Shown here one piece after another: positions 1 through 28,944 of a DNA stretch of 28,944 nt. Position 1 is the first letter of the stretch, and the number at the start of each line of letters is the position of its first letter. The translations under genes and the position numbers were made by a program. Source of the DNA: a virus (lineage: Duplodnaviria; Caudoviricetes); IMG/VR virus record IMGVR_UViG_3300044580_000534, positions 1 through 28,944 of that record. One strand, given 5' to 3'. The notes beneath the pieces were generated by a model. That model saw nothing but the letters and a program-made list of their open reading frames with translations. It did not search any database and was not told the origin of the DNA.

Positions 1-256
1 CTCGCTTTTTTTGTACCGGATTTTGTACCAGATGTACCGTCCCAGAGTAATTTCTTGTACCTTCGTGTCTAGATATCCTTATCTCAGATGGCGGGAACGG
101 ATATCGAGATTGCTCTAAGGTAAAATATAACATTTTTATTGTACTGCAAAGCAGGTCGAAAATCAATGCATTTACACAAAAATATTTAAAAAACGTTATT
201 AATACACTTAAAGCAATTCGTGTAGACGTTCTTAACATCAATAAATAAATCTCAAA

Positions 257-369
257 GCCTGAGATGCGCATTAAGGCGGCGGAATACATAGGAAGTTCCA
301 AGCACGGTAAATGCCGTGTTCGGAGCCTCGGATGTACCCACCGTGCCTTGTCATGCCCATTTTTCAGGC
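257..369 (+). ncRNA. Long irregular leader hairpin upstream of sigma-r4 gene (putative cis-regulatory RNA)
   Basis: Nested pairings GCCTGA(257-262)/TCAGGC(364-369), AAGGCGGCGG/CCGTGCCTT, TACAT/ATGTA and inner GCACGG-taaatg-CCGTGT. Confidence 0.55.
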
Positions 370-375
370 GCAACG

Positions 376-404
376 GTCGGTGTACATCGAAGCACCGACT
401 TTTT
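376..404 (+). terminator. Intrinsic terminator/attenuator in the sigma-r4 leader
   Basis: GTCGGTG(376-382)/CACCGAC(393-399) stem followed by TTTTT(400-404). Confidence 0.65.
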
Positions 405-405
405 A

Positions 406-449
406 TGTGTCCTTGTCGCCCTCATCCGCACACAGGCGGAAAGGACACA
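406..449 (+). promoter_or_regulatory. SD-sequestering stem before sigma-r4 start codon
   Basis: Perfect 9-bp inverted repeat TGTGTCCTT(406-414)/AAGGACACA(441-449) covering the AAGGA SD just upstream of ATG454. Confidence 0.6.
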
Positions 450-453
450 ACGC

Positions 454-840
454 ATGAAAATTCAATGGAAATTCGCAGACGGAACCACATCAGAAGTTGA
501 AGTCAATGAGGAAATCGGCAACTACATAACAGCATCACGACGCGAGGAGAGCAATCTCGCCCGTAAGGAGCGCTACCACTGCTATTCGCTCGACGCTATC
601 GATTACGAGGGACTCGAGTATGCGACAGACACTACTCCCGAAACCGATTTGATACGCGAAGAAGACGCCGCTCGGATCAACACTGCGCTGGACAAGCTTT
701 CGGAAACACAGAAACGGCGACTGTTAATGCTTGCTGATGGCTTGTCGGTTAATGAGATTGCCCGTATCGAAGACGTCGCTCCAAACGCTGCGTGGAAATC
801 AATCGAAAGCGCAAAGAAAAAATTTAAAAAGCATTTTTAG
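454..840 (+). CDS. Sigma-70 region-4 HTH protein (RNA polymerase sigma factor-like activator)
   Basis: C-terminal ALDKLSETQKRRLLMLADGLSVNEIARIEDV sigma-r4 HTH. Start moved to ATG454 after GAAAGGA SD. Confidence 0.8.
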   Translation: MKIQWKFADGTTSEVEVNEEIGNYITASRREESNLARKERYHCYSLDAIDYEGLEYATDTTPETDLIREEDAARINTALDKLSETQKRRLLMLADGLSVNEIARIEDVAPNAAWKSIESAKKKFKKHF

Positions 841-844
841 AAAT

Positions 845-884
845 GGGTGTATAAAACACCCGCCTTTTCTCCGTATACCGAGGG
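845..884 (+). promoter_or_regulatory. Bipartite promoter-like motif GGGTGTATAAA-N15-CCGTAT-acc-GAGGG downstream of sigma-r4 gene
   Basis: Same position and N15 spacing as the GGGGGTTCGAA-N15-GCWTAT motif of element B. Confidence 0.5.
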
Positions 885-923
885 ACACATCTACACCGTC
901 CCTCGGAAAGGACGGAGATAAAA

Positions 924-1130
924 ATGAAGCACAATTTGAAGATCAGCGTTTCGAAGAAGCCCACCGAGGGCGGTGTTGTTAGATGCCAACGTGTATCAAT
1001 GCGCGAACGACTACTTCGGCATTTCTTCGGTGAAAAGCGCCGTGTGATGGTAATCGTGCCAGGTGACAGTGTCGAGTCCGTATCCATTACGGAACTGCCC
1101 GGCGGAGGTGATGAAACCAATGAACAATGA
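924..1130 (+). CDS. Small conserved hypothetical protein (homologue of 26386-26613)
   Basis: MKHNLKISV...RERLLRHFFGEK...VIVPGDSVESVSI aligns by eye with LKHKVTINV...RSRLLNWLFGEK...VITTGDSVETVEI. SD present. Confidence 0.8.
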   Translation: MKHNLKISVSKKPTEGGVVRCQRVSMRERLLRHFFGEKRRVMVIVPGDSVESVSITELPGGGDETNEQ

Positions 1131-2574
1131 CAACGCACCGCTGTTACCGATGCCAATTAAGGTAAAGCCCTATGCTCATCAGATCACAGCATTCAACTTT
1201 GTTTGTAGGAAATTCGGACTTCTGCCGGAAAGCGCGTATTCGCCAGCGGGCTACGGGGCTGCCCTGCTCATGGAAATGGGTACCGGAAAAACTCTCACGA
1301 CGATAGCGGTCGAAGGCGCTTTGTATCATGCCGGATGTATCCGCAAGGTGCTGGTAGTATCACCACTTTCAGTTACGAGTGTTTGGAAAGACGAACACGA
1401 TGCGTATGCAGATTTCGATTACACGCTCGCTGTCCTCAAAGGGAGTGGCGAAAAAAAGCTCGATACTCTCCGACATATGACCGGTCAGCAGCTTCAGATA
1501 GTCGTTGTGAACTACGAATCGGCATGGCGGCTGGAACGCGAACTCGCAGCATGGAAGCCTGACCTTATCATCGCCGACGAAGGGCACAAAATCAAGACGC
1601 ATAATATCGCCGCTTCAAAAGCGATGCACCGGTTAGGCGCAGTGGCTAAATACCGGCTGCTCTTAACAGGAACGCCTGTGACGAACAAGGCAATCGACAT
1701 TTTCAGTCAGTACAAGTTTGTCGATCCGCGTATCTTCGGACAGAGCTTTTACAGCTTCAGAAACCACTACTTTTTCATGACCGGCTACGGCAATCACACG
1801 CCAGTTTTGAAAAAGAGCATGGAAGAAGATCTGACCCGTCGTATGCATTCCATTGCGTTTCGTGCGACAAAAAAGGATTGCCTCGACCTACCGGAAACAA
1901 CCGATATTATCCGAAAAGTCGAACTGGAGCCGAAGGCGATGAAGCTGTATCAGAGTCTTGTCAAGGAAAGCTATGCTGAGCTATCTGACGGCGAGGTCAC
2001 TATTACCAATATACTGACAAAACTCCTGCGCCTGTCCCAGCTTACGGGAGGCTTCATCGGCAGCGACGAAAGCAGCGCCACTGAACAGGTGAGCACGGCT
2101 AAGCTGGAAGTACTGGAAGATATCATCGACTCAACCTTGGAGGAAGGAAGAAAGCTGGTTATCATCGCCCGCTTTGTACCTGAGCTGGACGCCATCTGTC
2201 GGCTTCTTGAAAAGAAGCGCATCAACTACTCGCTTATCAAGGGCGGTGTAAAAGACCGCGACGAGCAGGTCGCAAGATTTCAGAATGACCCCGATGTACC
2301 TATATTTGTCGGGCAGGTAGCGACAGCGGGGCTGGGCATCACACTCACGGCGGCAAGCACGATGGTGTTTTATTCTCTGGATTACTCAATGTCGAATTTC
2401 GAGCAATGCAAAGCCCGCATCCATCGCGCCGGTCAGCATATGCCATGCACTTACATCTACCTCACCGCGCAGGGCACCGTCGATGAAAAGGTGCTTAAAG
2501 CATTAAAAAGCAAAGCAAACCTAGCGAAAACGCTGGTTGATGATTATCGCTACGGCAACAACCCATTTATTTAA
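1120..2574 (+). CDS. SNF2-family (DEAD/DEAH-like) helicase
   Basis: Motif I MEMGTGKT, motif II DEGH, motif III LTGTP, C-terminal AGLGITL and QCKARIHRAGQ. Start at ATG1120 overlaps the upstream stop. Confidence 0.92.
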   Translation: MNNDNAPLLPMPIKVKPYAHQITAFNFVCRKFGLLPESAYSPAGYGAALLMEMGTGKTLTTIAVEGALYHAGCIRKVLVVSPLSVTSVWKDEHDAYADFDYTLAVLKGSGEKKLDTLRHMTGQQLQIVVVNYESAWRLERELAAWKPDLIIADEGHKIKTHNIAASKAMHRLGAVAKYRLLLTGTPVTNKAIDIFSQYKFVDPRIFGQSFYSFRNHYFFMTGYGNHTPVLKKSMEEDLTRRMHSIAFRATKKDCLDLPETTDIIRKVELEPKAMKLYQSLVKESYAELSDGEVTITNILTKLLRLSQLTGGFIGSDESSATEQVSTAKLEVLEDIIDSTLEEGRKLVIIARFVPELDAICRLLEKKRINYSLIKGGVKDRDEQVARFQNDPDVPIFVGQVATAGLGITLTAASTMVFYSLDYSMSNFEQCKARIHRAGQHMPCTYIYLTAQGTVDEKVLKALKSKANLAKTLVDDYRYGNNPFI

Positions 2575-2589
2575 TGAAGGAGTTTTACT

Positions 2590-3012
2590 ATGGACAATTC
2601 AGAAAAAATGTTTGAACTCGCAGATAGGCTTAAAGCCCTGCACGATCAAAAAAAGGAAGTCGAGCAAAACCTCAAGGACATCAACGCTGAACTGGAAGAA
2701 GTCGATGCTGCGCTGGCACAACTCATGACTGATACTGAGACGCAGAACTTTACCCGTTCTGGCACAATGTTCTGCCTTACCAGTACCACCCGTGCATCAG
2801 CGATGGCCGACCGCAAAGAGGATTTGTTCGAAGCACTTCGTGCCGAGGGTTATGGCGGGTTGATTTACGAAACCGTCAACGCCAACAGCCTATCGGCTTT
2901 TGTCAGAGAACAGATATCAGAAAACGATGATGTATTACCCGATTGGCTTAATGGTCTGGTCAATGTGTTTGAAAAAACCACTGTGGGTGTCCGCAAAGCG
3001 ACCCGCAAATAA
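2590..3012 (+). CDS. Phage hypothetical protein, N-terminal coiled coil (gp33-like)
   Basis: AAGGAG SD, heptad-rich N-terminus, ETVNANSLSAFVRE motif, position between helicase and polymerase. Confidence 0.7.
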   Translation: MDNSEKMFELADRLKALHDQKKEVEQNLKDINAELEEVDAALAQLMTDTETQNFTRSGTMFCLTSTTRASAMADRKEDLFEALRAEGYGGLIYETVNANSLSAFVREQISENDDVLPDWLNGLVNVFEKTTVGVRKATRK

Positions 3013-3030
3013 TGAAAGGATGAAAATACC

Positions 3031-3786
3031 ATGAAAAACAACGAAAACAAGGCTCTTACCACCAAGAACAGTGCGTTTATGGCACTAAAGGACTTTAACT
3101 TAAACGATGCGCTCACCGAGGAGCTTTCCGGTTTATCCGGCAGTTTTGAGCGCATTAAAATTCCTGCAGCCGGTATGACGGTGTTTGAAATTCCCGGTGA
3201 AAATCCCGACAGTCCTGAAACCGTCAAGGAATTTTCGGCAGTTATCCTGCATCACCACCCGCTGTATGCCTACTATACGGACAAATACACCGGAGGATCT
3301 AATCCCCCTGATTGCGGCAGCTTTGACGGCATCACCGGTGTAGGCAACCCCGGCGGCGATTGCGCGAGGTGTCCGTTTAACAAATTCGGTTCCGGAGAGA
3401 ACGGAGCGAAAGCTTGTAAAAACCGCCGCCGTATTTATCTGCTCCGGGAGGGCGAGATTTTTCCAATGATCCTCTCCCTTCCGACCGGATCGCTTAAGGA
3501 CTTTACTCGCTATATTATGCGTCTGCTCTCCAAAGGCAAGAAATCTAATTCGGTAGTCACTAAATTCACCCTGAAAAAGGCAACCAACAACAGCGGTATT
3601 GCATATTCACAAGCGCAGTTCTCGCTCGACCGCGATTTAACGGGTGAGGAATTCGCTCTTATTTCAGGACTTACCGAGCAGGTCAAAGCTTTCTCCGTTC
3701 GTGTCGGCTACGACAACGAATCTTCAGTTGATGTAGCTGCAAACATTGACCCCGAAACCGGCGAAATTATAGAGCCGCTCGCTTAA
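3031..3786 (+). CDS. Phage replication accessory protein (probable ssDNA-binding protein with Cys cluster)
   Basis: PPDCGSFDG...CARCPFN...ACKNRRR Cys motif, acidic C-terminal tail (IDPETGEIIE), directly upstream of PolA. Confidence 0.6.
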   Translation: MKNNENKALTTKNSAFMALKDFNLNDALTEELSGLSGSFERIKIPAAGMTVFEIPGENPDSPETVKEFSAVILHHHPLYAYYTDKYTGGSNPPDCGSFDGITGVGNPGGDCARCPFNKFGSGENGAKACKNRRRIYLLREGEIFPMILSLPTGSLKDFTRYIMRLLSKGKKSNSVVTKFTLKKATNNSGIAYSQAQFSLDRDLTGEEFALISGLTEQVKAFSVRVGYDNESSVDVAANIDPETGEIIEPLA

Positions 3787-3851
3787 AGAATAAAGCCGCA
3801 GGTCGGGTGGTTATGTACTACCCGGCCTCCAGCGGCAGATTGGAGCTGTTT

Positions 3852-4997
3852 ATGGATTACAACATTACCTATACAACTAAAGAGATAGAAGATTATATCA
3901 GCGGTGCGGGCGTCGTAGCATTTGACTTTGAGACAGCACCGGACGATGAATGGCGCGACGAGCCGAAGGCGGCACTGGATGCACACAAGGCACACATTGT
4001 TGGCATAAGCCTTTCGGTCAAAGAAGGCAGCGCCGTGTACATACCCCTCTCACATAAGGTTGGAGTTAATGCTAATGACCACGCTGGTGTGCTGGAATAC
4101 CTGAGAGAAGCCGTATTTGAGAATCCAAGGGTGGTCAAGGTGGCGCACAATCTTTCCTTTGAGGCGATGTTCCTGTATGCGCTGGGTATCGTCGTATGCG
4201 AGCCTTGTTATGATACCATCGCGGCAGCGCAACTGACGCTTAAAAGCAAATTTGAGTTCCGTAACTTGTCGGATAGCGGCTTGAAGCTACTTTCGACGTC
4301 ACTATTCGGTGCGGATATGCCGGATTTTGCAACTGTAACGGCAGGACGTCTTTTTGATGAGATGGATCCAGCGGATAAAGAAACCCTTCGTTATGCTTGT
4401 GCTGATAGTGACTACACCTTACGGCTATATCACAAATTCAACAACTGGTTTGCCAAAAACCTGCCCCATCACAGAGAAATCGTAGAGCGCGTTGAATCGC
4501 CGACTTCAGTTTACTGTGGGATTATGAAGTATAACGGTGTTCCTATGGATGTGGAGAGAATGCTGAAAAGACAAAAGGAAGCCGAGGAAAAGCTTACTGC
4601 CCTCCGTACTGAAATCGCTGAGATGACCGGCGGCGTGGACATCGGGGCAAATGCATCTGCTTTCAAGAGGTACCTCTTCAGTGAGCTTGGTCTTCCGGTA
4701 CTGAAAACAACAGAAAAACATCAGGAAGCAGCGGACGATGCGACAATGATAATGCTCACCGAATACTGCCGAGACAAGCGCCCGGAGCTTGTTCGCCTGT
4801 TTGAACTGGTACAGGAATACCGTAAATGGGGCAAACTCAAAAGCACTTACATTGACGGGTACTTAACACATATCAATACGGCGACAGGGAGAATCCATCC
4901 CGACCTCATGCCCCTGGGCACAGAGACAGGACGTTTTGCCTCGCGTAATCCCAACCTGCAAAACTGCCCACGCAAGGATAATGACCCGGTTGGCATC
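3852..4997 (+). pseudogene. polA: Family A DNA polymerase (3'-5' exonuclease plus start of polymerase domain), 3'-truncated
   Basis: ExoI FDFET, AHNLSFE, YACADSD, and TETGRFASRNPNLQNCP. Motifs A/B/C are absent because the sequence switches to antisense tape measure at ~4989-4997. Confidence 0.88.
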
Positions 4998-5789
4998 GGT
5001 TATAGAGATGCCCAGCGCTTTGTATGCCTGTGAAGCTGCGCCTGTACCTTCGCGTGCCGAGTTCATGGAACGTATATTCCTCGCCATACTGCCGGTTAAG
5101 GTTTCCATTGAGGTATCTACCAGTTCGGCGGCATATTTGTATGCTTGTAGCGATTCAGTACTCATGCCGGTAACAGTTGACATGGTGAGAATATCATCTG
5201 CATACTGTGAAGCGCCGACAGTCATATCGGTGAGAGCTTTGGCCGCTCCGACTGCAGCCGTTCCAATAGCTGCAAATGCAGCGCCCATGGCCACGCCTAT
5301 CCCTTTTAATGCCGAGCCGAGTTTTTCAAGTTTGTTTGAGGACTCCTCGACATCATCAACGGATTCTTCGACTACATTGCCGAATTCATCAACCTTTTGC
5401 CCGGCATCGTTATACCCACGATTCACATCACGAAGAGATTTTTCGTTTTCAGCCAGCTCACCCTCCATGCCGTTGAGCTCAGCCTGTGCCTTATTCAGTT
5501 GTATCTGCCAGTTTTGCGTGCGTCTGTCATTTTCACCGAAGGAGGAGGCGGCGTTGTCCAATGCAGCCTTTAGTGTAGCGATTTTCTCCCGCTGTGCATC
5601 GATTTCTTTATTCAAAACCGCATTTCGGGCGGTAATCGCCTGTACAGATTTGTCATTCTTATCAAATTGACTGGATACGAGGGTCATCTCGCTGCCCAAT
5701 ACTTTAAAGGACTGATTGATTTCCCGCAGGGCATCTTTAAATTGCTTTTCTCCCTCCAGACCAATTTTCAGGCCAAAGTTATCCGCCAT
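4989..5789 (-). pseudogene. Tail tape measure protein, 3'-truncated
   Basis: MADNFGLKIGLEGEKQFK start, coiled coil, Ala/Gly-rich hydrophobic segment. Follows the tail chaperone. Similarity ends at GISITDAN. Confidence 0.88.
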
Positions 5790-5802
5790 ACCGTTTCACC
5801 TC

Positions 5803-6012
5803 CTACAAACCCGTCGGGATAATATCATCTATCGTTATCGTTTTCTTTGGCTTCTCGATGCCGTGCCACTGCTTATGGCAGGCCCACAGGTCAAGAAACA
5901 GACCAATGGGCATAAGCCAGAATTCATCTGCGCTCATGCCCATCTGAACTGTGCCGTAATAGTAAAGTCGGGTAAAGACCTCATCGTCTGTTACCCGACT
6001 TCCGCGTTTTTT
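5803..6012 (-). CDS. Tail assembly chaperone C-terminal extension (gpT-like), read through a -1 frameshift
   Basis: -1 frame reads RVTDDEVFTRLYYYGTVQMGMSADEFWLMPIGLFLDLWACHKQWHGIEKPKKTITIDDIIPTGL* and has no evident SD of its own. Slippery A-AAA-AAC at 6012-6006. Confidence 0.75.
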   Translation of the reverse strand, partial: KKRGSRVTDDEVFTRLYYYGTVQMGMSADEFWLMPIGLFLDLWACHKQWHGIEKPKKTITIDDIIPTGL

Positions 6013-6377
6013 GATGCTTCCTCCTCGCTTTCAATATTACGCTTTGTACCCCTAAACATCGCCTCAGTAATTGCACTCTTATATGAAGCCAATTCCAGCG
6101 GTGAAGTCAGAAGCTCTACATCCTCTTCTTTGAGAATTTCTTTAGGGTTATCCTTGTTCTTTAAGTTGTGAACGAGGATAGACTGGTTTGCCAGCAGAGT
6201 GATCAGCCACACTATCTCATCCAGAGCCATTTCGAAGTTTTCAGATTTTAGCAGCTTATCGCCCAAGTTCTCTAAGCCCCCGTAGCGACGAGCGATCTCT
6301 TTTGTGGCTCGGGTGGTAAGTATTAGCTCAAATTCCATACCACCAATATTGATAACAGCGCTTCTTTCAGTATCCAT
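5991..6377 (-). CDS. Tail assembly chaperone (gpG-like)
   Basis: Between major tail and tape measure genes, GGAGG SD, ends in a slippery heptamer. Confidence 0.8.
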   Translation of the reverse strand: MDTERSAVINIGGMEFELILTTRATKEIARRYGGLENLGDKLLKSENFEMALDEIVWLITLLANQSILVHNLKNKDNPKEILKEEDVELLTSPLELASYKSAITEAMFRGTKRNIESEEEASKNAEVG

Positions 6378-6389
6378 CTTTCAATCCTC

Positions 6390-6980
6390 CTACGGCTCCG
6401 GCGTGTAGACGGGTTCATAAACTTCCGTGAACCAACCGGTTATAGTGGCGGAAGATACACCCGGATCGCCTTCGGTGACCTCTGCTTTCCACGGGTGCTT
6501 TCCCATACCGTCCAGTTTATTCCGGCGCATAACCGTTCCCTCAATGGTAGGTGTAGAAAAGGTGATAGAATCAGCCTTTGTTTGCAGGTTGGTAGCTGGG
6601 AGTCCAAACACCACGCGGTATAGCCAAAAATATCTGTATGTGCCGTTAGCCTTCTGTGCACGAAAGCCCACCGCAACCGGTGTCCCGGAGTTCTCGCTGG
6701 CTGAGATCAGAACTCCATTGTCATCTGTAGTTGCACCAGTCAGATCCGCTGCAACAGTGGGACCTATATCATCGATGCCAAGGGTAAGTGTACCGCTGTT
6801 GAACTCCTTCACTACTTCAGCAGCACCATCGTCCGCATATAATATTGCCTCCACTAACTCCACCGAAAGCTCGGCAGTAATAGCTTTGGCGAGTACAACA
6901 GGCGTTCCGTAGGTTTCTTCGCCGTTAGCATCTTCGGTTATCTTTGAATAATACAGTCTGTCAAGACCGATGGTTGCCAT
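6390..6980 (-). CDS. Major tail (tube) protein, phi13-like
   Basis: MATIGLDRLYY, LYADDG, VAVGFRA, YFWLYRVVF motifs, and synteny. Confidence 0.88.
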   Translation of the reverse strand: MATIGLDRLYYSKITEDANGEETYGTPVVLAKAITAELSVELVEAILYADDGAAEVVKEFNSGTLTLGIDDIGPTVAADLTGATTDDNGVLISASENSGTPVAVGFRAQKANGTYRYFWLYRVVFGLPATNLQTKADSITFSTPTIEGTVMRRNKLDGMGKHPWKAEVTEGDPGVSSATITGWFTEVYEPVYTPEP

Positions 6981-6983
6981 ATT

Positions 6984-7325
6984 TTATTCCTCCAATCCAT
7001 AGTTTTTCGCCACATCGATGGCGTAATGGTGATAGCCGGTATCATCCTCGTGTCCGATGTACCGACGCTCTGTTACTATGAAATCTGCGTTCAGCAAGGC
7101 AGCAATGATTTGCTTTTTACGCAGTTGATAATTAGACTTTGAAAACAGTGATATCCGCGCTTCCTGTACCTCAAAGCCAGGACGATTATCTGCATGGACT
7201 TCGAAAATGTCTGAAAGAGGGAGAATGACTACATATTCATCCGGCGCCATGCCTGAAAAAACGCCGGTCTCCACAGGAAGTGGCACGGCGGATATAAGGG
7301 TATTTAGTTCCGATAAAATGCTCAT
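6984..7325 (-). CDS. Tail terminator/completion protein
   Basis: Position between gp10-like and major tail genes; HEDDTGYHHYAIDV motif. Confidence 0.7.
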   Translation of the reverse strand: MSILSELNTLISAVPLPVETGVFSGMAPDEYVVILPLSDIFEVHADNRPGFEVQEARISLFSKSNYQLRKKQIIAALLNADFIVTERRYIGHEDDTGYHHYAIDVAKNYGLEE

Positions 7326-7753
7326 ATTTTGCCGATTTCCTCCTCCAGTTTGGCAATCATGGCTTCAGTGCAAGGCTTTCTGGACGCCGACTGTGCAGGT
7401 TTAAGAAATGGTTTGGCGGGCTGACCATGCTTGCCATATTCGATGATGTTGGCAATCTTGGCATTGCTCTCTCCATCTGATCGTGGCTCAGCAAAGCCAA
7501 CCTTAACATTGAAGTTGCCATCCCTGTCCTGCTTGGCTTCCGAAAGTCCCAAAGATGATAGCATCTCACCTGTTGCCCTCGACGGGTATTTAGTTCCCTC
7601 GCCAATGGATGTGCGAAGATTACTTTTAACCTTTTCCAACACAACTTTGCCACCCACCTCGAGCACACGCGGTGCGATAACGTCGATCTGATCACCAAGT
7701 CTGGATATACGCAGGAGGAATTCATCAGGCATCTTTATACTAACTTTTGCCAT
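7322..7753 (-). CDS. HK97 gp10-family neck protein
   Basis: RATGEM and IIEYGKHGQPAKPFLKPA motifs. Confidence 0.85.
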   Translation of the reverse strand: MAKVSIKMPDEFLLRISRLGDQIDVIAPRVLEVGGKVVLEKVKSNLRTSIGEGTKYPSRATGEMLSSLGLSEAKQDRDGNFNVKVGFAEPRSDGESNAKIANIIEYGKHGQPAKPFLKPAQSASRKPCTEAMIAKLEEEIGKI

Positions 7754-7758
7754 ATATC

Positions 7759-8094
7759 TCACCTCACTGACGGCTCTAGCCGTTCGGCCAGAACCTCAAT
7801 ATACATACCACGACCTCGAACGTCCTCTGCACTGAGTATCCGGTACCGACCGTCAGCGCAGGTGATAATCATTCCGGCTGTAATCTCCAGGTTAGGAATC
7901 TTTCTGAATCGGAATAGGGAGGAGGCTGTAGAAAACACCGCCATATTACTCCATCGTTCGCTGCCATGGCGATCTTCCTTGTACGCCCGAACAGATGCGA
8001 GGATGGTATCAGTTTCGGCAGCGAAACCTTCTGCATCCTTCGCAGGCGCTGTGCTGATAACATCAATGAATGTGTTCATCTTTCCAAAGCTCAC
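7759..8094 (-). CDS. Head-tail adaptor/head closure protein
   Basis: KDAEGF, FRFRKIP, RYRILSAEDVRGRGMYIEVLA motifs; GTG start at 8094; synteny. Confidence 0.8.
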   Translation of the reverse strand: MSFGKMNTFIDVISTAPAKDAEGFAAETDTILASVRAYKEDRHGSERWSNMAVFSTASSLFRFRKIPNLEITAGMIITCADGRYRILSAEDVRGRGMYIEVLAERLEPSVR

Positions 8095-8095
8095 A

Positions 8096-8416
8096 TTAAA
8101 CACCCCACTCCCGGTCAAGCCTTAATAACAAATTCACCGTATTCCATACCTGTTGCCCCGCCTGAACGTTATCCGCATAAAAGCCTGCTGTCGAGCCATC
8201 TCTACTTTCATAGAAATGACTCGACAGCATAATAATTGCCTGTTCTGTGGTTGGTGGCATTGTGTGTGTTTCATACCATCCTGCAGCAACGTGCTGGTAG
8301 CTCTCGGCGTAGGACACGGCGGCTCTAATGAAGCTTAGTAGAAGGTCATCATCCGTGTCGTGAGTGAGGATAAGGTTGGCTTTGACCTTGGGTAAAAGAT
8401 TATCTGATACCGCCAT
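8096..8416 (-). CDS. Head-tail connector (gp6-like)
   Basis: KVKANLILTHDTDDDLL and AIIMLSSHFYESRDG motifs. Confidence 0.88.
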   Translation of the reverse strand: MAVSDNLLPKVKANLILTHDTDDDLLLSFIRAAVSYAESYQHVAAGWYETHTMPPTTEQAIIMLSSHFYESRDGSTAGFYADNVQAGQQVWNTVNLLLRLDREWGV

Positions 8417-8435
8417 GCTGTACGCCCCCTTCCGC

Positions 8436-8816
8436 TCACTCTTCGTCAGGTGCCATTAGCCCAGCCGCTTTTAATTTTGAGAGAAGCGCATTGAAGTCCG
8501 TTACAAGTGCGGCTGTGTCCTCAGCTACACTATCAGCCTGATTTGCAGCCATTTTCACCAATCCTACGGCTTGCTCTGTAGCATCGGTAGGATAAGCTGG
8601 AGCATACAGCTTTCCATCTTCACCTATTTTAATTTCAACGGTGTCACTCTCGCCTGCGGCAGCGGCTTTTATACCACCGAGAGTCTCCTCGGTTGCCATA
8701 AGAAGCGGATTGGCAGAGAGTCCTGTTACCGTAGCTCCTTCTTTGATTTCGAGTGTTCCGCCTATGACAGTTTTCTCTCCGCCTTGTTCGGTGTAGTTCT
8801 TAGTGTTATAGCTCAT
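8436..8816 (-). CDS. Head fibre/decoration protein
   Basis: Directly after capsid gene; two fibre-type repeats ATEETLGGIK and ATEQAVGLVK; DFNALLSKLKAAG C-terminus. Confidence 0.7.
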   Translation of the reverse strand: MSYNTKNYTEQGGEKTVIGGTLEIKEGATVTGLSANPLLMATEETLGGIKAAAAGESDTVEIKIGEDGKLYAPAYPTDATEQAVGLVKMAANQADSVAEDTAALVTDFNALLSKLKAAGLMAPDEE

Positions 8817-8828
8817 ACTGCACCTCCA

Positions 8829-10034
8829 TTAAGCTTTCTGCTGGAGAACTTTTATAGCCTCCGGTAGAATCAGCTTTCCGTCTACACGCTGAGTAGCGAC
8901 AAAACCGACCTGTCCGGTGACAGCATAAAGCTCGTTGAGTCGCTTAAATACACGCCCTTGACGATCTGCTACCCAGTAATAGCTGAAGTCACCAAAGACA
9001 ATCGTCTTTGCAGACGCAGCAATAGTGGGCACATATGCCGAAGTATATAGCGGTCGATTTAGAATGGTGTCAGGTGTACCTGCCTGAACGGACGGCTGCC
9101 AGAGATACTGGCCTTGACCATCCTTTAGCTTGCGGATAGCCTTGACAGTTGCATCGTTCATGACAAAAACCGCTCTGTTGCGGTATGGTGCTTTCAGGCT
9201 GTAGAACAGATCGAGCACCTCGTCCATAGTAATTGCCGTAGCACTAGCAGTAGTAACACCGACTTGCGCTCCACCTGTAGCGGCGAGAATACCAGTTGGT
9301 TTACCAGAGCCATCACCAGTGAAAAAGGCTTCTTCTTCCTTATTGCCAATACGGCGAGCGAACTCTCTGGAGATGTAGGCTTCAAGGTCAAACACGGAGT
9401 CATTAAGCAGTTCCTCGGAAACCTTGATCAGAGTGCCCAGCTTATATGCCCCAATAGATACCTGGCCGAAGCTGTCATCGCTCTCGGGGATGGTTCCTTC
9501 CTCGTCAATCCATGCGGCAGTACCTTTAGTGGCTACAACTGGTATTTTTCTATCGCCAGAAGAAGTGGTGATAACGTTGGCCAGTGTACGGAAGATATTC
9601 TCATCCTCAAGCGCTTCTACAAGAGTACGCTCAAACTCATCGGGAACCAGATAGCCTCCCTCTGAATCAGTACCGATTTGCAGGGCATTTCTTACGGTTG
9701 GATCAAGTCCTTCTCCTGCACGAGTACGCATAGCACTCCAGAAAGCTTTTTTGTACTCTGCGGATGCACGACCAGTCTTTTCCTCAGCCACCTTGGAAGG
9801 AGCATTTGTAATAGGATTGCTGGTAGCTTTGGAAAGCTCTAAATCAATTACAGCTTGACGCTCAAGGCGTTCGATTTCCTTCCCCAGAGCCACAACTTCG
9901 TTTTCCATTTTTTCATAGGTAGCGGTATCCTCTGCTGACAAAAGCCCGTCGCCACCACGCTTGGCGTCAAGGAACGCTTTTGCAGCATCCCACGCCTTTG
10001 CACGCTTTTCACGCAGTTCAAGAATCTTATTCAT
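8829..10034 (-). CDS. HK97-fold major capsid protein
   Basis: N-terminal coiled-coil delta domain, GTDSEGGYLVP, KVSEELLNDS, FGDFSYY, RVDGKL. Confidence 0.95.
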   Translation of the reverse strand: MNKILELREKRAKAWDAAKAFLDAKRGGDGLLSAEDTATYEKMENEVVALGKEIERLERQAVIDLELSKATSNPITNAPSKVAEEKTGRASAEYKKAFWSAMRTRAGEGLDPTVRNALQIGTDSEGGYLVPDEFERTLVEALEDENIFRTLANVITTSSGDRKIPVVATKGTAAWIDEEGTIPESDDSFGQVSIGAYKLGTLIKVSEELLNDSVFDLEAYISREFARRIGNKEEEAFFTGDGSGKPTGILAATGGAQVGVTTASATAITMDEVLDLFYSLKAPYRNRAVFVMNDATVKAIRKLKDGQGQYLWQPSVQAGTPDTILNRPLYTSAYVPTIAASAKTIVFGDFSYYWVADRQGRVFKRLNELYAVTGQVGFVATQRVDGKLILPEAIKVLQQKA

Positions 10035-10054
10035 TTTGATGTTCCTCCTTCAAA

Positions 10055-10756
10055 TTAGTGAGAAATTAAAAAGAGCCGCTTTTCCAGCTGCTCTATTGGG
10101 GTACCGGTTTTTGGTTTTGGTTTCTTTGGCATCTTCCCGAGCAGAGAGTTGTACACCGCTGCACGAGAGAATATAAGGCCTTGTCCTGTATCCAGAGGAA
10201 TACGCTCTTCGCTCTCCATGAACAGAATTTTATCTGCAAATCCGAGCTCAATAGCTTTATTCGCATTCATCCATGTCTCAGCATCCATGAGATGAGAGAT
10301 CTTTGCTCGCGAAAGGCCTGACTTCAGTTCGTATGCATTGATGATGCTTTCCTTGACCTCATCCAGCAAGGCCTTGGCACGGAGCATCTCCTCGCTATCA
10401 CCGATGGCTATTGTTGATGGGTTATGAATCATCATCATGGATACCGGCGACATATATACATCGCCGCCAGCCATAGCGATGACAGAAGCGGCGCTTGCAG
10501 CAAGGCCATCAATCTTAACTGTGACCTTGCCGGTATAATCCATCAGCATGTTATATATCTGCGCAGCCGCAAATACATCCCCGCCGGGCGAGTTAATCCA
10601 AACCGTGACGTCACCTGTGCCTGCCATCAGTTCATCTCTAAACATCTTTGGAGTCACTTCGTCGCCATACCAGGTCTCGTCTGAAATTTCTCCGTTGAGG
10701 TATAAGGTGCGTTCTTCGGTAGTTTCATCTCGCACCCAATTCCAAAATTTCCTCAT
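10055..10756 (-). CDS. ClpP-type prohead maturation protease
   Basis: INSPGGDV, GLAASAASVI, MMIHNP, ETWM motifs. Confidence 0.93.
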   Translation of the reverse strand: MRKFWNWVRDETTEERTLYLNGEISDETWYGDEVTPKMFRDELMAGTGDVTVWINSPGGDVFAAAQIYNMLMDYTGKVTVKIDGLAASAASVIAMAGGDVYMSPVSMMMIHNPSTIAIGDSEEMLRAKALLDEVKESIINAYELKSGLSRAKISHLMDAETWMNANKAIELGFADKILFMESEERIPLDTGQGLIFSRAAVYNSLLGKMPKKPKPKTGTPIEQLEKRLFLISH

Positions 10757-12000
10757 TGGCTGTTAACCTCCTTTTGATAAAAATTACCTGCCTGTGAAAG
10801 AGGGAGCATGTTACCGTTCACCAGATACAGGTCTCCGCCTTCTTCAGCAGGGATACGGTTCATATCTTCAAGCTCCCGGATATCATTCGCTGACAGCCAG
10901 CCATTCTGACGTCCGACAGCATATCCGTTCATCCGGCTCTGGTAGTCGCCACGCAGCAGGCCATCTACATTGAACTTAATAAAGATTGAGTTCTTCTCAG
11001 ATGGCAAGAGTAACGATTGCTGAAGACTCTGCTCCCATCGCACCACCCATGGGTTAAGCGTGTATTTTACAAACTCCAGCGATTGCTGCTCAATGTTGGA
11101 GAAGCTGGACTTTTCAAGGTCACCCACCATGTGTGGAGGTATACGGAAAATCCTAGCGATTTCATTGATCTGGAATTTTCGTGTCTCCAAGAATTGAGCC
11201 TGCTCCGGAGGAATACCGATTGCCTGAAACTTCATTCCTTCCTCCAGCACAGCGATTCTATGGGCGTTTCCGCTGCCTTGATAAGCGCTGTTCCAACTGT
11301 CCTTGACTCTCTGTATGTCCTTGATTACACCGGGATGTTCCAGCACGCCACCTGGGTTTGCTCCATTTGCGAAGAATGAAGCACCGTATTCTTCAGTCGC
11401 AAGCGACATGCCGATGGCGTTTTTAGCCATAGCAATGGGACTGTATCCAATGAGACCGTCGAAGCCGAGTCCGGGTATGTGGAGTATCTCATCTCTGCGA
11501 AGTATCACTGTTCCGCTGCTGGGATTGATCCGACTTTCTTCGGAATCCCTGCGGTAGGTGTACATCAATTCTCCGTTTGAAGCCCGGCTAACTTCCATCT
11601 TGTTAGGAAGCAGTGGGTATAGTGCAATAGGCTGTCCGCGACCATTCCTTAAAATCTGCGCATAGGCATTGCCCCAAAGTAAAAGATGACTCATTAGTGT
11701 CTCTCGGAACACAAATGAAGTCATCTCTGGGTTAGGCTCATTATGAAGCAGATAATATAGTGGATGTTGCGGTATACGTTCTTTGCTTCCGTCCATTCGG
11801 TACTGGTAAACGTGTAGTGGAAGTCCGGCTATAGCCTCGGATAGTATCCTTACGCAGGCATACACTGCAGCTGATTGCATTGCAGTCCGTTCGTTAACTG
11901 TCTTTCCACTGGTAGTGCTGCCAAACAGAAATGAGAACGCGCTACCGATACGATTTTTAGGTTTATCACGTGATCTAAATAAACCTGAAAATATACTCAT
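10753..12000 (-). CDS. HK97-family portal protein
   Basis: AVYACVRILSE, LWGNAY, GLIGYSPI, IARIFRIPP, FSNIEQQ. Confidence 0.95.
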   Translation of the reverse strand: MSIFSGLFRSRDKPKNRIGSAFSFLFGSTTSGKTVNERTAMQSAAVYACVRILSEAIAGLPLHVYQYRMDGSKERIPQHPLYYLLHNEPNPEMTSFVFRETLMSHLLLWGNAYAQILRNGRGQPIALYPLLPNKMEVSRASNGELMYTYRRDSEESRINPSSGTVILRRDEILHIPGLGFDGLIGYSPIAMAKNAIGMSLATEEYGASFFANGANPGGVLEHPGVIKDIQRVKDSWNSAYQGSGNAHRIAVLEEGMKFQAIGIPPEQAQFLETRKFQINEIARIFRIPPHMVGDLEKSSFSNIEQQSLEFVKYTLNPWVVRWEQSLQQSLLLPSEKNSIFIKFNVDGLLRGDYQSRMNGYAVGRQNGWLSANDIRELEDMNRIPAEEGGDLYLVNGNMLPLSQAGNFYQKEVNSQ

Positions 12001-13601
12001 AAAATAAGCAACCCCCTCTCGTTATACACAGACTCGCCGCTATTTCCATGTCCACAACGAATGGCGCGGTCAAGTGCCATAATTGTTGCTACCGCGCCAT
12101 CTATTCTTTCTGTACTCTTCTCCTTATCTGGCTTTATGTTTCCTGCCGGATCGGTCTTGATGTAGATGTTATCCAACATCCAACGGAGTACAGGGTGACC
12201 ACCGTGGGCGATTTTCTGTTCAAGTGTCAACTTCATTAGTTCCTTGGTAGGTGGAGACATATCTTTAAAGCCCTGTCCGAAGGGAACGACTGTAAACCCG
12301 AGTCCCTCGAGGTTCTGTGTCATCTGAACAGCTCCCCATCGGTCAAAGGCAATTTCCCGGATGTTATACTTCATTCCGAGTTGCTCAATATAGCTTTCAA
12401 TAAAGCCATAATGCACAACATTTCCTTCCGTCGTCATAAGGTGTCCCTGCTTTACCCAGAGGTCGTACTGGACATGATCACGACGTACCCTGAGATCAAT
12501 GTTGTCCTCCGGCATCCAGAAAAATGGGAGTATCTCATATTTGTCCTCCTCGTTCTGTGGCGGGAATACCAACACGAAAGCTGTAATGTCCGTTGTAGAA
12601 GAGAGATCAAGCCCTCCATAGCATACCCGCCCCTCTAAGCTGTCGGCATCAACCGGGAATGCGCAGGCATCCCACTTTGCCATTGGCATCCAACGTACGG
12701 CTTGTTTGACCCATTGATTAAGCCGGAGCTGCCTGAAGCTGTTTTCTTCGGCCGGATTTTGTTTTGCACTTTCACAGGCAGCCCGAACCTTATCAATCCC
12801 AACCGTTATTCCAAGGGAAGGATTCGCTTTCCTCCATACTTTTGGATCAGTCCAATCATCATCTTCCTTGGCACCATAGATCACGGGATAGAAAGTAGGA
12901 TCATGTTTTCTGCCTTCTAAAATGTCCAGCGCTTTCTGGTGTGTTTCATAGCAGATGCTCTGGGTATCTGATCCTGCTGTGGTGATGAGAAAATATAGCG
13001 GCTGCATTCTTGCATCGCCAGAACCCTTTGTCATAACATCGAACAACTTCCTGTTTGGCTGGGTATGCAATTCGTCGAACACCACACCGTGGATGTTGAA
13101 GCCGTGCTTGGAATAAGCCTCAGCTGACAGCACCTGATAGAAGCTGTTGGTTGGAAGATATATCAGTCGCTTTGTTGAAGCCAGTATCTTTACACGCCGC
13201 GACAGGGCAGGGCACATACGTACCATGTCGGCTGCCACCTCAAAAACAATGGAAGCCTGCTGGCGATCAGCCGCACAGCCATATACTTCGGCACGTTCTT
13301 CGCCATCACCGCAGGTCAGTAAAAGGGCAATAGCTGCAGCAAGCTCTGATTTGCCCTGCTTTTTTGGAATCTCAACATACGCCGTATTGAACTGACGGTA
13401 ACCATTAGGCTTTAGAATGCCGAATATGTCACGGACTATCTGCTCCTGCCAGTCGATAAGCTCAAAAGGCTTTCCCGCCCATGAGCCTTTCGTATGGGAA
13501 AGAGCCTGTATAAAAGAAACCGCATAGTCTGCGGCATCTTTATCATAATAAGAGCCTTCGGCCATGAAGGCGGTTGGCTTGTATTTCTTTAATTTACGCA
13601 T
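11997..13601 (-). CDS. terL: Terminase large subunit
   Basis: Walker A PKKQGKS, Walker B VVFDE, nuclease GLDLSS and RIDGAVA. Confidence 0.95.
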   Translation of the reverse strand: MRKLKKYKPTAFMAEGSYYDKDAADYAVSFIQALSHTKGSWAGKPFELIDWQEQIVRDIFGILKPNGYRQFNTAYVEIPKKQGKSELAAAIALLLTCGDGEERAEVYGCAADRQQASIVFEVAADMVRMCPALSRRVKILASTKRLIYLPTNSFYQVLSAEAYSKHGFNIHGVVFDELHTQPNRKLFDVMTKGSGDARMQPLYFLITTAGSDTQSICYETHQKALDILEGRKHDPTFYPVIYGAKEDDDWTDPKVWRKANPSLGITVGIDKVRAACESAKQNPAEENSFRQLRLNQWVKQAVRWMPMAKWDACAFPVDADSLEGRVCYGGLDLSSTTDITAFVLVFPPQNEEDKYEILPFFWMPEDNIDLRVRRDHVQYDLWVKQGHLMTTEGNVVHYGFIESYIEQLGMKYNIREIAFDRWGAVQMTQNLEGLGFTVVPFGQGFKDMSPPTKELMKLTLEQKIAHGGHPVLRWMLDNIYIKTDPAGNIKPDKEKSTERIDGAVATIMALDRAIRCGHGNSGESVYNERGLLIL

Positions 13602-13622
13602 AGGCGCCCGCCTCCTTTATGA

Positions 13623-13674
13623 AAATAGGCAAAAGGAAAGAGCCTCCGTAGAAGCCCTTTGCTTTTGCCTATTT
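13623..13674 (-). terminator. Long hairpin closing the amidoligase cassette
   Basis: Perfect 13-bp outer stem AAATAGGCAAAAG/CTTTTGCCTATTT. Inner stem has G-U pairs and a cUACGg tetraloop only on the - strand. Confidence 0.7.
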
Positions 13675-13679
13675 CTTAT

Positions 13680-13868
13680 TTATTTTGTTTCTTGCGTTTC
13701 ACCGGTTAAAATGAAACGACAGTATTCAGCTTTGTGGTCAATGAGGTAAGCTACCAGTTCATAGTAGCCATGCTCGTTTGCTTCATATTGTACACGATTC
13801 ACATCAAACATATTTGTGACACCACTATCTCGTATAGCAAGGATTTGTTCCTTTATTTTTTCAGTCAT
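13680..13868 (-). CDS. DUF5049-like small protein
   Basis: IKEQILAIRDSGVTNMFD...YCRFILTG; ATG13868 is coupled to the GGCT stop. Confidence 0.8.
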   Translation of the reverse strand: MTEKIKEQILAIRDSGVTNMFDVNRVQYEANEHGYYELVAYLIDHKAEYCRFILTGETQETK

Positions 13869-14319
13869 CAGTGGGTACCTCTTTCTCCACAGAGTCAATG
13901 GTAGCCTGGCGCAGGATATCCAAGTCAAAGCCCGCGTCCTTGTAGCCTTCCAAAATAGTGGTATAGTAATAGCAACTTGGCTGGCCAAGCGGTCTACCCT
14001 CGTTCATCACATACATCATAGCTTTGACATTCTTGCCACCCAGTTTTACCTTTACTGTTTCCTTTCGATAAAGAAAGGGCCAGCCTTCATAGCGGTCGAG
14101 CGCGGCCTCGTCTGCAGGAGTCAGTTCCCAAACCAATACAGGGACGCTGCCGCTCTTAAAGGGTTCTACTGTCGCCACCGCACCCGCATGTGCACCCCGA
14201 AATAGGAGCCGCCAATCTTTCAGTATGCTAGTACCCACTTCCTTTGCTGTGGGGCATCGGCTTGCCATCTGTTTTATGTTAAGGTTTGAGCCGTAGGCAA
14301 TGTACAGTTTTTTATCCAT
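13861..14319 (-). CDS. Gamma-glutamylcyclotransferase (AIG2-like)
   Basis: YIAYGSNL and LDRYEGWP motifs; AAGGAGG SD before ATG14319. Confidence 0.9.
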   Translation of the reverse strand: MDKKLYIAYGSNLNIKQMASRCPTAKEVGTSILKDWRLLFRGAHAGAVATVEPFKSGSVPVLVWELTPADEAALDRYEGWPFLYRKETVKVKLGGKNVKAMMYVMNEGRPLGQPSCYYYTTILEGYKDAGFDLDILRQATIDSVEKEVPTDD

Positions 14320-14363
14320 TATTCTTTGTATCCTCCTTCTTGAGCTTAGGTTTCTCGGACGGT

Positions 14364-15263
14364 TCAGGCCGCCCGAAATCGCCATGCCGCCGATCCATTT
14401 AAGTGAGCTGTCAGGTGTTCGCGGCAGTTTGCAAACTCCTCACCGATAAAGCCAATGCGGTTTAAGTAAGTCCGCATGGCAAACTTTTCGTTCTCTGTCT
14501 GCGGCTTCTTTGCTGATGCACATTTTTGCGTAAGCGCCTGATGGTTAAGGGCCAAGGCTAAAACCACATAGCTTCTTATCTTGCCAGCATGAAGCTCACT
14601 ATTAAATCCCCTAAGCTCTACTGTGTGATTACCGGTGAAAAAGCTGTGTAGATTCAGGAAATGGTAACGGCTGTTGTGATAATGCTTGTCGCGGCTCTCA
14701 CTGTAGCCTTCGTACCAAATCTCCTCAATTGCTCGCATGGTTTTAGGTTTGCGACGGTTCATTTTGTCGACCAGTATGCTGTCCATCTTCTTGCAATAAT
14801 TTATCCTCTCTGGCGCTATTTGAAGAGCCTTGTAAAAGAGGTCATTCTTGCTGGCGATGATGTTAATAAAGTTTCGGATGCTCCTTGGTGTGTGGTTGGA
14901 ACCGTCGAGGTGAATGTGTATGCCGCAGGAAGCATTCGCAAAAGCCCCAGCTTTTCTCAACCGTCTGACTAATTCCTGCAGGCATTCTATGTCCTCCCGG
15001 TAGGTGAGGATGGGGCTGACCAGTTCCACACTATATTCACGGGTAGCAGAAACCTTTTGACGGCCACTTCGCTTTTGGCAGGAGATACTTCCGTCGCTCA
15101 TGATTTTCCAAACCCGTCCGTCCGGCGCTGTGACTTTCTTGGTGTCGTAATAGTCGCCTACGCTGGTAATTGTCCCACCAAGGTATTCAGCAGTAACTCT
15201 TGCTGCTTCGCTTCTCGTAATACCTGTAAATTCAATTTCAATTCCAAATCTGCTTGTCAACAC
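14364..15263 (-). CDS. Putative amidoligase (COOH-NH2 ligase, Amidoligase_2)
   Basis: FGIEIE, DGSI, ELVSPIL, CGIHIH, RYHFLN, TVELRGF. GTG start after AGGAGG. Confidence 0.9.
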   Translation of the reverse strand: MLTSRFGIEIEFTGITRSEAARVTAEYLGGTITSVGDYYDTKKVTAPDGRVWKIMSDGSISCQKRSGRQKVSATREYSVELVSPILTYREDIECLQELVRRLRKAGAFANASCGIHIHLDGSNHTPRSIRNFINIIASKNDLFYKALQIAPERINYCKKMDSILVDKMNRRKPKTMRAIEEIWYEGYSESRDKHYHNSRYHFLNLHSFFTGNHTVELRGFNSELHAGKIRSYVVLALALNHQALTQKCASAKKPQTENEKFAMRTYLNRIGFIGEEFANCREHLTAHLNGSAAWRFRAA

Positions 15264-15307
15264 TGTGATTTTCCTCCTGTACTTGTATGCTTTGTGCCTT
15301 TTGGCAT

Positions 15308-15342
15308 GTACATATATCACTCTAAAAGGCTTATATAGCAAG
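15308..15342 (-). promoter_or_regulatory. Putative sigmaA-type promoter of amidoligase cassette
   Basis: CTTGCTA...AGAGTGATATATGTA in an AT-rich intergenic gap; -35-like TTGCTA and TG-extended -10-like TATATG, with imperfect spacing. Confidence 0.45.
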
Positions 15343-15405
15343 CAATATTCAAGAGAAAAAACACACAAATATATGGATGGAGTAGGCTACACTGAGCCTA
15401 ATACT

Positions 15406-15630
15406 TTACAGCTTTTTCACTATATCCTCACCATACACGACACCAAGGCTTGAACCTCTATCCCAAGTACAGAATATCGTACCTGTATCATCCACGAAGT
15501 CCACTGTACCTTTGTCACCAGGTCTCAATTTGGAATACTGGTCGTTCATTCGTACCAGTTCAACACGAGTTCCAGCTGGGTATTGCTTTCGGAGTCTCTC
15601 CACGGTCTCCTTTGAAGGGAACTTATTCAT
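15406..15630 (-). CDS. DUF4314-like protein
   Basis: YPAGTRVELVRMND, GTVDFVDDTG, WDRGSSLGVVYGED. Confidence 0.85.
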   Translation of the reverse strand: MNKFPSKETVERLRKQYPAGTRVELVRMNDQYSKLRPGDKGTVDFVDDTGTIFCTWDRGSSLGVVYGEDIVKKL

Positions 15631-16188
15631 GATTTGATACCTCCGTCACTTTGGCTGGAGCGCCATTCTTAAATGCGCTATTGCCAGTTAGGTTTCTGAG
15701 CAGGATTTTTCGCGCAGTTTTATACTCGTCTCCGACAAAGCCCAATCTTATTAGGAACACTCGAAAAGCGAACTTCTCATTCTCCACAGTTTTATCCTTA
15801 GCAGTCACGCGGTGCTGCTCTTTTGCAGCTGCACAGAGGGCACCAATGAAGCGAGAGTAAGCAGAAACCTCCTCAGGCTCAATTCCGAAGCGGAACCATG
15901 GAAACTTGATCGTTGTTTCCGTCCGTTCTATAGGCAACTTATTAACTCCGATTGCCTTTTTAATGAGAGACTCTTTGCTTGCGATGAGCCGTTTCAGATT
16001 CTCAAATGCTGCGTCGCTAAACCCATCAAGCGGCATCTCTATCGTAAGCGTGTCACATAGCTCATCGGTGCCTGCTTCATCACTTTCGTAGGTAAAGCCG
16101 AGTTCCAGAAGTTTTTTCAGTAAGTTTTGCATGATTACCTCATCCGTGCGCTCATCCCATGAAAGAGCACCGTCCTTGCTGATGGTGA
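15623..16188 (-). pseudogene. Phage 'virulence-related' hypothetical protein, 5'-truncated at inversion junction
   Basis: ENEKFAFRVFLIRLGFVG...ARKILLRNLTGNSAFK C-terminus. The frame extends upstream (TISKDGALSWD) to the junction without a proper start. Confidence 0.75.
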
Positions 16189-16266
16189 GACGGAGAGCCG
16201 CTGGGCAGTCGCTCTAATGCAGTAGACGATTTTGCTACAGACAGCGACGATGATTTCCTGTCATGA
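16189..16266 (+). pseudogene. C-terminal 25 codons of DUF2815-family ssDNA-binding protein
   Basis: DGEPLGSRSNAVDDFATDSDDDFLS* with ATGA overlap onto the PolA start; the rest of the gene is missing. Confidence 0.8.
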
Positions 16267-18236
16267 GAGATCTCTTTATAGACATTGAAACATATAGCGG
16301 AACAGACCTCGGTAAATCCGGGGTCTATCGCTATTCAGAAGCACCAGACTTTGAGGTACTCCTCTTTGGATACTCTGCAGATGATGGCGAAGTACATGTT
16401 ATTGATCTGGCTTCGGGAGAAGCTCTACCACCTGAAGTTCTAGAAGCACTAACAGACGAAGCAGTTGTGAAATGGGCACATAATGCGCAGTTCGAGCGGA
16501 TTTGCTTGTCACGCTGGCTGGAGCGCCAAGGTATCAACTTAAAAGCTTTGAGTGGAAATAGTAATTTCCTTAACCCGGCATCTTGGCGTTGCACGATGGT
16601 GTGGTCTGCCTATCTCGGATTGCCCCTCTCGCTGGAAGGGGCTGCTTTGGTAACAGGTGCGGAGAAACAGAAACTGACCGAGGGCAAAGATCTCATTAGA
16701 TATTTCTCCTCGCCATGTAAGCCCACTAAGTCCAACGGTGGACGCACACGCAACCTGCCAATTCATGCTCCAGATAAGTGGGATAGATTTAAGGAATATA
16801 ACGCTCGCGATGTCGAGACTGAAATAGCAATAATGAAGCGGCTTTCAAATTTCCCTGTGCCGGAGATTGAGTGGAAGTACTACATCCTTGATCAGGAGAT
16901 TAATGATCGGGGCATCTGTTTAGATATGGATCTGATTAGAGAGGCCATCCGTTGTGACAGGCGATCAAGGGCTGCTCTTACAGAAGCTATGCGAGAAATT
17001 ACCGACCTGGACAATCCCAACTCTGTTACTCAGATGAAGGTGTGGCTTGCTGAAAATGGTTTGGAAACTGAAACACTCGGTAAATCAGCCGTCAAGGAAC
17101 TAATGAAAACAGCACCGGAGAGTATTCGAGAGGTGCTGGCGTTACGGCAAGACCTGGCCAAGAGCAGCGTCAAGAAATACACGGCTATGGAGAATGCGGT
17201 ATGTTCGGACAGCAGGGCCAGAGGTCTATTGCAGTTTTACGGTGCAAATCGAACCGGCCGGTTTGCTGGAAGATTAATTCAGGTTCAAAATCTTCCGCAG
17301 AACCATTTACCTGATCTGGTTCAGGCTCGTCAGCTTGTAAAGTCTGGTGACTTCGATACTTTGGAAGTCCTATACGATTCCGTACCGAGCGCCCTATCGG
17401 AGCTAATCCGTACTGCCTTTGTACCTAAGCCTGGCTTCAAGTTTATTGTCGCTGATTTCAGTGCAATTGAAGCCCGTGTCATTGCATGGCTTGCCGGAGA
17501 ACAGTGGCGAAATGAGGTGTTCGCAACCCATGGGAAAATCTATGAAGCATCGGCGAGCCAGATGTTCCGTGTTCCTATCGAGGAAATCACAAAAGGCAGT
17601 CCCCTTCGGCAAAAGGGCAAGATCGCTGAGTTGGCTCTCGGTTACGGTGGCTCGGTCGGAGCTCTCAAAGCAATGGGCGCTCTTGATATGGGCCTTAATG
17701 AGGAAGAACTCCAGCCCTTGGTAACGGCATGGCGTGCAGCTAACCCCAACATCACTAGACTATGGTGGGATGTTGACCGTGCAGCAAAAACAGCAGTGCG
17801 TGAAAAGACCACAGAACAAACACACAACATCCTCTTTGAATACCGCAGTGGATTTCTCTTTATTACGCTCCCGTCTGGCAGAAGGCTCGCTTATGTTAAG
17901 CCCCGCATCGAAGTTAACCGCTTTGGCTCCGAATCGGTAACATACGAAGGAGTTGGTGCTTCGAAAAAATGGGAGCGCATCGAAAGCTATGGCCCGAAAT
18001 TTGTAGAAAACATCGTGCAGGCAATAAGCCGAGACATTCTCTGTTATGCAATGCAACGGCTTAATAGTATGGGTTTTTCCGTTGTTATGCATGTCCATGA
18101 TGAGGTGGTCATAGAGACAGCCTGTGATGTGTCACCGGAGGATGTTTGCCACATTATGAGTGAAACACCGCCTTGGGCGGAGGGCCTATTACTCCGCGCC
18201 GATGGTTTCGAATGTCAGTTTTATAAAAAAGACTGA
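16263..18236 (+). CDS. polA: Phage family A DNA polymerase
   Basis: DIET exonuclease, RTGRFAG, motif A VADFSAIEARV, motif B RQKGKIAELALGYG, motif C HVHDEVV. Confidence 0.95.
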   Translation: MRDLFIDIETYSGTDLGKSGVYRYSEAPDFEVLLFGYSADDGEVHVIDLASGEALPPEVLEALTDEAVVKWAHNAQFERICLSRWLERQGINLKALSGNSNFLNPASWRCTMVWSAYLGLPLSLEGAALVTGAEKQKLTEGKDLIRYFSSPCKPTKSNGGRTRNLPIHAPDKWDRFKEYNARDVETEIAIMKRLSNFPVPEIEWKYYILDQEINDRGICLDMDLIREAIRCDRRSRAALTEAMREITDLDNPNSVTQMKVWLAENGLETETLGKSAVKELMKTAPESIREVLALRQDLAKSSVKKYTAMENAVCSDSRARGLLQFYGANRTGRFAGRLIQVQNLPQNHLPDLVQARQLVKSGDFDTLEVLYDSVPSALSELIRTAFVPKPGFKFIVADFSAIEARVIAWLAGEQWRNEVFATHGKIYEASASQMFRVPIEEITKGSPLRQKGKIAELALGYGGSVGALKAMGALDMGLNEEELQPLVTAWRAANPNITRLWWDVDRAAKTAVREKTTEQTHNILFEYRSGFLFITLPSGRRLAYVKPRIEVNRFGSESVTYEGVGASKKWERIESYGPKFVENIVQAISRDILCYAMQRLNSMGFSVVMHVHDEVVIETACDVSPEDVCHIMSETPPWAEGLLLRADGFECQFYKKD

Positions 18237-18242
18237 TCTTGT

Positions 18243-18274
18243 GGGGGTTCGAATTACTTCTGATTTTTGCATAT
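18243..18274 (+). promoter_or_regulatory. GGGGGTTCGAA-N15-GCATAT motif (putative phage sigma-dependent promoter)
   Basis: Second copy of the motif at 26655-26687 with identical spacing. Confidence 0.65.
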
Positions 18275-18290
18275 GGACAGGAGCAGATTA

Positions 18291-18657
18291 AAGGGTATGA
18301 AGATACTCATTAAGCCATTGACCGGACTTCCCATAGTCTTTTGCGATAGTAGTAATTTGCTACTGCATCTTTGCAGTTTAGGATAACGTCATAGTAACTG
18401 GCCTTTGGTTTCATCTCAGCGATCTGCTGTCTCTGGATGTGAACTGTTTCTGTCAGAGCGGCATTTTTTGTTCGCTCCGCCTTAAGCTCCTGAAGTGCCC
18501 TGATTAAAAGATCAGGGTTAGCAAGAAGTTCATCCACGGCATATACTCCATGCCTGCGGATGGAGGGAAGGACTTCATGAGTCACCCAGCGCTTAAACTT
18601 CTTCGCTTCAGGTTTACGGGAAAGCAGGATAACGTTATAAAGGCCACTCTCGCTAAT
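18291..18657 (-). pseudogene. Inverted internal fragment of BRO-N/KilAC antirepressor
   Basis: ISESGLYNVILLSRKPEAKKFKRWVTHEVLPSIRRHG...KPKASYYD, a frameshift, then ITTIAKDYGKSGQWLNEYLHTL. Confidence 0.85.
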
Positions 18658-18659
18658 GC

Positions 18660-18885
18660 GGAGTGCAGTTTAAGCAGGGTAACATATGGCTTCTATACCA
18701 AAAATATGCGGAGGAACGGATATACCTGCACCAAGACCCATAACTACCTGGGCAGCGATGGCGAATACCATGCGAAAGTTCATACTTACTGGACGCAGAA
18801 AGGCCGCCTCTTTATTTATGAGCTACTTAAGTCCCACGGTTACCTTCCGCTTATTGAACAAGGTCTTGAATTTGAGGTGATGTGA
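18660..18885 (+). pseudogene. C-terminal fragment of antirepressor (KilAC)
   Basis: GVQFKQGNIWLLYQKYAE, a frameshift at ~18713, then NGYTCTKTH...HTYWTQKGRLFIYELLK. Confidence 0.85.
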
Positions 18886-18886
18886 C

Positions 18887-19165
18887 ATGGAAAGAGAAGT
18901 GAAAACGAGATCTGGGAGAAAACTTATTTCAAAAATAGCATCCGCGCTTCCCTGGGTATTAATGTATCTTTGCATCTACTGTTTTACCTTTGCCATAATT
19001 CATAGCCTGACCGAAGGAATAAAGTATGAAGCCAAGGCCGAGGCACTGGCAGCTGAGAACGAGTACCTCAAGGACGAGCTTGAGTGGTTCAAAGAACAGT
19101 TGGTGCAGAAAACAGCCGTAACGGATGTGGAAGCCCCGGACGCTTTGCTGTCTGGTGGTGATTGA
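18887..19165 (+). CDS. Hypothetical membrane protein with coiled coil
   Basis: GAGGTG SD, hydrophobic segment ALPWVLMYLCIYCFTFAII, then heptad region. Confidence 0.6.
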   Translation: MEREVKTRSGRKLISKIASALPWVLMYLCIYCFTFAIIHSLTEGIKYEAKAEALAAENEYLKDELEWFKEQLVQKTAVTDVEAPDALLSGGD

Positions 19166-19166
19166 T

Positions 19167-19592
19167 ATGTACATCAGCAAATTTAACGCAGAAGGCTACC
19201 CTGATCCCACTGCTGCAGAAGCATTGGAGAATGTAATCCGTGAGGAAATCGCAAAAGGCCGGAAGCCATGTGTATTTATTTGCTCTCCATACGCTGGCGA
19301 CATCAAGCGCAATACCATAAATGCCAAGAAATATTTAAAGTTTGCAGTGGATGAAGGCGCGATTCCGTTCGCGCCACACCTGCTTTACCCACAGGTGTTA
19401 GATGACAGCAATCCAGAACAACGGAAACGTGGATTGCTTTTTGGTATGGTGTGGCTGTGTAAATGTGATGAACTCTGGGTGTTTGGCAGTCACATTTCGC
19501 AGGGTATGGCTGCCGAGATCGAAAAAGCAAAACAGCGTCATATCCCAATTAGATACTTTACGGAAAACTGCGAGGAGGTGGAGCGGATATGA
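19167..19592 (+). CDS. DUF4406-like / nucleoside deoxyribosyltransferase-fold protein
   Basis: NAEGYPDPTA, VFICSPYAGD, APHLLYPQ, CDELWVFG, GMAAEI. Confidence 0.75.
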   Translation: MYISKFNAEGYPDPTAAEALENVIREEIAKGRKPCVFICSPYAGDIKRNTINAKKYLKFAVDEGAIPFAPHLLYPQVLDDSNPEQRKRGLLFGMVWLCKCDELWVFGSHISQGMAAEIEKAKQRHIPIRYFTENCEEVERI

Positions 19593-21929
19593 AGATAGCG
19601 GTTGGAAACAGCCGTATGGATAGAAAGTGGAAGAATCGTGACATCACCTGGGAGGACTTCAAAAACACCGTTCGTACCACGAAGCGTACAACAGAGACGG
19701 TCTCGGAGTTCCGCAAGATGAATCGAGCGCGTCAAGACGCAATTAAGGATGTGGGCGGTTTCGTGGGAGGAGCCCTCCGGGAGGGCAAACGCAGGAACGG
19801 TTATGTACTGTGCCGCTCGATGCTTACCCTGGATATGGATTATGCAAAGCCCGATACTTGGGAAATGATAGAGTCTCTCTATGACTGGCAGTGCTGTGTA
19901 TATTCCACGCATAAGCATACGCCTGAAGCCCCAAGACTCCGGCTAATCATTCCACTTTTACGTGAAGTCAGTGAGGACGAATACCCGGCATTAGGCCGCA
20001 TGGTGGCAAAAGAAATAGGAATTGATCTGTTCGATGATACCACCTATGAAGCTTCAAGGTTAATGTACTGGCCGTCAACGCCATCCGATGGTGAGTTTGT
20101 GTTCCGAGAGAAAGATGGAACTCTGCTTGACCCGGACGTGTATCTTTCCAAATATGCTGACTGGCGAGACACCTCTATGTGGCCGGTGTCATCGCGGCAA
20201 TCAGAGGTTGTGCGGCGACAAATAACCCGGCAAGCTGATCCACTCACAAAGGAAGGTGTAGTGGGTGCGTTTTGCAGAGCGTACTCCATCATGGAAGCAA
20301 TAGAAGAGTTTCTTTCTGATGTATATGAGCCAAGCGCAATCCATGGGAGGTACGATTATATTCCTGCTGATTCTTCAGCTGGTCTGGTCATATACGATGG
20401 TAAGTTTGCTTATAGTCACCATGCCACTGATCCAGCATGCGGAAAACTGTTAAACTCGTTTGACCTTGTGCGCATACATCGGTTCCGTGATCTGGATGAT
20501 AAAACAACCGAGGATACTCCAGGATGAACGCGTTAAGGAGCAATTCGCTGAGGAACGCAAGGCGCAGGCTAAATTGGAGTTCAGTAATGAGGACTGGCAA
20601 AAGCAGCTGGAGCTTGAGAAAAATGGCGCAGTAAAAAACACCCTTCGCAATCTCACTTTGATTCTTGAAAATGATCCCGCGCTCAAGGGAATTGTGTTCA
20701 ACCAGCTCTCCGACAGCTTGGAAATTAAGGGTGAAGTGCCATGGCAGCATCCATCTAGGTTCTGGCGGGATGCGGACGATGCTCAGTTGATTAGTTATAT
20801 CGACAGCAACTACGGAACCTTCTCTGCCCGAAATTATGAGATTGCCGTTACGAAGGTAGCTGATGACCGATCATATCACCCGATACGTGAATTTATAGAT
20901 ACTCTGCCTGAATGGGATGGTATCCCGCGTGTGGATACCCTGCTGGTTGATTATCTTGGCGCTACAGACAACGCATATGTACGCGCTGTAACAAGAAAAA
21001 CCCTGTGCGCAGCAATTGCACGTGTTCTGACACCCGGCATCAAGTTTGACTCCATGCTGGTGCTAAACGGCCCTCAAGGTGTGGGTAAAAGCACCCTCAT
21101 CGCCAAGCTGGGTGGTGAGTGGTTCTCAGACAGTCTCTCACTTTCGGACACCAAAGACAAGACAGCAGCTGAAAAGCTACAGGGCTATTGGATACTGGAG
21201 ATTGGAGAACTCGCTGGGTTGAAGAAGGCTGAATTGGAAACACTTAGAAGCTTCCTTTCCCGGCAAAATGATATCTACCGAGCCAGCTTCGGACGTCGGG
21301 CAACGCCGCACTTGCGGCAGTGCGTTTTCTTCGGAACCACCAATGCAGAGAAAGGATATCTTCGAGATACTACCGGCAACCGCCGCTTCTGGCCGGTAAA
21401 AACACCTGGCAATGGGACAAAAAGGTCTTGGCAGCTTACTCAGAATGAAGTCTTGCAGATATGGGCAGAAGCTCTTACTTATGTGAAGGCGGGTGAAAAG
21501 CTGTATTTAGATTCCGGCCTTGAAAAACTTGCTAAAGAGGAACAGCGGGAAGCGATGGAATCTGATGAGCGTGAAGGCCTTGTGCGTGATTATCTGGATA
21601 TGCTCCTACCGGAAGATTGGGACACGATGGACTTATATGAACGACGGGCTTATATAAATGGCACGGAATTTGGAGAAAGCCGAAAAATAGGCGTCCGCAG
21701 AAGAACTTCAGTTTCCAACCTTGAAATTTGGTGCGAGTGCTTTGGCAAAGACCGAGCTAACTGTAAACGCATGGATAGCAATGAGATCTCGGCGATTATG
21801 TCAGGAATTGGAGGATGGAAGATAGCACCGAAAAAGGAGCGTATCCCGTTATATGGCCCGCAATGGGTGTATGTCCGCACTGCTGTTCCTGACTCTGTTC
21901 CAAGAGAGCGTTCTTTGGAACATGTGTGA
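19589..21929 (+). pseudogene. Primase-helicase (VirE/virulence-associated E family), frameshifted at ~20520
   Basis: N-terminal primase-like LTLDMD and STHKH in one frame; Walker A GPQGVGKS and DTTGNRRFWP in another frame. Confidence 0.88.
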
Positions 21930-22148
21930 AGATAGGAACAAAAAATTATGTTCCCATGTGCCAAAAACAGCCTTTTGGAACACAACGTTGGAACAGGCGC
22001 CAGCCCCTTTATTAGTGCGGTTCTTTATGACCAGTGTTCCATTGTTCCAATTACTACTATTAAAAAATGATAGTAAAGAAAAAGGGCTATATATTGCATA
22101 AAAATACGCATATACGCGCGTATAGAGTTTTTTTGGATTTTGGGAACA
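21884..22148. repeat. Ten TGTTCC/GGAACA hexamers, AT-rich tract and palindrome: probable replication origin
   Basis: TGTTCC at 21884, 21896, 21949, 22035, 22043; GGAACA at 21917, 21935, 21977, 21990, 22143; TATACGCGCGTATA at 22111-22124. Confidence 0.75.
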
Positions 22149-22161
22149 CCTGGAGGTACTC

Positions 22162-22443
22162 ATGAGAGAGAAATATATTGAGCAAAAGTTGATAAAAGCG
22201 GTCAAGGCAGCTGGAGGTCTTGCTTTAAAATTTATATCACCCGGTTATAACGGAGTACCGGATAGACTGATTCTTTTGCCAGGAGGAATAATCGCATTTG
22301 CTGAAATCAAAGCGAGTGGATCAAAACCTCGACCTCTGCAGGAGCGGAGACATGAAATGCTTCGACAAATAGGATTTAAGGTTTACGTTATCGATGATGA
22401 GAGTCAGATTGGAGGGATGCTGGATGAGATTCGAGCCACATGA
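22162..22443 (+). CDS. VRR-NUC domain nuclease
   Basis: EKYIEQKL, GVPDRLILL, FAEIK, RPLQ motifs; GGAGG SD. Confidence 0.92.
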   Translation: MREKYIEQKLIKAVKAAGGLALKFISPGYNGVPDRLILLPGGIIAFAEIKASGSKPRPLQERRHEMLRQIGFKVYVIDDESQIGGMLDEIRAT

Positions 22444-23779
22444 GTATCAGGAATATGCCACCAATTTCATCCTAAGCCATCCAATCGCGGCAATTCTGCT
22501 GGAAATGGGTCTTGGTAAGAGCGTCATTACTTTAACGGCTATCTTCGACCTGACATTGGACAGCTTCTTGATTCGCAAGGTATTAGTTATCGCCCCACTA
22601 CGAGTTGCACGAGACACATGGCCTGCAGAAATCGAAAAATGGGATCACTTGTATGGGCTCACCTATTCAGTTGCCATAGGTAATGAAGCCCAGCGGAAAG
22701 CTGCCCTTTTGCAAAGAGCACAGGTATACCTAATAAATCGGGAAAATGTGGATTGGCTCATCAATGATAGTGGCATACCCTTCGATTATGACATGGTGGT
22801 TATCGATGAGCTATCATCATTTAAATCTCATACCTCAAAGCGGTTTCGGGCCCTTCGAAAAGTACGGCCGAATGTGAAAAGAATCGTTGGTTTAACAGGA
22901 ACGCCTTCAAGCAATGGGTTGATGGACTTATGGGCGGAAATCGGCATACTTGATATGGGCCAGCGGCTTGGACGGTATATATCCCATTTCCGAAATGCCT
23001 ATTTTATACCGGATAAACGCAATCAGCAGATCATATTTACCTATAAGCCGAAACCCGGTGCGGAGGAAGCTATATATCGGCTTATTTCTGACATTACTAT
23101 CAGCATGAAAAACACTGACTATCTGAAGCTACCTGATCTGGTGATAAATGAAATACCTGTCCTTTTATCAGAGGATGAACGACAGCATTATGAAATCATG
23201 AAGTCAGAGATGGTGCTTTCACTTAAAGGCAAAGAAATCGATGCAGTGAATGCTGCAGCATTAAGCAATAAACTGCTTCAAATGGCCAACGGTGCGGTCT
23301 ATGACGGGAATGGCGGAGTTGTCCGTATTCACGACCGTAAGCTGGATGCTTTGGAGGACATTATCGAAGCGGCAAACGGAAAGCCGGTACTCATTGCTTA
23401 CTGGTATAAGCATGACCTTGAGCGGATGATGGAGCGATTCCCTGCTATCCAGTTGGATAATGCCGAATCCATAAAACGGTGGAATGACGGTGAAATCCCG
23501 GTGGCCGTTATCCATCCCGCATCCGCTGGACATGGACTGAACCTTCAAGCTGGCGGTTCCTGCCTTGTGTGGTTCGGACTAACATGGTCACTGGAGTTAT
23601 ACCAACAGACCAATGCCCGCCTTTGGCGGCAAGGTCAAAAGGATACGGTGATAATTCACCACATTGTTGCGAAGGACACAATTGACGAACAAGTTATGAA
23701 AGCTCTCAAGCGAAAAGATAAAACCCAGACCGCGCTTATCGATGCGGTAAAAGCAAACCTAAAGGAGGCGGTCATATGA
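22424..23779 (+). CDS. SNF2-family helicase
   Basis: MGLGKS, VIDELS, LTGTP, AGHGLNLQ, QTNARLWRQGQ. Confidence 0.93.
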   Translation: MRFEPHEYQEYATNFILSHPIAAILLEMGLGKSVITLTAIFDLTLDSFLIRKVLVIAPLRVARDTWPAEIEKWDHLYGLTYSVAIGNEAQRKAALLQRAQVYLINRENVDWLINDSGIPFDYDMVVIDELSSFKSHTSKRFRALRKVRPNVKRIVGLTGTPSSNGLMDLWAEIGILDMGQRLGRYISHFRNAYFIPDKRNQQIIFTYKPKPGAEEAIYRLISDITISMKNTDYLKLPDLVINEIPVLLSEDERQHYEIMKSEMVLSLKGKEIDAVNAAALSNKLLQMANGAVYDGNGGVVRIHDRKLDALEDIIEAANGKPVLIAYWYKHDLERMMERFPAIQLDNAESIKRWNDGEIPVAVIHPASAGHGLNLQAGGSCLVWFGLTWSLELYQQTNARLWRQGQKDTVIIHHIVAKDTIDEQVMKALKRKDKTQTALIDAVKANLKEAVI

Positions 23780-24225
23780 TTGCGCTAAAGTATATAAACA
23801 AGAATGCGGCGACTGTTGCCGCCATCCGGGACTATAACAATATGCGGTTTATTATTAATAACACCCCGCAGGAGATTAAGGATGTGTATGAAAAAATGAC
23901 TTCGCCCAGAACACCAAAACTTTCTGGGATGCCGTCTGCAAGAAATCCGCAGGCTGGTGCCGACAAGCTGGCTGCACAACTTGATAAGATTGACATACTG
24001 CGAGAACGATACACTCAGGCGCTGGAATACATGTCTTGGTTTGAACCAGCATGGTCAAGCCTGACAGATACCGAGCAGCATATCCTTGCCGAGTTTTATA
24101 TGGGCAACGATCAGAAGTCTGGTGCGACTTACCGGCTTATGAATGAATTAAATTACAGTGAAAGCCATGTAGAACGTTTGAGGGCAGCAGCACTTAATCA
24201 TCTGCGGAGCATGTTGTTCGGATAA
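23776..24225 (+). CDS. Late transcriptional activator (ArpU/RinA-like, sigma-r4-type HTH)
   Basis: Position between replication and HNH/terminase genes; LTDTEQHILAEFY...LNYSESHVERLRAAAL. Confidence 0.65.
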   Translation: MIALKYINKNAATVAAIRDYNNMRFIINNTPQEIKDVYEKMTSPRTPKLSGMPSARNPQAGADKLAAQLDKIDILRERYTQALEYMSWFEPAWSSLTDTEQHILAEFYMGNDQKSGATYRLMNELNYSESHVERLRAAALNHLRSMLFG

Positions 24226-24227
24226 AC

Positions 24228-24330
24228 ATGAGGGAATTATGAGGGAATGTTTGCTTTCCTGTATGGTATAGTTATACCATCGAATATTGTGACGAGAGCC
24301 TTCGAGGGGAAACCCACGAGGGCTTTTCTT
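24228..24330 (+). promoter_or_regulatory. Late promoter region: tandem ATGAGGGAAT, inverted repeat over -10, and hairpin
   Basis: ATGAGGGAAT at 24228 and 24239; ATGGTATA-gt-TATACCAT at 24263-24280; GAAA-loop hairpin at 24294-24327 followed by a T-rich tract. Confidence 0.55.
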
Positions 24331-24343
24331 TTACCCAAGCGAG

Positions 24344-24730
24344 GTGATCCAATTGCCCTATAAACCCAAGCGACCTTGTTCTCATCCTGGCTGTCCTAAG
24401 TTGACAGATGGTAGGTTCTGTGACGAACATGCCAAGCAGGAAGCCAGGCGTTACGAACGCTATGACCGCGATCCCGCTGTAAGGAAACGGTACAACCGAA
24501 CATGGAAACGCATCAGAGACAGGTATATAGCGGAGCACCCTTTGTGCGAGCGTTGTGAGAAGCAAGGTCGGATTACCCCTGCCGAGGAAGTACACCACAT
24601 CAAACCACTGTCCTGTGGTGGGACAAATGAAACGAGTAATCTTATGTCCTTGTGTACTTCCTGCCACTCTGAGATCACCGCACGAGAAGGTGGAAGATGG
24701 AAAAGGAAGGGGCGGTCAAAATCTCTGTGA
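24344..24730 (+). CDS. HNH endonuclease (terminase-associated)
   Basis: CSHPGC, PLCERC, EEVHHIKPL, NLMSLCTSCHS; directly upstream of TerS. Confidence 0.92.
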   Translation: MIQLPYKPKRPCSHPGCPKLTDGRFCDEHAKQEARRYERYDRDPAVRKRYNRTWKRIRDRYIAEHPLCERCEKQGRITPAEEVHHIKPLSCGGTNETSNLMSLCTSCHSEITAREGGRWKRKGRSKSL

Positions 24731-24790
24731 CTTGTTAATCGTGCAACGGGCGTGGGGTCACACGCGAAAAAATTCAGGTTCAAACGGGGT
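24708..24790 (+). other. Probable cos (packaging) region
   Basis: GC-rich GGGGCGGTCAAAATCTCT...ACGGGCGTGGGGTCACACGCGAAAAAA between HNH and TerS, the usual cos position in HNH-TerS-TerL phages. Confidence 0.45.
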
Positions 24791-24824
24791 ATTAAACCCT
24801 ATCACAGCAAGGAGGTGAAGGCAC

Positions 24825-24996
24825 GTGGCAAAAGACGGTACAAACAGAGGTGGGCGCCGCGTGCGTGCTGGGGACAAACCACAGCCTCTTGCGGAAAAAA
24901 TCGCAGCAGGTAAAGCCGCACGGATTTTGGAAGCGCCAGAGTTTAAGCCAGAGTCCATGCTCGAAGCAAGCGAACTGGACGACACAGCAGACTTGA
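24825..24996 (+). pseudogene. terS: Terminase small subunit (P27-like), 3'-truncated at inversion junction
   Basis: MAKDGTNRGGRRVRAGDKP N-terminus after AAGGAGGTG SD; switches to antisense DUF2800 at ~24990-24996. Confidence 0.8.
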
Positions 24997-26091
24997 TATG
25001 TTCATAGGTGGACGCTTATCCGAGAGCGGAACTAACGTCGGCTTGCCTGGCGGTTTGATAATGAGCCCGCCGAGGACTTCGTTGAATTTTGATTTTCCCA
25101 TCAGCTTTTCCATCTCTGTGATGGTGATGAGACTTTGCCTGTAGATGTCACGATATCCGGCTGCCTTTGCTGCTGCAGCGACGGCTTCTTCATCGGAATA
25201 CTTACGATTGGAGCGCCCCTCAACCACCTTGAAGCCAGGCCACTGTTTACCGTGGTTCACAGCCGCATCGGTGGCATAGGCAATGATTTCATTAGCCCAG
25301 CTCGTCAGGTCACTGATTGAGGCGAGTATTTCAGATATCTCCTCATCAGAAAGCAATGGCGGTAAAGCAAACTCGAAAGCTGCCAGCTTCATCTTTGACT
25401 CAGCCCTTGCTCTGCACTTAACCGCTGCCCTGCAAAACTGGCAATGCTCTCCGGGCACATATTCACCACCGCCTTCATAGGCAATGGCTGCAGTAGGCTT
25501 TAGGACTTCATCTGCCCATTTGTAAAGCAACTCCTTCGAAACCGTATAAGTACTTACATTTTCGCGTCTCGGCTGAAAAATGGTCATGGATACGTTGTTG
25601 ATATCGTAAATGCCATCAAACAATTCCAAAGCACCGAGAGCGTAGAGCTTCATCTGCGGGTTATCCTCAGCTTCAACTAAAACGCCCTGACCGTACTTAA
25701 AATTCACGATGTGGAGCGTGCCATCGGCTATAATCACGCAATCTCCTGTACCGAAGCCATCCTTAACATATTTGGAGAAGTCCAATTTTTGTTCGATGAG
25801 CACCATCGGGTCGGAACATCTCTGCTTTGCCAGAGATATCTGTTCCAGCACGAAAGACACGTAATCGTCTGTATGAGCGTCCATCTCATCGCTGTCGTAC
25901 TTTGATACCGGCTTCTTGGAGCGCATCTTTAAGGCTTTACGGAGCTTGTGTTCAGCAAGCGCGTGAGCGGCTGTGCCCTCATCAGCAGCAGCGCCAGAGT
26001 TATCATCGAACTCCAACTCTAGCCGTGCCGACGGAGTACAGGCTAGCCAGCGGTGTGCACTGGAAGCAGAAAGAATAGCATGTTCACTCAT
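24990..26091 (-). CDS. DUF2800 PD-(D/E)XK exonuclease (Cas4/RecB-like), native stop lost
   Basis: HAILSASSAHRWLACTPS, GFGTGD, NPQMKLYALG, CQFC...CRAR. The last codons read antisense TerS. Confidence 0.88.
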
Positions 26092-26411
26092 TTCAGTGCC
26101 TCCGCTTCTGCAAGAAGGGCGGCATAATTGGTTGGATCGATTTGGCTGAGTTTTGACGCACCATACTTTTCAAGAAGAACTCGAACCTCGGCTGTAAAAC
26201 CGTCATGGGACTTTTCAGCCAAAACCGCACGCACTTGCTCCAATGTAACTCTCTTTTCCTCAGGCTTCTGAGTTGGTACATGGGCTGGTGTTTCAGGCTG
26301 TGATGCATCGACAGGCTCATTGCCTGCTATTGCGTCAGCCACTGCCTGCAAGCTGTCCGCCAGAGATCGCAGATCCGTGACAACATCAAGAAGCAGTTTG
26401 ATTTTGCTCAT
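26088..26411 (-). CDS. Phage hypothetical protein (often mis-annotated 'rRNA biogenesis rrp5')
   Basis: MSKIKLLLDVV and VTLEQVRAVLAEKS...LLEKYGASKLS; precedes DUF2800. Confidence 0.8.
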   Translation of the reverse strand: MSKIKLLLDVVTDLRSLADSLQAVADAIAGNEPVDASQPETPAHVPTQKPEEKRVTLEQVRAVLAEKSHDGFTAEVRVLLEKYGASKLSQIDPTNYAALLAEAEALK

Positions 26412-26613
26412 GCTTCACGCCTCCTTCCTTGATTTCTTTAATCTCGACCGTTTCAACCGAGTCGCCTGTCGTAATCACGAATACACCGACCTTCTCACCA
26501 AACAGCCAATTTAAAAGCCTACTGCGGATACTCTTAGAGCCGCTTTTTAACACGGGATCACGAATTCCTCCGGGTCTGGCAACGTTGATAGTAACCTTGT
26601 GTTTCAGACTCAT
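26386..26613 (-). CDS. Small conserved hypothetical protein (homologue of 924-1130)
   Basis: Shared RLL..LFGEK and GDSVE motifs; AAAGGAG SD before ATG26613. Confidence 0.8.
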   Translation of the reverse strand: MSLKHKVTINVARPGGIRDPVLKSGSKSIRSRLLNWLFGEKVGVFVITTGDSVETVEIKEIKEGGVKHEQNQTAS

Positions 26614-26645
26614 GTTTTGTCTCCTTTCTGGGGGCAATTTCCTGC

Positions 26646-26687
26646 CCCTCAGTGATAAGCGAAAAAGAGGGTTCTTTCGAACCCCCC
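26646..26687 (-). promoter_or_regulatory. GGGGGTTCGAA-N15-GCTTAT-cact-GAGGG motif downstream of sigma-r4 gene
   Basis: Repeated at 18243 with identical spacing. Confidence 0.65.
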
Positions 26688-26688
26688 A

Positions 26689-27180
26689 TTAGGGAAAGAA
26701 TTTCAGAAGCTTTTGATGTATCTTTTTCTGGCGATTACGGATTGCTGCCTCACTTACCCCTTCTTCAGCGGCTATGTCTGTATTAGAGCGCTTTGATATG
26801 TATTTCTTCTCAAACAGAATGCGCTGCTGGGGCTCAAGGGTCTCCATTGCTTCACGAAGTCGGGACAGTCTTTCTTCATGCTCAATCTCTTCTTCTTTGG
26901 CTATAAGAACAGCTTCTGGGTTTGTGCGGTTATCGGCCAGACGTTTATTACGATCGCCAGCCTCTTCGCCTTCATGGTAAGCATCCAGGTGTTCTGCGAT
27001 TCGGTAGTCATATCGCCGCTGCTCGTCTACCTCTTCATCATCCATTGAATGAAGAAGTTCGATGTCAGCCTCGGTGATGCCGTCTTGGCCAGGTACAAGT
27101 TCAATTACCTTTCGACCATCAGCATCGTAATAAATGTAGGAAGTACGTTTCTTTTTGCTTGTCTTGACATGTCTTTGCAT
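26689..27180 (-). CDS. Sigma-70 region-4 HTH protein
   Basis: LEPQQRILFEKKYISKRSNTDIAAEEGVSEAAIRNR HTH; ATG27180 after AAAGGAG. Confidence 0.85.
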   Translation of the reverse strand: MQRHVKTSKKKRTSYIYYDADGRKVIELVPGQDGITEADIELLHSMDDEEVDEQRRYDYRIAEHLDAYHEGEEAGDRNKRLADNRTNPEAVLIAKEEEIEHEERLSRLREAMETLEPQQRILFEKKYISKRSNTDIAAEEGVSEAAIRNRQKKIHQKLLKFFP

Positions 27181-27183
27181 TTT

Positions 27184-27210
27184 TTGGCTCCTTTCAACTT
27201 CAGGAGCCAA
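27184..27210 (-). promoter_or_regulatory. SD-sequestering stem before sigma-r4 start
   Basis: Perfect 9-bp inverted repeat TTGGCTCCT/AGGAGCCAA containing the AGGAG SD. Confidence 0.65.
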
Positions 27211-27223
27211 GCCGTGCTAATAT

Positions 27224-27315
27224 AAAAAGCCGGGCATTACGAAATACAAATAGCCGGATGGTTAGGAATTTGCATTCCGTAACTCATCCGGCCATTTGGT
27301 AGCTCGTGCCCGGCT
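27224..27315 (-). ncRNA. 88-nt leader hairpin plus U-tract (attenuator-like)
   Basis: AGCCGGGCA/TGCCCGGCT, CAAATGGCCGGATG/CATCCGGCTATTTG and GGAAT-GCAA-ATTCC (GNRA loop), followed by TTTTT. Confidence 0.7.
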
Positions 27316-27348
27316 CCTTTGCTCGGTATGAACAATGGTATTTTAATG

Positions 27349-27492
27349 TTATTTCTTATTTGAAGGTTTTGTTTGGGATAGTGCACTGGCTGCGACAGAC
27401 TTTGTCTTTGCGCTGGTACGTCCATCACGTAGCAAAGACGATGCTTTACGCGCAACAGTAGCAGACGTTTGCTTTCGGTTTATTTTGGGCAT
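27349..27492 (-). CDS. 47-aa highly basic peptide (not in ORF track)
   Basis: AAGGAGGTG SD then MPKINRKQTSATVARKASSLLRDGRTSAKTKSVAASALSQTKPSNKK*. Confidence 0.75.
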   Translation of the reverse strand: MPKINRKQTSATVARKASSLLRDGRTSAKTKSVAASALSQTKPSNKK

Positions 27493-27542
27493 ATGTATCT
27501 CACCTCCTTTTGTAAGTCTGGGTATTGTGTGCTTTATCTAAA

Positions 27543-27695
27543 TCACGGGACTCTCATTGTGCATTCTTCGATGCAAGGAACCGTGACGAGCTTCTTACAC
27601 TGTGGGCATTTGAGCGAAACTTCGATTTTCTCTTTTGGTAGTTTTGAGATATCAAAGGCTCGTCTCCCGCACTTTGGACACTTCATCTTCTTCAT
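27543..27695 (-). CDS. 50-aa zinc-ribbon protein, Mu Com-like (not in ORF track)
   Basis: AAAGGAG SD then MKKMKCPKCGRRAFD...SLKCPQCKKLV with two CxxC pairs. Confidence 0.75.
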   Translation of the reverse strand: MKKMKCPKCGRRAFDISKLPKEKIEVSLKCPQCKKLVTVPCIEECTMRVP

Positions 27696-27717
27696 ATGAA
27701 TTCTCCTTTCTAAACAA

Positions 27718-27743
27718 ATTCGCGTGTTCGCGATTTTCTAACA
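27718..27743 (-). promoter_or_regulatory. Putative repressor operator, copy 1
   Basis: ATTCGCGTGTTCGCgatTTTCTAACA, 23/26 identical to 28918-28943, just upstream of the zinc-ribbon SD. Confidence 0.7.
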
Positions 27744-27781
27744 CTTGAGGTAAAAAAATATGTAATACTTAAGTGTAAAAT

Positions 27782-28501
27782 TTAGAACAAAATACTCCCA
27801 TCCTCGACCATACTCCCTTCGACTAAACCAAGATCAAACAAACGATATTTCATAGCGGTATATGATACATTAAACATATCTGCCATCTCTTCAACGCGTA
27901 GATCTACAGCAAGTGACCATTTTATCGGTAATGATTTGTGTGAGGGTATTTTCATAGTCTCGCGGAAAGCGAAAATCACAGCTTGGCGCGGCATAAGAAA
28001 GGCAGCGGTGGCTGCATTTGCTTGCCACTCGGTGATGTCCATACCAGTAAGATTTGGTTTCACTTTCCCGATACGGGCTGAAATATCCTGTGCTCGGCTA
28101 AAAGAGCGCTCTCGAAGAGCACGCTGATTAAACACTTTTTGATGAAGAATCTGATGGAAGGCTTCATGAATTACGGTAAAGTTCTCACGGCCTTTCACAG
28201 CTCCCGGCGCAACAAGTGAGTTATCAATCAAAATTGTACCTTTGGTTACAGGATGCTTTTTAGGGAGTTCACCCTCCCCACCATCCCAAACCCACCAATA
28301 TCCATCATTAAACGCAGTTACACCAAGAATCGATTGGTTGGGTGTTAGGTTCTTCCATTCATAAGGTACATCAAGACACGTTTCTATAAAGTCGTAGACA
28401 TCAATACCTTTAGGAATAGTAAGGCGCTCACTGTCAAATTCACGTAACTTGTCCTCAGCAATTTTTTCTAATTGGGCAACGCTATAATTATAGAACCACA
28501 A
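27782..28501 (-). CDS. ImmA/IrrE-family metallopeptidase
   Basis: RENFTVIHEAFHQ (HExxH), EWQANAATAAFLMP, FNVSYTAMKYRL; adjacent to the repressor. Confidence 0.9.
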   Translation of the reverse strand: MWFYNYSVAQLEKIAEDKLREFDSERLTIPKGIDVYDFIETCLDVPYEWKNLTPNQSILGVTAFNDGYWWVWDGGEGELPKKHPVTKGTILIDNSLVAPGAVKGRENFTVIHEAFHQILHQKVFNQRALRERSFSRAQDISARIGKVKPNLTGMDITEWQANAATAAFLMPRQAVIFAFRETMKIPSHKSLPIKWSLAVDLRVEEMADMFNVSYTAMKYRLFDLGLVEGSMVEDGSILF

Positions 28502-28515
28502 ATCTCAGTTCCCCC

Positions 28516-28896
28516 CTAATTAGACTCTTTTTCTTTGGCTTCGAGCATCTCGATAACCTTTTTCCATTCCTCATCTCCAGCATTTATATCCCTAGCTTTG
28601 CGAAGTGCAGCCCTGAGAGTCTCATTACCCATGATATATTCTGGTAGATCAGGTGAAACACTGTGCTTCTTTGCAAGAGCTGCAAGATCGTAAAGCGTGT
28701 TAGCCTCCTCTTGTGTCAATTGAAGCACTTCTATGATTTTTTCGATTTTATCTTTGTCAGGCGGGTAACGATGTCCCTTCTCAATATCGCTTAGGTAAGC
28801 TGGTGCCATGTTATCTAGTAACTCTGCTAGTTTACGAAGATTAATCTTTTTCTCCTTACGCTTCATTTCAACATACTGACCAAAAGTCAGATTCAT
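28516..28896 (-). CDS. Xre-family HTH repressor (ImmR-like)
   Basis: LRKLAELL...APAYLSDIEKG HTH; AGGAGG SD before ATG28896. Confidence 0.9.
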   Translation of the reverse strand: MNLTFGQYVEMKRKEKKINLRKLAELLDNMAPAYLSDIEKGHRYPPDKDKIEKIIEVLQLTQEEANTLYDLAALAKKHSVSPDLPEYIMGNETLRAALRKARDINAGDEEWKKVIEMLEAKEKESN

Positions 28897-28917
28897 TTTA
28901 CATACCTCCTGTAATAT

Positions 28918-28943
28918 ATTCGCGTGTTCGCTAATTTCTAACA
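28918..28943 (-). promoter_or_regulatory. Putative repressor operator, copy 2
   Basis: ATTCGCGTGTTCGCtaaTTTCTAACA just upstream of the repressor SD. Confidence 0.7.
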
Positions 28944-28944
28944 T

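Follow-up and report, generated by a model that had tools for sequence, protein, structure and literature searches.

What controls the sigma-70 region-4 (sigma-r4) and replication genes that lie behind a structured RNA leader in a clostridial phage? We addressed this question in one whole virus record of 28,944 bases (hereafter, the window), which encodes head, tail and replication genes. An earlier sequence-only reading had listed an operator, two small genes, a hairpin, an SD-hiding stem, a sigma-r4 gene and a motif behind it as parts of one regulatory cascade, and all of these parts were found, on the minus strand (Table 1).

Table 1. Features of the regulatory locus and the start of the replication module in the window.
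Feature	Position	Strand	Evidence
31-nt repeat, copy 1, 5' of the repressor; likely promoter and operator	28913..28943	-	87% identity to 27713-27743
XRE-type repressor, 126 aa, ImmR-like	28516..28896	-	HTH_3 E 4e-9
ImmA/IrrE-like metalloprotease, 239 aa, HEAFH motif	27782..28501	-	Peptidase_M78 E 1.2e-5
31-nt repeat, copy 2, with TCGCG-N4-CGCGA palindrome; likely operator of the zinc-ribbon promoter	27713..27743	-	
50-aa CxxC/CxxC zinc ribbon, distant Com relative; predicted antiterminator protein	27543..27695	-	
47-aa basic protein, accessory insertion	27349..27492	-	phrog_5079 E 4e-18
Antiterminator hairpin, four unpaired adenines, two GCC/G[A]GC modules	27284..27331	-	
Inner intrinsic terminator T1 (stem 27293-27252, weakened U-tract after)	27242..27293	-	
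88-nt hairpin (27315-27228) and U-run: OFF fold, second terminator	27222..27315	-	
Alternative helix H2: 27283-27269 (upper terminator arm and loop) with 27250-27236 (U-tract region)	27236..27283	-	
SD-hiding stem C:D, 9 bp, 27210-27202 : 27192-27184	27184..27212	-	
Sigma-70 region-4 protein, 163 aa; likely activator	26689..27180	-	Sigma70_r4_2 PF08281 E 1.9e-8
Motif 3' of the sigma stop codon; likely the sigma protein's own promoter	26630..26688	-	by eye
Start of the replication module: phrog_7234, phrog_408, DUF2800 exonuclease	24990..26613	-	

The sigma-r4 protein additionally scored 45.5 bits against TIGR02937, above the cut-off, and the 3' end of the DUF2800 exonuclease gene meets a junction near 24990.

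Profile comparisons place the zinc ribbon as a distant relative of Com

In a 74-row alignment of the zinc ribbon, the four cysteines are invariant and one arginine and one aspartate are conserved; the structure model is a four-strand ribbon (pLDDT 87). The window protein matches phrog_6417, labeled “translational regulator” (E 3e-4), as do 47 of the 74 homologues (best E 9e-16). It scores below the Pfam cut-off for Com, and PF10122 was absent from the best 25 of the 37 families returned; at E<=0.01, 11 of the 74 homologues matched PF10122 (best 3.8e-5). Aligned by hhalign with nine true Com proteins, all nine of which match PF10122, the zinc-ribbon profile reached a probability of 97.3 (pairwise E 1.6e-11), and with twelve Cys_rich_KTR (PF14205) proteins a probability of 94.9, scores that shared cysteines inflate between zinc-ribbon profiles. 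A sequence search against solved structures returned generic zinc fingers and nothing else, and a viral fold search returned nothing at E<=0.001. By these profile matches, the 50-aa zinc ribbon is a distant Com relative, in agreement with the earlier reading of it as Com-like.

A conserved hairpin and an intrinsic terminator are predicted to share one arm

The MFE fold of the leader holds the 88-nt hairpin, with a GCAA loop and a U-run after it, together with the 9-bp SD stem. The leader region has a z of -9.1, and none of 200 shuffles folded as stably. The 88-nt hairpin is one among several mutually exclusive folds: the hairpin and U-run described earlier are present, but they represent the OFF fold only, and a second hairpin at the 5' end, the antiterminator, had been overlooked. 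Folded alone, the first 48 nt form one irregular hairpin in 98 of 99 distinct elements. In the window, this isolated domain has an MFE of -16.6 kcal/mol (z -2.95), and its two modules pair 27324-27321 with 27292-27290 and 27314-27312 with 27305-27302. At the base of the hairpin, the 5' strand pairs with the 5' arm of the intrinsic terminator; because both structures use this arm, antiterminator and terminator cannot coexist.

The core pairs of the antiterminator are kept in 97-99 of the 99 elements, and most of its pairs are invariant, in part because the search patterns prescribe them. Next to the base, one pair that the genome search pattern leaves free is AU in 88 elements, CG in 5, GC in 2, GU in 3 and unpaired in 1; one inner pair is CG in 62, UA in 32 and UG in 4, and the outermost tested pair near the base holds in only 56. 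For the covariation analysis, 43 of the 99 elements (42 distinct) were hand-picked for diversity. Their paired share, two-sided cells and covariation score were each reached by 0 of 500 shuffles, counts that are not probabilities since the search patterns determine many columns and the rows share ancestry. Slid controls of the pairing dropped to 14-35% paired.

The competing structures also vary in a paired manner. The terminator T1 (-26.1 kcal/mol, z -5.8) has two-sided changes in 7 of 18 pairs. In the OFF fold, an arm x pairs with an arm B around T1, with two-sided changes in 4 of the 10 x:B pairs, and helix H2, which excludes T1, has 95% of its cells paired and two-sided changes in 4 of 8 pairs. 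The hairpin loop doubles as one strand of H2. With changed letters, the layout is kept in four loci that were found through the protein and not selected by their RNA (L169, L171, L174 and L196). In the window, the OFF fold is far more stable than the antiterminator fold (-79.6 vs -56.4 kcal/mol), and any binding by the zinc ribbon would therefore have to act during transcription.

Rfam gave no match at the gathering score in the window (best bit score in the E-value scan, 20.7). Two smaller candidate elements were rejected. The third pair of a 5' hairpin, CCG-N5-CGG, is broken in 7 of 99 elements, with no two-sided change. The GNRA cap, considered as a recognition site, is present in only 18 of 61 long leaders and is not a conserved part.

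Zinc-ribbon genes and the leader RNA co-occur in related loci

With the zinc ribbon as query we recovered 16 viral loci, and the gene order and leader recur among the matches listed; the sigma protein as query recovered 2 loci. Scans that started from the RNA returned at least 73 loci each in a genome set and a viral set. A small CxxC/CxxC ORF lies within 500 nt upstream in 67 of the 73 genome matches listed, compared with 7 of 1544 random positions within the same loci. The co-occurrence of zinc ribbon and hairpin, which had been set as a test of the proposed cascade, was thus borne out. The zinc-ribbon profile finds the gene in 70 of the 73 listed loci, a figure that is partly circular as the profile derives from the same loci; the three misses are a second site in L125, and L096 and L136, which carry the RNA without a detectable zinc ribbon. 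In the viral set, the gene accompanies 56 of the 73 matches listed. The 17 viral misses include 16-mer chance matches and contig ends.

From the zinc-ribbon stop codon to the RNA element, distances range from overlap up to 259 nt. The second RNA site of L125 lies 1.7 kb downstream, 5' of a DNA polymerase gene. Named hosts in the genome set were mostly Bacillota/Clostridia, and one locus from Anaerovoracaceae (L160) is nearly identical to the window. Plasmids searched for the RNA gave no real match, and GenBank phages gave one, filed under Ca. Heliusvirales with its proteins annotated as hypothetical.

Among 91 first downstream genes, 60 encode Sigma70_r4 (E<=0.001), three a DeoR-type HTH, one a DNA polymerase and one a DUF; 26 were unmatched, and no methyltransferase family was found among the 91. 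These 60 genes agree with the earlier view that the leader precedes and gates a sigma-r4 gene. The 47-aa basic gene (phrog_5079), which had been listed among the parts of the cascade, occurs in only 15 of the 73 listed RNA-first loci and is found without the module in L252 and L254; we rejected it as a core part and regard it as accessory. Its matches in the Atlas were unnamed clusters only.

We also inspected assembled transcript contigs (8 of 24 listed runs, 7 studies). In X1 and X4, the stretch from the repressor to the basic gene lies on single contigs; contigs end within the leader at 27298-27325 (5 runs, 4 studies), a further three stop at 27338-27370, and in the 8 runs no contig bridges the leader. 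We do not count these contigs as evidence, because libraries and assemblies can break at strong hairpins, and because neither transcript ends nor transcript levels can be read from contigs.

Minimal and long leaders

A script divided the 99 elements into 33 minimal and 66 long forms, with a few misclassed. Minimal leaders comprise the hairpin, the terminator and a U-tract (mostly 7 in 8), in several cases with the next gene directly after; they lack the extra helices, and most have no SD stem. The start of the next gene lies about 80-83 nt past the conserved ACCAAAT, just past a strong U-tract, in minimal forms such as L021, L133, L138 and L141.

In long leaders, including that of the window, the first U-tract is weaker and the 3' arm is duplicated. 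Five of the 66 (L095, L139, L141, L154 and L155) were removed by eye, and three helix sets were evaluated on the remaining 61: OFF (terminator, x:B and SD stem), antiterminator with H2, and H2 with x:C. In the last, arm x (27317-27308) is the alternative partner of arm C and competes for the anti-SD arm. At the level of cells, all three sets stand out from the shuffle controls; counted by pairs, the antiterminator and H2 set was not above its shuffles (158 of 500). The C:D stem is 87% paired in long leaders and x:C 93%, with two-sided changes in 4 of 11 x:C pairs. Median energies were -67.8 (OFF), -45.8 (antiterminator with H2) and -56.3 kcal/mol (H2 with x:C), the last being lower than the second in 60 of the 61 leaders. 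H2 with x:C leaves the SD mostly free in 27 of 61 leaders, and each of the other two sets does so in 0 of 61.

In the window, the H2 with x:C fold frees one of four SD bases and, at -62.4, ties with an SD-hidden fold (-62.9). Judged from these predicted folds, x:C is an additional, covarying anti-anti-SD helix of long leaders, and in the window it is weak. On its own, a 27-nt piece of the SD stem without the final three bases of the 3' arm gave an unremarkable z of -1.4. The idea that the leader switches through its SD stem stands in part: the stem is real, but the main switch is most likely antitermination and not only the opening of the SD.

Modules resembling the Com site in terminators behind Com and KTR genes

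As described in PMC6483171, Com binds CC(N)2-3GAG in a C-G-closed hairpin, the GA of this target is crucial, and SELEX-selected RNAs carry two copies. The inner module of the leader reads YC(N)GAR, with the same C-G closing pair and an unpaired A. The 2-3 nt spacing of Com was not found, the spacing here being 4-18 nt (6 nt in 71 of 99 elements). On our reading of the fold, the second GCC/G[A]GC module would include the 5' arm of the terminator.

The same was asked of loci found through their proteins. A terminator was called within 330 nt for 29 of 51 small zinc-ribbon ORFs, and none was called for 22. A GCC/G[A]GC module overlaps 21 of these 29 terminators (20 of 28 distinct), compared with 36 of 692 other terminators, a contrast that is optimistic because these loci were already known when the module descriptor was drawn up. 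At 5 distinct loci, the terminator 5' arm overlaps the exact bipartite SELEX motif, versus 0 of the 692 other terminators. These are four related thiolase leaders and L179, two lineages in all, and their genes are true PF10122 members. For KTR genes, 6 of 8 called terminators have a 5' arm with G[A]GC and an upstream GCC partner. The RNA letters change with the protein subfamily.

Repressor, shared repeat and sigma motif

A repressor homologue lies upstream in 61 of the 79 loci with enough DNA, on the same strand in 50 and divergent in 11. In 21 of 46 loci, the regions upstream of the repressor and of the zinc ribbon share a repeat that exceeds all 20 shuffles and whose letters vary from one group of loci to another. 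Together with the 87% identity of the two copies in the window, these counts support the place of the zinc ribbon in the cascade, downstream of the XRE and M78 genes and with an operator-like repeat common to it and the repressor. The motif after the sigma stop codon has the same letters behind 8 sigma genes of the subfamily, as judged by eye. A general regular expression for it matched only 6 of 81, and a hairpin called near it is not kept in relatives.

A proposed antitermination mechanism and its alternatives

The comparisons above establish, at the level of predicted structure, that hairpin and terminator are mutually exclusive and both conserved with compensatory changes, and that protein and RNA travel together. 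RNA binding by the zinc ribbon and the direction of its effect are what we infer. In our main reading, to which we assign a probability of roughly 0.6, the zinc ribbon is a site-specific antiterminator that binds the hairpin at 27331-27284 and leads to read-through into sigma-r4 and the replication module. In the lysogen, the repressor would keep the zinc-ribbon promoter low and the leader would terminate, so that the lytic genes would be insulated. By analogy with ICEBs1, the ImmA-like protease would cleave the repressor and thereby lift the zinc ribbon above its binding threshold. The protein would then bind the bulged hairpin in the nascent RNA, where the terminator 5' arm would stay paired; with the antiterminator locked in this way, transcription would read through into sigma-r4. 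The sigma-r4 protein made by read-through would in turn activate a promoter of its own that follows its gene. Long leaders would be held in the read-through fold by H2, with the SD still hidden, and only when the protein leaves would arm x capture arm C and translation start, which is the least certain step. The variable spacing and the second sites speak for a protein that acts in trans at each terminator, rather than for ribosome coupling or processive antitermination.

An unlikely alternative is a switch of translation only, as in Mu com/mom, in which the protein refolds the leader and frees the SD while termination is incidental. It draws on the covariation of C:D and x:C in long leaders, on the hidden SD in 61 of 61 OFF folds and on the role of Com as a translational activator (PMC6483171); however, the SD is also hidden in 61 of 61 protein-bound folds, and minimal leaders consist of the antiterminator and a 7-of-8 U-tract without an SD stem. 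That the bound fold hides the SD throughout, and that the SD-opening fold is lower in 60 of 61, would also suit a zinc ribbon acting as a brake or delay, which keeps the long leader in the read-through fold with its SD hidden, or which depends on a further signal (redox, zinc or a host factor) before genes are expressed. The same-strand upstream repressor in 50 of 79 loci points in this direction, as the zinc ribbon may therefore already be made in the lysogen. Yet the second operator-like repeat 5' of the zinc ribbon argues against a brake, as do minimal leaders, where binding could favor read-through only, and we consider it rather improbable.

There is a small chance that the RNA is a riboswitch-like sensor of a metabolite or host protein and the zinc ribbon a linked bystander: the bulged hairpin is highly conserved 5' of a terminator, and two loci lack the gene, but no Rfam family matches, the two co-occur in 67 of 73 listed loci, the RNA letters track the protein subfamily, and the modules resemble the Com site. 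We give very little credence to a constitutive terminator that insulates the repressor operon, with sigma-r4 expressed from a separate inducible promoter. The OFF fold is indeed the MFE fold, and an insulator would be useful after a same-strand repressor operon; however, this leaves the conserved alternative hairpin and H2 unexplained, minimal forms leave a promoter little space, and a search of the window for a sigma-70 site between leader and sigma-r4 gene found none. Just as little credence goes to attenuation coupled to a ribosome that ends on the upstream small ORF and thereby sets the fold. The element overlaps the last zinc-ribbon codons in L103, L112 and the KTR types, but its distance from the stop codon varies between overlap and 259 nt, whether or not a gene is inserted, and the cysteines are invariant.

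Extending the antitermination reading beyond this phage is tentative, and we hold it at less than even odds: Com-fold zinc ribbons, including the KTR proteins of conjugative elements and the products of chromosomal Com genes located ahead of thiolase operons, may be widespread, unrecognised Firmicutes antiterminators that read GCC/G[A]GC bulges in terminator arms, with long phage leaders working by binding and then release. If the antitermination reading is right, common temperate phages of Firmicutes would have a testable route from derepression to lytic expression that consists of a 50-aa protein and a 48-nt RNA, Com would grow from one translational activator to an antiterminator family, and PF14205 and phrog_6417 would gain a candidate function. 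The joint variation of protein and RNA letters from one subfamily to the next also suggests orthogonal protein-RNA pairs, of use in synthetic switches.

Comparison with known systems

In Rfam and in the literature searched, mainly the main texts of open-access papers, neither this RNA nor a Com-like antiterminator is described; the main text of PMC11283538 contains none of the words riboswitch, terminator, sigma, zinc and repressor. Com homologues are described, in the accessible part of PMC3299994, only 5' of mom or methyltransferases. As in Mu Com, a small CCCC zinc ribbon is encoded here just 5' of its putative RNA site, the site is a C-G-closed hairpin with an accessible GA, and the downstream gene is activated, here by prediction. 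In contrast to Com, whose site is a translation-inhibition stem only, the site here overlaps an intrinsic terminator; it has two modules in a 48-nt hairpin, with a spacing of 4-18 rather than 2-3 nt, its target is a sigma-r4 early regulator and not mom or a methyltransferase, and the protein is below the Pfam cut-off.

Cys_rich_KTR (PF14205), which we take to be Orf6 of Tn916, has a similar CxxC/CxxC profile and a terminator with a G[A]GC module, with sigma-r4 downstream in L201, but its RNA layout overlaps the last codons. The literature searched held no description of KTR function. In ICEBs1, the repressor ImmR lies beside the M78 metalloprotease ImmA, which cleaves it on induction. The XRE repressor of our loci likewise adjoins an HExxH M78 protease; unlike in ICEBs1, the pair is mostly on the strand of the genes it controls (50 of 79 loci, 11 divergent), and a terminator would therefore be necessary.

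Lambda N is encoded by the first small gene after the operator and unlocks early regulators and replication genes, and the zinc ribbon has the same position in the cascade. It differs from N and nut in being a zinc ribbon, not an arginine-rich peptide, and in a site that overlaps the terminator; the separate copy at a second terminator in L125 argues for site-specific rather than processive action. In the BglG, SacY and LicT systems, a small RNA-binding domain stabilises an irregular RAT hairpin that overlaps the 5' arm of a terminator. Here too, an irregular hairpin is mutually exclusive with an intrinsic terminator, with one site per gated terminator, but the protein fold is unrelated and lacks PRD sensing domains, and control is apparently by amount, via the repressor. 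Neither a CAT-PRD protein nor the RAT consensus was matched in the region by Pfam or Rfam. By the tests run, the module belongs to neither the BglG/RAT nor the lambda N family; it is predicted to work like BglG/RAT with a Com-type binder, at the place in the cascade that N has in lambda.

Makeup of the window contig and its second sigma-r4 gene

To judge from its sequence, the window contig seems to be pieced together from segments of related phages, with 24990, about 5030 and about 16200 as the places concerned. Near 24990, an open reading frame with a DUF2800 domain enters reverse-strand DNA, while about 5030 marks the meeting point of a tape measure gene and a DNA polymerase gene, both of which are cut off there. 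Two DNA polymerases are present in the window, as well as a pair of helicases from a single family.

The window also encodes a second sigma-r4 gene. The leader ahead of this gene is different and lacks the conserved 5' leader motif, which has a single match in the whole window; the gene has its own motif 3' of the stop codon.

Second sigma-r4 gene in the window
Feature	Position	Strand	Relationship
Second sigma-r4 gene	451-840	+	Near relative of the sigma-r4 gene behind the leader of L076, a related locus

The basic 47-aa family (phrog_5079) was also seen elsewhere (loci L252 and L254), antisense inside the early region of another phage and also alone on a chromosome. The search for this family matched in the Deinococcus radiodurans control as well.

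Variants of the proposed RNA switch in related loci

Four loci (L125, L111, L112, and L234) carry the proposed antiterminator/terminator pair twice, and the second copy in L125 lies 1734 nt downstream, ahead of a DNA polymerase. A short zinc-ribbon variant occurs eight times in one genome, G235, the source of L173 and L196; in L196, an antiterminator with changed letters precedes a D5-type primase gene. The zinc-ribbon gene of L186 is followed by six consecutive GAGCC repeats, extending into the 5' arm of a terminator.

Six loci with Cys-rich KTR genes (L201, L202, L203, L206, L207, and L221) have G[A]GC, its bracketed A unpaired, in the terminator 5' arm and the GCC partner upstream. In at least some of these loci, two such bulged-A modules are stacked at the end of the KTR gene.

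Genes of the true Com family (PF10122) were found at five further loci (L222, L223, L224, L226, and L228), each followed by a terminator that overlaps the Com SELEX motif, CC(N)2-3GAG (PMC6483171), and then by an acetyl-CoA acetyltransferase gene. The motif is exact in four of the five, the L228 copy being one nucleotide longer. The same switch has apparently been put to metabolic use in these Com loci.
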